Both the position numbers and the translations under genes were made by a program. A stretch of DNA of 64,000 bases from Candidatus Bathyarchaeia archaeon (GTDB lineage: Archaea; Thermoproteota; Bathyarchaeia; Bathyarchaeales; Bathycorpusculaceae): the NCBI GenBank assembly GCA_038883775.1, contig JAVZLM010000008.1, forward strand, positions 32,001 through 96,000. Reading direction: 5' to 3'. Under the pieces are notes generated by a model. That model saw nothing but the letters and a program-made list of their open reading frames with translations, was not told the origin of the DNA and did no database searches. Shown here piece after piece: positions 1-64,000 of the stretch (within the stretch, counting starts at the first letter, position 1; each line of letters starts with the position of its first letter).

Positions 1-5
1 TAAAC

Positions 6-1421
6 ATGGTGGTTAAAAACATTCCAAACCCAGCTGAAGCCCAAAAGTATCGAATACCAAAGATTTGGAAAGGCATGATAGATTCGGAAATAGGTAGGGC
101 AATGTTAAACTGCGACGAAAATGGACCAGCAACAATGTGCATAACAAATGTGCAATTCGACATAAATGAAGGACTAATTGCAACAGGAAGATTGTTTTCT
201 GGCTCACTAAAAGAGGGAGACCATGTCTATTTGGTTAATGCGGGAAAAGAATGCACCGTTAAACAAGTTTCGATTTATATGGGTTCTTTTAGAGAAAAAG
301 TTAACGAAATCACCGCCGGTAACATAACCGCCCTCTACAGTCTGGATTCGGCGAGGGCTGGAGAGACGCTTGTTGACGTAAAATGTAAGGGGGTTATGGT
401 TCCTTTTGAGCGGACAAGATACATTTCAGAACCAGTGATGACAATAGCTGTTGAGCCTAAAAATCCAAAAGATTTGCCACGCCTAATCGAAGCTATGAAT
501 AGGTTTTCCATAGAAGACCCAAACATCATCGCCACCATAGACAAGGAAACGGGACATTATTTGTTAAGTGGGATAGGCGAACTTCAATTAGAAATCGCCA
601 TGAAACTCCTTACTGAATACAGCGGAGGAATAGAACTATCCTCGTCAACTCCAACAGTCACCTACAGAGAAAGCATCACAGCAAAAGGTGCAACCGTCAC
701 CACGAAAACGCCAAACAAACAAAACAGTTTTCATGTTCAGGTGGAACCATTAGAAAAGGAAATTCTAGAATTAATCGAGAAAGGCGAATTTACAGAGGAA
801 ATGGCTGAAAAATTTTATGCCTTAAACAAGTATGGGAACATGTTTGTGAACTTAACAAATAACATAAGCGTAGAAAAAGTAAAGGAAAGCATAATTTTGG
901 GGTTCAACTGGGCATGCGGAAGAGGACCCCTCTGCGAGGAACCATTAAGAGGAGTTAAAGTCAATTTGGTTGATGCTGAAATTCGCGAAGACCCAAAATT
1001 GCATGAAACAGCCCAAGTCATGCGAGCCATAAGCCGCGCCATTTTAGGCTCAGTCTTAACAGCAAAACCCATCCTTCTCGAACCAATCTACAAAATTGAA
1101 GTTTCCGTTCCAACTCATTGGTTTGGCACGTGCTCAAACATCATAACCCGCAGACGCGGAAAAATACAGGCTACAGAAAACAGAGGAATCTTGACAATGA
1201 TTGAAGGATATATTCCAGTCGCAGAAACTTTTGGCTTATCCGCGGAGTTACGTTCAGCAACTTCTGGACGAGCCTTTTGGCAATGCACCTTCTCCCACTG
1301 GGAAAAAATCCCAGAAAATGTCGCTGCAGAAATTATAAAGCAAATTCGTGCAAGAAGAGGCTTGCCGCCAAAAATTCCAAAACCAGAAAAATTCATAAAC
1401 GAAATCCAAAACGCACATTAG
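6..1421 (+). CDS. Elongation factor 2 family protein, C-terminal part (GTPase domain upstream of window); probable EF-2 paralog
   Basis: EF-2 domain II-V motifs: GRLFSG, EPVMTIAVEPK, GIGELQL, GPLCEEPLRGVKV, LLEPIY, LRSATSGRA. The diphthamide loop reads EDPKLHETAQ instead of the usual HEDxxHRGPAQ. Confidence 0.9.
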   Translation: MVVKNIPNPAEAQKYRIPKIWKGMIDSEIGRAMLNCDENGPATMCITNVQFDINEGLIATGRLFSGSLKEGDHVYLVNAGKECTVKQVSIYMGSFREKVNEITAGNITALYSLDSARAGETLVDVKCKGVMVPFERTRYISEPVMTIAVEPKNPKDLPRLIEAMNRFSIEDPNIIATIDKETGHYLLSGIGELQLEIAMKLLTEYSGGIELSSSTPTVTYRESITAKGATVTTKTPNKQNSFHVQVEPLEKEILELIEKGEFTEEMAEKFYALNKYGNMFVNLTNNISVEKVKESIILGFNWACGRGPLCEEPLRGVKVNLVDAEIREDPKLHETAQVMRAISRAILGSVLTAKPILLEPIYKIEVSVPTHWFGTCSNIITRRRGKIQATENRGILTMIEGYIPVAETFGLSAELRSATSGRAFWQCTFSHWEKIPENVAAEIIKQIRARRGLPPKIPKPEKFINEIQNAH

Positions 1422-1447
1422 GCGTATAGTAAAAACGTGAAGTAAAC

Positions 1448-2320
1448 ATGAAAATTTGGTTGAACCCTTCATGCCTCTTCAATTTGGATGTGACACTTTG
1501 TTGTGGACAAGCCTTCAGATGGGATAAGCATAGTGGATGGTGGTATGGCGTAGTTGGAGGAAAGGTTCTGAAAATACGTCAGATTGACGACTTGTTGGAA
1601 TTTGAGAATGCTGATGCGGATTTTGTTAAAAACTATTTTGGGTTAAATGATAATTTGCCTCATATTCTTTCAGAAATAAGCAAAGACGAAAACATAAAAA
1701 AAGCAGTTAAAATGTTTAATGGTTTAAGGATTACTCGCCAAAATCCTTGGGAATGCCTAATCTCCTACATCTGCGCCACATACAAAAACATTTCAGCAAT
1801 AAAACAAATGCTATTTAACCTTTCCAAAAAATTCGGAGAAGAAATTCATTTTGAAGGACAAAAGTTCTATACATTTCCCACACCAGAAGGGCTGGCGAAA
1901 GCTGCAATCCAAGAATTAGCCAGTTGCGGACTCGGCTACAGAGTTAGGTATGTGGCTGAAACAGCTAAAGTGGTTTATGAAAACCATTTTGATTTGGAAA
2001 GTTTAAGAAATATGAGCTATGAAAAGGCAAGAAAAGAATTGTTAAAATTTAGTGGTATAGGCTTAAAGGTGGCAGATTGTGTTCTCCTATTCTCTTTGGG
2101 GAAGCTTGAAGCCTTTCCGGTGGATGTTTGGATAAAGCGTGCCATCCTCAAATATTATGCAAACCATTTTCCAAAAGAGTTTATATGGAAAATTTCTAGT
2201 AAAAAATCACTTAGCAATGCGGAATATGAGAAGTTAAATTTGTTTGGGAGAAAATATTTTGGAGAATATGCGGGGTACGCCCAAGAATACCTCTATCACT
2301 ATGAAAGAACAAGAGGCTAA
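1448..2320 (+). CDS. 8-oxoguanine DNA glycosylase (OGG1-like, HhH-GPD)
   Basis: N-terminal TLCCGQAFRW; LRITRQNPWECLIS; GLGYR; HhH GIGLKVADC; FPVDVW. Confidence 0.9.
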   Translation: MKIWLNPSCLFNLDVTLCCGQAFRWDKHSGWWYGVVGGKVLKIRQIDDLLEFENADADFVKNYFGLNDNLPHILSEISKDENIKKAVKMFNGLRITRQNPWECLISYICATYKNISAIKQMLFNLSKKFGEEIHFEGQKFYTFPTPEGLAKAAIQELASCGLGYRVRYVAETAKVVYENHFDLESLRNMSYEKARKELLKFSGIGLKVADCVLLFSLGKLEAFPVDVWIKRAILKYYANHFPKEFIWKISSKKSLSNAEYEKLNLFGRKYFGEYAGYAQEYLYHYERTRG

Positions 2321-2676
2321 ATGAGGTTTTTCTTCTTTAAAATTTCAGCTGCTTGGTTCCCATTGGTTGTTGTGATTGATATGGCTTCAGAAACAAGCGG
2401 CATGAGATTTACGTAACTATGCTCTTTAATGTGGTTGACGATTTCATTAAGCTTGGCATTAACGTTTTGAAAGCCTTCAACTCCTGAAGCGTTTGCGGCA
2501 ATGTTAACTTCATGAATCAAAGCATTGAGATATGCCAGTAAAAGTTTCTCCGCTCCCGCTATCTCCTCATTTTTCATACTGCCTAAAACTTCCAAAAGGC
2601 TGGCGGTTATAATCAAATTTGACTTTATCTTTTCCGCATAGTGAAAAGCAATTATGGTTTTTTTAATTTCTGACAA
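2317..2676 (-). CDS. Hypothetical helical protein
   Basis: 119-aa ORF convergent with the glycosylase; no recognised motif. Confidence 0.6.
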   Translation of the reverse strand: MSEIKKTIIAFHYAEKIKSNLIITASLLEVLGSMKNEEIAGAEKLLLAYLNALIHEVNIAANASGVEGFQNVNAKLNEIVNHIKEHSYVNLMPLVSEAISITTTNGNQAAEILKKKNLI

Positions 2677-2735
2677 GGCATTTTCTCTCGAACAAAAATA
2701 AGCCTATAACTGGATAAGCTTTTTGTCATTCAAGC

Positions 2736-3017
2736 CTATTCAGCAGAAGCTCTCCTTCGCCATTTTTCAATCCTTTTCGCGACTTCATCCTCAAGCTTTT
2801 TCCTAGAAATAAGGCGCCCCCGTACTATAACCTCATCGTCCAGGGCTATGCTTGGAGCGCCCACAATTTCAAGGGCTAAACCTTCCTTAAAACCCTCCTC
2901 AGTCGCCATATTTACTTCCCTAAAAGGAATACCAAACTTTTCCGCAACCTCTCGTGCAACAATTTTAGCTGTTGGACAAACAGGGCATGTGGGCAAAGTG
3001 AAAACCTTCAACTCCAT
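2736..3017 (-). CDS. Thioredoxin/glutaredoxin-like protein
   Basis: CPVC active-site motif and cis-Pro motif GAPSI; 93 aa. Confidence 0.85.
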   Translation of the reverse strand: MELKVFTLPTCPVCPTAKIVAREVAEKFGIPFREVNMATEEGFKEGLALEIVGAPSIALDDEVIVRGRLISRKKLEDEVAKRIEKWRRRASAE

Positions 3018-3131
3018 TTGGCTCCTCTCTCCAAAACACGATTTTATAAGGGAACAACTTTTAAACCTTTCATAATTTTTGCTTTAAAGCGGAAAACGTT
3101 TAAATTAAATTAAAAATAGCATAATTAAAGG

Positions 3132-3206
3132 GGGCCCGTAGCTCAGCACGGTTAGAGCGACAGGCTCATAACCTGTTGGTCCCCGGTTCAAATCCGGGCG
3201 GGCCCA
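3132..3206 (+). tRNA. tRNA with CAT anticodon, most likely tRNA-Ile2
   Basis: Cloverleaf: acceptor GGGCCCG/CGGGCCC, anticodon arm ACAGG-CTCATAA-CCTGT, T arm CCCGG-TTCAAAT-CCGGG. The GGGCCC acceptor stem is typical of archaeal Ile tRNAs, not initiator (A1-U72). Confidence 0.9.
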
Positions 3207-3210
3207 TTGC

Positions 3211-3693
3211 TTATGCTTCTTTCAGCTTTTTAACAAGGCTAGCTGTTCTTTTTCCAAGTTCACGGCAGTTCTCGAGTTCTTTCTTATCGGGTGACTCCAC
3301 CGCTGCTGCACCATAATGTTTGTTGTTTGCTCTTCCTTGGACTATCATGCCGTGAACTAGCATGGCTTGGATTATTGAAATTAACGTGGTTTCTGCGCCT
3401 GTGGCTGTTCCACCCGAACTCGTGAAGGCGGCACCAACTTTTCCTTCGAGTTTTCCATGGATTCTAACAGACTCGTCGATTAGCGCCTTAAGCTTAGCGG
3501 ACATTTGCCCATAATACGTTGGCGAACCCATTATTATTCCATCAGCCATCAGCAAATCATCGAGGCTTGTCTGGTCAGCTTTCTTAACAACTACTTCAAT
3601 GCCTTCCACTTGTTTTGCTCCTTCAGCCACAGCCAACGCCATTTTTTCAGTATTGCCAGTTTTAGAATCATAAACCACAAGGACTTTTGCCAT
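3211..3693 (-). CDS. Flavodoxin / WrbA-like NAD(P)H-dependent FMN oxidoreductase
   Basis: FMN loop YDSKTGNTEKMA; GSPTYYG; GAAFTSSG. Start moved to MAKV. Confidence 0.9.
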   Translation of the reverse strand: MAKVLVVYDSKTGNTEKMALAVAEGAKQVEGIEVVVKKADQTSLDDLLMADGIIMGSPTYYGQMSAKLKALIDESVRIHGKLEGKVGAAFTSSGGTATGAETTLISIIQAMLVHGMIVQGRANNKHYGAAAVESPDKKELENCRELGKRTASLVKKLKEA

Positions 3694-4043
3694 TTCACTA
3701 TTCACTCTCAGAATGAATGCTATAACAATTTTGTATATTAGTTTTATGAGCAAGAAAGTGAATAGAAGATTTTTCCATAAGCTATAAGTGTTTAAATCGC
3801 ATTAAAACTTCATGAGGAGAATGGCGGAATCTTATAAAGGGAGAAAGGAGAGAAGGGAGAAAAACAGTCATTCTACCATTCTCCTCATACATCATTCTTC
3901 ATTATGCATACACATGTTGCTTTTAAACTTTTCTTTGAATTTCGGATTTAACCTCAAATAAGTGTACTTCAAAGGTTTATTTCCAACCGCATTTCGGTGG
4001 TTTAGTAAGCTTAATAACGCTTTTTCAATGACGAAAAACATTT

Positions 4044-4090
4044 TGGTGCGGTCGCCGGGATTTGAACCCGGGTCGTCAGCGTGGCAGGCT
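4044..4090. repeat. att direct repeat (duplicated 3' half of tRNA-Gly)
   Basis: TGGTGCGGTCGCCGGGATTTGAACCCGGGTCGTCAGCGTGGCAGGCT is identical to 6977-7023. Confidence 0.97.
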
Positions 4091-4894
4091 CATCCTACCA
4101 TTGATTACCATCAAGTTAAGGCAGGGTTCATTGATTATTTAGAGTCGCACAAGTTTAACAGGCGATATATTAAATGCATCTTAAGTTACCTCGATAAATA
4201 TGCAACAATAATCGCTGAACCGTCCGACATTCATAAAATGTTCTCAAAGTTAACTGTTGGGCAGCAGCATAATCTTAATCGTGGCATACGCAACTTACTC
4301 AATTTTATGCAGACGCAAGGTTATCCAGAGGATTACCTTAACTTGTTGCGTAAGAGCATACCGAAAGAGCATATCGGCGTAGACCTTAAAGTGCCCGAGG
4401 AATGCGACATTGTTAAATCACTTAAAATGTTAAATAAAATTGCTCCCAAATATTCTGCGCTCTATAACCTATTGCTGGACAGCGGATTAAGGTTAATTGA
4501 GGCAATCGAGACAATTAACAACTTTAAAAATGCAGAGGGTGTTAACGGATTTTATCGTATAACTGTTGGTATGTTCAGGAACACTAAACAGGCATATTAT
4601 GCATACCTTACGGACACAACTTATAATCAATTACTCAATTTGAGCGAATCAATAAATCCTCTCGCTGCATCGCATTATTACCTTAAATATGGACTTGTCG
4701 CACCCAAGTATCTGCGCAAGTTCGCCTTTGACAAAATGGTTCAACTTGAGATTCCTGAATCAGTTGCCGATTTTATCGAGGGCAGAGTGGCTAAACGCAT
4801 CGGCGCTAAACATTACATGGCGTTAAGGCGTCAGGCGGACAATTGGTATAGTCGGTATGCAGATTACCTTAATAGCCTACGCAGCCGACTTTAA
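4046..4894 (+). CDS. SSV1-type tyrosine integrase, C-terminal fragment int(C)
   Basis: LLLDSGLRLIE (catalytic R), TKQAY (K), KYLRKF (YxxR), DFIEGR, KHYM (catalytic Y). Begins inside the att repeat. Confidence 0.9.
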   Translation: MRSPGFEPGSSAWQAHPTIDYHQVKAGFIDYLESHKFNRRYIKCILSYLDKYATIIAEPSDIHKMFSKLTVGQQHNLNRGIRNLLNFMQTQGYPEDYLNLLRKSIPKEHIGVDLKVPEECDIVKSLKMLNKIAPKYSALYNLLLDSGLRLIEAIETINNFKNAEGVNGFYRITVGMFRNTKQAYYAYLTDTTYNQLLNLSESINPLAASHYYLKYGLVAPKYLRKFAFDKMVQLEIPESVADFIEGRVAKRIGAKHYMALRRQADNWYSRYADYLNSLRSRL

Positions 4895-4929
4895 CCCCTC
4901 TTTCTTTATTGAGGCTCCATAAAATCGCT

Positions 4930-5710
4930 AATCGAAAATCTCATCCGTGCAACATATATTAAATCGTAGGATGCGGGCAGAATGTTAATCATACTCTGCA
5001 AGGCGGAAAATTCTTGACGAAAATCAGAGCGCAACTGAGCTAGGCTGTCGATTGTTCTGCTGTGTCATACTCTTGCGGTGGCATAAATCTCGTTGATTTC
5101 GTTGAACAGGGTTAAAATCTTGTGTCTTGTGCACAACGATTTTAAAGACTCTCACCGCCTACTCCCCTTTCGGACACCTAGGTTAAAATTCGTGTGCACT
5201 GAACACAAGATTTTAACGCTGATTTAAAATTGCAACGAGATTTATGAGAACGCTCTCTGCATCGGGTAAATCTGCAATGCCTCTGTGGTTCTGAATTATT
5301 TTAAAATCTCATCAGCTCAACATATTGTAAAATTGAAAAATTGTAGCTCGTATAAGAAAGATCACCCTTTAACACCCTCTTATTTTTCGTCACTCAATAA
5401 GATTATTAAAGGTGAAGCGCAATTTTTCCTAGACGGGCTACAATTTTACAATTTTACATATTCAGGTTCCGCATCGGGTAAATCTGCAATGTTTCTACCT
5501 TTCAACCTTGGTAGGATATAGGGCACGTTAAGACGCACATTTTCACAGACCTATTCTCTCAAGGTAGAAAGGTTGAAACAATGTCTCTCCGTTTCATCAG
5601 TTACAGAATACCTATCAGAGTGAGTCGAGATTTACGCTATACCTATCCTCTAACGTGTGAAGCGAAGAGACATTGCAGCAATTGAACCCGTAACCGTAGT
5701 CCTGCAATGA
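4930..5710. repeat. Non-coding array of long imperfect inverted repeats with interspersed direct repeats
   Basis: Stem-loops at 5082-5246, 5326-5458, 5491-5579 and 5580-5674; 21-bp direct repeat GCATCGGGTAAATCTGCAATG at 5259 and 5471. Confidence 0.8.
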
Positions 5711-6465
5711 CCCTGCGTTTCTGCGCCATAATCAAGGAGCGATTTAGGTTTAGGTTTTATCAAGTTCGCTAATTCTTTAACCGGCTCTAATTGATTTAAC
5801 GGTTTAACCATACCATCATAGTTAGGAGTAATTTTCTCACCTTTATGACTAATTTTCCAACCATTCTCTCCTGCTAAAATTGTTTTAACTTTATCGAAGC
5901 CTCATATCTTACATTCGCCAATGTCAGCGTTTTTAACTTGTTCAGGGTTGGTTATCTCTTGTGGCACGTCGCTTCTAGCGTCAAAAATGTACCATCTTTC
6001 TTTGCCTTTATGATAAACTTTAGCAATGCAATTAAACCGTTTTATTTGCACTTGGACGAAATAGTCACTTTCCCTCTTATGTTTTGTATGTATTGGAAAC
6101 ACCGCATAAGTATGAAAAGGTCTCGCAGACCCAATCTCAAAAGTTAACCCATTGTCAAGTTTAAAGTCCCATGGTCGCCTATCTTTATCTTCTTCCCAGT
6201 AATTAGGTTTTCTTTGATTCCATTGATAATCTTTACCAGGTTTTAACTTCGCCTCTTTAAGAAACTGATTAAACGCTAATTCTGCCGCTACCCCTAACAT
6301 ATTCTCTATGGGTCCTTTATGAGGATAACCCCTTTTATCATATTCTTTAATAGCAATTGACACTTGCTCTTCAAGGAAATTCTTGTCGATGTTTTCGATG
6401 ATAATCTCCCCGTTTAATGGATGAGTTGAGTCTTTCACTCTTGCACGCCATATCTTTTGTATCAT
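5650..6465 (-). pseudogene. Restriction-endonuclease-like (PD-(D/E)XK-like) ORF interrupted by an in-frame TGA at 5902-5904
   Basis: GVAAELAF...WDFKL...FEIGS resembles the E...D...ExK nuclease core. The frame stays open for 83 more codons after the TGA (CKI*GFDKVKTILAG...). Confidence 0.55.
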
Positions 6466-6632
6466 TGTTTAGTCGCCTCTATGATTAACCGTTCTCCATC
6501 AATGCGAATCTTAACAGAGTCACCGTCTTTGAATGGGAACGTCGAATCAATCACTAAATCCGCTGGGACATAAATTATGCCCGTTCTGCCCCGCATTGGC
6601 GTTTTGAACGTGCCGATAGCCTCTTTAACCAT
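6462..6632 (-). CDS. AbrB/MazE/SpoVT-like small DNA-binding protein (56 aa, not in ORF track)
   Basis: MVKEAIGTFKTPMRGRTGIIYVPADLVIDSTFPFKDGDSVKIRIDGERLIIEATKQ; GGTGA RBS upstream; ATGA overlap with the downstream ORF. Confidence 0.75.
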   Translation of the reverse strand: MVKEAIGTFKTPMRGRTGIIYVPADLVIDSTFPFKDGDSVKIRIDGERLIIEATKQ

Positions 6633-6753
6633 TTTACCATCACCATTATACGTAAAGGCATAGCGATATTTAAAGATTACGAATATTTTACCCGATACTT
6701 TATTCGATAACTTTAAATATGGCGATGGCTACATTATAATCGAGGATGATAAA

Positions 6754-7023
6754 ATGTTAAGTAAGGTCGAATTAGATTACCTTAAATCGCCAGACGCATT
6801 TAACCCAGATTATCAGCGAATCTTACGTTATCGTATCCGCCATAAAGTTGAACGCCTCAAAGTTATAATGCCATTGTTGGAGGCTAACGGTTTCAGCGTT
6901 ATAAATAATTGTAACAGCGTTACGGAATCTTATAACGGTCAACGGAGCGTAAATCAGACTCTTTTCGATAAAAGAATGGTGCGGTCGCCGGGATTTGAAC
7001 CCGGGTCGTCAGCGTGGCAGGCT
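6754..7023 (+). CDS. Integrase N-terminal fragment int(N)
   Basis: ORF runs into the att repeat in the same frame as int(C) (both contain VRSPGFEPGSSAWQA); GAGGA RBS upstream. Confidence 0.85.
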
Positions 7024-7054
7024 GATGTCCTAGACCAGGCTAGACTACGACCGC
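6977..7054 (-). tRNA. tRNA-Gly(GCC), CCA encoded
   Basis: GCGGTCG...TCAGC-CTGCCAC-GCTGA...CCGGG-TTCAAAT-CCCGG-CGACCGC-ACCA. Confidence 0.95.
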
Positions 7055-7287
7055 TTTGAGATGATTATAACGTTTTTCTTTATTTCTTTTTCTTAAAAAT
7101 GTAACATTACCAAGCGTAGTACAAGCTTGGTAGAAATCAGCCTTATGTTGACGATTTGAAATTAAAATCCTCTGTTATAGCTAACCAACTCAAGTAAGGA
7201 AGGTTTCATCTATTTTTAACGAAAAAATTAAAAGTGTGACGGATATTTTGCTCTTTCTAAACATCTCATGGAAGTGAAAGCAAACAA

Positions 7288-8544
7288 ATGGGATTAATTG
7301 ACCCTCTACCGGCACTTATTATCGCTTTCTCTTTTCTTGTTGTACTACTGTATAAACGTGTAAATCTTGCAATAACATTAAATTCTACAGCCTTGCTTTT
7401 AGCCTTACTTGCATTGGATTGGCAAAACATTCCCACAGTAATTTTTGAAACTACAAATTATTCAACTGTTGAGGGAATACAAACAATTTTTGTTGTACTT
7501 GCAACTTTTGGTATTACTTTGTTAAGTCAACTCTATAACGAAACAGGAGAAATTAAGCATCTCAGTGAAAGCTTAAGCAAAATTATTAAAAACTCAAAAA
7601 TAATTTCAAGCATGCTTCCAGCAATCATCGGTTTTCTTCCTGTTGCTGGCGGAGCATTAATGTCAGCGCCAATAGTTGATGCTGAAACAGAAAAATTGAG
7701 ACTAACACCGGAGAAGAAAACATATGTAAACTTGTGGTTTAGGCATACAATTTTTCCAGTTTACCCCATTAGTCAGCTGTTAATAACAACTGCCGCACTC
7801 ACTAGTGTACCCATGTTCCTGATAATCTTACATCAGATTCCAGTTGTTACCACCATGATAATTATTGGATACCTCATCGCTTTTTGGAAAGTTTCCAGTT
7901 TGAAGAGCCGAGAAAAAAGTGGAGAAAATGGGTTAAAATCAAACTTGCATGATTTTTTTGTTTCTTTTTCCCCGATTTTGGCAACGATAGTCATAGTTGT
8001 TGTATTAGGCTTAACGGGTTTTAATTTGTCTAAGCAGGGGGTTGACGTTCTTATAGCAACGTTTATTGGAATACTCCTTTTAATTTTTATTTCAAAAACA
8101 AATCTGGAAACTTTGACAAAAACTTTAAAAAATAGAGGAATTTATGGAATCACATTTGCAGTTTATGGAGCTTTTTTACTGAGAAACATTATTAAAGCTG
8201 GAGGAGTATCTGAAGTTTTTAAAACGTTGATTATGAACGGAAACGTTAACACAGTGGTGCTTTTAACCATTATTCCAAGTACCCTAGGGTTCCTCACAGG
8301 TTCCCCTTTGGCAGGAGTCTCAATAAGCGTCTCGATAATGGCAGGAGTCGTACAGTTTTTGCCTAAGGTTGCTTCACTTATTTACATGAGCGCTTATCTT
8401 GGGTATATTATATCTCCTACACATCTATGTTTCACGTTTACAGCAGAGTATTTTAAATGTCCACTTGGAAAAGCCTACAAATATGTGATTCCATCATCTT
8501 TAGCCACGTTTATGGTTACACTGCTAATCTACTTAATATTTTAG
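7288..8544 (+). CDS. DUF401-family / IT-superfamily membrane protein
   Basis: Multi-TM; GFLPVAGGALMSAP, NLWFRH, SPTHLC motifs. Confidence 0.8.
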   Translation: MGLIDPLPALIIAFSFLVVLLYKRVNLAITLNSTALLLALLALDWQNIPTVIFETTNYSTVEGIQTIFVVLATFGITLLSQLYNETGEIKHLSESLSKIIKNSKIISSMLPAIIGFLPVAGGALMSAPIVDAETEKLRLTPEKKTYVNLWFRHTIFPVYPISQLLITTAALTSVPMFLIILHQIPVVTTMIIIGYLIAFWKVSSLKSREKSGENGLKSNLHDFFVSFSPILATIVIVVVLGLTGFNLSKQGVDVLIATFIGILLLIFISKTNLETLTKTLKNRGIYGITFAVYGAFLLRNIIKAGGVSEVFKTLIMNGNVNTVVLLTIIPSTLGFLTGSPLAGVSISVSIMAGVVQFLPKVASLIYMSAYLGYIISPTHLCFTFTAEYFKCPLGKAYKYVIPSSLATFMVTLLIYLIF

Positions 8545-8678
8545 ACAAATTTTCCATTCAACTTTCAAGTTAAAAACTGAAAATCGCAAGTGAACCATTG
8601 CTTCATACAAAACCTTTGGAACAGAAAGATAGATATTTCATAAAAATATAAGAAGCGAACGTTAATAGGTGATGAAGT

Positions 8679-10058
8679 TTGAGTGAAGCTCAATTTGAAA
8701 AACTTGAAAGCATAGTTGTTGACCTGATGCGACAAGCAAAGGTTCCTGGACTGAGTATATCAGTTGTTATTGATGGAAAACCAGCATATGCAAAAGGATT
8801 TGGCGCAAGAAACCTAGAAAAGAATTTACCCATGACTCCAGATACGCTTTGGGGAATAGCTTCAATTTCAAAGTCTTTCTGCGCTATGGCAGTAATGCAG
8901 CTTGTTGAAAATGGAAAAATAGACCTTAACGCTCCGGTGAGAAAATACATTAATTTTAAACTTGGTAAGAAAGGTAAACCTATAACAATTCACCATTTGC
9001 TTTGTCATTCTTCAGGCATACCTGAACTTGATGCCACAACAGCTGCAACGGTTAAAGAAGCGTTTATTCCCATGAGTAGCGAAGAAGACTTTCTGCGTTT
9101 TGTAAATAAGGCAAACACAGAGATTTTTAGTGATCCAGGTGAAATGTTCATGTATAACAATGATATGTACACTTGTCTTGGGCTTGTAGTGCAGAAGGTC
9201 GCAAAGATGAGATATGAAGATTACGTGAAAAAGAACATTTTGAAACCTCTTCAAATGAATAGATCAACATTCATAAAAGAAGAGTTCGAAAAAGACGACA
9301 ATATTATTACAGGCTATGTCCTTTCAAAAGATGGAAAATCCATGGAACTCAAGCCAATCAAGAATGATAGGCTAGATTACGCTTGTGGTGGCTTATACTC
9401 TTCAGTTCGCGAATTACAGAATTACATGATAATGTTAATGAATGGCGGGGAATTTAATGGACATCAACTTTTGGAGAAGTCATCGATTGAGAAAATGTGG
9501 ACGCCATACATAAAACCGCCAGCTGCGTATGCCCATGGTGATGGCGGTTACGGTTATGGATGGAGCATTGAAAAGGAATTCTTTGGCTATAAGCTTGTAC
9601 AACATGGCGGAAATATTCCAACGTCGGGAGGCTTCTTAGCCATGGTTCCAGAGAAAAAATTAGGGATTGCACTTGGACAGATTCCAAATCCTTCGATAAT
9701 TCATGAAGCAATCGTTCGAGGGCTTCTCGCAATACTTCTGGGAGAAGACATGGACAAGGCAGCTCCAATAATTGGGATACAAAAAAAGCTTGAACGTATA
9801 ATTGGGAAATACAAGACTTATGGAATGGTGCAGGGAGAAATTTCAATGGAAGATGGTATTCTCTACTTAACTCTCATTTTCGAAGGAGAAAGTAAACCAG
9901 TGAAACTTCCTCTCCTAATTAAAGACATCGAGAAACTTAAGTTCTCAATTCCAGCCTTGCTGCCTGAACATGAAATGGATGTCCAAATAATTACAGATGA
10001 AAAAACTGGAAAAGTTCACATGCAGATAGATCGATACTATTTTCACAAAATCGCCTAA
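8679..10058 (+). CDS. Serine hydrolase, beta-lactamase class C / peptidase S12 family
   Basis: SxxK (ASISKS), YxN (YNN), HGG, LLCHSSG. Confidence 0.9.
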   Translation: MSEAQFEKLESIVVDLMRQAKVPGLSISVVIDGKPAYAKGFGARNLEKNLPMTPDTLWGIASISKSFCAMAVMQLVENGKIDLNAPVRKYINFKLGKKGKPITIHHLLCHSSGIPELDATTAATVKEAFIPMSSEEDFLRFVNKANTEIFSDPGEMFMYNNDMYTCLGLVVQKVAKMRYEDYVKKNILKPLQMNRSTFIKEEFEKDDNIITGYVLSKDGKSMELKPIKNDRLDYACGGLYSSVRELQNYMIMLMNGGEFNGHQLLEKSSIEKMWTPYIKPPAAYAHGDGGYGYGWSIEKEFFGYKLVQHGGNIPTSGGFLAMVPEKKLGIALGQIPNPSIIHEAIVRGLLAILLGEDMDKAAPIIGIQKKLERIIGKYKTYGMVQGEISMEDGILYLTLIFEGESKPVKLPLLIKDIEKLKFSIPALLPEHEMDVQIITDEKTGKVHMQIDRYYFHKIA

Positions 10059-10160
10059 AACCATCCATCATTCAATAATAATTTAGAGAAAGCCTTGTTA
10101 AAGTAAAATAGCTATAAAAACGTGAATGAAATTTTATTGCCATACTCTTTTTTTACATTG

Positions 10161-11945
10161 TTAATCTGTGATTTTTTCCAATTCCGTTATGAAATGTTGG
10201 TATTGTTTCATGCCTATTTGCCAAAAGTCTCTGCTGCTGATGTTGAAGCCTGCGATTTTGCCTATTTCTATGGGGGATAGGCTGCTTCCAGCCGATAGGA
10301 TTTGTTTCATTTTCGGTATGAAGGCTTTGCCTTCTTGGAGATACTTTTGGTAGAGGGCGTAAACGAATAGTTGTGCGTAAACATATGGGTAGTTGTAGAA
10401 TCGGAAGTTAGCCATATAATAGTGCGGTGTTATGCTCCATTCTGAAAGCATCTCGTTGAACCATTCCACAGTGTCGCCGTAGGCTTTGTTTCGTGCGGCA
10501 ACCCAATATTTGCATATGGTTTCATGGTTTAGGTATTCGCCTCTTTTGATAACATTGTAAATTTGCTGTTCAAACCATGCGCGGGCGGTTACGCTAAAGA
10601 TTACTCTTCCTGCGCCGTCGAGAATTCTGCAGAGAATCGCTTTCTTTTCCATGTCTGTTTTTGCTTCGCTTAGTAGGAGGTCTGTGAGGAGTAGTTCGCC
10701 AAATATGGAGGCGGTTTCTGCCACAACCATGGGAATCCTCGTGTTCAAAATTGTTTGGTTTCGGAAACAATAGTAGTCGTGGGTTGCGTGGCCGAGTTCG
10801 TGGGCTAATGTGTAAACGTCGTTTAGTCTTCCGTTGAAGCTTTGGAGTACGAAGGCTGATTTTCCATTATACCATCCTGCGCAAAAGGCGCCGTGCTGTT
10901 TGCCAAATCTTGGTGTAGCATCAATGTGGTTTCTTGCGAACATGTCTTTAACAGCGAAAGCATATTCTTCGTCGAAATTGCTGTAAGCTTTAATAACTAA
11001 GTCCTTAGCCTTTTCAAAGTCGAATTTCATTTCTGGCGCATCTGGTAAAGGTGCAATGATGTCGTGGCAGCCAAGCTTGGGTAAGCCCATTATTTTTGCC
11101 TTAAGCCTAAGATAATGCTTGTATAAGCCAACATTTTCTTCAACAACTTTAAGCAAATTGTCTATGGTTTGTTGGTCCACGTCATTGGCTATTAGGCTGG
11201 CGTGCATGGGTGAATCGTATTTTCTCCATTCGCAGACGCTTAGCCAATCATTACAGATATTCCTAAAAGCTGAGGAGAAGATTTCTCCGTCTTTCCCGAC
11301 AAGGCTGAAGACTGATTTGTAGGCTGATTCGCGGGTGGCACGGTCTGGATGAGCGAATAAGCCGTAGGCTTGGCCGAATGGAAGTGTTTTCTTTTCGCCT
11401 TCCACCATAACCTCAAACATTCGTGTGTTTAGCCATTTGGCTTGTAGTTCTTCCCATGCGGAAACTCCGAACTGGTCTTTTTCGATTATTAGTTTTTCTT
11501 CTGTTTCTGAAAGTTGGTGTGGAACTTTGCGCTTTAGTCTTTCTAGGGCATGTTTATAATTTGCCAAGAGTGGGTCTGAGATTAATTCTGGTTTTTCGTA
11601 GACTAGTTTTCCAACTTCAAGCTCGAAGAAGGCTAATAGTTTGCCAAGTTTTGCTTCTAACTTCATGGCCTTGTCATGGAGCGCTTGGGTTTCTGGTAAT
11701 GTCATGTTGGCAGCAAACGCAAGTTCGCAGAATAGCGTGATTTCTCTAAGTTTTGCTTGATACGCTTCAAACTCTTGTAGGCATAGGAGCAGTTCTTTGG
11801 CTGTGAAATCCTTAATTTTTCCTCGGTATTTGTTTGCGAATTTTTCAGCCATATCCGTTAATTCGCTCATGGCTTTCTGCACTGAAGGGTCTGTAATGCT
11901 TGGAAAAATTTCGGACAAGTTCCAAACAACTTCACTTTTCATCAT
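10161..11945 (-). CDS. pepF: Oligoendopeptidase F (M3B)
   Basis: TLAHELGHA zinc motif; AETASIFGE; HYY...FYNYPY. Confidence 0.9.
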   Translation of the reverse strand: MMKSEVVWNLSEIFPSITDPSVQKAMSELTDMAEKFANKYRGKIKDFTAKELLLCLQEFEAYQAKLREITLFCELAFAANMTLPETQALHDKAMKLEAKLGKLLAFFELEVGKLVYEKPELISDPLLANYKHALERLKRKVPHQLSETEEKLIIEKDQFGVSAWEELQAKWLNTRMFEVMVEGEKKTLPFGQAYGLFAHPDRATRESAYKSVFSLVGKDGEIFSSAFRNICNDWLSVCEWRKYDSPMHASLIANDVDQQTIDNLLKVVEENVGLYKHYLRLKAKIMGLPKLGCHDIIAPLPDAPEMKFDFEKAKDLVIKAYSNFDEEYAFAVKDMFARNHIDATPRFGKQHGAFCAGWYNGKSAFVLQSFNGRLNDVYTLAHELGHATHDYYCFRNQTILNTRIPMVVAETASIFGELLLTDLLLSEAKTDMEKKAILCRILDGAGRVIFSVTARAWFEQQIYNVIKRGEYLNHETICKYWVAARNKAYGDTVEWFNEMLSEWSITPHYYMANFRFYNYPYVYAQLFVYALYQKYLQEGKAFIPKMKQILSAGSSLSPIEIGKIAGFNISSRDFWQIGMKQYQHFITELEKITD

Positions 11946-12030
11946 ATCTTAATCACATTCCAACAGCAGAATAACCCATTAAAGCAGCAACAAAATTTAA
12001 AGCTTAAGAGTAACAAAGCCTTTTAATGTG

Positions 12031-12083
12031 GATTTTAGGAAGTTTTCAACGGCTAAATTGGATACCCTCTCTAGATTTTTGTG
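12031..12083 (+). repeat. 53-bp imperfect direct repeat, copy 1, flanking the TA pair
   Basis: 47/53 identical to 12607-12659. Confidence 0.85.
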
Positions 12084-12101
12084 CGGAGTTGTTTGAGATG
12101 T

Positions 12102-12365
12102 TTATTCGTAGGCTTTTTCTCTTGGTCCTATGTAGTGGATTAGTATTGTTTTTTCATTCCAGAAAACTTGGTAAACTATTCGAAGGTTGCCTATTCTGAT
12201 TCTGTATGTGCTTTCGTAGCCTTGGAGTTTGCAGACATCAACTTTTTTGAATGGTATTGGGTCGTTTTTTAGAATTAAGATTATTGTTTCTATGTTTCTT
12301 TTTTGTTTTTGGTTTAGTTTTTCGAGTTTTCTGAGGGCTTTTCTCTTAATCTTTACGGCGAACAT
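12102..12365 (-). CDS. RelE/ParE family toxin
   Basis: KLQG...YRIRIGNLRIVY...IGPREKAY. Confidence 0.9.
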   Translation of the reverse strand: MFAVKIKRKALRKLEKLNQKQKRNIETIILILKNDPIPFKKVDVCKLQGYESTYRIRIGNLRIVYQVFWNEKTILIHYIGPREKAYE

Positions 12366-12546
12366 TAGTTTTGCCCAACGCCTTCATTAGTTCTTTCTCA
12401 TTAGCTACTTCGTCTTTCTCTTCTATGGCTTTTCTTTCTTCGGGTGTGGGTTGTTCGGTTGGTATTAGTTTTTCTACTAGTTCTTTGTAGAGAAGCCTTA
12501 GCTCTCGCAGTTCTTTTCTAATGTCTTTTAACACTTCGACGCTCAT
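12346..12546 (-). CDS. Putative cognate antitoxin (RelB-like)
   Basis: Small ORF with acidic C-terminus (PTPEERKAIEE) overlapping the toxin start. Confidence 0.75.
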   Translation of the reverse strand: MSVEVLKDIRKELRELRLLYKELVEKLIPTEQPTPEERKAIEEKDEVANEKELMKALGKTNVRRKD

Positions 12547-12606
12547 AATTTCAAAGCCCCTAGTGTATGATTATTTAAAATCACACTTATAATTATTAAC
12601 ATTGTT

Positions 12607-12659
12607 GATTTTAGAAAAGTTTCAACTGCTAAATTGGATGCCCTCTCTAGGTTTTTGTG
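12607..12659 (+). repeat. 53-bp imperfect direct repeat, copy 2
   Basis: GATTTTAGAAAAGTTTCAACTGCTAAATTGGATGCCCTCTCTAGGTTTTTGTG. Confidence 0.85.
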
Positions 12660-12757
12660 GGTTGTCACGCGGGGTTCTTTGAGCATTCTAATTTAATCAG
12701 TGTTTTAATCAAAAGTCTTATGGGTGTAAAATGATGAAAAAAGAAAAGGGTGAAAGA

Positions 12758-13219
12758 ATGAGCGAAGAAGGGTGGAGTCCTCCTAAATGGATGTATAGAG
12801 AAAGAAAGCCTCCAAATGATGATGCCTATTTTGAGAACATGACAAGAGTTATTTTTCTGGCTGGGTTGGGGTGGAGGATGATTGATGAGAAATGGTCTAA
12901 CTTTAAGAAGGCTTTTAGGGACTTCTCTGTGGATGAGGTTGCCGAGTTTGGCGATGATGACGTTAAGCGGCTTATGAGCGACGCTGGTATTGTAAGGAAT
13001 AGGGTAAAGATAACGGCAACTATTAGCAATGCAAGGCAATTTCAAAACATAAGAAAAGAGTATGGGTCATTCAAATCTTACTTGGATGGGCTTGATAAAT
13101 CAAATAATTATGCATTAGCCATTAAGGAGCTTGGCAAGAAATTTAAAAGACTTGGTCCTTCATCAGCAAGAATTTTCCTATTCAGCGTCGGAGAAAACAT
13201 AAGACACTCGGAAGAATAA
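12758..13219 (+). CDS. DNA-3-methyladenine glycosylase I (Tag-like)
   Basis: FLAGLGW, FKKAF, GIVRNRVKI, FKRLGP. Start moved to MSEEG after a GGTGA RBS. Confidence 0.85.
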   Translation: MSEEGWSPPKWMYRERKPPNDDAYFENMTRVIFLAGLGWRMIDEKWSNFKKAFRDFSVDEVAEFGDDDVKRLMSDAGIVRNRVKITATISNARQFQNIRKEYGSFKSYLDGLDKSNNYALAIKELGKKFKRLGPSSARIFLFSVGENIRHSEE

Positions 13220-13224
13220 AGGAT

Positions 13225-14040
13225 ATGCCAAGGTATACAATTCCAGTTTGGGAAATGTGCATTCAAGCTTTAGAACAGTTAGGCGGTCGTAAAAAATATG
13301 TTCCTTTAAAAGATATCGTTGCTAAAGTGCATGAATTATGGCTTACACAGAACGTAAATGAGGAAACAATACGTTGTCAAGTTTTTAGACACTGTATCAA
13401 CTGTCATCCAACTCACGATGAGTTTCCAGATAAAGGTAAAATGTGGAGACAAAGAAAATTGTTTGTGACTGATGGAAAAGGAAACTATCGCTTTTATGAT
13501 GAAGGAAAAGATAGAAAAATTTACGTGGCATCTTTGAGAGAAGACGAAGAGGAAAGAATAGAGGTTCCATCTAAGTTTCTGGGAAATAGAAAAAAGGAAT
13601 CTAAGAGAGCAGCTCCACTCACTGATGTTTACATAAATGCTATACAAAAATTGCAAGTAATTGGAAATAAATTAGGATTCAAAACTGAAGATGGAGTGAG
13701 GATAGAAGGCGGTGAAGTTGACCATGTTTGGTTCATTGATTTTGGTGCCAACCTCCCTTACTTTGGATCTAAAATTCCCGTAGTTGGATTTGAGATTGAG
13801 ACAAGTTGGAGAACTCGAAAACATATTAAAGGTGATGTTTTCAATTTGTTAACAATTAATTCTGCATTTGGAATTATACTATTTCTTAGACAAGGTTTCC
13901 GCAGCGAATCTCAGTTCAAAGGAAATGTGAATGCTGCAAAAAGATATGTTCGAACTTTTGAAGGAAGAAAAAAGATTTTCGTATGGTCGGAGGAAGACTT
14001 AAGTGAACTTTGGGGACGAATTAATTTACTACGTAAATAA
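13225..14040 (+). CDS. N-terminal wHTH-like domain fused to a PD-(D/E)XK nuclease-like domain
   Basis: C-terminal VDHVW...VGFEIET...KHIKGD; helical N-terminal domain with TIRCQ. Confidence 0.6.
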   Translation: MPRYTIPVWEMCIQALEQLGGRKKYVPLKDIVAKVHELWLTQNVNEETIRCQVFRHCINCHPTHDEFPDKGKMWRQRKLFVTDGKGNYRFYDEGKDRKIYVASLREDEEERIEVPSKFLGNRKKESKRAAPLTDVYINAIQKLQVIGNKLGFKTEDGVRIEGGEVDHVWFIDFGANLPYFGSKIPVVGFEIETSWRTRKHIKGDVFNLLTINSAFGIILFLRQGFRSESQFKGNVNAAKRYVRTFEGRKKIFVWSEEDLSELWGRINLLRK

Positions 14041-14886
14041 AGTAGCCCAAGGCGCTGCACCATACTGAAAAACTATGGGTTCATCAGAAAAAAGCACTTT
14101 TGGATGAGAAGAAAAATCTTCAGAAAATTTGTTATACGTCTTTCGAATTAGATCTTCATTTGCTATACCTAAAACGTGAATACTAAATCGTGCATGCACA
14201 AAAAATCGAGTTGATTCAACAATTTGCTTAAGGGATCTTTCATAAACGTATTTAAGTATTGCCTCCATATGGTCAGAGCTTATAATAAGATCTTTAGAGT
14301 GGCTATCTATAAAAACAAAAAGGTTAGTCAAAACAGCGTTTTTTCTTTCAGATGATTCTATTTCTTTCAAATACGAACTATTATCCATTCCTTCAATTTT
14401 AATCTCTTCTACTTCATTTCTTTTAGCCAGTTTCTGAATCGCTTGAGCTTTTTTCGAATAAAAAATAAGCCTCCGTATATCCCAACAATATACGCCCCTT
14501 GACAAAAGTTTATCTATTTTATCTTCTGTCTGTGTATAATTTGTTACAATGACCATTCCGTCAAGTTCTCTAAGAATAGAATCTTTCGGATCTTTGGAAT
14601 TTTTTGCTAGTTGAACTTTTTCAATAAGTTCTGTAACATCTTTCTCTTTGAAGTCTCCTCTTTTTAAACTAAATGCTGTAGCACCATGTGGCGCAAAAAA
14701 TGGAGGCAAAAGTTTGCAATGATTCAAAGGTTTTTTAATGATAGGTTCACCATAAAATTTTGCTATGATATCTAACCCAGATTTTGTATCTCGCTTTCTG
14801 AGGACATTATAACCAAGCCTATCTAAGAGATCTGCAAATGAATCTTCCATGACTCTACTTATTTCGGGAGGAAAATGACCTGACAA
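14029..14886 (-). CDS. Restriction endonuclease-like (Mrr-like) protein
   Basis: MEDSFADLLDRLGY...GLDIIAK...SLK...MVIVTN pattern. Confidence 0.55.
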   Translation of the reverse strand: MSGHFPPEISRVMEDSFADLLDRLGYNVLRKRDTKSGLDIIAKFYGEPIIKKPLNHCKLLPPFFAPHGATAFSLKRGDFKEKDVTELIEKVQLAKNSKDPKDSILRELDGMVIVTNYTQTEDKIDKLLSRGVYCWDIRRLIFYSKKAQAIQKLAKRNEVEEIKIEGMDNSSYLKEIESSERKNAVLTNLFVFIDSHSKDLIISSDHMEAILKYVYERSLKQIVESTRFFVHARFSIHVLGIANEDLIRKTYNKFSEDFSSHPKVLFSDEPIVFQYGAAPWATLFT

Positions 14887-14895
14887 GATGTTTTT

Positions 14896-15378
14896 TCACT
14901 CAGGAAGTTTGAAGTACGCCCATTTTCCTTCTTTTTGTATGCGACGAAGTACGCCTCGTTGCACGAGTCTAGTCAAATAAACGTTTACTGCTGGTACGCT
15001 ATCAGGAACAGCATTAACCTCAAGTGCCTTTACAACTTCAGCCACCGTACGTGGTGTCCGCCCCCAAGGAGTGCTAAATAGTGCCTCCAAGTTTTCCATC
15101 GTTCTTCTGGAAGGTTTAATCGCTGGTATATCAGCAGTAGGAATTCTAGCCACCTCTTCTGGAGAAAGAGCAGATTCAGGCTCAGCTGAAGGAATTTCTT
15201 CAACAAGTCCTAACTTCTCTGTGACCTTATCTGTAAATTCAGCAAGAGCATCTAGTTCTTTAGAAATAGCTGAGATTGTGCCTTTAGTAAAAATCTTAAA
15301 ACCTTTTCTTCGCACTATAAGTTTCACTGGGAGTTCTGATTTCTCGCTAAGATTTTGTTCTTTCTTCAATTTCATCAT
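14896..15378 (-). CDS. Hypothetical protein with C-terminal winged helix
   Basis: PRTVAEVVKAL...YLTRLVQRGVLRR...WAY. Confidence 0.65.
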   Translation of the reverse strand: MMKLKKEQNLSEKSELPVKLIVRRKGFKIFTKGTISAISKELDALAEFTDKVTEKLGLVEEIPSAEPESALSPEEVARIPTADIPAIKPSRRTMENLEALFSTPWGRTPRTVAEVVKALEVNAVPDSVPAVNVYLTRLVQRGVLRRIQKEGKWAYFKLPE

Positions 15379-15469
15379 CTCAAACAAGTTCAAATAATTA
15401 TATCCATTTTTAGACTTTAAAATTTTACCGCTGAGTCTAATTTTTGGGCATATGCTCAATATTTTGAAC

Positions 15470-15871
15470 TTAAGGCGGTGGTCTTTTCTGAGCATACTGA
15501 TACCTTCGTGGTTTTCCTTCTCTTGTTAAAATTCCATCTTTTACTAAATCGATTAGGGCGTGGGCTACTGCTGTTCTGTCGTAGTGGAAGCCTCTTTTTG
15601 CCATTTCGCTGTGGACTTCGCTTAAGCCCTTAGCCGTTGTGAACCAGCCTTCTTCCCATAGTTTTTGTATTATGCCTTTGCATGTTTCTGCGCGTGGTGG
15701 TGCTGCTGCTCTTTCGCTTATGATGGGCGATTCTTTCAGCTTTTCTGTTACTGTTGATAGTATGCGGTCTACTGTTGCCTGCAACTGGTCTTCTTGGCAT
15801 TCTATTTCGAATTCTATTTCGCCTATGCGCATTTTTACTCGGATTGGTGGTTTTGGCTGGTTTTGTGTCAA
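15470..15871 (-). CDS. Hypothetical protein with C-terminal winged helix (paralog-like to neighbour)
   Basis: LWEEGWF...LSEVH...ALIDLVKDGILTREG...YQY. Start moved to TTG after AGGTGG. Confidence 0.7.
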   Translation of the reverse strand: MTQNQPKPPIRVKMRIGEIEFEIECQEDQLQATVDRILSTVTEKLKESPIISERAAAPPRAETCKGIIQKLWEEGWFTTAKGLSEVHSEMAKRGFHYDRTAVAHALIDLVKDGILTREGKPRRYQYAQKRPPP

Positions 15872-15961
15872 TTTCCCACCTTGTTGTTTATTGAATTGTG
15901 CATCTTGTTCATGCACAACATTTAAATACATCTTCCCCAAACAATTGGCTATTGGTGAATC

Positions 15962-17008
15962 TTGGTGAACACACAATACACTATAACAACAACACAGAAA
16001 TATAATTTTCCACAACCAACCACAGAAACAGCACTGCCGCAACGCCTAATACAATTAAGCCTCCACTCGCTAAAAAATGCGCAAAACAACAACATTCAAC
16101 AAAACCAACAAGGCATACACGCAACCCAATTTCTTCAGCCCATACCCCTAAAACCCAAACAAGAACCAACCATAATCGCAGCAGTAGACACTTCAAGCAT
16201 AAAAATAGGCGAAACAAGCACTGGCATCCTCATAGCCATAAGAGGCGCCAACGTATGGAAACAAAACCGCACTTACCGCTATATGCGCCTAGGACCCTTC
16301 ATCCTCCACATAACAGAAGAAAACAAAAAAGAAGTATACTGCGCATTGCAAAACGCACTAAACCCATCCAACGAAAACCATCTAAACTCGCCGAACATGC
16401 AGCAAATGCCAAACCGCCTCGCAAGCCTACTTGAAAGATGGCTACAAAAAATGCTCTCAAAAACTCTAAACAACAGCCTAATTCTCTTCGACGGCTCATT
16501 GACGAGTGGAACTCCAGACACGCCAACAAAAACCATGAAAGAAATCCTAGAAACAGCAAGAAAAAGAGAAAACACGGTTTTAGCCTTCTCAAAAATGACA
16601 AATTTGAGACTTAACGGGCACATAATAACCGAAATCTTGCCAACGCATAAGCCGCCCTACATGATTGAAGCCTTTGGTTTAAAGGCTAAGCCTCCAATAG
16701 TTTTGTTCGGCGACATCTACATTGCCAAACTATCCAAAGGAAACTGCGCCTTCAGACTGGACATTGACAAGGAAACGCCATTACCGCAGAGAATCGAGGC
16801 TGTTGAAAAGCTTTTGGGAAATGACCTTCTCACCCAAGGTTATCCAGAAACACTGCGTTTGGCGCATATCCTCTGCACATTCACAGCCAACGAAGTCCTA
16901 GCCATGCAGCACTTCATAACGCGAAAATGCGGCGTCAAAATCATAAACAGACCAGACATGCACAAGCTTCTATTCGGAGTTTTCGGAAAAGGAGAGGCAA
17001 ATTCATGA
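15962..17008 (+). CDS. NurA-family nuclease
   Basis: AAVDTS, ILFDGSL, FSK, GYPETLRLAH. Start uncertain. Confidence 0.85.
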   Translation: MVNTQYTITTTQKYNFPQPTTETALPQRLIQLSLHSLKNAQNNNIQQNQQGIHATQFLQPIPLKPKQEPTIIAAVDTSSIKIGETSTGILIAIRGANVWKQNRTYRYMRLGPFILHITEENKKEVYCALQNALNPSNENHLNSPNMQQMPNRLASLLERWLQKMLSKTLNNSLILFDGSLTSGTPDTPTKTMKEILETARKRENTVLAFSKMTNLRLNGHIITEILPTHKPPYMIEAFGLKAKPPIVLFGDIYIAKLSKGNCAFRLDIDKETPLPQRIEAVEKLLGNDLLTQGYPETLRLAHILCTFTANEVLAMQHFITRKCGVKIINRPDMHKLLFGVFGKGEANS

Positions 17009-18459
17009 AGCTATACAAGAAAGAGGGCAACATAATCCAAATCTTAAGTTTCCCAAACGAAAACGTGGAGAAGGGCGATTACTTGCTTATTGAAGATGCT
17101 GATGCTGGAAAAGCCCTAATTGCACAGGTTATTGACGTGCAATTTGCGAATATTCCTGGAATCCTTGAAGAACTCTTGCGTGGCTTGCCAGACGGCGGAG
17201 AACTAATCCAAGGCGAAGACTTCGACCCATTAGAAATTGCGCCTCACATAACTTATATTCAAGACGCAAGCCTCCTCATCTGCAAAATAAGGGCTACAGT
17301 GGAGAATGAAGGTTTAAGCCCAAGCAGTTCATGGCTTCCTTCACGCTCGCAATCGGCAATAAAAAAACTGCCAATACCAATGCTGCTTAAACTGGCGAAA
17401 GTTGATGGAAAACTATCAATACAATTAGGCGCCACAAAAGATGCTTCACCCTTAACAATTGACGCCTCAGCCCTCGATGGAAGACTAAACATAATCACTG
17501 GAAAAAAGGAAACTGGTAAGTCGCATCTCTCAAAACTTTTAATTTCAAACCTTGTAGGATATAAAGCCACAGTTATCGTCTTCGACTTAAACGGCGAATA
17601 CCTAAGCCTCGGAATGACAGCAGACGGGAAAAGAAACGCCTATTACGATAAAATTCATGTTTTGACGCCGGCACAAAACTTTAAGGTAGCCCTAAAACAA
17701 CTAAACCTCCACGTATTACTAGACATTCTCATTCACGCACTTCACTTGCCTGGAACATCAGCCCGCGAGTTTAGACGCATATGGCAATCGCTGAAAGAAC
17801 GAGACATGCTAAACATGCATGAGTTGGGCGAGACTATACGAAATTGGCACTGCAATCAACATGTCAAAGACGCATTATTTTCACGCTATTATGCTTTGGT
17901 CAATTCTGGATTTTTCACAGACAACGTGGCAGAAGCAACCATACTAGAAGAATGCATATTTAAGGCGAAGGAACACGGCGGAGCAATAATAATAAACCTA
18001 AGAAACACTTCGATGATTGACCGCCAAATAGTCGTCGAATACTTATTGGGAAAACTTGTCGAACTCCTAACAAGCTGGAAATTGAAGGCTGTTTTCCTAT
18101 TCGCTGAAGAAGCGCATTTGTATTTGCGGGAAACGTATTGGGATGACATCGTAACGCGAATGCGCCACTTTGGCATATTTACAACTTTCATAACCAATCA
18201 GCCAGACACAATACGCGAAAACATTTACCGCCAAGCAGACAACATATTCCTCTTCAACTTCACAAACGAACACGACCTAGAAGTAGTTTCAAGGGCAGCC
18301 CGTGTGGATGCGGAAACAGTGAAATCCATAGCCAAAGACTTGCCGCCGCACTATTGCCTAGTTCTTGGAAAAGTTGTTAAGGATTTTCCAATGGTTGTGA
18401 AGGTCAAGGCTTTAGACATAAAAACAATGGGAGAAACCCGCCTATTCTTCAAAAATTAA
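17005..18459 (+). CDS. HerA/DUF87 family ATPase
   Basis: N-terminal HAS-barrel-like region; Walker A GKKETGKS; FDLNGEY; Walker B AEEAH; RMRH; TNQP. ATGA overlap with nurA. Confidence 0.85.
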   Translation: MKLYKKEGNIIQILSFPNENVEKGDYLLIEDADAGKALIAQVIDVQFANIPGILEELLRGLPDGGELIQGEDFDPLEIAPHITYIQDASLLICKIRATVENEGLSPSSSWLPSRSQSAIKKLPIPMLLKLAKVDGKLSIQLGATKDASPLTIDASALDGRLNIITGKKETGKSHLSKLLISNLVGYKATVIVFDLNGEYLSLGMTADGKRNAYYDKIHVLTPAQNFKVALKQLNLHVLLDILIHALHLPGTSAREFRRIWQSLKERDMLNMHELGETIRNWHCNQHVKDALFSRYYALVNSGFFTDNVAEATILEECIFKAKEHGGAIIINLRNTSMIDRQIVVEYLLGKLVELLTSWKLKAVFLFAEEAHLYLRETYWDDIVTRMRHFGIFTTFITNQPDTIRENIYRQADNIFLFNFTNEHDLEVVSRAARVDAETVKSIAKDLPPHYCLVLGKVVKDFPMVVKVKALDIKTMGETRLFFKN

Positions 18460-18503
18460 AATCTTCAAGGACAAACAAGGTATAGAATTTTTTGATTTAA
18501 AAA

Positions 18504-19034
18504 TTAAATTCTTGATGCTGCTATTCCTAATGCTGAGGCAAACAAAGATGCTGTAGTTACTGCTAATACATACATACCCGCATTCATATTATAGACAACA
18601 AATTGAAAGACCACAGTAACTGATGAGATGAAGGAAATTAAATAGAATATAGAAGTTATCCATACGAACTTCAAGGTGAGAATTTTCTCTCCCAAAAATG
18701 CTATAATTGGGCAATAGAAATAAAGAATGGTTTGAGATACACAGAGGATGTACAACAGAACCGCTATGCTCTCCAGACACTCTGTTCTCCCAAATACTTG
18801 TGCAATCAAAAATGATGACAATACTTGTGGAATCATTTGAATATGCACCAAAACCGATGTGGTAAGGGAAAACGATGGCTTTTTTGTGTGTAGAAGCTCT
18901 GATACTATGTGATCTAAATAACTCATCCAACAATAACTAAAAATGAAAGATACTGTTGATAATAAAGGGATCATAATATAAAAAATGATATGCTTACGTC
19001 GGGAGCAAAACGAAAAATAAAAATTATATCCCAA
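18504..19034 (-). CDS. Hypothetical membrane protein (possibly a fragment)
   Basis: Hydrophobic segments in an AT-rich region; overlaps the adjacent ORF. Confidence 0.4.
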   Translation of the reverse strand: MGYNFYFSFCSRRKHIIFYIMIPLLSTVSFIFSYCWMSYLDHIVSELLHTKKPSFSLTTSVLVHIQMIPQVLSSFLIAQVFGRTECLESIAVLLYILCVSQTILYFYCPIIAFLGEKILTLKFVWITSIFYLISFISSVTVVFQFVVYNMNAGMYVLAVTTASLFASALGIAASRI

Positions 19035-19285
19035 TTTTCAACTTGTCTAAAGATTGGGTAAGTTACATAAGATATTGTTAGACTAATAATGCCAGAGACT
19101 ATAAATATCAGGATAATTGCCTTTTTCCTCTTATAAGACTGAATTATATCGTAGGAAATAGCTAATACTATCAAAAGGAAAACTAGATATGGTACAACAT
19201 TTTCCAGAAAAATATACCTTGTTATTGGTATCAGATTCAAAATATAGCCAATAATAAAGAAGACCATTAATATCGGAAGTCTCAT
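18971..19285 (-). CDS. Hypothetical membrane protein (possibly a fragment)
   Basis: Three hydrophobic helices; AT-rich. Confidence 0.4.
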   Translation of the reverse strand: MRLPILMVFFIIGYILNLIPITRYIFLENVVPYLVFLLIVLAISYDIIQSYKRKKAIILIFIVSGIISLTISYVTYPIFRQVENWDIIFIFRFAPDVSISFFIL

Positions 19286-19560
19286 TTGCTCGCTTTTCTT
19301 CTTTTACGTAATAGTGCGCCAAAAGCAAGATAATAATTAGAGTTACATACGACAGCATTGATTGAAACCGTTCAATAATAACCAATATTAAACCTTCCAT
19401 TCTTTGAAGAAATATGTTATCTTGTCGAATTTGAATATAACTTTCACTTATAACCCTATTTTCAGTTTAAAAGCAGACAAACATGACCTCCTTTGGAATT
19501 TCATTGTAGACTTTAATTTTTAACAATCCTTTTACAATCATTAACATGATGGAATCGGAA

Positions 19561-20031
19561 CTATTTTTGGAAATGCGAGTTAAGTTTCTCTAATTTTTTC
19601 TTGTTTCTTTGGATGAAGGCTCTGAAAGTTTTTGTTAAATCGTATTTTTCCACTTCGCATAATGGAACCCACCGTAATTCTTCAGCGTCGCTTGAGGCAT
19701 TTAGCTTTCCGCCTTTAAGCTTGACAAAATAGTCTATTATGACAAAATGATATTTTATTTCACCATTTTCATCTCTGACAACATTGTCAACAACATCTAT
19801 AAGCTCTGGTTCACAAACTTCCAAACCAGTTTCTTCTGCGACTTCCCTAACAACAGTTTGGCTAACACTTTCGCCAAGCTCCACCAAACCGCCGGGTATG
19901 CTCCATTTGCCACGTCCAGGTTCGCTCTTTCTTTTTTCAAGCAAAATTTTTCCATCTTTAATTATTACTGCGCCAACGCCTACAACGGGCTGTTTAGGAT
20001 AAAGCCTTTTGACCAAACCCCTAAACCTCAC
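19561..20031 (-). CDS. NUDIX hydrolase
   Basis: Nudix box GGLVELGESVSQTVVREVAEETGL. Confidence 0.93.
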   Translation of the reverse strand: MRFRGLVKRLYPKQPVVGVGAVIIKDGKILLEKRKSEPGRGKWSIPGGLVELGESVSQTVVREVAEETGLEVCEPELIDVVDNVVRDENGEIKYHFVIIDYFVKLKGGKLNASSDAEELRWVPLCEVEKYDLTKTFRAFIQRNKKKLEKLNSHFQK

Positions 20032-20058
20032 TTGAGCTCATATCTTTAATTTTCTTGT

Positions 20059-21519
20059 TTATATTATTGGTTCAAAACGGCGCCAAAAAGTTTCAGATTC
20101 TTCGCCCACAACTGCTAAATCCTTATCCTTCTTAACAACCACGGCGAGTGCCACAGCAGCGACAAATAATGATGGAAGCCCAGAATATTGTGTAATATCC
20201 GAGAGGTTGACTGTCTGAGAAGATAGCTCAAAACTGTAGGTCAGGGGCTCGCTTTGCATCACGTATATTCTTCCAGAAATCCATTGGAGGCTCACTGCTC
20301 GTGTTGTTAGGTTTCCCACACCATATTTTAGAAAGCCTTCAACATCATATGTTCCTTTAAAGTAATCTATCGTTGTATTCACATAAACCACACTTGCCCA
20401 TTTTCCCACTTCAACTTTTACTGGTAGTTCCCGAGCCCAGTTGCTCAAATTTACCTCACTATCAGCGCTAAGAATGTTGTAAATTAGCCCAGCAGCGTAC
20501 AATCTATTCAGCAATATTCTTGTTTTATCTAAGGATATGCTGGCAATCTGTGATTCAATATCAGATAACTGAACGCCCAAGTAATCCATGTATGGTGTTC
20601 CTTCGCAAGTATACTGGACGGTTGCTGATTTAATGTTGCCCTGATTGGTTAACCCAACCGAAGCATAAGCAGCGCCAACCAACAATGAAGATAGGAGCAC
20701 TGCAACGATAGCTTTTGTAATTCTGCCTAGCCCCACAGTTTTTCGAGGTATAAATGTTAAGTATGGGGGTACGGCAATATTCAGCAGTAGTTTAAGTTGG
20801 CTTATTCTCTCTTTTTTGGCAAGCAATGGAAGCAATGCTATGCCTGCGATGAATCCTCCTGCATGGGCGAATACGGCTGTGCTTTCCGCTAACCGTGCAT
20901 ATCCATAAATTAGTTGGGTTGCGAACCAGAAGATTAGATAGTATGCCGCCTTCATTCTAAAAAACATGGGGAAAAGGAAGAAAAACCAGCCCATGACAAG
21001 AGATGTTCCAGGATAAAAGATTAGGTATGCGCCTAAGACTCCGCTTATGGCTCCAGAAGCGCCTATGGCTGGAATAATGTAGGCTGTGAATCCTCCTAGA
21101 AAACTGAAGGCTGTGTGAAATATGGACGCAACAATTCCAGAAATCAAATACAAGGCTAGATATTTTAATCCACTCAGAACATTTTCAACGGCTCTCCCGA
21201 AAAGGTATAGGAAGTACATGTTAAAGAGTATGTGGAAAAAGTCTGCATGAAGAAACATGGATGCAAATACTCTATACCACTGAGTTGGCATTGTAATTAG
21301 TGATGGAACGAAGCCGCCAGCGCTTACCCAGTAATCGCCTATTTCGAGGAAAACGTTAGCGTAGGATGTTATGGCGTATACTGCGATGTTAAGCGCTATG
21401 AGGATTAACGTAACTTTTGGTCTTTTATAGCGGGTTGCATCCCCCATGGGAATGCCGAGGCTTCGTTTCAGATTAACTGCCAAATCACTGTTACCTCTCT
21501 TATGGAATTGCATTTTCAC
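20059..21519 (-). CDS. Rhomboid intramembrane serine protease with a C-terminal extracytoplasmic domain
   Basis: SMFLHADFFHILFNM, GASGAISG, AHAGG. True start probably ~20 codons downstream. Confidence 0.88.
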   Translation of the reverse strand: MKMQFHKRGNSDLAVNLKRSLGIPMGDATRYKRPKVTLILIALNIAVYAITSYANVFLEIGDYWVSAGGFVPSLITMPTQWYRVFASMFLHADFFHILFNMYFLYLFGRAVENVLSGLKYLALYLISGIVASIFHTAFSFLGGFTAYIIPAIGASGAISGVLGAYLIFYPGTSLVMGWFFFLFPMFFRMKAAYYLIFWFATQLIYGYARLAESTAVFAHAGGFIAGIALLPLLAKKERISQLKLLLNIAVPPYLTFIPRKTVGLGRITKAIVAVLLSSLLVGAAYASVGLTNQGNIKSATVQYTCEGTPYMDYLGVQLSDIESQIASISLDKTRILLNRLYAAGLIYNILSADSEVNLSNWARELPVKVEVGKWASVVYVNTTIDYFKGTYDVEGFLKYGVGNLTTRAVSLQWISGRIYVMQSEPLTYSFELSSQTVNLSDITQYSGLPSLFVAAVALAVVVKKDKDLAVVGEESETFWRRFEPII

Positions 21520-22790
21520 TATTCATATCTTAAGGCTTCTACTGGTTTAAGCTTTGAAGCCCGCCAAGCCGGATAAAGCGCAAAAACTACGCTTACTATT
21601 ATTCCAAAAACTAGGGCTCCTAAGAAAACTGTCGGCGTCAAAACTGGATTTATAGATATTTGCATTGTTGCTGTGGTTGCTTGGTTTCCGCTTTGGATTC
21701 TTCCTCCAAAAATTCCAACTCTGGCAACTATGTTTGCTAATCCCCAACCTGAAGCTATTCCGATTGCGGAACCCAATAAGCCTATAATTATGGCTTCGCT
21801 TAAGAAAATCATTAACACAGTTTGGTTTTTCATGCCTAAAGCTTTAAGGATGCCAATTTCGCGGGTTCTCTCCATCAGGGAAACTATCATTATGTTCATT
21901 ATGCCCACTCCAGCAACCAAAAGCGATATTCCAGCAATGCCAGCCAAAAAGAAATCAACGTTTGAAAACACTGCGGAAATTATGTCAAGCACTGCGGTGG
22001 CAGAAGTAACAGAAACTTGATTATTAAATGCTGTTTTTATGGCTTCTGAAACGCTGTCAATTGTCGCTTTATAATCATCCTTTAACAAAACAATAATTGC
22101 ACTACACTCGTCTGTTTCAAAGAAGTTTTGGGCTTGAGAAATTGGAATGTAAATGCCAAGGTCCGAAGGTCCGCCGATATTGAAGCCTCCAATTTCTTTA
22201 AGAACCGCTGTTATTCGTCCAGTGTAAGTTTTGTTTTGAGGTGGGCTTGTGCCGCTTCGTTTTGTCCATGTTATCTCAATAGTGTCGCCAACATTAGCTA
22301 TTATTGTTCCATTTTGCCATGGGTCATGTATCCTTGCGCCTATCACAACCGAATCATTTTCTGAAACGATGCTTCCTTCCGCAGCAACAAAAGTGCTTTC
22401 GTAGATGATTTCATATTTTGCAAAATCTACGCCTATGATGTTAACTGTGAATGTTTTTCCACTTGCGTTTACGAAGCATATTTTCTGCATTATAGCCACT
22501 GCTGCGCTTACATTTTCGCCTATCTTTTCTATTGTTTGAGTGTCTGATACAAAAAGTGGAATACTTGCCTCTCCACCACCAAGTCCTCCCCTTGGCGAAA
22601 CGATGAGCGTTTTTGTTGCAAATCCCCTCTGAAGCTGCATTGTTATAGTGTCTTGTAAGCCTTGGCTGAAAGAGAGAAGCGCCACTATGGCTGCTATGCC
22701 AATTACCACGCCAAGCGTTGTCAAGGATGCGCGGAGTTTCCGCAGTTTTATTGCGCCAAAAGCATAAGACAAAACATCATTAACATTCAT
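21519..22790 (-). CDS. ABC transporter permease, MacB/FtsX type
   Basis: LTTLGVVIG, ERTREIGILKALG, PAWRASKLKPVEALRYE. Confidence 0.92.
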   Translation of the reverse strand: MNVNDVLSYAFGAIKLRKLRASLTTLGVVIGIAAIVALLSFSQGLQDTITMQLQRGFATKTLIVSPRGGLGGGEASIPLFVSDTQTIEKIGENVSAAVAIMQKICFVNASGKTFTVNIIGVDFAKYEIIYESTFVAAEGSIVSENDSVVIGARIHDPWQNGTIIANVGDTIEITWTKRSGTSPPQNKTYTGRITAVLKEIGGFNIGGPSDLGIYIPISQAQNFFETDECSAIIVLLKDDYKATIDSVSEAIKTAFNNQVSVTSATAVLDIISAVFSNVDFFLAGIAGISLLVAGVGIMNIMIVSLMERTREIGILKALGMKNQTVLMIFLSEAIIIGLLGSAIGIASGWGLANIVARVGIFGGRIQSGNQATTATMQISINPVLTPTVFLGALVFGIIVSVVFALYPAWRASKLKPVEALRYE

Positions 22791-23473
22791 TAGTTCATCA
22801 CATCCTTAACTATTAAGCCATCAAGCATATGCACAGTTCTCTTCGCTTGCGAAGCTATACGCTGGTCATGCGTAACAATTATGGTTGTTATGCCCTTTTC
22901 CTCATTCAACCTTTTAACAAGCATTAATATTTCTCCAGCCGTTTTCGAATCTATGTTCCCAGTGGGTTCGTCCATTAAGAGAAATTTTGGATTGTTTACC
23001 AAGGCTCTGGCTATAGCTACACGCTGTTGTTCGCCTCCACTGAGTTCAGTAGGCTTGTGGTTCATTCTTTCCTTCAAACCAACAGTTTCGAGAAGCTCCT
23101 CAGCCCTTCTCCTTCTTTCAGCCTTGCCAAAACCGACAATAGCCATTGCCAATTCAACATTCTCTCTTGCGCTAAGCCTTGGAATTAAATTGAAAAATTG
23201 GAAAACAAAGCCTATTTTTCGCCTTAAATCTGCAAGTTGATTATCATTTAAGGTGGAAATGTCAACGCCTTCTATGAAGACTTTGCCCTCTGTGGGCTTG
23301 TCTAATGCGCCAATCATGTTAAGAAGCGTGGACTTACCGCTCCCAGAAGGGCCCAAAATGGCGAGGAAATCGCCTTCTTCCACTTTGAGGTTTACGCCTC
23401 TAAGGGCTTCAACTGGAACTTTGCCAAGCAAATAGGTTTTTCTTAAACTCAATGTTTCAACAATCGTCGCCAT
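22790..23473 (-). CDS. ABC transporter ATPase, LolD/MacB type
   Basis: GPSGSGKST, LSGGEQQR, DEPTGN. Confidence 0.95.
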   Translation of the reverse strand: MATIVETLSLRKTYLLGKVPVEALRGVNLKVEEGDFLAILGPSGSGKSTLLNMIGALDKPTEGKVFIEGVDISTLNDNQLADLRRKIGFVFQFFNLIPRLSARENVELAMAIVGFGKAERRRRAEELLETVGLKERMNHKPTELSGGEQQRVAIARALVNNPKFLLMDEPTGNIDSKTAGEILMLVKRLNEEKGITTIIVTHDQRIASQAKRTVHMLDGLIVKDVMN

Positions 23474-23493
23474 GATTTTCTAACGTCTCCGTT

Positions 23494-24435
23494 TTACTTG
23501 GTTAGGTATCTCCAAGAGAGCACTATGCCGATTGTGGCTAAAACTGCAGCAAATATTGTTAGATAAGTGAAGTCCATTATTAGTGCTGATGTATCTAATG
23601 GAAGTATTGTTAACTGCCTAACCGCATCGGTTACATAAGATAGGGGATTAACACGGGCTATTGCTTGGATCCAATCCGGCATTAGAGAGATGGGAAAAAA
23701 GGTGTTGCTTGCAAACATTAACGGTATAGTGATTAAGCTTACAATTTGCATCGGCCTCTCCATTCTAGTTGACCGTAAAGAAAATGCAAGGAACACTGAT
23801 GAAAGTCCCACGCCGAGTAGGAAAATCGCAGCATAAACTCCAAAGATGTTAAGCAAAGTGAATGTTGAACTCAACTTTAACCCTAAAACGTATGCAAGTG
23901 CAAGAATTATCGTTGCTTGAAACATCGCCCTCAAGGTTGCATTAAGAACCTTTGAAAATATTATTGCTGCCCGCGATACTGGAGTGCTTAACACTTTATC
24001 CAAGAATCCTAAACGCCTATCCCAAACTATTGACATGCCACTGAACATGGTCGTAGTCATGACAATCATGGAAACCATTCCAACAGCCATATAGCTAAAG
24101 TAGTCTGCAACACCGAAAGTGTTCTGCATAATACTTGCCCCCATGTTGGCGAACATCTGCGAAAGCATTGTGCCGTTAAGAACAACATCACCGACTCCAG
24201 GCGGATAAAGAACAGCGCTGCTCGGAATAGGTATTTGCAAAGGCAAGTTTATGTTGTTAGCAGAGAACATGGCGTTTATGTTCATGGACTTGCCTAAAAG
24301 ACCCATCCATATTAATGGTTGAAGCACAAACATTATGAGCATAACTGGGTCTTTAAGCCACTTTTTAAGTTCCCGATAGGTTAAAGCCCACAAACCTCGA
24401 GTTAGGCTTGGATGGAATTCGTTTTTTCTGCTCAT
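23494..24435 (-). CDS. ABC-2 type exporter permease
   Basis: WDRRLGFL...PVSR; NPLSYVTDAVR. Confidence 0.9.
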   Translation of the reverse strand: MSRKNEFHPSLTRGLWALTYRELKKWLKDPVMLIMFVLQPLIWMGLLGKSMNINAMFSANNINLPLQIPIPSSAVLYPPGVGDVVLNGTMLSQMFANMGASIMQNTFGVADYFSYMAVGMVSMIVMTTTMFSGMSIVWDRRLGFLDKVLSTPVSRAAIIFSKVLNATLRAMFQATIILALAYVLGLKLSSTFTLLNIFGVYAAIFLLGVGLSSVFLAFSLRSTRMERPMQIVSLITIPLMFASNTFFPISLMPDWIQAIARVNPLSYVTDAVRQLTILPLDTSALIMDFTYLTIFAAVLATIGIVLSWRYLTK

Positions 24436-25436
24436 CTTGCTCTAGCCCTCCTAAGGGTTATTCTCTGCGTTCTAAAGGCTTCCTTTGATTCTTCCATGTC
24501 CCGCAATGCTCTGCCAGTATACTCCAAATAGACTTCGTTTAAAGTAGGCTCAGTAAGTGAAAGTCTTGTTACGGTGTAACCCTTTTTTCGCAGAGCCTCA
24601 ATTATTAGTGGAGCGGTTATTTCTCCAGATTCAGCCTTAATTCTGTATGCGCCGTTTTCGTTTTTTACTTCTTTAACGTGTTCTATGCTGCTGATGAGCT
24701 CACTTACATCTGCATTTTCCTTTATGCTTATGGTTATTATGTCGCCGCCTAGGCTTTCCTTAAGCTCGTGGGGTGATCCAGTTACAACTATTTTGCCGTG
24801 GTCTATTATGGCTATGCGGTCGCATAGGGCGTCCGCCTCCTCTAAATAATGTGTTGTCATAAAAAGCGTCATGCCATACTCCTTCTTCAAACGCCTAATA
24901 TAATCCCATGTTGCCGCTCTCGTTTGAACGTCCAAACCCAAAGTTGGCTCATCTAGGAAGAACACCCTTGGTCGATTAATTAATCCGCATGCAAGTTCAA
25001 GTCTTCGACGCATTCCGCCAGAATAGGTTTCAACCCTCTTATCTTTAAAATCTGTAAGTTCCACAAGCTCCAAAAGTTCAAGAGCACGTTTCTTTGAGAT
25101 TTCGCGGGGGATACCATACAAGTCTGCACACAAAATCACATTTTCAAAACCAGTCAAATCCTCATCTGCCGTGTACTCCTGAGGCACAACACCAATGACT
25201 TTTCTAACTTCACGCGCTTGCTTCACAATGTCATAGCCCAAGACAGACGCTGTGCCCTCTGTTGGCTTCAAAACAGTTATGAGCATGTTTATGGTTGTAG
25301 TTTTTCCAGCACCATTTGGACCCAAGAAACCGAAGATTTCGCCGTCTTTAACATTGAAATTTACATGGTCAACTGCTGTTAGGGTTTTGTTGAAAACTTT
25401 CGTTAACTCTTCAGCCTTAATTATGTCATCACTCAT
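24432..25436 (-). CDS. ABC-2 exporter ATPase (DrrA-like)
   Basis: GPNGAGKTT, YSGGMRRR, DEPTLGLD. Confidence 0.93.
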   Translation of the reverse strand: MSDDIIKAEELTKVFNKTLTAVDHVNFNVKDGEIFGFLGPNGAGKTTTINMLITVLKPTEGTASVLGYDIVKQAREVRKVIGVVPQEYTADEDLTGFENVILCADLYGIPREISKKRALELLELVELTDFKDKRVETYSGGMRRRLELACGLINRPRVFFLDEPTLGLDVQTRAATWDYIRRLKKEYGMTLFMTTHYLEEADALCDRIAIIDHGKIVVTGSPHELKESLGGDIITISIKENADVSELISSIEHVKEVKNENGAYRIKAESGEITAPLIIEALRKKGYTVTRLSLTEPTLNEVYLEYTGRALRDMEESKEAFRTQRITLRRARAR

Positions 25437-26004
25437 TCCGATCAGCCTTCAGTTTCCTGTTTATTTCCTCAAGCTTATCAGCAGTCTCATTTAGAACCTT
25501 TACGGTCTCTTCAAAAACTTGCTCCGAAAACTTTTCTCCAACAGTAATTCCTAAACTGGCAAAAGCCTTAAGAAGCCTTCGAGAGGATTCTCGTAGCTCA
25601 TTAGCCTTTTCTGCTGGAAGCCCGCACCACATGACGCCGAAAAATGGCGGCGCCAAAAATTTAGCTTTGTCTCTTAGCTCGGCTCTAATCTTTCTTTGTT
25701 CTTCAAGAAGCTTTTTCCCCTTGTCAGTTAGCGTATAACGTTTTATTCCACTTTCCTCTGTTGGCACCTCTTTTACGTAGCCATTATCTTGCAACCATGC
25801 CAAAAGCGGATAGACAGAGCCTGGACTTGGTTTCCAAAGTTTGTTTGTCCTTTTTTCAATTTCGTTAATTATTTCCGAACCAGAAAGAGGCTTCTCATTT
25901 AGAAGCTCTAGCACTTGATAGCGAAGAAAACCTTTAGGAACCGCTGCCATATGCCTAATCCAATGCCTGAAGGGCGGTGGAGGTGGAGGGAAATTTTCAA
26001 ACAT
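25429..26004 (-). CDS. PadR family transcriptional regulator
   Basis: PSPGSVYPLL...KRYTLTDKG. Confidence 0.9.
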   Translation of the reverse strand: MFENFPPPPPPFRHWIRHMAAVPKGFLRYQVLELLNEKPLSGSEIINEIEKRTNKLWKPSPGSVYPLLAWLQDNGYVKEVPTEESGIKRYTLTDKGKKLLEEQRKIRAELRDKAKFLAPPFFGVMWCGLPAEKANELRESSRRLLKAFASLGITVGEKFSEQVFEETVKVLNETADKLEEINRKLKADRNE

Positions 26005-26005
26005 A

Positions 26006-26045
26006 ATATCACCATTGATATCAACATCGATATCAACACCGATAT
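26006..26045. promoter_or_regulatory. Tandem 12-bp repeats, probable PadR operator
   Basis: ATATCACCATTG-ATATCAACATCG-ATATCAACACCG-ATAT directly upstream of the padR start. Confidence 0.6.
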
Positions 26046-26077
26046 TTAAGTATTACGCAGAAAAATGAAATAAACAT

Positions 26078-26752
26078 CTATTCAATCATAGTTCCAACAT
26101 GTTTGCCTTCAACAGCTAACAAAATATTGTCAGGTTTAAATCCATTAACAACCACAAGCTTAACCTTCATACGTTTAAGAATTTTTATGGCTTCTGGGTC
26201 GATTATTTGGTGGATTCCAGCCTTATGTTTATTTTCTGCAAAAATTTTTGGCAAATCTTTGAAACGTAAATGCTCAAGCTTAACGGCATCTGCATGTTTT
26301 TTAGGGTCTTTATCGTATACGCCTTCTTGGTCTGTGGCTTTAAAAAGTAAATCCGCCTTAAGCCTTTCAGCGAGTAAAGCGGCAACGGTGTCCGTAGTCA
26401 TGCCTGGTTTTAATCCGCCCATAATGGCGATTTTGCCTTCATACACACATTTTAATGCATCCTCGACAGTTAATGGCACATGCCCACAGCCTACTCTTCC
26501 AAGTTTTTTAACGAAAAGTTGGGCAAAAATTCGCGAAACAGAAATGGCGATTTCGTCTTGGGCTTTTTCGGCTAATCCTAAATTTTTTGCGATTTGAATG
26601 AATTCTCTTGCTAGGGCGCCGCCGCCAACAACAACAGCCACATCATGTCTCATCTTTTTTAGAGTTTTCAATAAATCTGCATATTCAGCAATTAAATTAT
26701 AGTTTATTGGTGAAGCAATAACTGAACCGCCTATGCGCAACACTATTCGCAT
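26078..26752 (-). CDS. pyrH: UMP kinase
   Basis: RIGGS, VVGGG, PGMTTD, GVYDKDP. Confidence 0.93.
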   Translation of the reverse strand: MRIVLRIGGSVIASPINYNLIAEYADLLKTLKKMRHDVAVVVGGGALAREFIQIAKNLGLAEKAQDEIAISVSRIFAQLFVKKLGRVGCGHVPLTVEDALKCVYEGKIAIMGGLKPGMTTDTVAALLAERLKADLLFKATDQEGVYDKDPKKHADAVKLEHLRFKDLPKIFAENKHKAGIHQIIDPEAIKILKRMKVKLVVVNGFKPDNILLAVEGKHVGTMIE

Positions 26753-26802
26753 TAAACCCGAACCTTCCAGAGCACTGTATGCAATTTTTAAGTTAAAACC
26801 TT

Positions 26803-27639
26803 TTAGAAAAACTTGTTTAATCCTTGCTGGGTTTTTCTTCCAGCTTGCATGGTTATGGTTTCCCCAAAATTAATTCGCATGCCATCAGAAGCAGCAACCG
26901 TTGGAACGCTAGTTTCTTCTTGGATGAGTTTTGCTTCGTTTGTTGGTCCCTTAAATATCATTTGCATTCCAAAATGGGTTAAAACTGCTTGTTCTGGATG
27001 CGCCTCTTTAATTATTTTTATGGCGTCGTTTGTTGTCATGTGTCCCTTCCATGGTTTTCCAGTTGGTCGCATGATGCATAATAGGAGGAGCCTTACACCT
27101 TCGTAGTATTTGCCTACTCCTTCAAAATATTCTGTGTCGCTTGTGTAGGCGAAATCTCCGAAATCTTCTGTTTCAAATCTGAAGCCAACGCTGTCTGGGT
27201 CTGTATGTCTAGCCTCAGTAACGGAAACGTTCACATTGCCAACTTGAAATTTCAAGTTTGGAACAGCCTCAATTTTTTGTTCGGGCATCTGCTGGTGATA
27301 CTTAGAAATAGAAGGTTCGCACAGAACATTGCCAACCAAAACGCTTTTGGCAGCAGCAAGCACTCCACGCTTTCGAGTCATTCCACGAGTCATGGCTTCA
27401 ATCAAAACTTCGGCATCAGTATAATGGTCTGGATGACCATGTGAAACGAATATGGCGTTAATTTTTTGCGGGTCCAACCCTTCATTAATTGAATGCACAA
27501 GAGCGCCGGGTCCAGGGTCCAAATGCAAGTTTAAGTTTTCGCCAATTATGCGGATGCCGGCGGTACGCCTCTTCTGTGTTATTGTTGCGAATCTTCCCCC
27601 GCCAGTTCCAAGGAGAACTATTTCAAACTTTGAGCTCAT
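26803..27639 (-). CDS. Metallo-beta-lactamase fold hydrolase
   Basis: LGTGGG, DPGPG, SHGHPDH, YTSDT, LTHF. Confidence 0.9.
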   Translation of the reverse strand: MSSKFEIVLLGTGGGRFATITQKRRTAGIRIIGENLNLHLDPGPGALVHSINEGLDPQKINAIFVSHGHPDHYTDAEVLIEAMTRGMTRKRGVLAAAKSVLVGNVLCEPSISKYHQQMPEQKIEAVPNLKFQVGNVNVSVTEARHTDPDSVGFRFETEDFGDFAYTSDTEYFEGVGKYYEGVRLLLLCIMRPTGKPWKGHMTTNDAIKIIKEAHPEQAVLTHFGMQMIFKGPTNEAKLIQEETSVPTVAASDGMRINFGETITMQAGRKTQQGLNKFF

Positions 27640-27682
27640 AAACCAAATTATAGTGGTTAAATGATTTTTACTTTGCGTAAAG

Positions 27683-28681
27683 TTAAATGTAAAGGGTTGC
27701 GTAGGCGAGTAGGTAAAGAATTATGAACAGCATTCCCGTTTTCTTGTCTAATTTCTCTTTTATTGCGAGAATTAAAAGAATTATTACGGAACCAAAAAGT
27801 GCATACAAACCCGTGGTTTCTGCAATTCTCCCAGAAACGCTAATTGGGAAAAATAAGGGTCCAATTCCAATGGAAAAGCCAGCGTCGACGATGCTGCTTC
27901 CTATAACGTCTCCTATGGCAATTTCGTACTGCTTCTTCCGGACAGCTGTCAAGTCAACAACAAGTTCTGGAAGTGATGTTCCAATGGCGACTAAAAAGAA
28001 GCTTATAAAATATTCTGGTATAAGCAGAACCGCTGACAAAGTGATAACCGACTCAATAACAATAAAGGAACCAACGGCGACTCCTATGAAACCAAGAAGG
28101 GCAAAAACTAAGTGATGGAATAATCCTTGACCAGAATGCGACGCAACTTCAGGCTTTTTCATGACATTTCTAACTATTAGCATTAGGATTGGCCAACTGG
28201 TAACTAGGAATATGGCGTTCATTCTTGAAATGTAACCCTTTTCCACCATTGATATTGCAACTATAAGTGCCAAAATCTCACAAGCGCCCATAACAGTTAT
28301 TTCCTGTCTTTTAACCTTGAAAGTGCTTCCAACTAAAGCGATAAGTCCTAACATTAAAGTCATTTGGGCTAGAACCGATCCGAAGGAATCTCCAACGTTT
28401 ATGTCGCCGTGACCTAAGGCGGATGAGAAAATTGAGTTTGCAATTTCTGGAAAATCCGTGCCCAAAGACACTATTATAAGCCCTATCATAAGGGGAGACA
28501 TGCCCAAAGCTGAGGCTATATTAACCGAATGTTCCACCGCTTTCTCAGCGGAAAAAGCCAAAAGAAAAATGCCAAAAATGAAGAGGACTGTTCCAATGGT
28601 TACGTCAAAAGCCAGCCACAAACCAACCAGAAGAAGCGGGACACCCAAAGTCAAAATGAAGAAGATAATCCAATTCTTCAA
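27683..28681 (-). CDS. Na+/Ca2+ antiporter (CaCA, YrbG-like)
   Basis: Alpha repeats GTDFPE and GTSLPE. Confidence 0.88.
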   Translation of the reverse strand: MKNWIIFFILTLGVPLLLVGLWLAFDVTIGTVLFIFGIFLLAFSAEKAVEHSVNIASALGMSPLMIGLIIVSLGTDFPEIANSIFSSALGHGDINVGDSFGSVLAQMTLMLGLIALVGSTFKVKRQEITVMGACEILALIVAISMVEKGYISRMNAIFLVTSWPILMLIVRNVMKKPEVASHSGQGLFHHLVFALLGFIGVAVGSFIVIESVITLSAVLLIPEYFISFFLVAIGTSLPELVVDLTAVRKKQYEIAIGDVIGSSIVDAGFSIGIGPLFFPISVSGRIAETTGLYALFGSVIILLILAIKEKLDKKTGMLFIILYLLAYATLYI

Positions 28682-28840
28682 AGGGTTTCACCTGCTTTTT
28701 TCAATAATTAGCTTTCATCATTCTTAAAATTTCCCTTCCATTCTCCTTCAATTTCAAGGGGAAAATGCGTAATTTTCAGTTTTTACGAAGAGAAAACATT
28801 TTAATATTGCACAAAAAGGGAATAGCAAAGGTGAACTGGC

Positions 28841-29818
28841 TTGTTCGAGGGAATGCTGATTAACGCTTTGATTCTCCTTGTTTCGCTATTAATACTTGAT
28901 AAAGCCAGCGATTGGACTATTACTAATTCTGTTAGGGTTGCGGACATAACTGGTTTTGGAAAAACGACGGTAGGCTTTATACTGGTTGCTTTCGCCACAT
29001 CCCTACCAGAACTTTCAGTGTCAATTTTCGCAGCGATTGGACAAGAATCCATAGGTGTAGCCATAGGCAATGTTTTAGGCTCAAATATTGTAAACGTTTG
29101 CCTAATTCTTGGCTTGTGCTTTGTAATGGCGGCATTAAAAAACTCGAATTATACGGTACTCATTCCAGCCATGGCGAAAGAAGATGTGGGAAGCCTATAT
29201 TTTGGCTTATTCATAGCTTCAATAATCCCATTAACGCTGCTTTACATTGGCTATGCAAGTAGATTCATAGGAATAATCCTCATCGCAATTTTCATATTCT
29301 ACATTTATCAGCTTTCAAAAATACGTAGAATAAAAGAGGAAAGCAGTTTAGGAAGGGAAAAGGAAAAACTTGGCAAATACGCTTTTCTAACCTTTCTGGG
29401 CGCGGCCTTAGTGGTCGCCAGCTCATATTTTATTGTTGACTCAGCCTCCTACATTGCAGAGGGTATAGGCATTCCAAAGGTTGTTATTGGCGCTACCGTT
29501 GTAGCTTTTGGCACAAGCCTGCCAGAGTTGGCTACGAGCATTGATGCTACAAGAAAGGGACATTTAGACTTGGCTTTGGGAAATATTGTTGGAAGCTGTT
29601 TCATAAACATAACATGCATTTTGGGCGTAACATTAACAGCCTCAACATTGAGGGTTAATATGAACGCTTTCTCAGACCTTGTCATGTTTTCGCTTATAAC
29701 AAATCTTCTTTTATGGTATTTTCTTTCAAGCGAAAAAATCAGCTGGAGGGAAGGCGCAGTTTTGCTATTCATATATTTCATGTTCTTAACTATCAATTTT
29801 AGCGGCTACAAACTTTAA
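28841..29818 (+). CDS. Na+/Ca2+ antiporter (CaCA, YrbG-like)
   Basis: ATSLPE...GNVLGSN; GTSLPE...GNIVGS. Confidence 0.9.
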   Translation: MFEGMLINALILLVSLLILDKASDWTITNSVRVADITGFGKTTVGFILVAFATSLPELSVSIFAAIGQESIGVAIGNVLGSNIVNVCLILGLCFVMAALKNSNYTVLIPAMAKEDVGSLYFGLFIASIIPLTLLYIGYASRFIGIILIAIFIFYIYQLSKIRRIKEESSLGREKEKLGKYAFLTFLGAALVVASSYFIVDSASYIAEGIGIPKVVIGATVVAFGTSLPELATSIDATRKGHLDLALGNIVGSCFINITCILGVTLTASTLRVNMNAFSDLVMFSLITNLLLWYFLSSEKISWREGAVLLFIYFMFLTINFSGYKL

Positions 29819-29900
29819 AGAAACGTTTCACTTAGAACCTCAATTGTGCGCTGCAAACGAGAAAATGAAAGTTTTTAAACTTTCTTAAAATTATTTTCAG

Positions 29901-31067
29901 TTGTGTTTGGATGTGTTTGATTACGTTTTAATTCACTATGGTGAGTTGGGGCTTAAAGGGTTAAATAAACCAAGTTTCGAGAGGAAATTGGTTGAAAATA
30001 TAGTTAAAGCTCTTGATGGAGTGGAATATGAGAAGATAAGGAAAATTCAGGGAAGAATTCTCTTAGAGCTTTCGGAAAAATCTGACTTGGGAAAAATTGA
30101 GGAAGCCCTCAAGAAGGTTTTTGGAATATCGTGGTTCGCCTTTTGTTTCACCACAGAAGCCAAACTAGACGCTATAAAACAGCTGCTGAATAAAAATTTC
30201 ATAATTGAGGCTGGCACAAAATTGAAAGTTTCAGCAAAAAGGGCGGATAAGACATTACCTTTCACGTCTATGGATGTAAACCGTGAATTAGGAACTTATC
30301 TCATCAAAAAATTCAATGCGCAAATTTCCTTGAAAGAACCGCAAAAAGAGATATTTGTTGAACTTGCAGAAGGAAAAGCCTATGTTTTTGACAAGAAAAT
30401 TAGGGGGTTATACGGTTTACCCGTTGGTGTTTCGGGAAAAGTTTTACACTTGTTGTCTGGCGGGATAGATTCGCCAGTGGCTGCATGGCTTCTAATGAAG
30501 AGGGGCTGCCAAACAGATTTTCTACATTTCCACGCCTTCCAAAATTTTGACGAGAAAAAGTGCCAAAAAATTTTGAAATTAGCAAAGGTTTTAGCCCAAT
30601 ACAACCCAAACCCAACGGCGTTTTTTGTTCCATTTTATCCCTTCGAAGCCGAAGCCGTTGAAGCACCAGCCAAGTATAGGCTTGTCCTATTCAGAAGGTT
30701 TATGGTTAGAGTTGCAGAGGAAATAGCCAAAAAACATGAAATAAAGGCTTTAGGAAGCGGCGAGAATCTGGCGCAGGTTTCATCCCAAACCTTAGAGAAT
30801 ATGGCCGTAATAAGCCAAGCAACAACGCTTCCAATACTAAGACCGTTGTTGACATATGAGAAGAATGAAACGGTTAATTTAGCAAAACAAATTGGAACTT
30901 TCGAAATTTCCATTCAGCCATATAAGGACTGTTGCACCCTATTTTTAACAAAGCATCCAGCAACAAAAGCCAAACTAGAAATTGTGGAAGCCTTTGAAAA
31001 GAAAATGAACCTAAACGAAGCCATAAAAGAAAGCCTCGAAAAAACCGAAACTGTAGAAATAAAGTAG
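29901..31067 (+). CDS. thiI: tRNA 4-thiouridine synthase ThiI
   Basis: YGELGLKG, THUMP domain, PP-loop LSGGIDS, QVSSQT, DCC. Confidence 0.93.
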   Translation: MCLDVFDYVLIHYGELGLKGLNKPSFERKLVENIVKALDGVEYEKIRKIQGRILLELSEKSDLGKIEEALKKVFGISWFAFCFTTEAKLDAIKQLLNKNFIIEAGTKLKVSAKRADKTLPFTSMDVNRELGTYLIKKFNAQISLKEPQKEIFVELAEGKAYVFDKKIRGLYGLPVGVSGKVLHLLSGGIDSPVAAWLLMKRGCQTDFLHFHAFQNFDEKKCQKILKLAKVLAQYNPNPTAFFVPFYPFEAEAVEAPAKYRLVLFRRFMVRVAEEIAKKHEIKALGSGENLAQVSSQTLENMAVISQATTLPILRPLLTYEKNETVNLAKQIGTFEISIQPYKDCCTLFLTKHPATKAKLEIVEAFEKKMNLNEAIKESLEKTETVEIK

Positions 31068-31135
31068 GCTAAACCGAAAATCTAGAGAGGGAGGGTCACT
31101 ATTGGCTGATTTTCAAACCAAAAGTATGGAGAAAA

Positions 31136-31483
31136 TTAACGTTTCTTTCTCTTCGCCTTCTTCGTGTCATCAAATTTTCTCTTTTTCTTTCCAAAAAATT
31201 CTGGATACCGCTGCACATCCTCATGAATTGGTCTTGGAATATTAGTTCTTGGAAAATAAGCATCCATACGCCCTTCAGGAGGCACTAATGGATATTTTGG
31301 CTTTTCCTTTTTGTAAACAAAATGATAGAGAAAATAAAGGTATACAAGGAAACAGCCAAAAAAAGAAAGCGAGTAAAGAAACAATTTAGCCAAAAGAGAG
31401 AAGAAAATGAAGGGTGTGAATAGGCAGATTCCAAAAATAAGGAAAAACCAAAATTTAATTTTCCTCTTCAAAGCCTTCTCCAA
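31136..31483 (-). CDS. Hypothetical membrane protein
   Basis: Two TM helices and a basic tail. Confidence 0.55.
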   Translation of the reverse strand: MEKALKRKIKFWFFLIFGICLFTPFIFFSLLAKLFLYSLSFFGCFLVYLYFLYHFVYKKEKPKYPLVPPEGRMDAYFPRTNIPRPIHEDVQRYPEFFGKKKRKFDDTKKAKRKKR

Positions 31484-31567
31484 ACAATCTTCGCCAAACT
31501 AACTATTACGCTTTATGCTCTTTTCAGTTTGCCTTTAAATAACCAAATAAGAATATTTCTTTTAGCC

Positions 31568-32467
31568 ATGTCCTCTGCTGAAATCGCCGTTCAAGTGTTC
31601 CGCACACTAGAAAATGAAGACATTAGAATACTGCAAGTCATAGAAGCAGCAAAAAGCAAACATGAATTTGTTCCAAAAGAAATTATAGCAAAATATGCAA
31701 AATTCAGCCCAGAAGAAACAGAATTTCGCCTAAACCGCCTAAACAAATTAAAACTCGTATACAGAATGAAGGGCGCCTATGTGGGCTACACGCTAAATTA
31801 TGCGGGCTACGATTGTTTAGCAATAAACGCCCTCGTAAAAGCTGGAATAATCGAAGCCTTCGGAAAACCTTTAGGCGTAGGCAAAGAAGCGGACGTTTAC
31901 GACGCCCTAAACCCAAAAGGCGAAAGAATAGCCGTAAAATTCCATAGACTGGGCAGAATAAGCTTTCGCCAAACAATAAGAAAAAGAGGCTACATAACTG
32001 AGCATGCCAACTGGCTTTATCAATCAAGACTTGCCGCAGAAAAGGAATTTGAAGCCTTAAAACTTGTCTTTCCATGCGGTGTTGCTGTTCCGAAACCCAT
32101 AAGCCAAAACCGCCACGTCCTAGTCATGGGAATGATTGAAGGCGCAGAACTGGCCGAATACAAGGAAATTCCAAAACCAGAAAAAATTCTCAAAGAAATA
32201 TTGCGTAATGTTAGAAAAGCCTATTTCAAAGCTGGTGTAATCCACGCAGACCTAAGCGAATACAATGTTCTCTTAAAGCCTAACATGCACATCCTAATCA
32301 TAGACTGGCCCCAATACGTTAGAAAAGAGCATCCTAATGCCCAACAACTTCTAACAAGGGATGTCAAGAACATTCTGGAATATTTTAAGCGCAAGCACAT
32401 GGTGAAAATAAAACTGAAAGAAGCCTTAGAATATGTGGCTGGTAAAAGCAGAATAATAAGCGCTTAA
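31568..32467 (+). CDS. rio2: RIO2-type Ser/Thr protein kinase
   Basis: N-terminal wHTH; GVGKEADVY, VKFHRLG, IHADLSEYN, IDWPQ. Confidence 0.92.
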   Translation: MSSAEIAVQVFRTLENEDIRILQVIEAAKSKHEFVPKEIIAKYAKFSPEETEFRLNRLNKLKLVYRMKGAYVGYTLNYAGYDCLAINALVKAGIIEAFGKPLGVGKEADVYDALNPKGERIAVKFHRLGRISFRQTIRKRGYITEHANWLYQSRLAAEKEFEALKLVFPCGVAVPKPISQNRHVLVMGMIEGAELAEYKEIPKPEKILKEILRNVRKAYFKAGVIHADLSEYNVLLKPNMHILIIDWPQYVRKEHPNAQQLLTRDVKNILEYFKRKHMVKIKLKEALEYVAGKSRIISA

Positions 32468-32697
32468 TGCACATCAAGTACAATGTAGAGAATGTTGTTT
32501 CCCCGCAACAAAACATTCCCATAATTCGTGATTAACTGGTCTTCTCTGCACTCCGTCGCTCCTTCCAAAAGAATATTCATGTGACCATCACATTTAATCA
32601 TCTTCCCCTTGTACTCGCATCCGTTTTTTAGCACTACGGCAATATTGGCATTTAACTGTTTAACAAGCACATTCAAAGGCTTCTTACTTGGCTCCAT
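32464..32697 (-). CDS. Sm/LSm-family RNA-binding protein
   Basis: Sm1 VVLKNG.EYKG...DGHMNILL; Sm2 LLRGNNILYI. Confidence 0.92.
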   Translation of the reverse strand: MEPSKKPLNVLVKQLNANIAVVLKNGCEYKGKMIKCDGHMNILLEGATECREDQLITNYGNVLLRGNNILYIVLDVH

Positions 32698-32749
32698 GAC
32701 AGCACCAGATGATTATTTACCTTAATACTCATATCCAAAACCACCAAAT

Positions 32750-32762
32750 ATAAAAGTTTTAT
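32750..32762. repeat. Left target-site duplication ATAAAAGTTTTAT
   Basis: Identical 13-mer at 38236-38248; both copies abut the terminal repeats. Confidence 0.8.
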
Positions 32763-32783
32763 CCCCAAACCCAAACCCAAACT
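32763..32783 (+). repeat. Left terminal inverted repeat C(CCCAAA)3CT
   Basis: CCCCAAACCCAAACCCAAACT read directly. Confidence 0.9.
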
Positions 32784-32845
32784 TTAAAAATTGAGACCGA
32801 AGAACCGTGCAGAAGTAGACCAAAAGCACTCAGAGAAAGCGCATA

Positions 32846-33190
32846 ATGTTTATATTACCCTCCCCGAGACATCGATTTATGGGCAACTTTAACGTTTTAT
32901 ATCTTAATCAGATTATTTGTATTGCAATTGCGTTGAATGAACATGGAATTTTGTTGAACCTTGATGATATGCAAATGGGTAGATTAAGTCCGAAACTTTT
33001 GGGGGACATAAACATCGTTCCAATATCTCGGATATATCCTATTCAATTAACTTTGGAAGTGAAAGAAAAAATGAAATCCATTGGTATTGTTGATTTTTGG
33101 GATTATTTATTTTACCAAGAAACAAAAATTAGACAAGAGAAGAAAGACAAAATTGGACGAAGGTCCAGGAAAAGACTTTGGATATTTTAA
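32846..33190 (+). CDS. Hypothetical protein (element)
   Basis: 114-aa ORF just inside the left TIR; no motif recognised. Confidence 0.4.
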   Translation: MFILPSPRHRFMGNFNVLYLNQIICIAIALNEHGILLNLDDMQMGRLSPKLLGDINIVPISRIYPIQLTLEVKEKMKSIGIVDFWDYLFYQETKIRQEKKDKIGRRSRKRLWIF

Positions 33191-33301
33191 ACGTAAACGT
33201 AAACATTGAAACCTTTTAGCATGAACGTTTTATTATGGATATTTTCCATAGAAAAGCATGGAAAAGGTATGGAAAAGAAACGTTCCTTTTTAATGTTTAG
33301 G

Positions 33302-33805
33302 TTAAAGTTCAGAACATTTTAAAATAGGTTCAGTTTTAAGTTTAGGTTTTTGTTCAAGTCTTCTAATAATGCCCTTGACGATTTTTCTGTAAGCCAAAAA
33401 CTCAGCAATTTGGTTCTCTTGAGAGCCATATCTAAACACAATGCGTGGCTCAGGCTTATCCTTCTTCGCAGAAACTCTGAGAGTGCTTCCTTCTTTAATT
33501 GCTTGCATAGTAAACCATTTCTGAAGATTTTTGTTCTGGGAGAGTAGGCTAACCCAAGCCATGATTTTAACGTTCTTTTCCCATGAAACCTTTTTGTCAA
33601 AAACGACATGATAACTGTTTTTTGAGCTTTTGAGAATAATGAACCCTTTTAATTTGAACCATCGCATTGTTCTCATCGCCCAATATTTGACGGTTCTAAA
33701 CTTGGTTTTATCAAAGTCAAGTTTAACCGTATTTTTGTCGGTTATTCCCATGATGAAAGGCAAATTGTTGTTTTCAGCTTTCGATTTCTTTTTCAATCCA
33801 TTCAC
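33302..33805 (-). CDS. Small archaeo-eukaryotic primase (AEP)-like protein
   Basis: Motif I hhhDhD (VKLDFD), motif II (KSSKNSYHVVF), downstream TLRV. No clear motif III Asp. Confidence 0.6.
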   Translation of the reverse strand: MNGLKKKSKAENNNLPFIMGITDKNTVKLDFDKTKFRTVKYWAMRTMRWFKLKGFIILKSSKNSYHVVFDKKVSWEKNVKIMAWVSLLSQNKNLQKWFTMQAIKEGSTLRVSAKKDKPEPRIVFRYGSQENQIAEFLAYRKIVKGIIRRLEQKPKLKTEPILKCSEL

Positions 33806-34085
33806 CTTCTAAGCCATATTTTTCTGGATTTTCTAAGAAGCTTTTAGCCGAAACATGAACAAACCCTTTTGGCATGAATTGATGCGCCTTAATCACGGCT
33901 TTGTAAAGCTCTTTTCCTTTACCATGAAACTCATATCTTCCACTTTGCTCAATTGTTTTGGTTCTCTTAGTCTTTTTCCAATACCTTTGACGTATTCCGT
34001 CTTTGCGTGTTTTCCAATATCTTTGACGCACATAAACCTTAGCTTCATAAGAACCGTAAACAGCTATCTTTTTCGTTTCAGCCAT
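33774..34085 (-). CDS. Basic hypothetical protein with duplicated RQRYWK
   Basis: VRQRYWKTRKDGIRQRYWKK; AGGTGA RBS before MAETKK. Confidence 0.65.
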   Translation of the reverse strand: MAETKKIAVYGSYEAKVYVRQRYWKTRKDGIRQRYWKKTKRTKTIEQSGRYEFHGKGKELYKAVIKAHQFMPKGFVHVSAKSFLENPEKYGLEGEWIEKEIES

Positions 34086-34109
34086 TAACATCACCTTTAT
34101 CTCTTAATC

Positions 34110-34592
34110 TTAAGGTAAAATCGCATTTTTTCTCGAAGATTTAGCCTTCTTTTTGTGCCATAAACCGTATTTATGTCTAATTTTCAAAATTGCTATAAAC
34201 AATTTGTCTAAAACTTCAATTGAAAGCTCTTGTGCTATCCATTTTTCCGTTTGCGGATTACTTACTGTAACAAATTTCGTAGCTGGGCATTTTTTATCGT
34301 GGAAAACCGTAATAAGCCATTTTTCAACCCAGAATTCAAACTCTCTCTCCAAATTTGGGTTTTTATCAAGACGCTTAAACGTAGCATCCTTAATCGTTCC
34401 AATCTTAACAGGCAAACCACTCTTAGTTTTCCCTTTAATATGCAAATCCTTAAACTCAATTGGAAAAGGTTGCGGAATCCAAGGCTCTGGAATCTTACTC
34501 TTAAGAGTAAAATACGTTAATATCCATTGTTTCTGCTCATCTTCACTCATACTTTTCCAATCCTTAGGAAAAACAACATCTTCAAAAGCCAC
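34110..34592 (-). CDS. Hypothetical protein (element)
   Basis: GTG start (MAFEDVVF) after AGGTG; operonic with neighbours. Confidence 0.6.
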   Translation of the reverse strand: MAFEDVVFPKDWKSMSEDEQKQWILTYFTLKSKIPEPWIPQPFPIEFKDLHIKGKTKSGLPVKIGTIKDATFKRLDKNPNLEREFEFWVEKWLITVFHDKKCPATKFVTVSNPQTEKWIAQELSIEVLDKLFIAILKIRHKYGLWHKKKAKSSRKNAILP

Positions 34593-34980
34593 ACTTACCC
34601 ACCTTTCCCATTCTCTCAAGAAGCCAAGCTTCAACACCACTAAGGAAATCAGAAAAAGAGAGATATTGAACCCATTGATAGCGAACTTTCAGTTTTTGCT
34701 TTAGCTTTTTTGTTGGAATATCACCTTCAAGCCACTCATTAACCCAAAACTGCCTTTCAGCATTAGGCATAGGCTCTAAAACCAAATAACGACGCTTTCG
34801 ATAGTCAAGCTCAATGGCTAAAACATGGTTGTCTCTCATATATCGCTTAAGCAAAGGCTTAATCTGTTCAACTGCATACCTTAACGTTTCTCGCTTATGT
34901 TTTGAAGTAGGCTTTACCTTATCAAAAGCTTCTTTTGTCAAACGTAAAGCTTTTAACTGACCTTCAACATTTATACTCAT
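34582..34980 (-). CDS. Hypothetical protein (element)
   Basis: ATG start MSINV; operonic. Confidence 0.6.
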   Translation of the reverse strand: MSINVEGQLKALRLTKEAFDKVKPTSKHKRETLRYAVEQIKPLLKRYMRDNHVLAIELDYRKRRYLVLEPMPNAERQFWVNEWLEGDIPTKKLKQKLKVRYQWVQYLSFSDFLSGVEAWLLERMGKVGKCGF

Positions 34981-35030
34981 ATCTAACCACATCCTTTTTC
35001 TTTTGTAAACTTTGAAAGTCAGTGAAGACG

Positions 35031-35549
35031 TTAGTCTTCTTCTGTTTCTTCGCTTTCTTCAGTTGAAAACCAAGCGTATTGTTCTTCTGAAGGTTCTAAA
35101 GGCTCAAATTTCTCTGCAAACTCTTCAAGCGAAGGCTTAATGAAATAGCCTTCATACCCTATTTGCAGTTTTTCTTTGACTTTTCTCCATTGTTCAGGCG
35201 TTAAGTCCTTAAGCTTCCATCCCTTTTCGCTAAACTTAGCAATGAAACCGTCTTCGCCATCTATCTCAAAACCACCATAGTAAGTTGTGCATTCATTGAG
35301 TAATGCATCAAGTTCTTTATCTGGAATAACAGCCTCTGGATTAGGTTCAGCGGGTTTTTCTATCTCTTCAAAGTATTTTCTGAGAGCCTCACGCACTATT
35401 GAGCCTCTGCTTACGTCTCTTTCGTAGGCTAAATCCTTCAGTTTTTTGAGCCATTTTTCTGGAAGCATTATTTGAACACGCACTAAAGACTCATCGCTAT
35501 CCAAGTCGGGAACTTTTTTCATTTCCAAATCTTCAATTTTTTCGGACAT
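35031..35549 (-). CDS. Ribbon-helix-helix (CopG-like) regulator with acidic C-terminal domain
   Basis: VRVQIMLPEKWLKKLKDLA...VSRGSIVREALRKY; GAGG RBS. Confidence 0.8.
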   Translation of the reverse strand: MSEKIEDLEMKKVPDLDSDESLVRVQIMLPEKWLKKLKDLAYERDVSRGSIVREALRKYFEEIEKPAEPNPEAVIPDKELDALLNECTTYYGGFEIDGEDGFIAKFSEKGWKLKDLTPEQWRKVKEKLQIGYEGYFIKPSLEEFAEKFEPLEPSEEQYAWFSTEESEETEED

Positions 35550-35601
35550 ACTTATCTACCTCATAAATTACCTAATTACCGAAAGATTAATAAACCCTAC
35601 C

Positions 35602-35615
35602 GTAACTATAGTTAC
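35602..35615. promoter_or_regulatory. Perfect palindrome between divergent regulators (putative operator)
   Basis: GTAACTATAGTTAC, with outer CCCTA...TAGGG arms. Confidence 0.55.
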
Positions 35616-35629
35616 CTTAGGGATACGTA

Positions 35630-36166
35630 ATGAAAGAAAGAATGGGAGAAAAATCGGTTCAAATAGGCAAAAGAAACAAAGCCAAAATTATAGCTGAACT
35701 AATCAAAAATCCAATGACATTCACGGAATTGAAAGAAACCTTAGACTTCTCAGCAAAAACTCTGATGTTTCATTTAAGAGATTTGGAAAATGAAGGTTTA
35801 ATACGACGAATTTTAGAAGGAAAATCCATTCTTTATGATGTCATAAAACCGAAAAGCGTCATTGAGCTTAGAAAACAATTCCTTTCAGAACTTCTAAACT
35901 TAAAAGCCTACGATGTAGCTTTAAACGAAAAGACAAAAGCATTATACTATCAATTTTTGAAAACTCTCAAAGAAAGCATTGAAAAGCCAGAACCAGAAGC
36001 AAAAACCACAAAAATCATAGCTAAAACCATTGAAATTCCAAAAGGATTCAAAGGAACAATAAAACAAAAGATAACCAATATGTATGAAAAACCAGAGCTA
36101 AAAGAAACCGAAACCGAACAGTTGAAACCTTATTCCATGAAAAGAAAAAAGAAGGTGAGAACATGA
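35630..36166 (+). CDS. Winged HTH (ArsR-like) regulator
   Basis: PMTFTELKETLDFSAKTLMFHLRDLENEGLIRR; ATGA overlap with cas1. Confidence 0.82.
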   Translation: MKERMGEKSVQIGKRNKAKIIAELIKNPMTFTELKETLDFSAKTLMFHLRDLENEGLIRRILEGKSILYDVIKPKSVIELRKQFLSELLNLKAYDVALNEKTKALYYQFLKTLKESIEKPEPEAKTTKIIAKTIEIPKGFKGTIKQKITNMYEKPELKETETEQLKPYSMKRKKKVRT

Positions 36167-37248
36167 GAGCAAAGCTTCAGAGAATCGTTATAGATAATTG
36201 TGGCTCGTATTTAGGAATGCAGAAAGGCTGTTTTGTTGTTAAGGATAGAGAAGGTAATGTTCAAAGGTTTCCAATGTTTGAGAATGAAATCGGCGAAATT
36301 GTCTTGACAGGTGGGAACTTTGTTAGCACAAGTGTTTTAGCGTCTTGTGGTTTCTGGGATATTCCAATAACTATTATGACAAAGAACTTTAAGCCTATTG
36401 CTGTTCTTAAAAGCTTAGATGATGATAGCCATGTTAAGACACGCATTGCTCAATATGAAGCGTTAAAGAATGGAAAAGGCATAACCATAGCCAAAACCAT
36501 TGTAGAGTCAAAAATTGAAAGCCAAAACATAATCCTCAAAAGATATTCACTCAAACAACTTGACATTATGACTTTGAAAGCCAAAATTGAAAAGTTAGAA
36601 TCCAATAACCTTAAAGACTTGAGAAAAAGGCTCTTACCGATAGAAGGCAAAGCTTCAGAACACTATTTCCATGAAATCTTTAAGCTGTTTCCAAAAGCCA
36701 TTAGAACAGAACAAAGAAAAACTTGGAAGGCTTATGATAGTTTAAACAACACTTTCAACTTAGCCTATACGCTTTTGAAGTTTAGAGTTCACTCTGCAAT
36801 TTTGAAGGCTCACTTAGAACCTTACTTAGGGTTCATGCATTCAGAACAACATGGTAAGCCTTCTTTGGTTTGCGATTTTTGTGAGCTTTACCGCTACATA
36901 ATAGACTCATTCCTAATTGACTTCTCGCAAAATCTAAAACCCAAAGATTTCATTGTTAAAACTGAATGGTATTCCACGAATCGTTTAGGCAAAAGGCAAG
37001 TTTTGAACCGTGAAAAGACTAAGGAATTAACTGAAAATCTTAATCGGTTCTTTGAGACAAAAGTGCCAATAAGCAGAATAAGATACGGTTTTAAACAGCA
37101 AATTGAAACATTGATTAATGAAGAGGCTTTGCTTTTTGCGAAGTATCTTCGAGACGAAAGGGAACAATGGATTCCACGCATCATTCAACTAAACCCTTTT
37201 TTCCATCCACGTTTTATGCGTATGAGAAAAAACTTTTTATCTTTTTAA
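36163..37248 (+). CDS. cas1: Solo Cas1 endonuclease/integrase (putative casposase)
   Basis: N-terminal GSYLG beta domain; RIAQY; catalytic E (IEGKAS), NxxxNxxY, H (YLGFMH), D/E (LVCDFCELYR). Confidence 0.93.
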   Translation: MRAKLQRIVIDNCGSYLGMQKGCFVVKDREGNVQRFPMFENEIGEIVLTGGNFVSTSVLASCGFWDIPITIMTKNFKPIAVLKSLDDDSHVKTRIAQYEALKNGKGITIAKTIVESKIESQNIILKRYSLKQLDIMTLKAKIEKLESNNLKDLRKRLLPIEGKASEHYFHEIFKLFPKAIRTEQRKTWKAYDSLNNTFNLAYTLLKFRVHSAILKAHLEPYLGFMHSEQHGKPSLVCDFCELYRYIIDSFLIDFSQNLKPKDFIVKTEWYSTNRLGKRQVLNREKTKELTENLNRFFETKVPISRIRYGFKQQIETLINEEALLFAKYLRDEREQWIPRIIQLNPFFHPRFMRMRKNFLSF

Positions 37249-37276
37249 TCGAAAGGATACTGTGAAGAGATGAGTA

Positions 37277-38185
37277 TTGGTGGTAAATAAACTGGCAATC
37301 GCAGGAAGCATTGTTGCTTTTATTAGTTTGCTTTTCCCGTGGTGGTCTCTCGAAGCTAGTATTGTTGGAGTGTCCCCAGTAACTTTCCACGTATATCCTG
37401 GATGGTTCAGTGGTAATCTAAATGATGTGGTTAATGTTTTTCGTAAACTTGACATAACTCTCGGCGTAAATTTTTTCGAAGAGTGCGTAGGTGCATTAGC
37501 AACGTTTGGTATACTATTTTGTTCAGGGATTCTCTTTGCATTGATTGGAGCTTTTATCAGAAGTAACATGGGAAGGGGAATTATTGCACTCGGGTTTTTC
37601 TTAATCTTATGTGGTATTTATGGTTTTTGTTACACATGGAACAAACTATTTTACCTATTACAAACTCCTATTTCATTTTCACATTCTGAATTGTCACCAT
37701 TATTTTCTGTTACGTGGGGTTGGTCATATGGTCTCTATATCGCCATCTTTGCTTTCCTTTTATTGTTGGTGAGTGTTGCATTTCATCCAGTAGAAGTTAA
37801 AGCAAAAGAAGAAGTAGAAATTGAAAAAAAGCCTTCAGAGCAAAAACATATATTCAATAGGACCAAAAAAAGGACCTATTTAGAGTCGATAATGGAAGCA
37901 CGAGCAAGGGAGATGGGTCCACCTCCTCCTCCACCTCCTCCTCTCCTATGTAGATTAAGGCTTCATCGGTGGAGGTATTATGGTCAAGATGTTGTGGTTA
38001 CTGTTCGAGAATACGTAAAGGTTGGAGACGCACGTATACCAGTTAATGAAGGAGTGAAGCTCATTAATAATAAAAGAAAATGTGCACGATGTGGTATAAA
38101 ACAAGAGGCAAACATTTTTACTAACGAAGATGGAACACTCTCTATGAGAGGATGGAGAGAGTCGAATAATTCGCAAGGTGATTAG
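37277..38185 (+). CDS. Membrane protein (4 TM) with poly-Pro linker and a C-terminal C-x4-H...CxxC module (cargo)
   Basis: LLFPWW...WGWSYGLY TM domain; PPPPPPPPLLCRLRLHRW...KCARCG. Confidence 0.7.
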   Translation: MVVNKLAIAGSIVAFISLLFPWWSLEASIVGVSPVTFHVYPGWFSGNLNDVVNVFRKLDITLGVNFFEECVGALATFGILFCSGILFALIGAFIRSNMGRGIIALGFFLILCGIYGFCYTWNKLFYLLQTPISFSHSELSPLFSVTWGWSYGLYIAIFAFLLLLVSVAFHPVEVKAKEEVEIEKKPSEQKHIFNRTKKRTYLESIMEARAREMGPPPPPPPPLLCRLRLHRWRYYGQDVVVTVREYVKVGDARIPVNEGVKLINNKRKCARCGIKQEANIFTNEDGTLSMRGWRESNNSQGD

Positions 38186-38208
38186 TCAGTCTTGCACACC
38201 CCCTCGTT

Positions 38209-38235
38209 AGTTTGGGTTTGGGTTTGGGTTTGGGA
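38209..38235 (-). repeat. Right terminal inverted repeat AG(TTTGGG)4A
   Basis: Reverse complement of the left end with one extra hexamer. Confidence 0.9.
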
Positions 38236-38248
38236 ATAAAAGTTTTAT
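38236..38248. repeat. Right target-site duplication ATAAAAGTTTTAT
   Basis: Identical to 32750-32762. Confidence 0.8.
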
Positions 38249-38423
38249 GAAAAACTATTCCGAAAAATAAAGCAAATTAATTCGTCTTTCCAAATTCTAA
38301 AGCTTTTTCCAAAATAAATCGCTTTTTCGCAAAGACTTATTTAGAAAACTCAAATTTAAAGGAGAAAATGTTCCCAAAGAATTAAAACGAGAAAGTTTCC
38401 TATTGCATAATGGAGGATAAAAC

Positions 38424-39947
38424 ATGCATGAAGTGCACGTTGACGGAGAAACCTTAACCATCGAAGACGTTGTAAAAGTTGCAAGAGAAAACGCAAAAGT
38501 CGTAATATTAGAAAAAGTAAAAGAGAAAGTGAAGAGAAGCCGAGAAGTTTTGGAAAAACTCGTCAAAGAAGGACAAATAATTTACGGCGTAAACACCGGC
38601 TTCGGCGCTTTAAGCAACAAAATCATCACGCCCGAAGAAAACAGAAAACTGCAAACAAACCTCATCAGAAGCCACTCCACATGCGTTGGAAAAAACTTAA
38701 GCACAGAAATTGTCCGCGCCTTAATGCTTTTACGAGCGAATACGCTTGCTAAAGGATATTCTGGCATACGCTTAGAAACACTTGAAACCATAGTAGAAAT
38801 GCTAAACAAGCGGGTACACCCAATAATCCCAGCAAAAGGCTCTGTTGGAGCAAGCGGCGACCTAGCCCCACTATCACACATGAGCTTGGTGCTTATAGGT
38901 GAAGGAAAAGCCGAATACAAAGGCAAAACGATGAATGGAAAAGAGGCAATGGAAAAAGCCAACATAAAACCCATCCAACTAGAATTTAAAGAGGGCATAG
39001 CCCTAAACAACGGCACCCAACTAATGACAGCCATAGCTGCACTAACGGTTTATGACGCTGAAAACCTAATTAAAACAGCGGAAACTGCAGCAGCTTTAAG
39101 TCTCGAAGCATTGAATGGCGTTTCCGACGCCTTCCACGAAAAAATCCACAAAGTAAGACCACACAATGGACAAGCAATAACGGCAAAAAACATAAGAGAA
39201 ATGATTATCGGAAGCCAACTCGTCCAAACTGGAAAAGAAGCCTTTGAAAGGTTGAAGCATCCCCACGACCCCTACAGCCTAAGATGCATACCACAAATTT
39301 TGGGCGCCGCAAGAGATGCCACCGCCTACGCAAGAAGGGTTGTGGAAATTGAAATCAACTCCGCCACAGACAATCCACTAATTTTTCCAGAAGAAGAACT
39401 CTGCCTTTCAGGAGGAAACTTCCACGGGCAACCCATATCGCTTGCCATGGACATTCTCGGAATAGCCCTAACCATAATCGGCAACCTCTCAGAAAGAAGA
39501 ACAGCAAGACTCCTCGACGAAAAACTCAACAATGGCTTACCAGCCTTCTTAATCCCACCAGAGGCAAAAACAGGATTAAACAGTGGCTTAATGACCCTAC
39601 AATATACAGCAGCCGCCCTAGCCTCAGAAAACAAGGTTTTAGCGCATCCAGCATGCGTAGACTCAATTCCAACATCAGCAAACTTCGAAGACTTCGTAAG
39701 CATGGGAACAACAGCAGCCCAAAAAGCCATGCAAATCCTAGAAAACACAGAGTATATAATAGCCATAGAACTTCTCTGCGCAGTCCAAGCAATAGACCTC
39801 CGAGGACCAGAAAAACTCGGAAAAGAAACCAAAAAAGCCTATTCAGCCATCAGAAAGATGGTGCCTATGCTTAAAGAAGATAGGGTATTAAGCGAAGACA
39901 TAGAAAAAATTAAACGTGCTATGTATAATCTTTTAAGGCTTGAATAA
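38424..39947 (+). CDS. hutH: Histidine ammonia-lyase
   Basis: YGVNTGFG, LIRSH, MIO triad GASGDL, DPYSLRC, GGNFHG. Confidence 0.93.
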   Translation: MHEVHVDGETLTIEDVVKVARENAKVVILEKVKEKVKRSREVLEKLVKEGQIIYGVNTGFGALSNKIITPEENRKLQTNLIRSHSTCVGKNLSTEIVRALMLLRANTLAKGYSGIRLETLETIVEMLNKRVHPIIPAKGSVGASGDLAPLSHMSLVLIGEGKAEYKGKTMNGKEAMEKANIKPIQLEFKEGIALNNGTQLMTAIAALTVYDAENLIKTAETAAALSLEALNGVSDAFHEKIHKVRPHNGQAITAKNIREMIIGSQLVQTGKEAFERLKHPHDPYSLRCIPQILGAARDATAYARRVVEIEINSATDNPLIFPEEELCLSGGNFHGQPISLAMDILGIALTIIGNLSERRTARLLDEKLNNGLPAFLIPPEAKTGLNSGLMTLQYTAAALASENKVLAHPACVDSIPTSANFEDFVSMGTTAAQKAMQILENTEYIIAIELLCAVQAIDLRGPEKLGKETKKAYSAIRKMVPMLKEDRVLSEDIEKIKRAMYNLLRLE

Positions 39948-40857
39948 CTTTCTCGGCTACAGCAAAAGCAAGCCTTTTAAGGGTTTCCTCACAACTTGCC
40001 GCCAGATGCGGTGTAAGAATAACATTATCAAGCCTTGTTAAAGGATTATCTGAACTTAAAGGCTCAGATTCAAAAACATCCAAGGCTGCCCCAGCCACTT
40101 TCCCAGAAACCAAAGCCTCATACAATGCTTTTTCGTCTATAACAGCGCCCCTAGCCGTGTTAACAATAAAAAGGCCACGCTTCATTAATGCGAACTCCTT
40201 AAAGGAAATCATATGATGAGTTTCAGAGGTTAAGGGAACATGAATAGATATTATGTCAGACTCCGCTAAAAGTTCATTAAAAGTGACATATTTCACTCCA
40301 AGCTGCTTTTCAAGTTCGATGCTTCTCTGTCGCTGATAATAAATTAAGTTAACGTTAAAACCGCAAAGCCTTTTTGCAACGGCGCTTCCAATCCGTCCAA
40401 GCCCTAGGATCCCCACAGTCTTACCCATAAGCTCAGCACCCACCAAACAACCGTATTTCTTATTCCACTCGCCTTTCCTAACTGCATCATCAGCCAATGA
40501 TATCTTCCGCAAAAGAGCTAACATAAGCCCAACAGTGAATTCAGCTACGCTATCAGTTAATGCCTCTGGAGTTCGAACTATACGGATACCCTTTTTCTCT
40601 GCAAAATCCACATCAATATGGTCTATGCCTACACCATGCACACCAATAACCTTAAGCTTCTCGGAAACCTCCAAAACTTTTCTTGGAATTTTTATGAAAC
40701 CCCTCGAGATAAAGGCGTCAGCCTCCCTACAAAACTTTAAAATATCCGTCCAAGTAGCATTAGGACCAAGTTGAATTACTTTTCCATATTTTTCTAAAAC
40801 CTCTATTCCATAAGAGTTAATGGGCTCTATTACAAGAAATATGAAACTTTTACCCAT
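39919..40857 (-). CDS. D-isomer-specific 2-hydroxyacid dehydrogenase
   Basis: GLGRIG, NTARG, LDVFESEP, LTPH. Confidence 0.92.
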   Translation of the reverse strand: MGKSFIFLVIEPINSYGIEVLEKYGKVIQLGPNATWTDILKFCREADAFISRGFIKIPRKVLEVSEKLKVIGVHGVGIDHIDVDFAEKKGIRIVRTPEALTDSVAEFTVGLMLALLRKISLADDAVRKGEWNKKYGCLVGAELMGKTVGILGLGRIGSAVAKRLCGFNVNLIYYQRQRSIELEKQLGVKYVTFNELLAESDIISIHVPLTSETHHMISFKEFALMKRGLFIVNTARGAVIDEKALYEALVSGKVAGAALDVFESEPLSSDNPLTRLDNVILTPHLAASCEETLKRLAFAVAEKVIQALKDYT

Positions 40858-40918
40858 AACCCTCCACCTTCAATAACATACATAAAATAGTGTCCAAGCT
40901 AAATTTATGATGCTTTAG

Positions 40919-41051
40919 TCGGGCGGGCAGGATTTGAACCTGCGACACTCCGGTTTCCGCTTTGCGCTTGTGCGCTTGGTAGGCTGAAATGGGCACCCAC
41001 CATGGGTGGATGTCTACAGCCGGAAGCTCTACCAAGCTGAGCTACCGCCCG
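40919..41051 (-). tRNA. tRNA-Tyr(GTA) with ~59-nt intron at 37/38
   Basis: C1-G72 acceptor CGGGCGG/CCGCCCG; TCCGG-CTGTAG[intron]A-CCGGA; T arm GCAGG-TTCAAAT-CCTGC. Confidence 0.9.
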
Positions 41052-41104
41052 AACCAAAATTTCTAAAATAAGAAGATTAGATTTATCCTTTTCGTAGTTT
41101 AACT

Positions 41105-41308
41105 TCACTTAGCCTTTCTGTATGATTTAAGCCAAAGGGCTCCCCAAATTATGGCAAAGGCTATCGTTGTCCAAAATAGGAATATCAACATTTTAACAGC
41201 GCTTGAAGCCATCTCCTCAAACATTTTCCAAGCCTTCTCACTTAACACTTTGCCCTTAAAGGTTAAAAACAAAGTTTCAACCTTCGAAATAAGCACATTA
41301 ACAACCAT
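41105..41308 (-). CDS. Small hypothetical membrane protein
   Basis: One TM helix at the C-terminus; start uncertain. Confidence 0.4.
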   Translation of the reverse strand: MVVNVLISKVETLFLTFKGKVLSEKAWKMFEEMASSAVKMLIFLFWTTIAFAIIWGALWLKSYRKAK

Positions 41309-41407
41309 ATTTTAAATGAGGATATATGCCAACATGAATAGCAAGCGTTTTATAAACAAAACGCTTATAAAATTTCAACCGAACTGAGAGAAAGGAGAAG
41401 GCTTCCA

Positions 41408-43399
41408 TCACACTTTTCTGATTTTACGCAAATCATAACAATAATACCAAGCAGTCCAACCAGAACGAAAAGCCTCTTCACCTTTCTTTCTTCTCCTAAG
41501 ATAAAGCCAAATCAGCAATGGTAGAATTACCAAAACCAAAAGAGATAGCAAAACTAAAAAGAACCACCAAGGAAGAACCCAACCAGCCGTAGTAGAAACA
41601 AACACAGCTTTTAAATTGTGATTTTGATTCATCAAAACCGAAAATGGATTGGTCGAACCAACATTTACGCCATCCAATTCCCAATGATCAAAAGTATAAT
41701 TTTCACTCGGAATAGCCCTAACTTGAACTGTTTGACCAGCAGAGTAAGTGTATGTTCCAGGGGCAGGATTTGTTGTTCCGCCAACAGTAGCTGTTATTGT
41801 AAGCGTGTATATCACTATTTGTAAATAGTGCGCCGTTAAATTATGTGGAGCCGCCATATGAACCGTGATTGAATTGACCGCAATAGCTTGGACAACACCA
41901 TCAACTTCCCAAAATTGAAAACTGTATCCTGAAACCATTGGAGCAGTTACCGTTACGCTCGATGATTCATCATACCAGCCTTCTCCGGAAATAGTGGCAA
42001 TACCAAAGGGATCGGTTCTAATAGCCAAATAATGTTGAGTTTTCCAGTTTGCAATCGCGTTTTTAGGACCATCCATAACTATAGGATTACTTTGTGCATA
42101 ATTCGTCCCAGAAGCATTTCCATTCCAGCATATAAATACTCGCCTCGTTCCATTTTTATGATCTAAAATTTCAATGTTCAATCTTGCGTATGTTGTAGAC
42201 CCAGCATCATACCATCCTGCACCCTCTGGAGAACCGTATGGAGAATCTACAATTAAATAGTATTGGAGTATGTAGTGCGCCGTTGCTGTATGATTTGCGT
42301 TCATAAAAACATTAATTGAATGAACCCCAAAAACTTGAGAGATACCATCAACATCCCAATAAGCAAATTTATAACGAATACCAAATGAAACTAATACGAT
42401 ATCTGGTGCTGTCAAGCTAACGGTGGTGCCTTCTCCATACCATCCCTCACCAAAAATCGTCACAACATTAGAAGGAATAGTTCTAACGTCTAGAAAGTAA
42501 AGCTGTCCGATTATAATAAAACTTTTTAAAACTTCGGGACAATATGGAACACCGCCAAGTTCGGGAAGTGCAGTGTAAGCACAAGCATAAACAGTAGCGC
42601 TTCCTACGTATGCAGTTTTTGGTAAATATAAGAAAACGTTAGCATATGCTAAAGTTTCATTTGGTGGCACCGAAAAATTCTGTAACTTCACTGCATTTAC
42701 GCATACATTTAGGTTGTCGTAAACTGCTATAACTAACATGGCTGTTTTCTCAGTCATTGCAATACTTCGCAGTGCAATATTCACTCCCAAAATACTCCCT
42801 CTTGTAAAACTTTCCTGTTCGAGATAAGCCTCATTTATAGTTCTCAATGACTCTATTTTTACAATCCATCCAACCTTAAAGACTACAGAATCTTGGACGA
42901 TGACATCCCCGATTCTAACACTACCAATAACTGTCCAATCGCCAAATGTAGTTTCATTCAAAAGCGCTATACGGAAACTTATCTTTGCAAGACCATCTTC
43001 ATTAGTTAATGCGCTTCTAACGAAAGTTATGTTTTCAATAGGGTTATGTGGACCTATTATTTGAAAAGCAACGAGAAGATTACTTACAGGGTACTCATTA
43101 TAAGTAGTTAATGCATAAACTTGAACTTCCTCTCCAAGGCCAAAGGCATCGCTTCGTGTATTTGGTCCCTTTCCACTGTAAGGCTCTTTTTGTGTAAAGA
43201 GGTCTATTTTTCCACCAGAGCTTTCTGGAAAAGCAATTTTCATGTTTGGCAATGACAAACTAAGGATGATTATTGTTAGCATTAAAGCTAACTTTTTTAG
43301 TTTAGCCTTCATTGTTATCAAGCGTTTATTAAATGCTGAATTCTTTAACAAATATTCCGTAATCATGAATATTACTATAAAGGATGCGTTTTTAGGCAT
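41408..43399 (-). CDS. Membrane-anchored surface protein with repeated beta domains (InlB B-repeat-like)
   Basis: Signal peptide; repeats GEGWY...F..W.VDG...MNANHT.TA; C-terminal TM plus RRRKK. Confidence 0.75.
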   Translation of the reverse strand: MPKNASFIVIFMITEYLLKNSAFNKRLITMKAKLKKLALMLTIIILSLSLPNMKIAFPESSGGKIDLFTQKEPYSGKGPNTRSDAFGLGEEVQVYALTTYNEYPVSNLLVAFQIIGPHNPIENITFVRSALTNEDGLAKISFRIALLNETTFGDWTVIGSVRIGDVIVQDSVVFKVGWIVKIESLRTINEAYLEQESFTRGSILGVNIALRSIAMTEKTAMLVIAVYDNLNVCVNAVKLQNFSVPPNETLAYANVFLYLPKTAYVGSATVYACAYTALPELGGVPYCPEVLKSFIIIGQLYFLDVRTIPSNVVTIFGEGWYGEGTTVSLTAPDIVLVSFGIRYKFAYWDVDGISQVFGVHSINVFMNANHTATAHYILQYYLIVDSPYGSPEGAGWYDAGSTTYARLNIEILDHKNGTRRVFICWNGNASGTNYAQSNPIVMDGPKNAIANWKTQHYLAIRTDPFGIATISGEGWYDESSSVTVTAPMVSGYSFQFWEVDGVVQAIAVNSITVHMAAPHNLTAHYLQIVIYTLTITATVGGTTNPAPGTYTYSAGQTVQVRAIPSENYTFDHWELDGVNVGSTNPFSVLMNQNHNLKAVFVSTTAGWVLPWWFFLVLLSLLVLVILPLLIWLYLRRRKKGEEAFRSGWTAWYYCYDLRKIRKV

Positions 43400-43448
43400 T
43401 CAATCTTATGTTGTTTATAAGAAAATGTTAAAGAAAATTGAAGGTGTT

Positions 43449-43545
43449 TGGCGGGCCCGACGGGAATTGAACCCGTGACCCCCGGGTTTCTCTGCGTTTT
43501 TTGGCTTAAAAGCCCGGTGCTCTATCCTTACTGAGCTACGGGCCC
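43449..43545 (-). tRNA. tRNA-Lys(TTT) with 19-nt intron, CCA encoded
   Basis: GGGCCCG...CCGGG-CTTTTA[AGCCAAAAAACGCAGAGAA]A-CCCGG...TTCAATT...CGGGCCC-GCCA; BHB motif fits. Confidence 0.92.
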
Positions 43546-43620
43546 TTTTAGGCTTTCGCTTTTAGAAGATTTGTGAGGGTGTTTTTTAGGGTTTCGATTT
43601 GTTTTGCATTTTAAAAAGGT

Positions 43621-43992
43621 TTAGGTGCTGGATTGTACTTTTAGGAGGCCTGTTATGAAATTTTTTATTTTGTCGTTGGCGCTTAGTATTGTTTCTATTG
43701 TTTTTTTGCCTTTTTCTGTTAGTTGGTAGACTCTTTTTCTTTCGTTCCATGTTCCTTCTATTAGGCCGTTTCTTTCCAGTGAGTATAGGAGGGAGTAGAC
43801 TGTTCCTGAGCTTACGAGGAGGTGGAATTTGTTGTGGATGAAGGAGATTACATCGTAGCCGCTTAGGGGTCCGTTTCTTAGTTCTGCCAATATTATTATG
43901 TCCATGAAGTTTTTGATTATGCGCTCGTGCATTTTCTTTAATATTTTTCCTTCCAATCTTTCACCGCCAACAATTATTGTGAGCGCCGTCAT
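43621..43992 (-). CDS. PadR family regulator
   Basis: SGYDVI...SSGTVYSLL...RKRVYQLTEKG. Confidence 0.88.
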   Translation of the reverse strand: MTALTIIVGGERLEGKILKKMHERIIKNFMDIIILAELRNGPLSGYDVISFIHNKFHLLVSSGTVYSLLYSLERNGLIEGTWNERKRVYQLTEKGKKTIETILSANDKIKNFITGLLKVQSST

Positions 43993-44316
43993 GTTTGTTC
44001 ACATTTTAAGATTTTAGGTTAGATATAAATATTTAAATTTTATTCTAATTCTGAATTAGAAGTTGAAACAGATTACGACAAGTATAAACTTCTCAACCTT
44101 CATAAAACTTCACACAATAATTCCTTTACAAAATGTTTATGACGAATTAAATGTTTCAACGTTTAGTTATATAAGAAGTTGACAACATTTCCAAATTTTA
44201 AAGATAATTTCTCATTTTAAAGCCAAAAGCCTATACTTTTAACAGTCTGAAATATATCTGCATGTTAAAAAGTGTTATTTCTTTTTTAAAGGCATAAAAA
44301 TGGACGGTGTCAATAA

Positions 44317-44898
44317 TTGATTTCGTGGAAGCACTCTTTTAGAAGATTAAACGAAGAATACGAAATAGCAAAGAAAAAGAAGCAAGCTTTGGACAATTTG
44401 TTGGAAAATGGCAGAATTTCGCAGCCGACGCATGAAATGTTTGATAAGGAAATTGCTGAGGCTATTGCGGAAATTGAGAGGCAGAAGAGGGATTTGCTGG
44501 AGAAAATGAATTCAAAGATTAGGGAACTTGAAAGCCAAATTAAAACCTTGGAGGTTTTGGTTGCAAACTACGAGATTCAACATGTCACAGGCGAAGTGGA
44601 AGAGGAAGTGTATCAGCGAGAGATTAACCTTTTATCGGTTGGGCTTGATACTGCAAGGAAGGAGTTGGATGCCATTAAAGAAGCATTTAACCAGCTTTCA
44701 GGCAATACGCAAATCCCAACAGCAGCCGAAGTTGTTCCGCCGCAAGAAATTCAACCGCAAATACAAGAGACTGAAGTTGGCGTAGCCAAAGTGGAAGTTG
44801 TAGAAGTTAAGGAGGCAATTCCTCAGACTTCGCAGGAGCAGATTCAAGAGAATCCACAAGTAACAGAAACGCCACCAACGGAAAAGACGGAAAGCTAA
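44317..44898 (+). CDS. CdvA-like coiled-coil protein
   Basis: Coiled coil, ALDNLLENGRIS...IQHVTGEV, acidic tail. Confidence 0.6.
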   Translation: MISWKHSFRRLNEEYEIAKKKKQALDNLLENGRISQPTHEMFDKEIAEAIAEIERQKRDLLEKMNSKIRELESQIKTLEVLVANYEIQHVTGEVEEEVYQREINLLSVGLDTARKELDAIKEAFNQLSGNTQIPTAAEVVPPQEIQPQIQETEVGVAKVEVVEVKEAIPQTSQEQIQENPQVTETPPTEKTES

Positions 44899-44972
44899 AG
44901 AATCACAATATTTTCCTCTTTTTCTGTTTACAAACTCTTATAATAAACATTTCTTACCTTCTTTGAGGAGAA

Positions 44973-46052
44973 ATGCAAATGTCTGAAAAGGTTATTATGA
45001 CTTTCCATGAAAAGTTTAGGCAATATGACTTAGGCGAAGGACACCCCTTCAGAGGAGACAGATTCATAAATGCCATAAAGTTTTTCGAAACTCAAGGAGT
45101 ATTCAGCCTTCCTAAAATTGCGCTAGTTGAACCGCAACAAGCGTCAAGGGAAGACTTGCTAAGGGTTCATGATGAAAGTTATGTTGATTTAATTTTCCGC
45201 TTAGCGAAAGAAGGAAAACCTTATGATATGGAGACTCCTGTTTCTCAAGAAATTCTTGAGGCTGCACTTTTAATTGTTGGCGGCGCAATAGAATGTGGTA
45301 GAGCAGTTTTTGATGGAAAGGCGAGAAGGGCAATTTCTATTGGTGGAGGTTATCATCATGCTGGAAGAAACCATGGCGGCGGATTCTGCTTATTTAATGA
45401 CATAGCCATTTTGGTTGAGTATTTACGAATTGAATATGGCGTCAAACGTTTTCTTGTTTTGGATTATGATGTCCACTTTGGGAATGGCACAAGCGACATT
45501 TACTATCGAGACCCAAGCGTGCTCTACATATCATTACATCAAGACCCACGCACAATTTATCCTGGAACTGGATTTGTTTGGCAAATCGGCGAAGAAGCAG
45601 GGGAAGGCTACAATGTTAACGTGCCCTTGCCTCCGGGAACAAGTGATGAAACGTATCTTTATACTTTAAGCGAAATTTTTGTCCCTTTAGCTGAAGAGTT
45701 TAAGCCCGAAATAATTATTGCCAATGGCGGAAGCGACCCTCATTTTGCGGACATGCTCGGCGATTTAAGTTTAACCGTTAAAGGCTTTTTCGAGATTGCC
45801 AGTTTAATTCGCGAAAGTGCTGAAAAAGTTTGTAATGGAAAGCTTGTTTTGATGCCTGGAAGCGGATACAACCCAAAGGTTTTGCCCCTTTGCTGGTATG
45901 CGCTTATTGCTGGAATAGTTGGCTTAGAAGAAATAAACATTAAAGACCCTTACAATCCGCCAGAAGAACCACCATATTGCCGAAAGAAAGCTGAGGACAC
46001 AATTGGAGAGCTAAAAAGTTTGTTGAAGAAAAAGTGGACATGCTTTAGATAA
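44973..46052 (+). CDS. Histone deacetylase / AcuC family protein
   Basis: GHP, GGYHHA, GFCLFND, DYDVHFGNGT, SLHQ, GGSD. Confidence 0.93.
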   Translation: MQMSEKVIMTFHEKFRQYDLGEGHPFRGDRFINAIKFFETQGVFSLPKIALVEPQQASREDLLRVHDESYVDLIFRLAKEGKPYDMETPVSQEILEAALLIVGGAIECGRAVFDGKARRAISIGGGYHHAGRNHGGGFCLFNDIAILVEYLRIEYGVKRFLVLDYDVHFGNGTSDIYYRDPSVLYISLHQDPRTIYPGTGFVWQIGEEAGEGYNVNVPLPPGTSDETYLYTLSEIFVPLAEEFKPEIIIANGGSDPHFADMLGDLSLTVKGFFEIASLIRESAEKVCNGKLVLMPGSGYNPKVLPLCWYALIAGIVGLEEINIKDPYNPPEEPPYCRKKAEDTIGELKSLLKKKWTCFR

Positions 46053-46054
46053 AG

Positions 46055-46405
46055 CTAAACTTTTCTTTCAATTGGTTTTGCGATTACTGCTGTTCCGTAT
46101 GCTGCGAAGACTGTAGCTGTTCCTTGGAGTACGTCGCTAGTTTCAAAATCTACGCCAATAACAGCGTTTGCACCTATTCTTTTGGCATTTTCAACCAGCC
46201 TATTCAAAGATTCTTTTCTAGCTTTTTCGCATTCTGAAGTGTAAGCTGTTACTTCCCCTCCAAAAATTCCTTCAATGCCAGCAACTATTTTTCCGCCAAC
46301 TCCTCTGGTGCGTACCGTCAATCCATGAATGGTGCCTAAAACCTTCACTATCTCGTATCCTGGCAGTTCGGGTGTTGTTACGACAATTATTTCTTTTTCA
46401 CTCAT
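46055..46405 (-). CDS. YbjQ (UPF0145) family protein
   Basis: GGEVTAY...GANAVIGV...AYGTAV. Confidence 0.9.
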   Translation of the reverse strand: MSEKEIIVVTTPELPGYEIVKVLGTIHGLTVRTRGVGGKIVAGIEGIFGGEVTAYTSECEKARKESLNRLVENAKRIGANAVIGVDFETSDVLQGTATVFAAYGTAVIAKPIERKV

Positions 46406-46487
46406 TTTAGTTTTAACCCAGAGAACTTTAATACTTAAAACTATTTAATTTGATTTCTCATCAGCATAAGCATAAGGAGTAAAAATT

Positions 46488-47612
46488 ATGGAAAATATTG
46501 ATAGGATTCGTGAATTGTTTCCAGTGACCAAGAATAAGGTTTTCCTAAATCATGCTGCCCAATCGCCTCTTCCAAAACCAGTTGCTGATGCTGTTTGTAG
46601 GTATGCTGAAGATTTCTCGAATTTCGGAGACACTTCGATTGAATGGAGCGATGGCGGAAAACCATTATTTGCAAAATTGATTGGCGCGAAAACGGAAGAA
46701 ATAGCTTTTATTGAGAACACTTCTGTGGGCGTGAATATTGCCGCTAATGTGCTTCATTATTCGCCTGGGTCAAAAATTGTCACAACAGATTTGGAGTATC
46801 CTTCAGTAGTTTATCCTTGGCTTCGCAGAGGCTTAGGCGTGAAAGTGCATTACGTTAAAAATGTTAATGGCAAAATTTTGCTTGATGATGTGGAGAAGGC
46901 TGTTGACGACAAGACGGTGGCGGTTGCAGTGAGCCACGTTGAATACGTTAATGGTTTTCGAAATGATTTGCGAGCCATAAGCGAAATAGCCCACAAACAT
47001 GGGGCTTACCTAATTGTTGATGCAATACAATCCGCTGGAGCCATACCAATAGACGTTAAAAGAGATGATGTGGATTTTTTGGCAACAGCATGCTACAAAT
47101 GGCTTTTAAGCCCGCCCGGGGCTGGCTATCTATACGTGAAAGATGAGCTTATTGAAAGGTTTGAGCCGCCCTTTGTTGGTTGGGCAAGCGTGAAGCCAGA
47201 AGTATTTGAGACAATAGATTTTTGGGACATTTGGAGTTTGAGGCTTTCGGAAACGGCAAGCCGCTTTGAAGTTGGCTCACCAAGTTTCATAAGTTTAGTA
47301 GGCGCCGCAGAAGCACTGAAATTGCTGTTGAATTTTGGCATAGAAAACATTGAAAAGAGAATACTTAAACTGACGGATTATTTGATAGAGGTCATAAAAA
47401 GTTTAGGGTTGGAACTTTTCACTCCAGAAGAGCGACAACATCGTTCTGGCATAGTCTTGTTTAAAATACACAAACCGCAAGAATTCGTTGCCAAACTGCG
47501 CCAAAAAGGGATTGTTGTTTCTGCCAGAGCTCATGGAATAAGGGTTTCGCCCCACTTTTACAATACTGAAGACGAAATTGATAAGTTGATTGAAGAAATC
47601 AAGAAATTGTAA
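46488..47612 (+). CDS. Class V PLP aminotransferase / cysteine desulfurase-like
   Basis: FLNHAA, VDAIQSAG, CYKWL, RVSPHFYN. Confidence 0.9.
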   Translation: MENIDRIRELFPVTKNKVFLNHAAQSPLPKPVADAVCRYAEDFSNFGDTSIEWSDGGKPLFAKLIGAKTEEIAFIENTSVGVNIAANVLHYSPGSKIVTTDLEYPSVVYPWLRRGLGVKVHYVKNVNGKILLDDVEKAVDDKTVAVAVSHVEYVNGFRNDLRAISEIAHKHGAYLIVDAIQSAGAIPIDVKRDDVDFLATACYKWLLSPPGAGYLYVKDELIERFEPPFVGWASVKPEVFETIDFWDIWSLRLSETASRFEVGSPSFISLVGAAEALKLLLNFGIENIEKRILKLTDYLIEVIKSLGLELFTPEERQHRSGIVLFKIHKPQEFVAKLRQKGIVVSARAHGIRVSPHFYNTEDEIDKLIEEIKKL

Positions 47613-47632
47613 GCGTGTGAAAACAGAAAAGG

Positions 47633-48124
47633 ATGTTTTTGATGCTTAGGATAGAGAAGGTGGATGAAAGCAACAAACAACAGCTTATAAATTTTCTAAA
47701 ACTGGACGTTATAAAGCATGTTTTTGCAGTATATGACCTTCAACATGATCCAAACCACACAGTTATATGTGCAGCCCTTGAAAATGGAAATCTGAAGGGA
47801 TATATCCTAACTTACACGGCGCTGCAGTTTCCAACCTATGGAGTTTTCATAAAAGACGAATTGGTCTCATATGCAAGCTCTTTTCTGCAGCTTCCACAAG
47901 TTTGGATGATGGGTGGAGTTTACACTCATCCAAATCATAGGAATAAAGGATATGCAACATTAGCCACATCTGCAGTAACGGAAGAAGCATTAAAAAATGC
48001 TGATTCGGCCGCCCTATTTGTGAGGGCAGATAATTATGCAGCCATTAAAGTTTATGAGAAAATTGGTTATAGAAAAATAGGCGAAAAACTTTGGGTTGAC
48101 GTGGGAACTGGACTGAAGCCCTAA
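47633..48124 (+). CDS. GNAT acetyltransferase
   Basis: VYTHPNHRNKGYA, NYAAIKVYEKIGY. Confidence 0.85.
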   Translation: MFLMLRIEKVDESNKQQLINFLKLDVIKHVFAVYDLQHDPNHTVICAALENGNLKGYILTYTALQFPTYGVFIKDELVSYASSFLQLPQVWMMGGVYTHPNHRNKGYATLATSAVTEEALKNADSAALFVRADNYAAIKVYEKIGYRKIGEKLWVDVGTGLKP

Positions 48125-48130
48125 AAGGCG

Positions 48131-50584
48131 TTAATATTCGCTTGTGAAACTTATTTCTGGAAATTCTCTGACTTGTCTGCCCTTACCTTTTTCGGATAAG
48201 ATTTCAAGCTGCAGGATTTTGCATGTTCCAGCAATGTCTTCTTTGTTTTCGCTGATTATTCGCGCAAATTCGCTTTTTCCAGCATATGTTTTCACTCTTT
48301 TAATTGGCATGTTGAGGGGTTTTCTCTTCTCAGCCTTTTCCCTTCTAATTTCTGTTATTAAAGCCATTACTAAATCGCCTTTTCTTTCAGCTTCCTCATC
48401 CAAATTTTCCATTTTTGTTTCTGGCCAAGGTGTTAATTGTAGGCTTTTTTGTCCTATGTTTTCAGCGTATATTGTTTGGTAAATTTCCTCTGTTATGTGA
48501 GGCGTTATAGGAGCTAGCAACTGAATTATGCGGTATAGAACATTGTAGAGAGTGAACTGCACAGCCTTTCTTTTTTGTTCTCCGTAAATTTCTGGTTTGT
48601 AAAGCCTGTCCTTTACGGCTTCTATGTATTGGTCACAGAAAATGTGCCATGTGAAGTTGCGAATTTCCTCAAGTGCTGTGTTGAATTGGCAGTTTTCTAA
48701 GGCTTCCGTAACTTTTTGTGTAACCTTCTCCAGTTTGCTTAAAATCCATTTGTCTAAAAGTTGCAAGTCACCTTTCTCTTCTGCTTTATAATCCTTTAAT
48801 TGGGTGCTGGTGAATCGTGCCGCATTCCACAATTTAGTCAAGAAGCGCCTTCCATAATCCACATCTTGCCATCGGAATGGAATGTCCGAACCCGTGGCTC
48901 CACCACCAGCAGCCCATTGTCTTGTTGCGTCTGCACCATATTTTGAAAAAACTTCTAAGGAAGGCACGTAATTTCCCAAAGACTTGTGCATCATTCGCCC
49001 GTCTGTGCCTAAAACCATTCCGTTGATTAGGCAACTCTTGTAGGGTTTCTCATCAAATAAAGCGAGATGCCTAACCATCAGATAATAAGCCCATGTACGG
49101 ATAATATCAACGCCTGATGGGTGCATATCCGCCGGAAAAAGCCTCCGCCAATCCTTTCTGTCTGGCCAGCCAGCATGGACTGCGCATGTTATTGAGGAGT
49201 CAAACCATGTGTCTAAAACATCTTTTTCGGGCTTGAACTTTTTTGAGCCACATTTTGGGCATTCTGCAATTTTTGGATTTTCTATTTTTGGGTCTATGGG
49301 CAGCCATTCTGGTTCAGCTAGAATTGTTTCGCCGCAGTTTTGGCAGTACCATATTGGTATGGGCGTTGCAAAGACCCTTTGGCGGGATATCACCCAGTCC
49401 CAGTCAAGGGATTTTGCCCAGTTTATCAGGCGATATTTCATATAGTCTGGATACCACTTAACCTCTAAAGCATTCTTTTCCAGCTTATCCGTGAGGATGC
49501 GCGTCTTCATGAACCATTGTTCTCTTTCAAGAATTTCTATTGGAGTGTGGCATCTCCAGCAAACACCAACCTCCTGCGTGAGAGGTTCAGTTTTTTCTAG
49601 AAGACCATCTCTTTTTAAATCTTCTACTATGGCTTTTTTCGCTTCTTCGATGGTTAATCCAGCATATTTTCCAGCATTCTCTGTCATCCTTCCTTTCTCG
49701 TCTATGCACATTATGACTGGCAAATTATGCTTCACAACGCTTTTTACGTCAGCCTTATCTCCGTAAGTGCATATCATCACCACACCTGTTCCGAATTCGG
49801 GTTCAACAAGCTCGTCTGTGATTATTTCAACGATTCGATTGGTTGTTGGCACATGAATCTTCTTGCCAACGTACTGTTTATAACGTTCATCGTGGGGGTT
49901 TACGGCAACGGTTACGCATGCTGGAATGAGCTCTGGTCTTGTGGTGGCTATTGTTAGGAAACCGTCGCCTTCCAGTTTAAATTTGATAAAATGTAGGTTT
50001 GCAGTTCTTGTTTCATATTCTACTTCGGCATCGGCTATGGCTGTTTCGCATCTTGGACACCAGTTAACTGGATGGGTTCCACGATAAATGAAGCCTTTCT
50101 TATATAACAGAACGAAGGAGAGTTGGGTGCGCCTCCAATAGTTCGGGTCCATAGTCTTATATTCGGTTGTCCAATCTATTGAGCATCCAAGCCGGGTGAT
50201 GGCTTCCTTCATAAGCCCTATATACTTTTCCACATGCTCTTCACAGAGTTTTCTAAACTTGTCTGGTGGTAAGTCTGTCTTCTTGATTTTATGTTTCTTT
50301 TCAACCTCCACTTCCGTTGGCAAGCCGTGGCAGTCCCATCCTTGGGGAAAATAAACATTATAGCCTCTCATGCGCTTGTAGCGGGCTACTATGTCAAAGT
50401 ATGTCCAATTCAAGACTAAACCCATGTGAAACTCGCCGGAAGGATAGGGCGGAGGCGTATCAATGCTAAAAACTGGACGCTTCTCATCCTTCCAATCAAA
50501 ACGGTAAACACCCATCTCCTCCCACTTCTCTTGCCACTTCCTCTCAATTTCAATGGGATTGAATTCTTTAGGCAAAGGCTTCAT
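48131..50584 (-). CDS. valS: Valyl-tRNA synthetase
   Basis: DTPPPYPSG, GWDCHGLP, ATTRPE, DWVISRQR, DTWFDSS. Confidence 0.95.
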   Translation of the reverse strand: MKPLPKEFNPIEIERKWQEKWEEMGVYRFDWKDEKRPVFSIDTPPPYPSGEFHMGLVLNWTYFDIVARYKRMRGYNVYFPQGWDCHGLPTEVEVEKKHKIKKTDLPPDKFRKLCEEHVEKYIGLMKEAITRLGCSIDWTTEYKTMDPNYWRRTQLSFVLLYKKGFIYRGTHPVNWCPRCETAIADAEVEYETRTANLHFIKFKLEGDGFLTIATTRPELIPACVTVAVNPHDERYKQYVGKKIHVPTTNRIVEIITDELVEPEFGTGVVMICTYGDKADVKSVVKHNLPVIMCIDEKGRMTENAGKYAGLTIEEAKKAIVEDLKRDGLLEKTEPLTQEVGVCWRCHTPIEILEREQWFMKTRILTDKLEKNALEVKWYPDYMKYRLINWAKSLDWDWVISRQRVFATPIPIWYCQNCGETILAEPEWLPIDPKIENPKIAECPKCGSKKFKPEKDVLDTWFDSSITCAVHAGWPDRKDWRRLFPADMHPSGVDIIRTWAYYLMVRHLALFDEKPYKSCLINGMVLGTDGRMMHKSLGNYVPSLEVFSKYGADATRQWAAGGGATGSDIPFRWQDVDYGRRFLTKLWNAARFTSTQLKDYKAEEKGDLQLLDKWILSKLEKVTQKVTEALENCQFNTALEEIRNFTWHIFCDQYIEAVKDRLYKPEIYGEQKRKAVQFTLYNVLYRIIQLLAPITPHITEEIYQTIYAENIGQKSLQLTPWPETKMENLDEEAERKGDLVMALITEIRREKAEKRKPLNMPIKRVKTYAGKSEFARIISENKEDIAGTCKILQLEILSEKGKGRQVREFPEISFTSEY

Positions 50585-50657
50585 ACCCAACATCTCAGTA
50601 GCCATTAACTTTAGGAAAGATAAATATACGAGTAAATAACAATTACCCCCACCCAAA

Positions 50658-50753
50658 GGTTTGGGGGAGCTGGGTTATGACCCGGCTGAGAGGACGGCTG
50701 AAAGCCGTCGACCCCTAGAACCTGATCCGGATAATGCCGGCGGAGGGAAAACC
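50658..50753 (+). ncRNA. TPP riboswitch
   Basis: GGGGAGC...GCTGAGA...ACCC...ACCTGATCCGGATAATGCCGGCGGAGGGA; P1 GGTTT/AAACC; directly upstream of thiamine genes. Confidence 0.92.
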
Positions 50754-52043
50754 GTGAAAAAGAGTAAAAAGAAATTTGGCTTTAAGCTGCCTCCAGAATG
50801 GGGAGCAGATCCAGTACCATCGGAAAAGAAGATTTTGGGGTTGTTTGATTATTTCATTTTATGGTCTAGCTTGGCTGTTGGTTTGCTTGTGCTTCAGGCT
50901 GGCGGTTTGCTTGTTCCTGGCTTGTCTTTGGTTGAAGCGGTTGCTGTGGCTGTTTTGGGTTCTGTTGTTGGTTCGTTGATGTTGGCTTTGGCTGGTGGTT
51001 TAGGAAGCAAATATGGCATACCAACGATGGTGAGTTTGAGGGCGGTTTTGGGATTGAAGGGCTCTTTTGCTCCCACAATACTTAATGTGATTCAGCTTAT
51101 TGGGTGGGCATCCTTCGAAATAATAATAATGGCAAATTCAGCCATAAGCATTACAGGCTCATTTTTAGGTCCATACACTTTATACTTTTGGATTATAGTT
51201 TTTGCAGTTTGGTGTTTTCTCTTATGTGTTGGAGGACCATTAGTTGTTATAAGACATTGGTTAGAAAAATTTGCCATCTGGTTCACTTATGGAACAGCCA
51301 TCTACATAACCTACATAGTTCTTTCAAAATTCCCCCAGCTGTTGGCTTCGACTGGAGATGGCACTTTGTCCATACCACTAGCCTTAGACCTTGTTATAGC
51401 AATGCCAATATCATGGTGGCCATTAATATCAGATTATAACAGGTTTTCAAAAAGTGAAAAAGACGCTTTTCTAGGAACCCTTTCAGGCTATACTTTCGCA
51501 AACTCTTGGTTTTATGCTTTAGGCGCCTTGCTTGTTTTAGCTTATCCCGAAGAAAGCATAATTTACTCAATAGCTTCCATAACTTTTGGAGGTTTGGCTT
51601 TAACTTTGCTTTTGATGGATGAAACCGACAATTGCTTTGCAGACATATATTCTGGAGCTGTTTCTATACAAAATATCTCGCCAAAAACTAAACAACTAAA
51701 AATCGTTGCCGCAATAACCGTTGTAAGCGCTTTATTAGCAGCTTTGATGCCTACTGAATGGCAAACAGCCTATGAAGGTTTCCTATTGTATATAGGAGCT
51801 GTTTTTGTCCCTTTGCTTGGCGTTCTTGCCGTGGACTTTTACCTAATCAGAAAAAGAGCATATAGCTTAGAAGAATTTTATTCTACGAGTAAAGGTTTAA
51901 GGGTTAAGCCCATAATTTCTTGGTTTATAGGCGTAATCGTATACTTCTACTTCATATTTTACAATTATACTACATGGGGTTCAAGCATACCATCCTTCAT
52001 AATTTCCGCCTTTATGCTTTATGTTTTGGAGAAGGTGATTTGA
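50754..52043 (+). CDS. cytX: NCS1 family hydroxymethylpyrimidine permease CytX
   Basis: LNVIQLIGW, MPISWWPLISDYNR; GTG start right after the riboswitch. Confidence 0.85.
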   Translation: MKKSKKKFGFKLPPEWGADPVPSEKKILGLFDYFILWSSLAVGLLVLQAGGLLVPGLSLVEAVAVAVLGSVVGSLMLALAGGLGSKYGIPTMVSLRAVLGLKGSFAPTILNVIQLIGWASFEIIIMANSAISITGSFLGPYTLYFWIIVFAVWCFLLCVGGPLVVIRHWLEKFAIWFTYGTAIYITYIVLSKFPQLLASTGDGTLSIPLALDLVIAMPISWWPLISDYNRFSKSEKDAFLGTLSGYTFANSWFYALGALLVLAYPEESIIYSIASITFGGLALTLLLMDETDNCFADIYSGAVSIQNISPKTKQLKIVAAITVVSALLAALMPTEWQTAYEGFLLYIGAVFVPLLGVLAVDFYLIRKRAYSLEEFYSTSKGLRVKPIISWFIGVIVYFYFIFYNYTTWGSSIPSFIISAFMLYVLEKVI

Positions 52044-52044
52044 A

Positions 52045-53418
52045 ATGTTCGAAATAAGAAAAGTGCAGCGCAAAATTCCAGTGGCGATAACGATTGCTGG
52101 AAGCGATTCTGGAGGAGGCGCTGGAATTCAAGCAGACCTTAAAACCTTTGCAGCCTTAGGCGTTCACGGCACAACGGCAATAACTTCGGTTACCGCCCAA
52201 AACACCTATTCCGTTAAGGCTGTTGAAGACTTGAAACCAGAAATTATCCGCGAACAAATTAGGGCTGTGGCTGAAGATTTTGGCATAGACGCTGGAAAAA
52301 CTGGAATGCTCCACACATGGGAAATAATAGAAACTGTTGCCTCTGAAGTTTCAAAATATGATTTTCCATTAGTTGTTGACCCAGTCATGATTGCAAAATC
52401 TGGAGCGCCACTACTAAAGCCAGAAGCCATAAACGCATTAAAGAATCGTTTGCTGCCTTTAGCCACAGTTTTAACTCCAAACAAGCTTGAAGCTGAAAAA
52501 CTTTCAGAAATAGAAATTAGCAATTTAAAGAAGGCTGAAATTGCAGCTAAAAAAATTTCTGAAATGGGACCAAAGGCCGTGGTGATTAAGGGCGGACATC
52601 TAGAAGGAGAAGAAGTAACAGACATTCTCTTTTATGAGGGCAAAATTAGAAAGTTCAGCGCTCCAAGAATTGATTCAAAAACCACCCATGGAACTGGATG
52701 CAGCTTTTCCGCCGCTATCGCTGCAGGACTTGCCAAAAAATTGGATATTCCAACAGCTGTTGAAAACGCCAAAAAGCTTGTGACTTTGAGCATAAGGTTT
52801 GGCTTAGAAATTGGAAAGGGGTATGGTCCAGTAAATCCCATGGCGCATCTTTACCGTGAAGTCTCAAAATATTATGTTCTGCAGAATCTGGAAAAGTCTA
52901 AGGCTTTGCTTGAAGCAAACTCTGAAATTGCCATGCTTATCCCAGAGGTGGGCATGAACGTCGCCATGGCTATTCCCCATCCAGAAAGTGTTGAGGATGT
53001 AGCTGCCATAGACGGCAGAATAGTGAAAACAACTGAAGGCGTTAGAGCAGTTGGAAATCCAAAATTTGGCGCTTCTCGCCATCTCGCCAAATACCTTCTT
53101 GAAATTGTTAAGCATGATGAGAATAAAAGGGCGGCGATAAATCTGAAATTTTCAGAGGAAACTCTAAAGATTTTGGAAAAGCATAAAATGATAATTTCTT
53201 TCTATGACCGCACAAAAGAGCCAGAGGAAATAAAAAGGGTTGAGGGAATGAGTATACCATGGGGCGTAAAGGAAGCTATAAAGAAAACTGGAAAGGCTCC
53301 AGACGTGATTTACCATAGAGGCGACATTGGAAAAGAACCGATGATAGTGGTTTTTGGCGAAGGCGCCTACCAACTAGCTGAATTTGTTGTTAAAATTGCA
53401 AGGGAGAGCCAAAGGTGA
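52045..53418 (+). CDS. thiD: Bifunctional HMP/HMP-P kinase ThiD fused to ThiN-type thiamine-phosphate synthase domain
   Basis: IAGSDSGGGAGIQADLK, DPVM, THGTGC; C-terminal IPEVGMN, FGASRH, GKEP. Confidence 0.92.
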   Translation: MFEIRKVQRKIPVAITIAGSDSGGGAGIQADLKTFAALGVHGTTAITSVTAQNTYSVKAVEDLKPEIIREQIRAVAEDFGIDAGKTGMLHTWEIIETVASEVSKYDFPLVVDPVMIAKSGAPLLKPEAINALKNRLLPLATVLTPNKLEAEKLSEIEISNLKKAEIAAKKISEMGPKAVVIKGGHLEGEEVTDILFYEGKIRKFSAPRIDSKTTHGTGCSFSAAIAAGLAKKLDIPTAVENAKKLVTLSIRFGLEIGKGYGPVNPMAHLYREVSKYYVLQNLEKSKALLEANSEIAMLIPEVGMNVAMAIPHPESVEDVAAIDGRIVKTTEGVRAVGNPKFGASRHLAKYLLEIVKHDENKRAAINLKFSEETLKILEKHKMIISFYDRTKEPEEIKRVEGMSIPWGVKEAIKKTGKAPDVIYHRGDIGKEPMIVVFGEGAYQLAEFVVKIARESQR

Positions 53419-53993
53419 ATCAAGCTCACATTAAAAAGTTAGCCCTCGTAATAGTTTTTTCAGCTTTAGGAACAGCAATTTCGCCATTCACATGGTTTTA
53501 TGCTTTTGGAACAAAGGCAAATCCAGCACAACACATGATAAACGCCATACTTGGAGCGCTTGCAGGTCCACTCTGGGCAGCATTAGCCGCAATTATAATA
53601 GGCATCATGCGAAACATGTTGGGTGTGGGAACGATCTATGCCTTTCCAGGGGGTATACCAGGCGGCATAGTTGTTGGCATAATATACTGGGTGCTTAAAC
53701 GTTTAAAAAGAAGCGAAAAAACAGCTTTAATTTCAGCTCTCACAGAACCAATAGGAACAATACTCATAGGCGCTCCCTTAGCCCTCTTCTTAATAGCTCC
53801 ATGGATAGGACCTCAAGGCTATTCAGCAACCCTTTTAGAATTAATAGCAAATGAGGGACCAACATTTGCATTCTTAACATTTGGATTTTGGTGGGCTTTA
53901 AGCTGTGTTCCAGGAAGCATCATAGGGTTTGCAATTCTCCTAATTTTGAATAGGGTTGGAATAGATAGGGAGACTTTGTTTGGAGAGAAATAA
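53415..53993 (+). CDS. thiW: ECF S-component ThiW
   Basis: PAQHMIN, RNMLGVGTIYAFPG, EPIGT. Confidence 0.88.
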   Translation: MNQAHIKKLALVIVFSALGTAISPFTWFYAFGTKANPAQHMINAILGALAGPLWAALAAIIIGIMRNMLGVGTIYAFPGGIPGGIVVGIIYWVLKRLKRSEKTALISALTEPIGTILIGAPLALFLIAPWIGPQGYSATLLELIANEGPTFAFLTFGFWWALSCVPGSIIGFAILLILNRVGIDRETLFGEK

Positions 53994-54555
53994 ACAAAAA
54001 ATTCATTTGAAGGGCAAAGAAATTCTTGGAAAAAAAGTTTTAATTCTAGGAGAGGCTGGTTCTGGAAAAACTAGGCTGACAGCACAACTCCTTAAGGAAC
54101 TGATGCAATTAGTGAATTCTGAAAATATAACCGTTATTGATTTGGCTCCAAAAAGGGTTGGCAAGTTTGGCGGAAAACTAACAGATTATTTGGAAATAGG
54201 TGGCAAAGTTAAATATTATTCGCCAAAGCATGTTTACACGCCTAGGCTATCTGGAAAATCGCCAAAACAAATTTTGCAATATGCGGAATTGAATAAGAGG
54301 AACATGCAGCCATTATTTGACGAATTTATTCAGAATGCCACTGAGGTTCTTGTGATAAATGATATAACCCTTTATCTCCATTGCGGCGAATTAGAAACAG
54401 TTTTAGAATGCGTAAAGTTGGCTAAGACTTTCTTAGCCACCGCCTATTATGGCTCGAAGCTTGCAGAAGATTTGGGAACTGGAATAAGCTTAAGAGAAAG
54501 GCAATTAATCGATAGGTTAGCTGCTTTCATGGATTTGGTTGTCAAAATTAGTTAG
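53980..54555 (+). CDS. Small P-loop NTPase of unknown function
   Basis: Walker A GEAGSGKT; Walker-B-like VLVIND. Confidence 0.7.
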   Translation: MERNKQKIHLKGKEILGKKVLILGEAGSGKTRLTAQLLKELMQLVNSENITVIDLAPKRVGKFGGKLTDYLEIGGKVKYYSPKHVYTPRLSGKSPKQILQYAELNKRNMQPLFDEFIQNATEVLVINDITLYLHCGELETVLECVKLAKTFLATAYYGSKLAEDLGTGISLRERQLIDRLAAFMDLVVKIS

Positions 54556-55334
54556 TTTAAAAGAATTCTTTCAGCGCCTGTATAGATGTTCATTCGGTTT
54601 CCGCGTACAAACCCTATGAGGGTTAAGCCTAAATCCTTAGCAATAGCAACGCCAAAATCTAATGCTGCAGCCAAAGAGGCGATTATTGGTAAGCCAACTC
54701 TTGCCGCTTTAAGAACCATGTCGCCTGTTAACCTTCCACTTAGGGCGAGAAAGCATGTGCTAAAGTCTATTTTGTTTAGCGCTGCCGTACCAATTACCTT
54801 GTCAACGGCATTGTGACGACCAACATCCTCAGCAAAAGCAGCTAGTTCTCCGTCACTTTTGTAAATGGCGGCGACATGGACCCCGCCAGTTTTTCTAAAA
54901 GTTTCTGCAATAAAGTTCAAGTTTTTTACACTGTTTAAGATTGTTTCTGCTTTCACTTTTAGGTTTGAGTTGATTTTTGGAATTTTTCTAGAAAATGGGT
55001 AAGCAAATGGGCTTCCGCAGGCGGATGTGATTATGCGAGAAAAATGTTGCGAAAGCTTCAGCCTTTTTTCCACGTCTATATTAGATTTGATTTTGACATG
55101 GCATGTTTCGTTTTTTAGGTTTACCTCTTCTATTTCTTCCAAGAATTTCAGAATCCCTTCGGAGAGTAAGTTTCCAATGGCTAGTTCTTTTAGGTTTGAT
55201 GGAGAACAGAGAATGGTTGCGTGATGGGTTTTGTTTATGAATATGTGGAGTGGCTTTTCTTCTGCCACGTAATCCTTCACTTTATTAGCTTCTCGGGCTG
55301 AAATGTCAATTTTAACTATTTCGACCTCACGCAT
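54552..55334 (-). CDS. fdhD: Formate dehydrogenase accessory sulfurtransferase FdhD
   Basis: TSACG, FRKTGGVH, EDVGRHNAVDK. Confidence 0.93.
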   Translation of the reverse strand: MREVEIVKIDISAREANKVKDYVAEEKPLHIFINKTHHATILCSPSNLKELAIGNLLSEGILKFLEEIEEVNLKNETCHVKIKSNIDVEKRLKLSQHFSRIITSACGSPFAYPFSRKIPKINSNLKVKAETILNSVKNLNFIAETFRKTGGVHVAAIYKSDGELAAFAEDVGRHNAVDKVIGTAALNKIDFSTCFLALSGRLTGDMVLKAARVGLPIIASLAAALDFGVAIAKDLGLTLIGFVRGNRMNIYTGAERILLN

Positions 55335-55351
55335 TTTCGATACCCTCCTCT

Positions 55352-56230
55352 CTATTTTTTAACTTCAGACAATACGAAATTTACGATTTCGTCGGCAATA
55401 TTCACTTTGGTTACTGACTGCAAGCCTCTCCATCCTGGTTGACTGTTAACCTCAACAACTAATGGTCCTTTTGGGCTTTCTAGAATGTCTACGCCAGCAA
55501 TTTTGCAATCGATTAGTTTTGCAGATTTAACAGCCAAATCTTCCATAGCCTTATCAAGCGTGACTGGTTCGGGTCTGGCTCCTTGACTGTAATTTGTTTT
55601 CCAGGTGTTTGAAACACGGCGCATGGCTGCAACCACATGGTCGCCGACAACGAAGGCACGGATATCGGAAAATCCATGGTGTATAAACTCTTGGATGTAT
55701 ATGACGCCGTGATAGAAGGTTATGTTTCTAAAAATTGTTGAGGCAATTTCCGCATCCTTAACCCTTGTTGAGCCTATTCCTCTGGAGCCGAAAAGGGGTT
55801 TAACAACGACGTCTCCGCCAAGCTCATTAAACGCCTTCAAAGCTTCGTCGACGTTTTCTGTTACTGCTGTGCGTGGTACTGGAACGCCATTTTCTTCCAA
55901 AATTGCCAAAATATCATATTTATCAACGCAATGTTCAATGGCTTCAGGCGGGTTTATAACATAGAAGCCTAAACGTTGAAGCCTATAAAGCATGTCCATC
56001 CTAAAAACTATCTCTTCTAGCGAACCACGCCCGATGGGACGAATTATTAGGGCGTCTAAATCTTCTAAGAGGCTTATGTTTCCAACTTTCAAGTATGGCT
56101 TATAGCCTATGTGAGCTGTTAATTGTGGAAAGCTGAAGCAGGTGTGGGGAATTTTGCGTTTTGTTAAGGCTTGTCTAAGCTGGGATGAGCTCCAAGAATT
56201 TCTGTTTCGGGTAACAATTCCAATTTTCAA
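55352..56230 (-). CDS. RimK-family ATP-grasp glutamate ligase (MptN-like)
   Basis: VKPLFGSRG, DIRAFVVG, WKTNYSQG, EVNSQPGW. Confidence 0.88.
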   Translation of the reverse strand: MKIGIVTRNRNSWSSSQLRQALTKRKIPHTCFSFPQLTAHIGYKPYLKVGNISLLEDLDALIIRPIGRGSLEEIVFRMDMLYRLQRLGFYVINPPEAIEHCVDKYDILAILEENGVPVPRTAVTENVDEALKAFNELGGDVVVKPLFGSRGIGSTRVKDAEIASTIFRNITFYHGVIYIQEFIHHGFSDIRAFVVGDHVVAAMRRVSNTWKTNYSQGARPEPVTLDKAMEDLAVKSAKLIDCKIAGVDILESPKGPLVVEVNSQPGWRGLQSVTKVNIADEIVNFVLSEVKK

Positions 56231-56420
56231 AAGCGAAACCTTCTAATTGCTTAATCTGTGAAGATACTAGAGAAAAGAATTTAATTAACGATTTGGTGTT
56301 TCACTCAGTTTTTGGCTGTGGCTTTGAATTATGGATGATTTGCGCATAATGGAAAAAATAAGAATAGACATCACATGGAAAAGGCTGCAAAAATATTCCG
56401 TTAACAGCGATTAACAGAAG

Positions 56421-56609
56421 TCATCTAAGATTTACTGGACATTTTGGACATTTTAAATGGTAAGTTCTTTGGCTACCAAGGTGAGGTTTGGAAGCGGATA
56501 AGGCAGATTTGTGTGGGGCGGGCATAACCTCTGAAGTGCCTGGCGAAGATTGGTTTAGCCTTGAGACGTGAAATTTGTGACCGCAAATGGAACAACGATA
56601 ATTGTATGC
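56421..56609 (-). pseudogene. Zinc-ribbon micro-ORF without a start codon
   Basis: AYNYRCSICGHKF...LKCPKCP; TAA sits where a start is expected after GAGGTG. Confidence 0.45.
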
Positions 56610-56631
56610 TTAATTGCACCTCTTTCTTCTT

Positions 56632-57069
56632 TCAGGTAACTTTTTGGATGGTGTAAATTCGGTTAAGGTAACGAAAGTCATAAAGTATTAGTTTTTTATT
56701 TTTTCTCTCCCAGTTCAAGAAGAAAACTATTTTTGTTACATAGGTTGTAGGAACCGCTGGAAGAAGAAAACTAACCATCGGCACTCCCACTGATGGGCCG
56801 TAATTGAAGAGCAGAAAAACTAAGCAAAACACCGTGGGCATGCCAACGAGTAAAGTCAACATCAAAGTTTTAAGAGTAGTCTTGAATTCGCCATTAATTT
56901 CAAGACTACAACTTTGCCTCCATGCAATCAGAATTCCTAAACCCGAACCAAAAACTACTCCAAGACAGCTAAGGATGATATTAAAATTAACGATTGTTGA
57001 ATCAAAAAAGCATATTAAAGCCCATAGCAAAAACAGGACACCATCAAAGAACACCGCTCTCGGTTTCAA
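56632..57069 (-). CDS. Hypothetical membrane protein
   Basis: Four hydrophobic helices. Confidence 0.6.
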   Translation of the reverse strand: MKPRAVFFDGVLFLLWALICFFDSTIVNFNIILSCLGVVFGSGLGILIAWRQSCSLEINGEFKTTLKTLMLTLLVGMPTVFCLVFLLFNYGPSVGVPMVSFLLPAVPTTYVTKIVFFLNWERKNKKLILYDFRYLNRIYTIQKVT

Positions 57070-57234
57070 CTCTCGAATCCCATAAATAATTGAAACAGAA
57101 TGAGCCTATTAAATTTTCCACTTCATCAGAAAACTTCACTTAATAAAGGTTATCAGTATCTTAAGGAGGGCTTGTTTTATGTGATTATTCTGTTAATGAT
57201 GATTAAAAGAGCAAGTTTCCGTGTCTTGCAACTT

Positions 57235-58170
57235 TTAAAACTTGCGAATGCAACCAATCAGTTTCTCAGCATTATCAAATCTTTCTGAAAGGTCAAATTC
57301 CAAGTAGGCACCATACGCATTAAAGTATGGTGCGCCTTTCCGTGAGAAAAGCGTTAAAATCATGCCTTCATGGTCTATTTTGAAGCCTTCATGGCATGGC
57401 TCATGTCCCCTAATAAGAAATTTCACATTAAACCTTTCAAGAATTTCCCTGGTTACTTTTTTGCCAAAGAGTTTTCCAGCTCCTCTTGGCGAGGCGCATG
57501 ATTCGCTTATCCAATCGTTTGGGTCGTTCCAGAGTATTTCTTCAAGAAAGGGTTTTTCGGGGTGGTTTTTGTGGGCGTAAGCCAAATCCAACAGGGTTTT
57601 GGCTGTTGTTGGTAAGCCTCCGTGAATCATTAAGCAGCGTTCTTCAACAAAAACTGTAGTGTATAAGCAGCTGAACAGCTCGCGAATTTTTGTGTAGGCT
57701 TCCCTCCATTTCTCGCCAAATTTCATCTGAAACTCTAAAGGCAAATCATGCGGCGACGCAAGAAGGTCTTCTGGACCTTCATGGTTTCCACGCATCAAAA
57801 CCACCTGCGATGGGAAAAGAAGCTTCAACTTTAAGACCGTGTGGTAAATTTCTTTTGAGTATTCTCCTCTGTCGCCATAATCCCCCAAAAAAATTAGAAG
57901 TGCATCGGGGTTTTGGTTCATTTTTTGCAGAAAACCGCTTTGTTGAAAGATTTGGATTAGACTTTCTAAATCGCCATGTAAATCGCCAATTATTAAGACT
58001 TCACCTTGAGGTTTTACGCTTACAAGCCTTCCAATGATATTTAAGTTTCCCATTTTCCCATTTTCTTTTGAAAGCATTTGCGTGGCATCTTCAACCAATT
58101 TTACAAAGTCATCGCATTGAATTTCCAAGGCTTCTTTAACAATTTCTGAAAAGTTTGCTTGCAAAATCAA
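57235..58170 (-). CDS. PPP-family Ser/Thr protein phosphatase
   Basis: GDLHG, GDYGDRG, RGNHE, HGG, LWNDP, IRGHE. Confidence 0.92.
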   Translation of the reverse strand: MILQANFSEIVKEALEIQCDDFVKLVEDATQMLSKENGKMGNLNIIGRLVSVKPQGEVLIIGDLHGDLESLIQIFQQSGFLQKMNQNPDALLIFLGDYGDRGEYSKEIYHTVLKLKLLFPSQVVLMRGNHEGPEDLLASPHDLPLEFQMKFGEKWREAYTKIRELFSCLYTTVFVEERCLMIHGGLPTTAKTLLDLAYAHKNHPEKPFLEEILWNDPNDWISESCASPRGAGKLFGKKVTREILERFNVKFLIRGHEPCHEGFKIDHEGMILTLFSRKGAPYFNAYGAYLEFDLSERFDNAEKLIGCIRKF

Positions 58171-58178
58171 TCCTCAAA

Positions 58179-59459
58179 TTATTCAATGTGAACCTTTTTA
58201 CCAGCAAAATCCAAAATGTTCTTCTCTATTTGATTTTTGTGACTCTGAATTTTTTCCATTGCGGCATTAATTGTTTGTTCTAGAACGCTTTCTTCAGATT
58301 CTAAAGCTCGCTTTTTCTGCTCAAGCCTATCAAGATTTTCTTGAAGCTTTACCAAGCCACTTCTAGTTTCGGCTACTTCCGCAGATGCAGAAAGCTGCCT
58401 TTTCTGAAGAACAATATCCATACATTTTTGGTGCAAATCCATTAGAGAATTCTTGTTAAGAATGTTGTTTATGGCTTGCTCAGCCTTTCGCATCTTATCC
58501 GGTTTCAGCTTAAGCTTACCACCAGCCATTGCTTGGGCTAACTTTTGGAGAATTTGCCTCAAAAGTGGATAGCCAGCCTCTTCTGTGGAAAAAGCTTCCA
58601 TTGGATTTTCCAGATATTGATTTAGTTTGTTAACTTCTTCTGGGGTTAAACCGCTCTCTTCACCATGAAGCGCTAAGGATTGAAGTTTTATGAAGGGCTT
58701 TTGAAGATGCTGCAAATCCCGCTTTAATTCACTGTTAAGGGCTTCTATTTCCAAATCTAATTGGCTTAGCTGACTTATTCCTCCTTTGCTCTTTAATTCA
58801 GCCATTCTTTTTTGAGTTTCAGAAATTTCCTCCTCAACCGAAGCCTTTTCAGCCTCTACATTTTTCTTCTGGTCACCTAATTTTACAAGTTCTTTTTCCA
58901 AAGCTTGGAGTTTTTCAATAAGCTGGAAAGTTTCCTCCAAGGTTTTGGTTTTAACATACTCCTTTGTTAGGAAATCGTTAAGTTCCTTAAGCGACGCTTT
59001 CGCCCTCTCAAAGACCGTTAGGAATTTTCTTCTGTCAAGAATAAAGAAGGGTGAAATTCTCGGAAACCAGTTTCTAATATCAACTTCTGTCACCAAAAAC
59101 GCCCTTTGAGTTTCTTGAACAAAATCGCGAATACCATCATAAGAAACCTTCTCTGGAACTTCAATCTGCCGCATTCTATCCAGAAACAAACGCGAAAGCT
59201 TGTTTAGGGCTCTGGCTCTCCCATAAGTTTTCATATTCCTTTTCTCAATCTCTTTACTACTATTATCTAGGAGCATCTTGCTCGAATCCGCAAGGCTTTC
59301 AATGGATTTACGCATTTCATCAAGCAGTTTTTGAGCCTTAGCATGGACGGGAACAAAAATTGAGCCTGTCTCCTTTTCAAGCCAACCCCTAACTTCGCTG
59401 GAGGAGAATTTTAAAGCGTCAGACACGGAGTTTCCCAATAGAAGATACTCATAAGCCAT
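58179..59459 (-). CDS. Long coiled-coil hypothetical protein
   Basis: Heptad-rich, 426 aa. Confidence 0.7.
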   Translation of the reverse strand: MAYEYLLLGNSVSDALKFSSSEVRGWLEKETGSIFVPVHAKAQKLLDEMRKSIESLADSSKMLLDNSSKEIEKRNMKTYGRARALNKLSRLFLDRMRQIEVPEKVSYDGIRDFVQETQRAFLVTEVDIRNWFPRISPFFILDRRKFLTVFERAKASLKELNDFLTKEYVKTKTLEETFQLIEKLQALEKELVKLGDQKKNVEAEKASVEEEISETQKRMAELKSKGGISQLSQLDLEIEALNSELKRDLQHLQKPFIKLQSLALHGEESGLTPEEVNKLNQYLENPMEAFSTEEAGYPLLRQILQKLAQAMAGGKLKLKPDKMRKAEQAINNILNKNSLMDLHQKCMDIVLQKRQLSASAEVAETRSGLVKLQENLDRLEQKKRALESEESVLEQTINAAMEKIQSHKNQIEKNILDFAGKKVHIE

Positions 59460-59517
59460 ATTTATTTTTCGAAAACTGACACTCTTTTTTGAGTAGAAAC
59501 TTATATATGAGTAACAA

Positions 59518-60183
59518 ATGAATGCAATACCGCTGGTGAAATGGGTGAGTTATGCAAAAAATGCAAGACAAATAGTTTTCGTCGCAATGATGGCAGCACT
59601 TGGAAATGTCATGTTCATTATATCTCAGACAATTTTTAAAACAACCCAAATAGCACTAGACCTTTCCCACATTGGAACTTTGATTGCCGCTGTTTATGGC
59701 GGTCCATGGATAGGACTATTAACAGGTTTAATTGTAGGAATAGGTCCAGGTTTATACTTTGGATATTTGGGGGGAAGCTTGGGTTTGCTTGGAGTTATAG
59801 GTTTGCCGCTCGGAAAGGCTTTAACTGGTTTAACGGTAGGCTATTTAACGCGATTTTTAAAGTCAGCTTGTGTGAAATATCCATCTTGGAAGGTAACTTT
59901 TGCAACTTTGGTGGGTTATCTACCTGAATGCATATTTACGTTGTTTTACTTTGAGGGCTTAGTGGTTATTTTGCTTCCAGAGGTCGCCGCAAATTTCATT
60001 ATGTGGTTTGGTTCAATGCATGCTCTTGTGCTTTCGATATTGGCAAAGGCTTGGGTTGAGATGATTCTTCTCGGGGTTTTCATGGGTGCCCTTGTCGGAA
60101 ACAATGGTTTTAACGATTTTGTGAACAAAGTCTTCACAAACCAGTCGTTATTACAGAAACTTGAAACAAACAAAAATAGTTAA
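59518..60183 (+). CDS. ECF-type transporter S component
   Basis: AMMAAL...DLSHIGTLIAAVYGGPWIG pattern; ~6 TM. Confidence 0.7.
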   Translation: MNAIPLVKWVSYAKNARQIVFVAMMAALGNVMFIISQTIFKTTQIALDLSHIGTLIAAVYGGPWIGLLTGLIVGIGPGLYFGYLGGSLGLLGVIGLPLGKALTGLTVGYLTRFLKSACVKYPSWKVTFATLVGYLPECIFTLFYFEGLVVILLPEVAANFIMWFGSMHALVLSILAKAWVEMILLGVFMGALVGNNGFNDFVNKVFTNQSLLQKLETNKNS

Positions 60184-61142
60184 AAACCTAAAGATTTCGC
60201 CAGTATTTCAATGTTAATTTCTCCAGCTTTAAATGAGCTGCCAGTTTTCACATTATTGATTGTTATGACTGCTGGTGCGAAGAGGTTTGGGTCTATTTTG
60301 TAAAAGTCATAGTTTGCTTCTTTGAAAATTTCTATGAAGGGTTTGCCATAATTTTTAGACGCCTTAGACGGCGCCTTCTCCACAATTTTTTTCAACGCTT
60401 CTTCATCTTCATGTTCAACTATGAAGTAGGTGATTCCGCCGTAGAGGATTGCATCGTTTGTTCTTGCCATTGCCCTTGTGAATTTCGGATGGATTGGTGG
60501 GATTGGGGCGCATCCGCAAGCGTACAATATTGTTTTTGGGTTTAATCCTAACTTTCTGAGTTTGTGGATTCCGGTCTCAACTATTCTCCCCGAAACTTGT
60601 ATGGCACCACTTATGCTGGCTGTAGGCGTCAAAATCACAGCCAAATTTTCAAGTGAAATTTTGCAATCTTTCGCGAATCTTTCTAAGAGTTTTTCTGGTG
60701 GTGGCTTATCTGTTTCTAGAACTATGATTCCCTTGTCAAAATCATCCTTATACCCAATTTCTTCGTATATCTCCTTAGGCTTTAGGGCTAAGGCTCTTGC
60801 TGGTCCGGAGCCTATTGCAAAGTAATCGCCTTCCTTTATTTGCCAACCCGCATATTGCGAACCTAAAGTTGCAATGGTTGGATGGTCTGTATAAACGAAA
60901 ATTGACGGAAACTCCAGATCACCATATTGCTTATTGATTATTTCAGTTTTTCCGCAACCTCCCATGCAAATTTCCGTTATGAGTTTTCCAGCTTGAAATC
61001 CTCCATTGGCTTTTACTCCAGCATCAACAATTGTTGCGCCAGAACTTGCTTTTTCCACTTTTACGCCATAAAATTCTGCGTTATTGCAGAGTTTTTCCAA
61101 GATTTTCCATGCCAAACGGTTAACACTTAAATTTTTTTCCAT
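60180..61142 (-). CDS. mch: Methenyl-H4MPT cyclohydrolase
   Basis: EICMGG, GSQYAGW, GSGPARAL, RTNDAILYGG, FYKIDPNLFAPA. Confidence 0.95.
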   Translation of the reverse strand: MEKNLSVNRLAWKILEKLCNNAEFYGVKVEKASSGATIVDAGVKANGGFQAGKLITEICMGGCGKTEIINKQYGDLEFPSIFVYTDHPTIATLGSQYAGWQIKEGDYFAIGSGPARALALKPKEIYEEIGYKDDFDKGIIVLETDKPPPEKLLERFAKDCKISLENLAVILTPTASISGAIQVSGRIVETGIHKLRKLGLNPKTILYACGCAPIPPIHPKFTRAMARTNDAILYGGITYFIVEHEDEEALKKIVEKAPSKASKNYGKPFIEIFKEANYDFYKIDPNLFAPAVITINNVKTGSSFKAGEINIEILAKSLGF

Positions 61143-61154
61143 AATTTTTCTCCT

Positions 61155-61979
61155 TTAAAGAAGTCTTTCATAGTGGCTTAAGTGGGGATTCTTTTCTTTG
61201 GAAACATAAAGTTTGCCTTCGCCATTTTCAACGAGGTCTCCGAGGAATAGGTAGAAGGGTCCGGTAACTGTTTCGCCTTCCTCAATTTTCACTTTTTCCT
61301 TTATACTGTCAATTGTAAAGGTTGGAAGAACAGATTCTAAAGAGCCTCCAACAACTATTTTTCCGCCCTTCATGCAGGCTCCAACCCTTCCACTAGAATC
61401 TTTTTCAACAAGTATTGTTCCATCCCGCATGCGCAAACCCACGAATTGACCAGCATTCCCATAAATTTTTATTAACCCATTCTTCATGTAAGCGCCAGCC
61501 TCATTCCCGACATTTCCGTATACAACGATTTTGCCGTCACGCACGCCTTCGCTGCTTCCACGGTAAGGAGCACCTAAATAGTCGCTGGCATTTCCATGAA
61601 TTTCGATGGTTCCGCCTTTCATCATTGAGCCAGCCCATCCGCCAACATTTCCGTAAACGGTTATTTTTCCGCCTTTCATTTCTTCGCCTAAATGCATGCC
61701 AACATCGCCGTGGATTATGATTTCGCCGCTTTTCATGCTTGCGCCTATTCGTCTAACTTTGCTTATGTTGCCGTTTATGGTTATGACTTCCTTTTCCTGC
61801 GGGTTTTCTGTTCTGGTTTCTTCAACCTTGAAGAGTTCTTTAAGCGTTTTTTGTTTGTTTCCTTCCCAGATTTTTAGCTCCTCAATTTCTTTGATTGCCT
61901 TGCCATGGAAAACGTCTGGGTTTACGCATTCGGCAATTATTGGAAATTGGAAATCCTTTTTTGGAGTTAGGGTTATCAT
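61155..61979 (-). CDS. fwdC: Formylmethanofuran dehydrogenase subunit C
   Basis: GXGXG repeats (G..MKGG.I.V.GN), LGAPYRG. Confidence 0.93.
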   Translation of the reverse strand: MITLTPKKDFQFPIIAECVNPDVFHGKAIKEIEELKIWEGNKQKTLKELFKVEETRTENPQEKEVITINGNISKVRRIGASMKSGEIIIHGDVGMHLGEEMKGGKITVYGNVGGWAGSMMKGGTIEIHGNASDYLGAPYRGSSEGVRDGKIVVYGNVGNEAGAYMKNGLIKIYGNAGQFVGLRMRDGTILVEKDSSGRVGACMKGGKIVVGGSLESVLPTFTIDSIKEKVKIEEGETVTGPFYLFLGDLVENGEGKLYVSKEKNPHLSHYERLL

Positions 61980-61980
61980 T

Positions 61981-63672
61981 TTAAACCTTTGCCTCTGCAT
62001 TTATTGGCTGCGAAATTTCAAGATAGTCTTCTGTTACCGGATAATTTTCACATTCAACAGTCCAATACTCTCTAAATCTTCGCCGCATATCCTCACTTAT
62101 CTTTGCTGGTTCGGAAACTTTGACGTCAAGCCACATGGTGGCACCATCCAAATGTTTCACAATTTCCCCATTTTTGGCAACAATTTTTCCACTTTTAATC
62201 GTGTAAGCAGCCCTCTTGAAGGCTTTCCTCACAATCCGATACTTCCTTGAAGGGTCAATTGTTTCGGGGTTTAGGTTGTATATGGCTATGTCCGCATCTG
62301 CCCCCACGCCCAAGTGTCCCTTATTTTTTAGCCCTAAGGCTCTTGCTTGTCCAGCCCGCGTCATTATGGCAATTTCCTTAAAAGTTAATTCTCGGTGTAT
62401 GGATGGGAGAAGGCTTCTACTTCCTGCTCTTGGATTAATCTTTTTTAGGGTTGCTTCTCTGGCTTTTCTGCTCATAAGCCATGCAATAATTCTTGGATAA
62501 GCCGTGAAGGGGCCGCCGTTTGGGTGGTCTGTGGTTAAGAAAATTTTCCATGGGTCTTTTATTAGGAGGGCTAGTTCTAAGCCTATGGACCATTGGATGG
62601 CGTGGACATAGCTTTTTCGGCGGTAGTGGAAGGGCACTATGCCAGCGCTTGTTTCTGTTTCCACATCATGATTAACCCATTTGTTTCCGCTTAACTCGTA
62701 AAGCGTATACTGGAAGGGACCGTCAGCCGTCATGGTTGTCGTGTCTGTAAAAATAACTTGTCCCATATCCAAAGTGACATGAGAATGAGCATTGACATAA
62801 TTGGCAATTTCCTCCGCCCCCGATTCTAGCGTTCTCCAATCACTGCCCTTGAAGGCTGAAAACTGGCAGTGCGTTATGTGAATTGCAGGCTTATTTTCAG
62901 TGGCTAAATCCTCAACACATTTCATGGTTTCCAAAGCCGTTAGATAGTTTCCAGGCTTTCCAAGATTGTTTGTGTGAACGTGAATTGTGTGGGGCAAATT
63001 TAGAAGTCTATTCACTTTGCAGAGCCCACGAAGGATTTCGCGAGGTGTTATGCAGAAATATGGGATTTGGTCGTCGAGGCTTTTGACGTTGCTGCCGAAA
63101 CCCCAAGCTTCTAGACCGCCTGGATTAACAATTTTTATGGCATAGCCCTTCGTTGAAGTTATTATCCAAGCCACATGTTTTGCGCACTCCTCAATTTTTC
63201 CAGCGCTTAAATATTCAAGCACAAACCACCAGTCGCCCAACAGTGGATAACTAGCCTTATCTACCAGTGGCGTGTCGCTTAACTCTTCATGCGTATGTTT
63301 AGCCTCAAGCGGAGGCATTGAAGGATTCATTATCGTTGTATAGCCCATTCGTGCATAACGATAACCAGTGGTGAATGTTGATGGAATCGAATAGCCAACC
63401 CCAGACCTTGTTACGGCTGTTTTAGGCTCAAAATCCCTAAAATGATCTTCTGGTCTTAAGAGCCTACCACTGTTCACTTCGGAACCAGCAATGTGACAGT
63501 GAATGTCCACGCCGCCTGACATAACCATCATACCGGAAGCGTCTATTTTTCTTGCTTTGCGCTCGTTAACCTTTTCAACAATTTTTCCATTCTTGACGGG
63601 TATGTCCATTTTTTCGCCGTCAACGCCATTAATGGGGTCGTAAACAAAGCCATTCCTTATTAAAAGCTCCAT
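61981..63672 (-). CDS. fwdA: Formylmethanofuran dehydrogenase subunit A
   Basis: DIHCH, KIVNPGG, HVHTNNLG, TTDHPNGGPF. Confidence 0.95.
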   Translation of the reverse strand: MELLIRNGFVYDPINGVDGEKMDIPVKNGKIVEKVNERKARKIDASGMMVMSGGVDIHCHIAGSEVNSGRLLRPEDHFRDFEPKTAVTRSGVGYSIPSTFTTGYRYARMGYTTIMNPSMPPLEAKHTHEELSDTPLVDKASYPLLGDWWFVLEYLSAGKIEECAKHVAWIITSTKGYAIKIVNPGGLEAWGFGSNVKSLDDQIPYFCITPREILRGLCKVNRLLNLPHTIHVHTNNLGKPGNYLTALETMKCVEDLATENKPAIHITHCQFSAFKGSDWRTLESGAEEIANYVNAHSHVTLDMGQVIFTDTTTMTADGPFQYTLYELSGNKWVNHDVETETSAGIVPFHYRRKSYVHAIQWSIGLELALLIKDPWKIFLTTDHPNGGPFTAYPRIIAWLMSRKAREATLKKINPRAGSRSLLPSIHRELTFKEIAIMTRAGQARALGLKNKGHLGVGADADIAIYNLNPETIDPSRKYRIVRKAFKRAAYTIKSGKIVAKNGEIVKHLDGATMWLDVKVSEPAKISEDMRRRFREYWTVECENYPVTEDYLEISQPINAEAKV

Positions 63673-64000
63673 TTAGGATGCCTCCGCCCTTCTCTTCTTT
63701 ATTCTCCTAACTTCTGCAAGGATTCTCCTCAAAATTTCCTCGTCTGAAAGTACTCCCCTAGGCGGGTCAACAACCTTCTTAAGCGGAAGCGGAACATGAT
63801 CCATACGATAGGCTGTTCCGCCAGCCTCGATGCCAACAAAAGCCGAAGGCAAAACAACATCAGCCATTTGGGCTGTTACGTTCATGTGAGGGTCTATAAC
63901 TATCAAGGGATTCTTGACTAAGTGTTCGGCCGCTGCCTTTGGAAAGTTTGCAACAGGGTCTGAAGCTATTATTAGGGCTGCGTCTGATTCTTTACGCAAG
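63673..64000 (-). CDS. fwdB: Formylmethanofuran dehydrogenase subunit B, C-terminal part (5' end beyond window)
   Basis: IASDP, IDPH, GIEAGGTAYRMD. Confidence 0.9.
   Translation of the reverse strand, partial: LRKESDAALIIASDPVANFPKAAAEHLVKNPLIVIDPHMNVTAQMADVVLPSAFVGIEAGGTAYRMDHVPLPLKKVVDPPRGVLSDEEILRRILAEVRRIKKRRAEAS

What the first reader, a model, noticed from the sequence alone, without database searches (positions are those of the whole stretch)
32750..38248. PolB-less mini casposon-like element: solo Cas1 plus an AEP primase-like gene, with TIRs and a 13-bp TSD
Seen: a ~5.5 kb block between Sm and hutH, bounded by inverted (CCCAAA)n/(TTTGGG)n ends and an exact 13-bp direct repeat. It encodes a Cas1 with intact catalytic residues, and there is no cas2, other cas gene or CRISPR array in the window. 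Established: casposons integrate via Cas1, have TIRs and short TSDs (about 14-15 bp for characterised casposases), and are defined by a family B DNA polymerase. Here no ORF other than Cas1 exceeds 302 aa and no PolB motifs appear; a small AEP-like ORF is present instead. Inference: a distinct compact Cas1-transposon class whose replication or end-processing module is a primase. It may bear on how CRISPR adaptation modules and Cas1-associated primase-polymerases evolved.
Basis: partly seen in the sequence, partly recalled or inferred. Interest (0 to 1): 0.95.

Follow-up and report, generated by a model that had tools for sequence, protein, structure and literature searches.

The report
Polymerase-less Cas1 transposon in Bathyarchaeia
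A 5.5-kb jumping gene in a hot-spring archaeon inserts itself with a Cas1 enzyme, the kind CRISPR uses to file viral DNA, yet lacks the DNA polymerase that defines known Cas1 transposons, and it belongs to a large, barely described family.

Summary
Window 32763-38235 (5,473 bp) is bounded by (CCCAAA)n/(TTTGGG)n inverted ends and an exact 13-bp direct repeat. Five related genomes carry the same Sm-hutH spacer with one copy of the 13-mer and no element.

The Cas1 belongs to a large Bathyarchaeia family:
- 158 relatives in species-representative genomes and at least 551 in metagenomes.
- 35 of 35 sampled members form one clade (SH-aLRT 100), apart from 50 CRISPR-adjacent Cas1.
- A real CRISPR array lies near 0 of 78 family loci, against 50 of 60 reference loci.

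I delimited 20 elements (2.8-12.6 kb). All have simple-repeat inverted ends and a 13-bp duplication of an AT-rich, palindrome-like target. None has a PolB.

The second conserved gene is a 140-185-aa protein with an AEP-like fold and DxD/sxH motifs. The support is moderate and primase activity is unproven.

Related loci also hold head-to-tail arrays. Cas1-less units carrying ordinary cargo genes share single copies of the 13-mer.

A 2022 paper proposed PolB-less "family 5 casposases" from hot springs, which are probably the same clade. In the text I read it did not describe the AEP-like gene, the target, the duplication or the arrays.

The parts
32750..32762 (.). Left copy of the 13-bp target-site duplication (ATAAAAGTTTTAT). 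This is host sequence.
   Evidence: It is an exact direct repeat of 38236-38248. A single copy sits at the empty site in L084-L088.
32763..32782 (+). Left terminal inverted repeat, C(CCCAAA)3C
   Evidence: I3: 20 nt, 100% complementary to the right end. (0.00 expected by chance).
32846..33190 (+). 114-aa ORF of unknown function, not conserved. It may not be a gene.
   Evidence: No Pfam or NCBIfam hit. tblastn finds it in 0 of 78 family loci.
33302..33805 (-). 167-aa AEP-like protein (DxD at D30/D32, sxH at S60..H66). It is the second conserved gene of the family.
   Evidence: PF24387 at E 3.6e-5, below the cut-off. 17 of 31 family members hit it at E<=0.01. 348 homologues. AF2 pLDDT 89.3. VIA Z 7.0 to LigD PolDom, and 5.2-6.1 to AsfvPrimPol, RepB', human PrimPol, CAPP and the poxvirus E5 AEP domain. 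It lies next to Cas1 in 43 of 78 loci.
33774..34094 (-). 106-aa basic protein of unknown function. It overlaps the start of the AEP-like gene and is conserved with it.
   Evidence: tblastn finds it in 12 of 78 loci, always adjoining the AEP-like ORF. No family or fold lead.
34110..34640 (-). 176-aa ORF of unknown function, variable
   Evidence: Found in 1 of 78 loci. No family hit.
34582..34992 (-). 136-aa ORF of unknown function, variable
   Evidence: Found in 2 other loci. No family hit.
35031..35549 (-). 172-aa ribbon-helix-helix (CopG-type) DNA-binding protein with an acidic C-terminal part
   Evidence: PF01402 RHH_1 at E 1.6e-5, above the cut-off. Weak match to NCBIfam ORF56 plasmid copy-control (0.0081).
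35586..35631 (.). Imperfect palindrome in the divergent RHH/wHTH promoter gap. A possible operator (inference).
   Evidence: I10 (24-nt arms, 75%).
35630..36166 (+). 178-aa winged-helix (ArsR-type) protein. Its stop overlaps the Cas1 start (ATGA).
   Evidence: PF01022 at E 1.9e-7. The overlap is read.
36163..37248 (+). Cas1-family integrase (casposase-like), 361 aa. The last ~16 aa diverge from the family's usual 343-346-aa form.
   Evidence: PF01867 at 4.2e-51. TIGR00287 at 172.5 bits. Catalytic residues invariant. Fold matches Cas1 4n06 (3.6e-16) and casposase 6opm (4.0e-16). Own clade with SH-aLRT 100.
37277..38185 (+). 302-aa cargo ORF. By eye it has several hydrophobic helices, a proline run and a C-terminal Cys pair. 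It is absent from other copies.
   Evidence: No family hit. Found in no other locus. In copies C28 and C3 the right end follows Cas1 within ~45 bp.
38210..38235 (+). Right terminal inverted repeat, G(TTTGGG)4A. The 3' end is G-rich.
38236..38248 (.). Right copy of the 13-bp target-site duplication

Best explanation
Window 32763-38235 is an integrated copy of a Cas1-mobilised DNA transposon. It works like a casposon but carries no family B polymerase.

Shown
- It is an insertion into the Sm-hutH spacer.
- The insertion duplicated a 13-bp AT-rich, nearly palindromic host site.
- It has simple-repeat inverted ends whose 3' strands end in (TTTGGG)n.
- It is one member of a large, multi-copy, Bathyarchaeia-wide family. 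The only universal gene of that family is a catalytically intact Cas1 that is not linked to CRISPR arrays.

Inferred
- Cas1 oligomers bind the two ends. They use the terminal 3'-OH groups to attack the two target strands 13 bp apart, at a site of consensus roughly ATTAAAnTTTTAAT.
- Host gap repair then produces the duplication.
- Each insertion regenerates two copies of the preferred target, so later insertions stack head-to-tail.
- The small AEP-like protein, with its 106-aa partner, most likely primes or initiates copying of the element or fills its ends. The host polymerase would do the bulk synthesis. This step is the least secure.
- The RHH and winged-helix proteins regulate the divergent operons. 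The 302-aa ORF is cargo.
For: Insertion and duplication
- Three same-genus and two same-family genomes have the flanks joined across one copy of ATAAAAGTTTTAT.
- X1 contigs join about 32697/32706 to 38442/38443.

Ends
-.

Family size
- 1,789 Cas1 homologues at E<=1e-3 among 3,935 candidates.
- 158 of 279 pattern hits in genome contigs.
- Several MAGs hold 2-3 copies.
- The own genome has one full copy plus three 3' remnants. Two of them still have the G-rich end and a TAAAAnTTTTA motif.

Delimited elements
- I delimited 20 elements, the window's copy included. All have inverted simple-repeat ends and 13-bp direct repeats of the same AT-rich type.
- Asymmetric 13-mers show these are direct repeats, not inverted ones.
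- No PolB is present. The longest ORF is at most 604 aa, and tblastn with the L037 PolB hits none of them.

Not CRISPR
- A CRISPR-like array was found in 1 of 78 family loci, and that hit lies inside a 1,533-aa ORF. Arrays were found in 50 of 60 reference Cas1 loci.
- No Cas2 cluster occurs among the neighbours.
- The host has its own CRISPR-type Cas1 fragment with cas2, cas4, cas7, cas3 and cas6 on C17. It is about 25% identical to the element's Cas1.

Tree
- 35 of 35 family rows form one clade with SH-aLRT 100. None of the 50 CRISPR-adjacent rows falls inside it.
- The sister group is 5 PolB-linked Nitrososphaeria Cas1, with support 81.

AEP-like gene
-.
Against: - No activity of this Cas1 has been measured.
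- Inverted ends plus a duplication were delimited in only 20 of 79 loci. By the regex scan, 38 loci showed no such ends and 21 showed one end only. Many of these are short contigs, but several have 10-kb flanks.
- The grouping with casposases is weak (SH-aLRT 81) and joins long branches. The reference set is Thermoproteota only, with no family 2-4 casposases.
- By sequence, a CRISPR Cas1 (4n06, 2.3e-20) scores better than the M. mazei casposase (6.3e-15).
- The defining PolB is absent, so the element is not 'self-synthesizing'.
- The AEP assignment rests on a sub-threshold Pfam hit and fold Z values of 7.2 or less. The same list holds Rep and origin-binding domains.
- The motif-II His is Arg in cluster 6 and is lost in L029 and L016.
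- The 150 best profile hits listed (of 513 at E<=0.001) are small stand-alone proteins. None is fused to a helicase or a larger primase.
- One bounded element (L011, 2.8 kb) has no AEP-like ORF.
Confidence: 0.8

Rival explanations
1. The element is the same Cas1 transposon, but the small 'AEP-like' protein is not a primase. It is a DNA-binding accessory with the shared AEP/Rep/origin-binding fold. It would recognise the simple-repeat ends or the target and help Cas1, as Cas2, IHF or the casposase HTH domain do elsewhere. The element would then move by cut-and-paste, or be copied entirely by host enzymes.
For: - The fold list also holds SV40 T-antigen and papillomavirus E1 origin-binding domains and AAV Rep (Z 4.9-6.3).
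- The motif-II His is replaced by Arg in the paralogous cluster 6 (hhalign 87%) and by Leu/Ser in L029 and L016.
- No third acidic motif was found.
- Conserved basic residues R110, K114 and K117 are present.
- The protein is only 140-185 aa and stands alone in all 150 listed profile hits.
- Some elements carry two tandem paralogues.
Against: - D30 and D32 are invariant, and S60 and H66 are conserved in the main branch. That is the AEP metal and nucleotide signature.
- About half of the top 31 fold matches are AEP primase-polymerases.
- The Pfam AEP-like model is the only family hit, and it recurs in 17 of 31 members.
Confidence: 0.3
2. The block is an integrated small plasmid or provirus (pRN-like backbone: CopG, HTH, prim-pol). 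It enters a 13-bp att core by site-specific recombination catalysed by a tyrosine or serine recombinase encoded elsewhere. Cas1 is only a passenger.
For: - The flanking repeat has a recurring sequence in unrelated sites, as att cores do.
- RHH and wHTH give weak hits to the pRN1 ORF56 and ORF80 families (0.0081 and 0.0073).
- One metagenome contig (L216, 6,160 bp) begins and ends exactly in the inverted ends, as a free replicon might.
Against: - No recombinase gene was found in the window's copy: Pfam and NCBIfam on its nine ORFs gave none. None appeared among the neighbour-gene cluster representatives I scanned, and most gave no family hit.
- Cas1 is the one universal gene, with invariant catalytic residues.
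- Att-type integration does not need or produce terminal inverted repeats abutting the core, yet all 20 delimited elements have them.
- Cargo-only units keep the ends but no replication genes.
- None of 61 pattern hits in IMG/VR viral contigs encodes a relative.
Confidence: 0.05
3. The Cas1 is a stray or degenerate CRISPR adaptation gene serving the host's type I system. The flanking repeats are incidental.
For: - The host has a type I cas locus (C17) whose own cas1 is cut by the contig end.
- The best PDB sequence match is a CRISPR Cas1.
Against: - The C17 fragment is a different Cas1. It is 92.6% identical to a CRISPR-adjacent Cas1 of a relative (L114), whereas that L114 Cas1 is only 26% identical to the element's.
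- The empty sites show that the whole 5.5-kb block is an insertion.
- 0 of 78 family loci have a real array, against 50 of 60 references.
- The family is a separate clade.
Confidence: 0.03

Closest known systems
Casposons, families 1-4 (Krupovic et al. 2014, PMC4046053; 2016, PMC4779613; passages read)
   Same: - A Cas1 homologue with intact catalytic residues is the presumed integrase.
- Terminal inverted repeats are present.
- A short target-site duplication is present. A. boonei gives 14-15 bp and M. mazei 14 bp with an AT-rich part (PMC6977970, passages).
- Target choice is sequence-specific.
- Tandem copies share one duplication (PMC4779613, passages).
- There is no CRISPR array.
- HTH genes lie alongside.
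   Different: - There is no PolB, the feature that makes casposons 'self-synthesizing'. It is absent from the window and from all 20 delimited elements.
- Size is 2.8-12.6 kb, and 5.5 kb here.
- The duplication is 13 bp.
- The target is a short AT-rich palindrome in many intergenic sites, not a tRNA or aEF-2 3' end.
- The ends are microsatellite-like (CCCAAA, CCAA, CT, CTT, poly-A).
- A small AEP-like gene is conserved.
- Cas1-less cargo units are abundant.
- The Cas1 clade is distinct, and its tie to casposases is weak.
'Family 5 casposases' from hot-spring metagenomes (Salgado et al. 2022, PMC9755687; sections 18 and 22 and passages read)
   Same: - Cas1 has no cas neighbours.
- Catalytic residues are conserved.
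- It is archaeal and placed near subtype I-A Cas1.
- Most members lack PolB.
- There is no C-terminal HTH domain.
- Inverted repeats were seen in some contigs.
- Neighbours are poorly conserved hypothetical proteins.
- The source is hot springs. The window's best run is also labelled a hot springs metagenome.
   Different: - That proposal rests on six sequences.
- The text I read mentions no AEP-like gene, no duplication length, no target motif, no empty sites, no arrays and no Bathyarchaeia host.
- Identity with this clade could not be tested.
CRISPR-associated primase-polymerases, CAPP (Zabrady et al. 2021, PMC8211822; listing and abstract only)
   Same: An AEP-fold protein is genetically linked to a Cas1 integrase. 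The CAPP Prim-Pol domain appears among the fold matches (7nqd, Z 5.4).
   Different: - CAPPs belong to CRISPR-Cas loci, next to or fused with cas1/cas2.
- They are larger primase-polymerases with proven activity.
- Here there is no array and no cas2, and the protein is a 167-aa stand-alone protein without detectable sequence similarity to CAPP.
Integron gene-cassette arrays
   Same: Related loci hold head-to-tail strings of one- to few-gene units with unrelated cargo (regulator, HAD hydrolase, methyltransferase, nitroreductase, glyoxalase-like protein, Fe-S protein). The units are separated by one short recombination site.
   Different: - The units have inverted ends and duplicate the site, which is transposition logic.
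- The enzyme is Cas1, not a tyrosine recombinase.
- There are no attC hairpins and no fixed platform with a promoter.

Membership tests
Casposon superfamily | Cas1-family casposase with the E/H/D/(D/E) catalytic set | tested here: met
   PF01867 at 4.2e-51. E161, H226, D238 and E241 are invariant in 27 sequences and aligned to A. fulgidus Cas1. The fold matches casposase 6opm at 4.0e-16.
Casposon superfamily | Terminal inverted repeats | tested here: met
   for the window. All 20 delimited elements have them.
Casposon superfamily | Target-site duplication flanking the element, verified against an empty site | tested here: met
   A 13-bp exact duplication. There is a single copy at the empty site in 5 relatives.
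Casposon superfamily | Element-encoded family B DNA polymerase (self-synthesizing) | tested here: not met
   No ORF longer than 361 aa in the block and no PolB Pfam hit. tblastn with the L037 PolB hits none of the 20 delimited elements. Only 1 of 78 loci (L037) has a PF00136 ORF beside Cas1.
Casposon superfamily | Cas1 falls in the casposase part of the Cas1 tree | tested here: inconclusive
   It is sister to 5 PolB-linked Nitrososphaeria Cas1 with SH-aLRT 81, and long branches meet there. No family 2-4 references were included. The AU test did not finish.
'Family 5' casposases (PMC9755687) | Sequence membership in the published clade | not testable with these tools
   The sequences are only in supplements, which are closed. 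The descriptive features agree.
CRISPR-Cas adaptation module | cas1 next to cas2 and a CRISPR array | tested here: not met
   No Cas2 in the window (only on C17). No array in the assembly. 0 real arrays in 78 family loci against 50 of 60 reference loci. No Cas2 cluster among the neighbours.
Archaeo-eukaryotic primase (AEP) superfamily, for the 167-aa ORF | Motif I DxD and motif II sxH on adjacent strands | tested here: met
   D30 and D32 are invariant, S60 is invariant and H66 is at 90% or more in 31 sequences. In the model they lie on strand 26-31 and hairpin 54-72. His is not kept in cluster 6 or in L029 and L016.
Archaeo-eukaryotic primase (AEP) superfamily, for the 167-aa ORF | Motif III acidic residue | tested here: inconclusive
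   No invariant acidic residue lies downstream of H66 in A2. I made no structural superposition of active sites.
Archaeo-eukaryotic primase (AEP) superfamily, for the 167-aa ORF | Significant profile or fold match to AEP catalytic domains | tested here: inconclusive
   PF24387 gives 24 bits against a 27-bit cut-off. 17 of 31 members hit at E<=0.01. Foldseek gives nothing at E<=1e-3. VIA gives Z 7.0 to LigD PolDom and 5.2-6.1 to other AEPs, a range the tool calls middling.
Integron | IntI tyrosine recombinase with attI/attC sites | tested here: not met
   No recombinase was found among the neighbour clusters and representatives scanned. The units have inverted ends and duplicated cores instead.

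The most novel reading that the evidence does not exclude
This is a Bathyarchaeia-wide, Cas1-run gene-cassette system. Autonomous Cas1 plus AEP-like elements mobilise Cas1-less units that carry ordinary host-type genes. Every insertion duplicates a 13-bp palindromic site that is itself the preferred target. The units therefore pile up head-to-tail as 'repeat - insert - repeat - insert' arrays.

That would be a living analogue of the postulated intermediate between a casposon and a CRISPR array, and an integron-like gene-exchange platform based on Cas1.

A bolder rider: the telomere-like G-rich 3' ends and the AEP-like protein allow a free linear replicative form.
Probability: 0.35. Interest if true: 0.92.

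Novelty: new variant of a known kind. Interest (0 to 1): 0.8.

Why it matters
Casposons are the proposed ancestors of the CRISPR adaptation machinery. Known families are few, rare, and defined by a PolB.

This finding adds four things.
- A very large family (hundreds of loci) shows that Cas1-based transposition does not need an element-encoded PolB.
- The family pairs Cas1 with an AEP-like protein. Such a pairing is otherwise known only inside CRISPR loci, as CAPP.
- It targets a short palindrome that is duplicated at each insertion.
- It builds arrays of inserts separated by that repeat.

This makes several long-standing questions directly testable with a compact two- or three-protein system:
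- how Cas1 measures a fixed stagger (13 bp here);
- how a palindromic repeat becomes a self-renewing target;
- whether a primase-type enzyme fills the gaps;
- how array growth could arise before immunity.

Tried and rejected
Tools that gave nothing or were closed
- Complex prediction with two Cas1 chains plus the 167-aa protein gave 'no answer' (score 0.00). This is no evidence either way.
- The protein-atlas search on the 106-aa ORF gave no usable hit.
- Foldseek of the AEP-like model against the PDB gave nothing at E<=1e-3.
- The IMG/VR scan with the Cas1 alignment gave 61 pattern hits. None encodes a relative.

Unfinished test
- I ran an AU test of 'family plus the Bathyarchaeia CRISPR-type Cas1 as one clade'. 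It did not finish in 3 x 288 s and I abandoned it.

Promoter idea, left as speculation
- The 13-mer is conserved across genera at the empty site. It lies 53 nt upstream of the Sm start.
- TATA-like hexamers peak 41-50 nt upstream of crude gene starts.
- However, the loose motif is only about 2.4-fold enriched in intergenic DNA (56 of 131 hits, against 18% non-coding).
- The flanking genes of the 20 elements point towards the element as often as away from it.

Other items
- Free linear form: 1 of 80 metagenome loci (L216) ends exactly in both inverted ends. This may equally be an assembly break at a repeat.
- Sequencing runs: only contigs were available, not raw reads. Excision junctions, copy number and expression could not be read. 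Small shares in X2-X6 are not used as evidence of habitat.
- Literature: five searches on casposons and one on AEP plus Cas1 found no description of a Cas1 plus AEP-like transposon, its 13-bp palindromic target or the cargo arrays. The nearest is PMC9755687. Subscription-only papers and supplements were not visible.
- Pfam on representatives of the other conserved neighbour clusters (299 aa, 112 aa, 136 aa, 118 aa) gave no family.

Full report
**1. What is in the window**

The block lies between an Sm-like gene (32464-32697, minus strand; LSM, E 3.5e-18) and a histidine ammonia-lyase-like ORF (38424-39947).

- The 13-mer ATAAAAGTTTTAT occurs at 32750-32762 and 38236-38248.
- Directly inside lie CCCCAAACCCAAACCCAAAC and GTTTGGG x4 plus A.
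- The repeat finder reports a 20-nt perfect inverted pair.
- The repeat pattern occurs only at these two ends, with 0.00 expected in 100 shuffles. It occurs nowhere else in the 1.69-Mb assembly.

Inside the block the ORFs are as follows:

| ORF | Strand | Assignment |
|---|---|---|
| 114 aa | plus | unknown |
| 167, 106, 176, 136 and 172 aa | minus (leftward operon) | the 167-aa ORF is AEP-like; the 172-aa ORF is a CopG-type ribbon-helix-helix protein |
| 178 aa | plus | ArsR-type winged helix; its stop overlaps the Cas1 start |
| 361 aa | plus | Cas1 |
| 302 aa | plus | hydrophobic ORF of unknown function |

Nothing is longer than Cas1, and nothing hits PolB.

**2. It is an insertion with a 13-bp target-site duplication**

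I searched 30 relatives with the hutH protein and blasted the two window flanks separately against the returned loci.

- In three same-genus genomes (L084, L085, L086) the left flank ends, and the right flank begins, on the same 13 bases.
- The printed sequences read ...ccaccaaat-ATAAAAGTTTTAT-gaaaaactattcc... with one copy and no element. L085 has one substitution in the 13-mer.
- The same holds in two other genera of the family (L087, L088).
- The element is therefore 32763-38235 (5,473 bp), and the 13-mer is duplicated host sequence.
- Contigs of run X1 also join about 32697/32706 to 38442/38443.
- In run X2, three contigs follow the left flank, the 13-mer and the left end to 32782 and then diverge. 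This suggests a different element at the same site in another sample (table 7).

**3. It belongs to a large family**

- The Cas1 has 1,789 homologues at E<=1e-3 among 3,935 candidates. The best 120 are 56-100% identical and mostly unnamed.
- With an alignment of 27 of them (A1), 158 of 279 pattern hits in one-genome-per-species contigs encode a relative.
- The 78 loci kept are, by my reading of their titles, Bathyarchaeia in 74 cases. The other four are titled Aenigmatarchaeota, uncultured archaeon, Levybacteria and Acidobacteriota. These are short or possibly mis-binned contigs.
- Several MAGs hold two or three copies.
- IMG/VR gave none.
- The window's own genome has three further Cas1 3' fragments (C28 at a contig end, C1, C3).
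- In C28 and C3 the Cas1 stop is followed within about 45 bp by (TTTTGGG)-type repeats and then TTAAAAATTTTAT or TAAAAGTTTTAAT. The 302-aa ORF is therefore cargo of this copy only.

**4. Ends and target across the family**

A regex scan and a generic inverted-repeat plus direct-repeat scan delimited 20 elements of 2.8-12.6 kb, the window's copy included.

- All have simple-repeat inverted ends. Most are (CCCAAA)n, (CCCAA)n or (CCAA)n. L041 and L066 have CT repeats, L048 has CTT repeats and L076 has poly-A.
- All are flanked by 13-bp direct repeats of one type, such as ATTAAATTTTAAT, ACTAAATTTTGAT, ATTTAATTTTTAT, ATTAAAAGTTTAT or GTAAAGTTTTATC.
- Where the 13-mer is asymmetric, the two copies are direct and not inverted. 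It is therefore a duplication and not part of the inverted repeat.
- Limits: of 79 loci, the regex scan found 15 bounded, 21 with one end, 4 with both ends but unmatched flanks, 38 with none, and 1 that had no usable Cas1 match and was not scanned. L006 was missed by my filter, and 5 more were recovered by the generic scan.
- Many loci are short contigs, but some with 10-kb flanks remain undelimited.

**5. Not CRISPR, no PolB**

- A k-mer scan for spaced repeats found arrays in 50 of 60 reference Thermoproteota Cas1 loci.
- In the 78 family loci it found only one hit, inside a 1,533-aa ORF.
- Clustering all ORFs within 7 kb of Cas1 gave no Cas2-like cluster.
- Only L037 has a PF00136 ORF (634 aa, E 2.5e-30) right after Cas1, and no family-type ends were seen there.
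- None of the 20 delimited elements is hit by that PolB, and their longest ORFs are at most 604 aa.
- The host has its own type I locus on contig C17. It comprises the last 68 residues of a CRISPR-type Cas1, then cas2, a UPF0175/DUF3368 pair, cas4, a Csa2-like cas7, cas3 and cas6.
- That Cas1 fragment is 92.6% identical to a CRISPR-adjacent Cas1 of a relative (L114). The L114 Cas1 is only 26% identical to the element's Cas1.

**6. Cas1 tree**

The tree had 95 rows (IQ-TREE 'quick', LG+C20+F+G4):
- 35 family Cas1;
- 50 CRISPR-adjacent Cas1;
- 5 Cas1 beside protein-primed-type PolB or aEF-2 in Nitrososphaeria, which I take as casposons from their context;
- 5 without a visible array.

Results:
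- The family is one clade (SH-aLRT 100, stem length 1.46), and no CRISPR-adjacent row falls inside it.
- Its sister is the casposon group (support 81). The program warns that long branches meet there.
- The root is unknown and the references are from one phylum only.
- By sequence the nearest solved structure is A. fulgidus Cas1 (2.3e-20), ahead of the M. mazei casposase (6.3e-15). By fold they tie.

The family is therefore distinct. Its exact relation to casposases and to I-A-like Cas1 is open.

**7. The AEP-like gene**

Distribution:
- The 167-aa ORF has 348 homologues of 129-186 aa, all unnamed or 'hypothetical'.
- A profile finds 513 representative clusters. The 150 listed are all small stand-alone proteins.
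- By BLAST clustering it lies within 7 kb of Cas1 in 43 of 78 loci. With two related clusters the count is 49 of 78. Those clusters are cluster 6 (hhalign 87%, E 4e-6) and cluster 15 (63.5%).
- Inside the 20 delimited elements it is found in 13 by HMM. The count rises to 19 if the linked clusters are included. L011 has none.

Sequence and structure:
- The alignment has invariant D30 and D32 (VKLDFD), S60, R110, K114 and K117, and H66 in 90% or more of sequences.
- The AF2 model is confident (pLDDT 89.3).
- VIA-align against 48,161 chains puts HP0184 (Z 7.2) and the LigD polymerase domain (7.0) on top. Next come AsfvPrimPol, RepB' primase, Prim-PolC, human PrimPol, CAPP, PriS and the poxvirus E5 AEP domain (5.2-6.1).
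- The same list also holds SV40, papillomavirus and AAV origin-binding or Rep domains.
- The tool calls this Z range middling.
- Pfam AEP-like is hit by 17 of 31 members at E<=0.01. The best of these E-values is 2.2e-05, and the window's own copy scores 24 bits, under the 27-bit cut-off.

I read this as a minimal AEP-fold protein. Primase activity is plausible but unproven.

**8. Cargo-only units and arrays (related loci)**

- In 11 of 78 family loci there are 17 junctions of the form G-rich end, 11-13-bp core, C-rich end.
- By comparison there is 1 spurious hit in 1.17 Mb of reference loci and 1 in the own genome.
- The junctions mark head-to-tail strings of units that share single cores (for example L025, L035, L075, L013).
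- Units of 0.4-4 kb lack Cas1 and carry unrelated genes: an AsnC-type regulator, a HAD hydrolase, an HNH protein, a SAM methyltransferase, a nitroreductase, a glyoxalase-like protein and a 4Fe-4S protein.
- A 10-kb Cas1 element (L039) carries a C5-methylase/HhH-GPD fusion, a GHKL ATPase and a receiver-domain protein.
- Tandem casposons sharing one duplication are known in Methanosarcina (PMC4779613, passages). I did not find strings of cargo-only units in what I read.

**9. Mechanism**

Shown:
- insertion;
- a 13-bp duplication;
- inverted ends;
- multi-copy family;
- conserved catalytic Cas1;
- independence from CRISPR;
- absence of PolB.

Inferred, by analogy with characterised casposases (PMC6977970, passages: the 3'-OH of the ends attacks a specific target, with a 14-bp stagger, and an HTH domain is needed):
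- Cas1 joins the (TTTGGG)n 3' ends to a palindromic 13-bp site, and repair duplicates the site.
- The regenerated sites invite further insertions.
- The AEP-like and 106-aa pair, the RHH protein and the winged-helix protein supply priming or end-binding and regulation.
- Whether movement is replicative is unknown.

**10. Novelty**

PMC9755687 (sections 18 and 22 read) proposed 'family 5' casposases from six hot-spring Cas1-solo sequences. Most lack PolB, they sit near I-A Cas1, and some contigs have inverted repeats.

I did not find the following in the text I read or in six literature searches:
- the AEP-like partner;
- the 13-bp palindromic target and verified empty sites;
- the microsatellite-type ends;
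- the size and host range of the family;
- the cargo arrays.

I rate this a new variant of a known kind, with interest 0.8.

Noticed in passing
G000 contig C17:1-7945 (locus L241), outside the window: The host has a type I CRISPR-Cas locus. It comprises the C-terminal 68 aa of a CRISPR-type Cas1 cut by the contig start, then cas2, a UPF0175/DUF3368 pair, cas4, a Csa2-like cas7, cas3 and cas6. No array is assembled. So 'solo Cas1' is true of the window, not of the genome.
   Followed up: yes
G000 C28:4300-5075, C1:2200-3300, C3:176700-177700 (loci L002-L004): There are three further remnants of related elements. C28 has a Cas1 3' part (89% aa identity) running off the contig, followed by (TTTTGGG)3 and TTAAAAATTTTAT. 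C3 has about 42 aa of Cas1 plus a degenerate G-rich end and TAAAAGTTTTAAT, and possibly a degenerate C-rich left end about 150 bp upstream (a deletion derivative). C1 has a fragment with no recognisable end.
   Followed up: partly
L025:8830-15729; L035:3625-14094; L075:17-5660; L013:12085-14603: Head-to-tail arrays of elements share single 11-13-bp cores. Many units lack Cas1 and carry one to a few ordinary genes (AsnC regulator, HAD, HNH, methyltransferase, nitroreductase, glyoxalase-like, Fe-S). The layout resembles integron cassette arrays or 'repeat-insert' arrays.
   Followed up: partly
L216:1-6160 (metagenome contig): The whole contig is one element. Its first and last 60 bases are perfect inverted copies starting in the CAAACCC repeat, with no flanking DNA. 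It is either a free linear form or an assembly break at the repeat.
   Followed up: no
window 32750-32782, run X2 (table 7): Three contigs from another hot-spring run match the left flank, the 13-mer and the left end. They then continue with unrelated sequence. This suggests a different element occupies the same Sm-hutH site there.
   Followed up: no
L037:10001-12959: This is the only family locus with a family B polymerase ORF (634 aa, PF00136, E 2.5e-30). The ORF starts 29 nt after Cas1. No family-type ends were found. It is 35% identical to a PolB on the window genome's contig C1, so it may be a cellular neighbour or a true PolB casposon relative.
   Followed up: partly
L039:7160-17308: A ~10-kb element with Cas1, a divergent AEP-like ORF and a small HExxH-motif protein. 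Its cargo is a C5 DNA methylase fused to an HhH-GPD glycosylase domain, a GHKL ATPase and a receiver-domain protein, which looks like defence cargo.
   Followed up: partly
L041, L066, L048, L076 (coordinates): The inverted ends differ in repeat type (CT, CTT, poly-A) while the 13-bp AT-rich target type stays the same. End sequence and target preference therefore seem to evolve separately.
   Followed up: partly
window 33182-33317: An imperfect inverted repeat (30-nt arms, 77%) including AAACGTAAACGTAAAC lies in the gap between the 114-aa ORF and the AEP-like gene. It could be a terminator or a replication or regulatory site.
   Followed up: no
empty sites L084-L088 vs window 32750-32762: The 13-mer plus the following GAAAA is conserved across three genera, while the rest of the spacer diverges. 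It is probably a host regulatory element, possibly part of a divergent promoter. The promoter idea was tested only crudely and not confirmed.
   Followed up: partly
L022, L035, L039, L047, L050, L053, L067, L074 just downstream of Cas1: A conserved ~112-aa ORF with an HExxH-like motif follows Cas1 in 9 loci of a more distant branch. It has no Pfam family.
   Followed up: partly

Follow-up and report, generated by a model that had tools for sequence, protein, structure and literature searches.

The window, as we call the whole 64,000-nucleotide stretch analysed here (contig JAVZLM010000008.1 of a Candidatus Bathyarchaeia archaeon), contains a 5.5-kb segment that begins with CCCAAA repeats and ends with TTTGGG repeats. 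This raises the question of whether the tracts are telomere-like ends, extended or trimmed in a linear free form as a preliminary description of this DNA had proposed, or the inverted repeats of a transposon. We favour the second answer: with a probability of roughly 0.8, positions 32763-38235 are an integrated, compact casposon-like transposon without PolB, and the tracts are its terminal inverted repeats.

The tracts are the ends of an insertion

The left end of the element reads C(CCCAAA)3CT and the right end AG(TTTGGG)4A (Table 1). On the minus strand, read towards the tip, the left end is AG(TTTGGG)2TTTGGGG-3′. The two ends form a perfect inverted repeat of 20 nt (CCCAAACCCAAACCCAAACT / AGTTTGGGTTTGGGTTTGGG), made of the hexamer tract plus 2 nt, with no similarity beyond. 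The end structures first described, and an inverted repeat essentially restricted to the hexamer, are therefore borne out for this element. The additional A closing the right end is unlike the left tip, and unlike the T that precedes the 13-mer in empty sites. Allowing up to 2 mismatches, a search for (TTTGGG)3 gave three matches in the window, one at the left end and two overlapping ones at the right end, compared to 0.00 expected by chance (100 shuffles). Across the whole 1,693,884-bp assembly, runs of at least three TTTGGG units are confined to the two ends of the element, which excludes that the tract is common genome-wide; contig C2 has an unrelated site with 2 copies. Relaxing the pattern to three or more units of (T2-4 G3-4) added a single site, on contig C28, where a second related element of the same genome ends.

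The limits of the element were set at 32763-38235 by ATAAAAGTTTTAT, a 13-bp sequence repeated directly and without mismatch on either side, a feature that the preliminary description had not mentioned. The left and right flanks are adjacent, without the 5.5-kb insert, in seven loci of same-family relatives (L130, L131, L133, L134, L138, L139 and L140), and the flank alignments overlap by exactly 13 nt in four of these (L130, L131, L133 and L139). The 13-mer is single-copy at the empty site in eight of the nine relatives printed. The tracts are thus the inverted ends of a genuine insertion, and they terminate a mobile element encoding Cas1, as had been supposed. The target is a conserved palindrome resembling a TATA box, situated where genes for an Sm-like protein and an ammonia-lyase diverge. 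No tRNA gene abutted the element in the 14 loci scanned. Arrays of elements provided 14 junctions, each consisting of a G-end, a 9-13-nt spacer and a C-start, and 12 of the 14 are distinct. At one locus (L065) the flanking 11-mers are inverted and not direct.

Table 1. Features of the element and its target-site duplication, numbered from the first nucleotide of the window.
Feature	Positions	Strand	Remarks
Left target-site duplication copy, 13 bp	32750..32762	.	exact direct repeat of 38236-38248
Left terminal inverted repeat	32763..32783	-	20 nt, 100% complementary to right end
114-aa ORF, function unassigned	32846..33190	+	no Pfam/NCBIfam match; not conserved among elements compared
ORF-A, 167 aa, small primase-like (AEP-like), second core gene	33302..33805	-	
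ORF-B, 106 aa, basic, just upstream of ORF-A	33774..34094	-	no Pfam family
Two overlapping ORFs (34110-34640 and 34582-34992)	34110..34992	-	no family match
Ribbon-helix-helix (CopG-like) protein, 172 aa	35031..35549	-	Pfam RHH_1
Winged-helix (ArsR-like) DNA-binding protein, 178 aa	35630..36166	+	Pfam HTH_5, E 1.9e-7
Cas1 integrase, 361 aa, presumed transposase	36163..37248	+	Pfam Cas_Cas1, TIGR00287
Cargo ORF, 302 aa	37277..38185	+	no family match
Right terminal inverted repeat, AG(TTTGGG)4 plus one additional A (38235)	38209..38235	+	
Right target-site duplication copy, 13 bp	38236..38248	.	exact direct repeat

Gene content of the element

The core genes are the Cas1 integrase, by the right end, and the small AEP-like ORF-A, by the left end. 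The window Cas1 is the sole full Cas1 in the assembly. It matches Cas_Cas1 over residues 9-282 (E 4.2e-51) and TIGR00287 over residues 8-333 (172.5 bits, cut-off 71.7), and carries no extra domain. Residues E161, H226, D238 and E241 do not vary among 14 relatives. When the sequence was compared with solved structures, a CRISPR Cas1 (4n06) scored better, at E 2.3e-20, the one solved casposase (6opm) reaching E 6.3e-15; its place among casposases is therefore tentative. No PolB was found among the ORFs of the element, the two DNA_pol_B matches in the genome both being on other contigs. Neither a Cas2 gene nor a CRISPR array was seen among the element's ORFs or flanking genes; the single Cas2 of the assembly is on contig C17.

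ORF-A and Cas1 are both present in 19 of the 19 elements compared. In ORF-A, residues D30, D32, S60, S61 and Y65 are invariant and H66 is nearly so, with no third invariant acidic residue evident in the alignment. The match to the AEP-like family PF24387 (E 3.6e-5, 24 bits) is under the 27-bit cut-off; this profile matches eight of the 19 members and, with E 3.5e-7 at best, six among 47 wider relatives. The AF2 model of ORF-A (pLDDT 82) gave fold matches at Z 5-7.7, several AEP primase-polymerases among them, a range (Z under 8) that the tool rates as common. With a Pfam score below cut-off and such Z values, ORF-A is only weakly AEP-like.

Among the remaining genes, ORF-B has BLAST relatives in 10 other elements, and in 16 in total when more divergent forms are aligned. 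Relatives of the ribbon-helix-helix protein (RHH_1 match: E 1.6e-5, 25.1 bits, cut-off 20.5) occur in L005, L012 and L015, and those of ORF 34582-34992 in L012 and L015. The stop of the winged-helix gene overlaps the Cas1 start. Its relatives lie directly upstream of Cas1 in L012, L015 and L036, and in five other elements this position is held by a second cluster, unrelated to the winged-helix one; altogether an HTH-type gene immediately precedes cas1 in at least nine of 19 elements. The translation of the 302-aa cargo ORF has an N-terminus that looks hydrophobic, a run of prolines and a tail containing Cys. L002 does not have this ORF, and its Cas1 stops 26 nt short of the right tract.

A family of elements with the same kind of ends

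A Cas1 profile search listed 599 candidate stretches and confirmed at least 580 relatives among them, of which the best 80 were retained; it also gave three loci in named genomes. Of 301 genomes belonging to the archaeon's own class, 23 matched the profile. Complete elements with target duplications numbered 22, the window's and 21 from other assemblies. They are 2.0-7.3 kb long (a further one measures 11.4 kb), with a C-rich tract on the left, a G-rich tract on the right, both made of (T2-4 G2-5)n units, and an AT-rich near-palindromic duplication of 12-14 bp (~13 bp). The preliminary description had emphasized the polarity of the repeat: related elements do share this kind of end, and the G-rich strand runs 5′ to 3′ towards both tips in all 22. 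Three further elements have 2-unit tracts (L023, L062 and L081). The minimal element, L011 (~2.0 kb), has only Cas1 and ORF-A as genes. No polymerase or other integrase was found in the family elements, in which no ORF other than Cas1 exceeds 541 aa; the large ORFs with Pfam matches encode a radical-SAM enzyme, a DUF4238 protein and a DNA methylase together with its specificity subunit, and several are unmatched.

A tract of at least three units was found within 3 kb in 10 of the 24 metagenome loci having at least 3 kb downstream of cas1, and at 3,001 nt in L047 and L049. A relaxed search of the remaining 12 loci revealed right ends in five, only a left-end or neighbouring tract in L032, L040 and L052, and no convincing tract in L034, L060, L080 and L082.

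Copy number and origin of the repeat unit

Tracts range from 2 to 6 units across elements, and of 21 scorable elements, 12 have unequal copy numbers left and right, which upholds the presumed lability of the copy number. L047 has 4 versus 3 copies adjoining a 73-nt inverted repeat that is 100% identical, L083 has 3 versus 5 copies (91 nt, 98.9%) and L084 has 4 versus 3 (63 nt, 100%). Since copy number differs despite inverted repeats of 63-91 nt that are ~99-100% identical, the tracts change fast. An ordinary inverted repeat of 46-115 nt lies behind the tract in eight of 22 elements, which weakens the proposal that the ends are something other than fixed inverted repeats. The tips are loosely defined: the final G run is 2-5 long and its register is variable, and the extra bases between tract and duplication are A in the window element, TG in L021, and AAAA (left) and TT (right) in L126.

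The right 3′ strand, with four GGG tracts and TTT loops in a canonical G4 motif, is predicted to form a three-layer G-quadruplex (-12.6 kcal/mol, ViennaRNA with G-quadruplex terms). No G4 is predicted for the left end, which has three tracts, and at least four G3 tracts are present at only 16 of the 44 ends of the 22 elements. The G-quadruplex suggested earlier is thus predicted for the right end and not as a property of the family.

The unit is TTTGGG, TTGGG, TTGG or TTTTGGG, the G runs being the conserved part. It tracks the Cas1 tree with four label changes, the possible minimum, equalled by none of 200 shuffles, and the TTGG type forms a single clade (support 100/99). Side-by-side elements within arrays bear different units, and the window's genome hosts both a TTTGGG and a TTTTGGG element. 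Since units are specific to lineages and adjacent elements can differ in theirs, a host telomerase-like template, or any external one, is argued against. The distribution of units argues for the element's own repeats as the probable copying source.

Proposed mechanism and alternatives

If the tracts are the inverted repeats of a transposon, their G-rich 3′ ends would be bound by Cas1, perhaps together with the adjacent winged-helix or basic proteins. That Cas1, and not ORF-A or a host enzyme, acts on the ends is presumed from co-occurrence and by analogy. From known casposase and Cas1 chemistry we soundly infer that the 3′-G ends would be the strand-transfer substrate of Cas1. The 3′-OH groups would then attack, via Cas1, both strands of the AT-rich near-palindromic target 13 bp apart, and gap repair would yield the 13-bp duplication. 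Because a short tandem repeat makes all units equivalent, copy number would drift between 2 and 6, through replication slippage, to which the copy-number pattern points, or through a variable register of cleavage or joining. The two ends would drift independently, outpacing point substitutions, and the unit would pass down with the element and not be supplied by the host. Finally, the duplication would place one palindrome copy beside each flanking gene and so restore a target, which would account for the head-to-tail arrays.

The hexamers may instead be iterated sites for the winged-helix, ribbon-helix-helix or ORF-B protein, Cas1 reading only the last few nucleotides. The frequent HTH-type gene before cas1 and the single-domain window Cas1 would fit this role, as would the statement, in the part of a review available to us, that about five terminal nucleotides are critical for other casposases (PMC9939771). 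However, L011 keeps its tracts with ORF-A and Cas1 alone, and the HTH, ribbon-helix-helix and ORF-B proteins are therefore dispensable in cis. We consider this role possible, at odds well short of even; it overlaps the transposon reading and the two are not mutually exclusive.

It appears improbable that the element persists as excised, free linear DNA whose (TTTGGG)n 3′ ends are maintained by repeat addition. ORF-A would in this case begin its primer at an internal repeat, after which either the primer or the 3′ end would slip back, akin to the sliding-back of protein-primed linear genomes, with copy-number differences recording extension and trimming. The outward 3′ polarity of the G-rich strand, the labile copy number, a last G run of varying length and register, and the AEP-like gene beside one end in every element are all compatible with such ends; so is the preference of casposases for single-stranded substrates, tied to element-encoded synthesis in the available part of the same review (PMC9939771). 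However, the 2-6 unit range is bounded and does not support open-ended extension, and no free end was seen, a single contig (L033) of 80 metagenome contigs stopping within a tract. Moreover, the assembled contigs of run X1, which may be the source sample, show the window's copy numbers at both junctions, at a level where minor variants are not visible, ORF-A is weakly AEP-like with no evident third invariant acidic residue, and the genome, 91% complete, yielded no reverse transcriptase. Still less probable is G-quadruplex formation as the role of the tracts, be it marking the ends for the integrase, pairing them (a G4 may form between both ends together) or blocking nucleases or replication: the G runs are conserved and the right end is predicted to fold, but the left end is not, the TTGG lineage is limited to G2 runs and some ends have just 2 units.

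Comparison with known systems

Transposons bearing telomere repeats are known in ciliates, where the TBE1 and Tec elements of Oxytricha and Euplotes are of the Tc1/mariner type, encode a DDE transposase, carry the host's own telomere unit and duplicate 2-3 bp. The casposon-like element described here is likewise a DNA transposon with inverted repeats ending in a short G/C-rich telomere-like repeat. Its unit, however, is element-specific, its enzyme is Cas1, and we know of no telomeres in its host, a hot-spring archaeon. In phi29, PRD1 and adenovirus, sliding-back or jumping-back involves a terminal protein and a protein-primed PolB. Short 3′-end repeats would similarly allow an internally started primer to reach the tip by slipping and so keep the ends intact, whereas the present elements have neither protein and are known as integrated copies.

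Spacer acquisition by Cas1-Cas2 also relies on a Cas1-family enzyme and 3′-OH attack on the two edges of a repeat that is partly a palindrome and becomes duplicated, and reuse of the site builds an array of inserts parted by direct repeats. Here, in contrast, what is inserted is an entire element of 2-7 kb whose ends are defined, instead of a 30-40-bp spacer, the repeat is 13 bp, and the element encodes no Cas2.

Casposons are roughly 8-20 kb in size and target the 3′ end of tRNA or EF-2 genes. Families 1-4 (Krupovic et al. 2014) resemble the present family in having a Cas1 homologue as the only integrase-like gene, terminal inverted repeats, a target-site duplication of comparable size, site-preferring insertion with a recreated target and tandem copies, and no Cas2 gene or CRISPR array in element ORFs or flanking genes. 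According to the available part of the review, casposases join the 3′ ends of inverted repeats to the target with 14-15-bp duplications, often in tandem, and a family-B DNA polymerase is conserved in all identified casposons (PMC9939771). By contrast, our elements are smaller, have a 13-bp duplication and no PolB, and their second core gene encodes an AEP-like protein of ~150 aa. Their target is an AT-rich promoter palindrome, their termini are a G-rich microsatellite, and the window Cas1 is closer in score to the CRISPR Cas1 structure than to the solved casposase.

The six "family 5 casposases" of Salgado et al. 2022 (PMC9755687), whose neighbours are mostly hypothetical, are similar in the available part of that account: they are of hot-spring origin, their Cas1 is near subtype I-A Cas1 and has no C-terminal HTH, a DNA polymerase is missing in most members, and some contigs have inverted repeats. 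The same part gives no repeat sequence, telomere-like tract, duplication or target, empty sites or AEP-like core gene, and it is by this description, not by sequences, that the present family is set apart. The best reading is that the ends are microsatellite-like and that the PolB-less casposon-like family is new: an undescribed design in which a Cas1 element dispenses with the usual polymerase and has TTTGGG-type ends of drifting copy number.

Insertion at a conserved 13-bp site

The two tips of the Cas1-encoding element read as the preliminary description gave them, C-(CCCAAA)3-CT on the left and AG-(TTTGGG)4-A on the right. Immediately outside them lies, on either side, an exact direct repeat of 13 bp, ATAAAAGTTTTAT. 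The left-flank gene codes for an Sm-like (LSM) protein on the minus strand, and the right-flank gene for an aromatic-amino-acid/histidine ammonia-lyase on the plus strand. Empty sites were sought with the left flank in 48 other genomes of the same family, and both flanks were then aligned to the 11 best loci. The flanks adjoin, without the 5.5-kb insert, in seven of these (L130, L131, L133, L134, L138, L139 and L140), and the left and right flank alignments overlap by exactly 13 nt in L130, L131, L133 and L139. The empty sites read ...ATATAAAAGTTTTATGAAA..., with a single 13-mer in eight of the nine loci inspected, which come from related genera; L132 differs at one position. The direct repeat and the empty sites therefore delimit an element with a 13-bp target-site duplication. 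The 13-mer is far more conserved than the surrounding intergenic DNA (~72–77% identity). It is nearly palindromic and looks like two back-to-back TATA boxes, possibly forming a bidirectional promoter element. Insertion with duplication of such a TATA-like palindrome suggests a way to spare the neighbouring genes.

Seven public hot-springs metagenome runs matched the element, all as Logan contigs, and four of them (X1, X4, X2 and X5) were aligned to the window. Contigs of X1 span both junctions with 0 differences, and this run (0.89 of sampled words) may be the source sample. One further X1 contig joins 32706 to 38443 with 38 letters on the shorter side; this junction differs from the precise empty site. 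Three contigs of X2 lead from the left flank into the CCCAAA tract and then into a different interior, diverging at 32782, which hints at another family member inserted at the same site in a relative. Targeting of tRNA genes was rejected, as no tRNA gene adjoins an element in the 14 loci scanned and the window tRNAs are distant from the element. ARAGORN also detected in the window a tRNA-like gene of 97 nt, for which it gives only two undetermined anticodon bases (tt); this may be an intron-containing archaeal tRNA.

Coordinates of the features discussed, in window positions unless a contig or locus is named
Feature	Position	Strand	Details
Element	32763-38235		
Left terminal tract	32763-32783		
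Right terminal tract	38209-38235		
Target-site duplication, left copy	32750-32762		
Target-site duplication, right copy	38236-38248		
ORF-A	33302-33805	minus	167 aa
Imperfect inverted repeat	33182-33317		30 nt, 77%
Cas1	36163-37248		Pfam Cas_Cas1 E 4.2e-51; TIGR00287 172.5 bits, cut-off 71.7
Last ~15 residues of Cas1	within 37206-37248		no counterpart in close relatives
tRNA-like gene	43449-43545		
Cas2 match, contig C17	214-432		
Homologous element, locus L002	4917-10194		(CCCAAA)5 left, (TTTGGG)6 right, duplication ATTTAATTTTTAT
Cargo, locus L047	4421-6974		type I-like N6-DNA methylase with specificity subunit
Cargo, locus L064	4404-5912		B12-binding radical-SAM enzyme
Inverted 11-mers, locus L065	105-142, 3700-3740		
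Subterminal repeat, locus L047			73 nt, 100%; copies 4 vs 3
Subterminal repeat, locus L083			91 nt, 98.9%; copies 3 vs 5
Subterminal repeat, locus L084			63 nt, 100%; copies 4 vs 3

An abundant family arranged in arrays

In the protein collection the window Cas1 has 1,787 relatives at E <= 1e-20, the weaker of which may include ordinary CRISPR Cas1s. The search with this protein yielded three loci in named genomes; the nearest named relatives are Bathyarchaeia-labelled MAGs and one labelled Aenigmatarchaeota. A profile built from 14 Cas1 sequences matched 23 of 301 host-class genomes at E <= 1e-60 and at least 580 confirmed metagenome stretches, the best 80 of which were analysed. In viral contigs the same profile gave 39 pattern matches, none of them confirmed.

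Tract and duplication together delimit 22 complete elements of 2.0–7.3 kb, and three further elements have 2-unit tracts (L023, L062, which is 11.4 kb long, and L081). Locus L049 duplicates L047, and L086-L114 duplicate larger regions; these were counted once. The L012 element, on a contig of 13,453 nt, was left out of the 22 because it may be an assembly chimera. On the inner side of the tracts 150 nt or more of its two ends match as a perfect inversion, on the outer side 22 nt, and the tracts lie symmetrically about the contig midpoint; the contig is probably a palindromic chimera. The 21 complete elements other than that of the window have the same kind of end. The telomere-like polarity previously claimed for one element holds in every complete element: relative to Cas1, the tract is C-rich on the left and G-rich on the right in 22/22, and the G-rich strand is therefore 3' at both tips.

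Duplications measure 12–14 bp, are AT-rich and cluster around ATTAAAATTTAAT or ATAAAANTTTTAT. Since their positions are asymmetric, they are direct and lie outside the inverted repeat. The exception is L065, where the 11-mers flanking the element are inverted, which could result from recombination or inversion between neighbouring array elements. In 24 metagenome loci the sequence continues for 3 kb or more downstream of cas1. Ten of these have a tract of at least three units within 3 kb, and L047 and L049 have one at 3,001 nt. A relaxed search of the remaining 12 gave right ends in five; in three it detected no more than the opposite end or a tract belonging to a neighbour, and in four nothing convincing.

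At 14 junctions (12 distinct) a G-rich end is followed by an AT-rich spacer of 9–13 nt and then by the C-rich start of the next element. By their sequence such junctions represent head-to-tail arrays. Metagenome contigs are often about as long as an element, and the short flanks of those examined (e.g. L022) consist of the duplication and a neighbour's tip. The contigs examined are broken arrays rather than free molecules.

Labile copy number and inherited repeat unit

The hexamer tract is not a genome-wide repeat. A search of the window for (TTTGGG)3 that allowed two mismatches matched the two ends of the element and no other place (0.00 expected from 100 shuffles), and three or more TTTGGG units occur solely there in the whole 28-contig, 1.69-Mb host assembly. 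A looser tract pattern finds one additional site in the assembly, in the last ~330 nt of contig C28, outside the window. The contig starts within the C-terminal part of a second Cas1 gene, very like that of the window, and continues with (TTTTGGG)3G and then TTAAAAATTTTAT. The site is therefore the right end of another element, whose unit is 7 nt long. The host assembly thus contains a second family member, broken at the shared cas1 sequence.

The preliminary description took the terminal inverted repeat to be essentially the hexamer alone. This is correct for the window, where a perfect 20-nt inverted repeat ends after CT/AG, but not for the family, as eight of the 22 elements have an ordinary inverted repeat of 46–115 nt behind the tract. 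The hexamer-only repeat of the window thus marks the short end of a range. The last base of the element, an A at 38235, is outside both the duplication and the inverted repeat.

Tracts comprise 2–6 units, with a last G run of 2–5, and a few junctions carry 1–4 extra bases. Counted by G3 runs, copy number is equal at the two ends in nine elements and unequal in 12, with no preferred side. These 21 are the scorable elements of the 22; L011 was excluded since a CCCCAAT unit interrupts its left tract, which has three perfect units. In L047, L083 and L084 the subterminal repeats are near-identical and the copy numbers unequal, so that copy number outpaces substitution. The earlier proposal of labile ends, subject to slippage or trimming, is supported by these three elements.

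The repeat unit itself varies between elements. Besides TTTGGG we found TTGGG (L047), TTGG (L054, L068 and L116), TTTGG (L071) and TTTTGG(G) (L010, L014, L019, L031, L032 and contig C28). A Cas1 tree was built for the 35 elements whose right end could be scored. On this tree the unit labels need four changes, which is the minimum and was reached by 0/200 shuffles. The TTGG type forms a single clade with support of 100/99. Because kin share labels, this fit shows inheritance and does not prove co-evolution. Judged from these comparisons, the unit appears to be inherited with the element and not imposed by the host. Array neighbours often differ in unit, and the host genome has two. Different adjacent units and two units in one genome argue against addition from a fixed template by a host enzyme.

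Cas1 is the only integrase-like gene of the element

Cas1 is the sole integrase-like gene of the element and the sole full Cas1 in the assembly. In 14 relatives E161, H226, D238 and E241 do not vary; we take these residues to be the Glu/His/Asp active site of Cas1. In phmmer searches the window protein matched the CRISPR Cas1 4n06 with 76.2 bits (E 2.3e-20) and the solved casposase 6opm with 58.3 bits (E 6.3e-15). It has 361 residues, compared with 343–350 in close relatives. The right tract of L002, a close relative, comes directly after Cas1, whereas a 302-aa ORF intervenes in the window. This ORF, which has no family match, may have been inserted later and taken the place of the original cas1 3' end.

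The other genes of the element are several small ORFs and those for a ribbon-helix-helix protein and a winged-helix protein, the latter with a stop codon that overlaps the start of Cas1. Domain searches found no further cas domain in nine element ORFs or four flanking genes, and a repeat scan of 32500-38500 found no tandem-repeat array. The assembly has a single Cas2 match, at 214 nt from the start of contig C17, which may carry a CRISPR-cas locus cut at the contig start, with its own Cas1 possibly unassembled. Pfam and NCBIfam-type searches of the ORFs of the window element found no family-B DNA polymerase domain; the two DNA_pol_B genes of the host genome are on contigs C1 and C5, outside the element. 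Across 19 elements the largest ORFs other than Cas1 do not exceed 541 aa, and neither the 10 of them scanned nor two ORFs of L002 gave a polymerase match. Large ORFs that match a family are cargo and encode a radical-SAM enzyme, a DUF4238 protein or a DNA methylase together with its specificity subunit.

A second universal gene, probably AEP-like

All-against-all BLAST of 19 elements gave two universal ORF clusters, Cas1 (19/19) and ORF-A (19/19). The smallest element, L011, carries solely these two. In most elements ORF-B, a basic protein of 106 aa in the window, is encoded just upstream of ORF-A; it has no family match. Between a 114-aa ORF and ORF-A the window has an imperfect inverted repeat containing AAACGTAAACGTAAAC, which could be an iteron-like or origin-like feature.

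In the ORF-A alignment D30, D32, S60, S61 and Y65 are unchanged throughout, and H66 almost throughout. These residues resemble AEP primase motifs I and II, and no third invariant acidic residue is evident in the alignment. The window protein scores 24 bits against the Pfam AEP-like family PF24387, below the 27-bit cut-off; this family is matched by 8/19 ORF-A members and by 6/47 wider relatives (best E 3.5e-7). An AF2 model (pLDDT 82) was aligned by VIA-align with LigD polymerase, AsfvPrimPol, RepB' primase, PriS and CRISPR-associated Prim-Pol (CAPP) at Z 5–7.7, a range in which unrelated ferredoxin-like folds also score, Z values below 8 being rated common. Foldseek returned no match for the model at E <= 0.001, the sequence profile gave only chance-level rows against the PDB, and the window ORF-A had no match in PHROGs. 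An Atlas search gave unnamed clusters and, at rank 26, a 'primase 1D' cluster (score 0.93). Against 1.84 billion representatives the profile found 550 relatives at E <= 0.001; the best 150 of these are shorter than 250 aa except two (416 and 303 aa) and give no indication of function. Taken together, the motif residues, the sub-threshold PF24387 matches and the fold matches suggest that ORF-A is probably an AEP-like protein.

Proposed mechanism of transposition and possible roles of the ends

The window element inserted with duplication of a conserved palindromic 13-mer; the family has two universal genes and G-rich 3' tips, varies in copy number while the lineage-specific unit stays stable, and forms tandem arrays. 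By analogy with the casposase and Cas1 chemistry set out in the review PMC9939771, Cas1 would bind the G-rich 3' ends and join them to both target strands, 13 bp apart. Repair would then duplicate the 13-mer and so recreate the target on both sides. Copy number would shift by slippage or by a variable register on equivalent units, and ORF-A could act in gap filling or as the primase that starts replication of an excised copy.

The telomere, free-linear-form and G-quadruplex readings of the ends are minority possibilities. The preliminary description noted that a G-quadruplex could form at the right end. With G4 terms, ViennaRNA does predict a three-layer G4 on the right 3' strand (-12.6 kcal/mol), but none at the left end. 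Only 16 of 44 family ends have four G3 runs, so an intramolecular G4 is not a conserved property; a G4 formed between two ends is possible. A linear free form was also raised there. All 22 elements are integrated with flanking DNA, and only one of 80 metagenome contigs (L033) ends inside a tract. A telomere repeat added from a template would be expected to have one unit per host, whereas the host genome has two, arrays are mixed and units are lineage-specific; no reverse transcriptase (RVT_1) was matched in the host assembly, which is 91% complete.

A bolder reading takes the ends for functional telomere-like structures, which would be a first among prokaryotic transposons. The linear copy excised by Cas1 would be replicated by ORF-A as a mini primase-polymerase and its tips regenerated by slip-back, with neither terminal protein nor telomerase; the family would also be a living model of the intermediate between casposon and CRISPR array. 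We consider this reading quite improbable. If it were true, synthesis by ORF-A would begin at an internal CCCAAA/TTTGGG unit and then slip back, and the tract would serve at once as replication origin, end protection and Cas1 substrate. The view of the family as a model of the casposon-to-array step draws on arrays with a 13-bp palindromic repeat and on a Cas1 that is no further from CRISPR Cas1 than from the one solved casposase.

Comparison with casposons

The accepted account of how CRISPR adaptation arose is built on casposons. To our knowledge, few have been studied, all of them with PolB. The present family is abundant and indicates that Cas1-based transposition without PolB is feasible. 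Its Cas1 is accompanied by a primase-like protein, its target is a 13-mer that is palindromic and promoter-like, and its inserts accumulate in arrays. Because the ends are simple and easily synthesized, the rules of end recognition by Cas1 and the effect of repeat number can be tested directly in vitro. Should the ends have a role in replication as well, they would be an unexpected prokaryotic parallel to telomeres.

Literature searches, which did not extend to subscription papers and supplements, found no casposon with TTTGGG/CCCAAA or telomere-like ends. They likewise found nothing relevant on casposons or Cas1 transposons in Bathyarchaeia/Bathyarchaeota, the one co-mention of TTTGGG being an unrelated palindrome. 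By their titles, papers that mention both casposons and telomeres are general reviews, and the doubled hexamer led, among the papers listed, to telomere assays. The closest description is that of the 'family 5' casposases proposed in 2022 (PMC9755687), which in the text available come from hot springs, lie near subtype I-A and mostly lack a polymerase. Compared by description only, these features are compatible with the element, and 'family 5' may be the same clade as its Cas1; the passages available mention neither the sequence of the ends nor a target, an empty site or a gene of AEP-like type.

With casposons in the broad sense the element shares a Cas1 with the conserved residues, inverted repeats, a target duplication and a context free of a CRISPR-cas locus. 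By this analogy it would work like a casposon. Casposons as originally defined are self-synthesizing and encode PolB; the window element has none and so falls outside that definition. It also differs in size, in target, in the length of the duplication (13 bp, against the 14–15 bp that PMC9939771 gives for studied casposons) and in a Cas1 that scores higher against the CRISPR Cas1 4n06 than against the solved casposase.

Follow-up and report, generated by a model that had tools for sequence, protein, structure and literature searches.

The 64,000-nucleotide window analysed here, a stretch of a Candidatus Bathyarchaeia contig, harbours a 5,473-bp mobile element that carries Cas1 and lacks a family-B DNA polymerase (PolB). 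PolB-less Cas1 transposons of Bathyarchaeia are previously undescribed: searches of the main texts of openly accessible articles returned no account of such elements, nor of the protein family that accompanies Cas1 in them. This family is represented in the window by a 167-aa protein (33302–33805, minus strand) that resembles a reduced archaeal/eukaryotic-type primase (AEP) and may be the element's own putative DNA-priming or gap-filling enzyme. Its gene is real and under conservation, and is tightly linked to Cas1, to terminal inverted repeats (TIRs) and to the gene of a small basic protein, o106.

The element ends in inverted (CCCAAA)n/(TTTGGG)n hexamer repeats with TIRs of 20–25 nt, and is flanked by an exact 13-bp direct repeat, ATAAAAGTTTTAT, as target duplication. 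An inverted repeat search placed the left TIR, CCCC(AAACCC)2AAAC or CCCCAAACCCAAACCCAAAC, at 32763–32782 (plus strand), directly behind the left duplication at 32750–32762, and the right TIR, (GTTTGG)4G, at 38210–38234 (plus strand; with the following A, to 38235), directly before the right duplication at 38236–38248. Cas1 lies between these ends together with the AEP-like gene, which bears out the sequence-only reading of a gene inside a Cas1 element. The same reading had found no internal CCCAAACCC tract, and this holds as well: five of the six matches in the window are at the element ends, and the sixth, at 30605, is outside the element. The AEP-like gene is overlapped at its start by 32 nt by the gene of o106 (33774–34094, minus strand), a basic 106-aa protein with a tandem QRYWK motif. 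On the same strand follow two variably present element genes, for a 176-aa (34110–34640; tblastn, 8 of 80 metagenome loci) and a 136-aa protein (34582–34992; 18/80), and a gene for a CopG-like ribbon-helix-helix protein of 172 aa (35031–35549; Pfam RHH_1, 1.6e-5, above the cut-off; 23/80). On the plus strand, an ArsR-like winged-helix protein of 178 aa (35630–36166; Pfam HTH_5, 1.9e-7; 16/80) is encoded by a gene whose stop overlaps the start of Cas1 (36163–37248; 361 aa; Pfam Cas_Cas1, 4.2e-51; TIGR00287, 1.2e-50). The last ORF (37277–38185, plus strand; 302 aa) contains hydrophobic segments and a run of Pro residues and bears a CxxC near its C-terminus; no relative was detected in related loci, and it is probably cargo. 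Cas1 is solo: neither Cas2 nor other cas families nor a CRISPR array is found beside it, and the only other Cas1 match in the genome is an 89-aa fragment. Searches of the element's nine ORFs against Pfam, PHROGs and NCBIfam returned no polymerase family.

The same organization recurs in Bathyarchaeia. Eight complete elements with hexamer-type ends of this kind were found; besides the window, the architecture of TIRs and target duplication is present in seven genome loci and in the element L037, and hexamer termini are common to 20 of 28 genome loci. The related elements are flanked by AT-rich duplications of 11–13 bp, range from ~2 to 9 kb, and can use one target site repeatedly and in tandem; the number of repeats varies from element to element and, within an element, from one end to the other. 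The smallest arrangement is provided by L037, in which a 1,966-bp element with a perfect 13-bp target-site duplication (TSD) encodes Cas1 and the AEP-like protein alone. Within Bathyarchaeia, the Cas1 sequences of the relatives are distributed bimodally, with at least 44% identity for the element type vs. 27–33% for presumed CRISPR-type Cas1. Among loci that were located via the AEP-like gene and extend at least 5 kb upstream, Cas1 is present in all nine from metagenomes and absent from 12 of 21 from genomes, counts that are biased by the way the loci were found. In six of the loci without Cas1 (L007, L008, L009, L012, L014, L015), the search for an alternative integrase yielded host genes and short remnants only. 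Conversely, when loci were sampled via Cas1, an AEP-like relative was detected in 20/36 at E≤1e-3 and in 25/36 with an iterated profile, leaving 11 in which the iterated profile found none. Among 34 ORFs of six such AEP-less Cas1 loci, neither PolB nor any other polymerase family was detected. One tyrosine-recombinase gene adjoins an AEP-less Cas1 locus, L157.

The AEP-like ORF begins with GTG, and its start is ambiguous by three codons, as database copies start at residue 4. A sequence search retrieved 348 homologs at E≤1e-3, and a second search matched 360 representatives of 50%-identity clusters; the homologs are ~130–250 aa in size and are nearly exclusively derived from Bathyarchaeia and metagenomes. 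A search of IMG/VR viral contigs gave 56 pattern matches, none of which is a relative. The motif segments that had been pointed out in the translation, V27-K-L-D30-F-D32, F55-IILKSSKNSYHVVFD70 and S107-T-L-R110-V, are present, and their resemblance to AEP motifs is not due to chance, because hundreds of intact homologs, with identities down to ~30%, keep the same columns. A spurious or decaying frame with fortuitous motifs would fit the frameshift-split copies of the gene at L146, L162 and L166, as well as the several genome relatives that reside in short Cas1-less remnants next to host genes; however, this column-specific conservation, together with a confident fold prediction and the maintained synteny with o106 and Cas1, refutes such an explanation, to which we attach hardly any probability.

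To count the conservation of individual residues, 270 of the homologs listed were aligned to the profile of the family, and the sequences that have a residue in the respective column served as denominator. Eleven positions are each kept in at least 94%: D30 (209/213), D32 (211/214), S60 (238/244), S61 (237/244), H66 (236/251), Q101 (255/258), K104 (246/256), T108 (244/251), R110 (247/251), K114 (242/246) and K117 (235/244). Published AEP definitions comprise a motif I of the form hhhDhD/E, a motif II of the form sxH and an Arg-hydrophobic motif IV (PMC5862659). The first is satisfied by V27-K-L-D-F-D32, which is located within a predicted strand (26–32), and the second by S64-Y65-H66, in which position -2 to the His is N, S, C or H among the aligned homologs. 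For motif IV there are two candidate pairs, R110-V111 (247/251) and R/K121-I122 (224/241), and both fit the description in the same source, where the motif is reported to be essential in PolpTN2 (PMC5862659). The DxD and the His, whose lack of conservation had been named as an argument against an AEP, are thus both conserved. The absence of a motif III Asp had also been noted correctly: in the 270 aligned homologs of the main family, no conserved acidic residue (hD/E) occurs between H66 and R110, since position 105 is E in just 106/255, and position 70 is D in 143/255 and N in 106/255. D23, a candidate to replace the third acid, was dropped, because it is D in only 167/205 sequences and lacks conservation in the divergent alignment A2. 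In a close alignment D23 is invariant, and it sits within the predicted interface with o106. According to PMC5862659, motifs I–III are essential for catalysis in the AEPs that were tested, and the motif II position varies among families, with Gln, Tyr, Arg or Lys.

In the divergent Cas1-linked subfamilies, the first Asp of motif I is preserved and the second position is acidic, either D or E; each of the four subfamilies accordingly shows D-x-D or D-x-E. Motif II mostly has a His or Arg, and the Arg of the TLR motif is kept in all rows but one. Subfamily C, which hhalign matches to the main family with a probability of 94.6% (E 6.6e-8), has Ser-Tyr/Phe-Arg as motif II, followed by two invariant Asp residues (7/7) ahead of the TLR motif, and in subfamily D the motif II His is absent. 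The assignment of residues to AEP active-site positions is deduced from motif order and spacing and is to be read as provisional.

Profile searches touch a single curated family, Pfam PF24387 ("AEP-like", primase 1D-like), which matches the 167-aa protein over profile positions 47–127 of 133 with an E-value of 3.6e-5 and 24 bits, i.e., below the cut-off of 27 bits. Of 51 family members, 48 show the match at E≤0.1, the best at 2.2e-5; a precomputed PF24387.2 label is attached to two close homologs, and three of 18 divergent Cas1-linked relatives show weak matches (E 0.012–0.092). In 401 genomes of the phylum no member of PF24387 above the cut-off was found. Rank 26, with a score of 0.93, goes to a mostly bacterial Atlas cluster that bears the name "primase 1D family protein". 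No curated AEP family is matched above threshold, PHROGs and NCBIfam give no match for the protein, and the Pfam family PF09250 (Prim-Pol) has no match in it or in the relatives examined. When A2 was compared by hhalign with the PF09250 domains of five Bathyarchaeial Prim-Pols from four genomes, the probability was 0.3%. Profiles A1 and A2 retrieved no AEP sequence from the PDB; their matches, to SRP54, myosin VI and cyclophilin among others, were rejected as chance. The sequence-only reading of a protein free of helicase and PriCT domains agrees with the Pfam result, where the sub-threshold AEP-like match stands alone, and with the lack of longer fused relatives among 8,000 scored candidates, which is weak evidence.

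The fold of the 167-aa protein was predicted by AlphaFold with a pLDDT of 87.6, and the model was aligned to 48,161 PDB representatives, a comparison in which Z-scores below 8 may reflect a common arrangement only. AEP catalytic domains account for 15 of the best 25 matches among the 48,161 chains, at Z-scores of ~5–7.4, with HP0184, the LigD polymerase (Z 7.2), AsfvPrimPol and PrimPol as the closest. The full scan is headed by HP0184 (2ATZ; Z 7.4, rmsd 3.9, 112 aligned residues, covering residues 40–174 of the 176-residue chain), a small AEP of 176 aa whose structure contains a bound nucleotide (PMC8065100); 2FAO (Z 7.2, rmsd 4.0, 128 aligned), 8IQB (Z 6.7), 7JK1 (Z 5.9) and the Prim-Pol domain of a CRISPR-associated Prim-Pol, CAPP (7NQD and 7NQE; Z 5.7–5.8), are matched as well. 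In a second structural comparison, AEPs make up 34 of the 50 matches listed, among them 2IRY with Z 7.4 and an rmsd of 2.9 over 109 residues. The non-catalytic polyomavirus origin-binding domains (OBDs) reach Z 6.0–6.9 over 94–105 residues and are statistically tied with the AEPs, which align over 109–131 residues of the model; the HUH endonuclease AAV Rep scores 5.2–5.7. An AEP-like fold, the absence of which had been proposed as grounds for abandoning the assignment, is tentatively suggested by a scan in which AEPs lead with a best Z of 7.4 and OBD and Rep folds are tied with them. The structural comparison that had been suggested was split in its outcome, as the AEPs lead the scan at Z≤7.4 and Foldseek against the PDB gave no match at E≤1e-3. 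Taken as a whole, the proposed AEP-like identity stands in part: four lines, none of them strong, speak for it (the sub-threshold PF24387 match, the fold matches, the motifs I, II and Arg-hydrophobic, and the conserved DxD and His in an AEP-like fold), and it is weakened by Z-scores below 8, by OBDs in nearly the same range, by the lack of any curated family above threshold, by the failed Prim-Pol hhalign comparison and by the missing motif III acid.

A role for o106 as partner is suggested by gene order and by structure prediction. The o106 gene adjoins the AEP-like gene in 67 of the 71 metagenome loci with at least 400 bp upstream. The predicted complex of the two proteins scores 0.80 (0.80, 0.81 and 0.30 in the individual runs) vs. 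0.32 for the best control, where the mark used for complex scores is reached by 58/80 solved complexes and 2/110 mismatched pairs; contacts agree between runs to at least 58%, and the pLDDT of the partner is at least 54. On its own, o106 is modelled as a long β-hairpin (pLDDT 65.5), for which no structural match with Z≥5 was obtained. The AEP-like protein probably works as a heterodimer with o106.

The favoured explanation, to which we give an even chance, is that the two proteins are the subunits of a putative minimal nucleotidyltransferase of AEP type, which the Cas1 element would use for priming, for filling gaps or for maintaining its ends; catalysis of any kind, the substrates and a link to the hexamer repeats are inferred. 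The 167-aa protein would essentially represent the catalytic RRM/palm-like module alone, devoid of zinc finger, PriCT and helicase domains, and could constitute with o106 the DNA-synthesis module of the PolB-less Cas1 transposon family, filling the role of the family-B polymerase in known casposons. The likeliest chemistry would be a metal-dependent nucleotidyl transfer with D30 and D32 as metal ligands, in which S60/S61/H66, R110, K114 and K117 might bind the incoming nucleotide and the missing third acid might be replaced by Q101 or a residue of the partner. The module could act in priming or extension at the G-rich hexamer-repeat ends of an excised or copied element, or it could fill the 13-nt single-strand gaps that would remain on each side after Cas1 has joined the 3' ends of the element to the target, which would give rise to the target duplication; both uses may be alternative or combined.

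The main rival, which we regard as possible but clearly less probable, assumes a non-catalytic DNA-binding protein with an AEP/OBD-like RRM fold that, together with o106, would recognize the hexamer ends or an internal origin and recruit Cas1 or the host replisome without synthesizing DNA, by analogy with the OBD of SV40 large T, the DNA-binding domain of papillomavirus E1, or RepE-type initiators. The tie between polyomavirus OBDs and AEPs in the structural scan is in agreement with this, as are the absence of the motif III acid and of zinc finger, PriCT and helicase domains, and the fact that some subfamilies lack the motif II His. Moreover, the highly basic o106 with its long β-hairpin model has a shape suited to DNA binding, and polymerases are available from the host genome. 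On the other hand, a D-x-D/D-x-E motif in every subfamily combined with near-invariant Arg and Lys residues is a signature of a metal/nucleotide site that is not known in OBDs, subfamily C has extra invariant Asp residues where motif III is expected, and AEPs cover more of the model than OBDs.

An active enzyme of a different kind, which appears improbable, would be a metal-dependent nuclease or end-processing factor that, for instance, cleaves the 5' strands during excision and leaves the 3' ends to Cas1, or else a Rep/HUH-like nickase operating on the repeat ends. A division of labour of the former type is found in Tn7, where TnsA cuts the 5' strands beside TnsB. The two-gene element L037 speaks for a transposition step that Cas1 cannot perform and the other protein contributes, the HUH endonuclease AAV Rep shares the fold, and Y65 is kept in 234/251 main-family members. 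However, Y65 is not conserved in A2, the His-hydrophobic-His motif is absent (Y65-H66-V-V lacks the second His, and subfamily C has no His at this site), and the top structural matches are polymerases and primases.

A more far-reaching version of the nucleotidyltransferase reading, which we consider rather doubtful, is that the elements form a fifth kind of Cas1 transposon, whose minimal form of ~2 kb consists of Cas1 and the smallest known AEP-type enzyme. Clamped to DNA by the β-hairpin of o106, this putative mini primase-polymerase would replicate the element or repair its junctions, and would actively maintain the telomere-like 3' ends, (TTTGGG)n, through repeated rounds of priming on the hexamer or through slippage, which would explain the varying repeat number. 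If this were true, the partnership of Cas1 and Prim-Pol in CAPP-type adaptation modules could have its ancestry in transposons of this type and not in PolB casposons.

Among known AEPs, the HP0184-type (2ATZ) and the PrimPol-PV1 supergroup (RepB', S-2L PrimPol, PolpTN2) likewise consist of a small stand-alone catalytic module, and the DxD of motif I, the sxH of motif II and a downstream Arg-hydrophobic pair follow one another in the published order (PMC5862659). In contrast to these, the 167-aa protein is archaeal (Bathyarchaeia) and Cas1-linked, is ~25–30 residues shorter, lacks the motif III Asp and has no detectable sequence similarity to them. RepE/RepS is the only AEP family for which the same source describes replacement of the motif III Asp by Gln (PMC5862659), and therefore provides a precedent for the near-invariant Q101, which precedes the conserved Arg by nine residues and could be equivalent judging from this spacing; according to the same source, however, RepE/RepS are bacterial plasmid initiators with fused PriCT-1 and HTH domains (PMC5862659). 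CAPPs resemble the present system in that an AEP-class protein is genetically coupled to Cas1. They bind Cas1 and were reported to prime, displace strands and fill gaps on Cas1 integration intermediates (PMC8211822), but are larger, multidomain proteins of type III CRISPR operons with Cas2, whereas here a protein of 167 aa is encoded in a transposon with TIRs and TSD.

With casposons (families 1–4) the elements share Cas1 as the sole candidate recombinase, located outside a CRISPR locus, as well as TIRs, target duplications that are similar in length (13 bp in the window), insertion into one site repeatedly and in tandem, and small HTH genes. Described casposons are ~8–20 kb in size and all carry a family-B DNA polymerase, and this universal presence of PolB underlies both the model of a "self-synthesizing transposon" and the scenario for the origin of CRISPR adaptation (PMC9939771; PMC9966878). 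The Bathyarchaeial family differs from them by the lack of PolB, by its size, by its telomere-like hexamer ends and by the AEP-like protein of 130–220 aa that it carries instead, together with a small partner. PolB-less Cas1 elements of this family are abundant in Bathyarchaeia and bear on the question of which polymerase closes the gaps that Cas1 integration leaves, and a very small system of two or three proteins becomes available for reconstituting Cas1-mediated transposition. If active, the 167-aa protein would be a minimal AEP catalytic core, with which the replacement of the third acid by Gln or a partner residue could be tested. In addition, the elements present an archaeal case of mobile DNA ending in telomere-like hexamer repeats.

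The archaeo-eukaryotic primase (AEP)-like gene of the window sits inside an element of 5,473 bp (32763-38235), at 520 bp from its left terminus. The element ends in CCCCAAACCCAAACCCAAAC and the complementary (GTTTGG)n and is bounded on both sides by an exact 13-bp direct repeat, ATAAAAGTTTTAT (32750-32762 and 38236-38248), with host genes (LSm; histidine ammonia-lyase-like) as its flanks. Read from the left, the element's genes are a non-conserved ORF, the gene of the AEP-like protein (33302-33805, minus strand), that of the basic protein o106 (106 aa; its stop overlaps the start of the AEP-like gene), two ORFs without assigned function, genes for a ribbon-helix-helix (RHH) and a winged-helix protein, the Cas1 gene (4.2e-51 in Pfam), and an ORF of 302 aa that has hydrophobic stretches. 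Searches of these ORFs against Pfam, PHROGs and NCBIfam revealed no polymerase, no Cas2 and no further cas family. The 9-mer CCCAAACCC matches the window six times (0.51 expected), at the element ends and once outside the element, in agreement with the sequence-only reading, which had found no internal tract of this type. Casposons described so far, as presented in two accounts, all carry PolB (PMC9939771; PMC9966878), whereas the element family of the window has no PolB and carries the AEP-like protein. Searches of the main texts of open journals turned up no account of Cas1 elements that lack PolB and carry an AEP, nor of this AEP-like family: what would be new is a PolB-less Cas1 transposon with an AEP-class protein, AEP-class proteins and Cas1 transposons being already known. 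The finding bears on mobile elements and CRISPR origins.

The AEP-like ORF has a GTG start and encodes 167 aa; database copies begin three codons downstream, which places the true length at 164-167 aa. Its translation contains TVKLDFD, then GFIILKSSKNSYHVVFD, then EGSTLRVSAKKDKPEPR, i.e., the motif series noticed from the sequence alone is present. A word-indexed protein search, limited by design to lengths of 91-293 aa, returned 348 homologs (E<=1e-3), and exhaustive phmmer against 1.84 billion cluster representatives returned 360, including 214 at E<=1e-10. The ORF is a genuine gene and no chance frame. Named sources are Bathyarchaeota/Bathyarchaeia and one bin labelled Aenigmatarchaeota; in the window's own assembly (G000), the gene is single-copy. 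Among 270 listed homologs aligned to the family profile (denominators count only the homologs that cover the position), conservation extends from motif I (D30, 209/213; D32, 211/214) and the motif II region (S60, 238/244; S61, 237/244; H66, 236/251) to Q101 (255/258), K104 (246/256), T108 (244/251), R110 (247/251), K114 (242/246), and K117 (235/244). The earlier remark on the lack of an evident motif III was correct, because the interval between H66 and R110 contains no conserved acid in these 270 homologs: E105 is E in 106/255, and the D70 column alternates between D and N.

Sequence evidence for AEP kinship is thin. The sole Pfam match is PF24387, "Archaeo-eukaryotic primase 1D-like" (E 3.6e-5, 24 bits, cut-off 27), which recurs weakly in 48 of the 51 relatives aligned (best E 2.2e-5) and appears as a precomputed PF24387.2 label on two close homologs; in a language-model look-up, rank 26 (score 0.93) went to a cluster named "primase 1D family protein". 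PHROGs and NCBIfam gave no match, profile searches of PDB sequences with the family gave chance matches only, hhalign against five Bathyarchaeial Prim-Pol (PF09250) domains gave a probability of 0.3%, and a sample of 401 genomes from the phylum contained no PF24387 member above the cut-off. The AEP motifs, as defined in one account, are hhhDhD/E (I), sxH (II), and hD/E (III), followed downstream of motif III by an "Arg-hydrophobic" motif IV that is essential in PolpTN2; there, some families have Gln, Tyr, Arg or Lys in place of the motif II His, and Gln replaces the motif III Asp in RepE/RepS (PMC5862659). The AEP-like protein has VKLDFD as motif I and S64-Y-H66 as motif II, with S60-S61 just before, which matches the extended motif II of S-2L PrimPol (T112..K115..H118) reported in another account (PMC8065100). 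Near-invariant Q101, nine residues ahead of R110-V111, which are followed by K114 and K117, would be a candidate equivalent of the RepE/RepS Gln. This pattern, with its candidate motif III and IV positions, tips the balance toward an AEP-like reading.

Structure, albeit predicted, is more informative than sequence on this kinship. An AlphaFold2 model from a 51-sequence alignment (pLDDT 87.6, pTM 0.78) has the topology beta-beta-alpha-beta-beta-alpha-alpha-beta-beta-alpha. Foldseek against PDB gave no match at E<=1e-3, and in an all-against-all structural alignment with 48,161 PDB representatives, AEP catalytic domains made up 15 of the top 25 matches (12 named primases or Prim-Pols, and three Pol alpha-primase complex chains taken as the small subunit). 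The Z scores of the AEP matches, all below 8 and thus of a size that can reflect a common arrangement only, were highest for HP0184 (2ATZ; Z 7.4, rmsd 3.9, 112 residues) and Pseudomonas LigD polymerase (7.2, 128 residues), followed by AsfvPrimPol (6.7), human PrimPol (5.9), and CAPP (5.7); Prim-PolC, PriS and RepB' also matched. Realignment of the Foldseek top 1000 yielded M. tuberculosis LigD polymerase with dGTP/Mn (Z 7.4, rmsd 2.9, 109 residues), and AEPs were 34 of the 50 matches listed. 2ATZ belongs to a small AEP subfamily and was solved with bound nucleotide (PMC8065100). In a viral model library, two uncharacterised filamentous archaeal virus proteins match the model (E 1.6e-4 and 5.6e-4).

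The partner o106 is a basic protein in which the QRYWK motif is duplicated (alignment of 31); alone, it is predicted with modest confidence (pLDDT 65.5) as a long beta-hairpin and a helix, for which no fold match was found (best Z 4.3). The predicted o106/AEP-like complex scores 0.80 (runs 0.80, 0.81, 0.30) vs 0.32 for the best control, a mark reached by 58/80 solved complexes and 2/110 mismatched pairs, counts that hold only roughly here as custom alignments were used. Contact agreement between runs is at least 58%, with a partner pLDDT of at least 54, and the prediction supports binding of o106 to the AEP-like protein. The predicted interface pairs o106 strand 7-14 with AEP-like strand 16-25 and adjoins the conserved residue cluster, since contacts include K104, T108 and the C-terminal helix.

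The element recurs. Among 28 loci from species-representative genomes, nearly all Bathyarchaeia and recruited via the AEP-like protein, 20 have tracts of (CCCAAA)n or (TTTGGG)n with two or more units, and in seven loci, in addition to the window, both ends are present together with matching 11-13-bp AT-rich duplications (elements of 5.3-9.1 kb). Repeat number ranges from 2 to >6 units, and a single element often has unequal numbers at its left and right ends. Where insertions stand in tandem at one site (L004:9237-9275, L019:6118-6150, L021:9065-9100, L024:220-252), right end, single target word and next left end are contiguous; the duplicated target word acts like a repeat between such inserts. 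Duplicated targets are always 11-13-bp AT-rich near-palindromes (window, L006, L010, L013, L021, L024, L026, L037; e.g., ATAAAAGTTTTAT, ATAAAAATTAAAT, TTAAAATTTAA, GAAAAATTTTTAT), and that of the window, some 55-65 nt ahead of where the LSm gene begins, looks like a TATA-type promoter word of archaea; promoter-like palindromes may thus be what the Cas1 of this family targets. In the best 80 metagenome loci of 362 relatives, o106 is adjacent in 67/71 with at least 400 bp upstream, and a near-full, always divergently oriented Cas1 lies upstream in 23/80, including 9/9 with at least 5 kb upstream. In the metagenome locus L037, a contig of 2,203 bp, positions 119-2084 form a complete element of 1,966 bp with a perfect 13-bp duplication, GAAAAATTTTTAT, and only two genes, intact Cas1 (~347 aa aligned) and an intact AEP-like protein, with neither o106 nor regulators; it is the smallest Cas1 element seen in the analysis. 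The more diverse genome set has full Cas1 in only 6/21 loci with enough upstream sequence and any Cas1 piece in 9/21, and six inspected Cas1-less loci are short remnants adjoining host genes, which speaks against strict AEP-like/Cas1 coupling.

Because these loci were recruited via the AEP-like protein, sampling was also done from the Cas1 side. The window Cas1 has matches in 73/401 Bathyarchaeial genomes (E<=1e-20), with bimodal identity: many copies, both full and fragmentary, have at least 44%, and others have 27-33%. The sample comprised 36 stretches of +/-7 kb around all 37 near-full-length matches other than the window's own, leaving out Cas1 fragments and the 27-33% class. The profile of the main AEP-like family (A2) found a relative in 20/36 (13 at E<1e-10, 7 at 1e-5 to 1e-3) and, rebuilt with those matches, in 25/36; six of the remaining 11 are contigs of 4.5-8.3 kb, and the 34 ORFs of six AEP-less Cas1 loci include no polymerase or primase family. 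The weak matches are divergent subfamilies with the same motif skeleton (LDYD ... TSEFGRH ... LRxxxKG; WDLE/WDLD ... TSDxExSYR ... ATLRxSNK; LDVD/LDAD ... TITIR/FITERVNxKN). The WDLE subfamily (WDLE / TSDxExSYR / LLDTxxLDW / ATLRxSNK; 366 own database relatives, none annotated) aligns with the main family at an hhalign probability of 94.6% (E 6.6e-8, 97 columns), and on this profile comparison the two are judged homologous. It has two invariant Asp (7/7) between motif II and the TLR motif, which makes an ancestral third acid plausible. In all, at least three small AEP-like subfamilies beyond the main family, the WDLE one among them, adjoin element-type Cas1 (L161, L164, L171, L172, L176, L160 and L169, alignment A5; L151, L158, L155 and L178; L148 and L170), with no annotation and no Pfam match above threshold. 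At the AEP-less locus L157, a tyrosine-recombinase (Phage_integrase) gene (9138-10076) adjoins Cas1, which suggests an unrelated element co-integrated at the same place.

Read most economically, the AEP-like/o106 pair would be the DNA-synthesis module of the element and would prime or extend at the hexamer-repeat ends and/or fill 13-nt gaps to yield the 13-bp target duplication; we regard this reading as about evenly poised between right and wrong, since the third acid is missing and the activity is putative. The AEP matches are statistically tied with those to polyomavirus origin-binding domains (Z 6.0-6.9) and to AAV Rep (5.2-5.7). As the main rival, clearly the less probable of the two, we see a protein of the same fold that binds ends or origins and is non-catalytic. 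Iyer et al. (2005) reportedly related the AEP, origin-binding-domain and Rep folds; if so, the tie is expected. A nuclease or end-processing factor appears improbable. For the DNA-synthesis module, CRISPR-associated Prim-Pols offer background: they bind Cas1 and are able to prime, displace and fill integration intermediates (PMC8211822). The more speculative idea of an AEP-like enzyme that makes the hexamer repeats would be compatible with their variable numbers.

Weak hints on occupancy come from assembled contigs of two sequencing runs, compared with window 31800-39200 at 90% likeness. Run X3, from another study, covers the host flanks at depth 72-377 and the element interior at only 0-32, and three of its contigs diverge from the window directly past the left terminal inverted repeat, at 32782. 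One contig (depth 63.6) of run X1, the likely source run, joins 32706 to 38443, with 38 letters on the shorter side and the intervening letters not known. Together, these contigs suggest variable occupancy of the site across related populations; they fit presence/absence variation and are no demonstration of excision. On the small contig C28 of G000, a second Cas1 fragment (4808-5074) is 89% identical to residues 257-345 of the window Cas1 and may represent a second, broken or unassembled copy of the element.

Directly 3' of the AEP-like stop, before the left end of the element, an imperfect 30-nt inverted repeat with AAACGTAAACGTAAAC (33182-33317; 77% complementary, arms 76 nt apart) could be a terminator or binding site. 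A 24-nt palindrome (35586-35631), located in the 80 bp that separate the RHH gene from the divergently oriented wHTH-Cas1 genes, is likely an operator of the element's two transcription units. Elsewhere in the window, a 97-nt tRNA-like gene (43449-43545), to which ARAGORN assigned no anticodon, may be an intron-containing archaeal tRNA.
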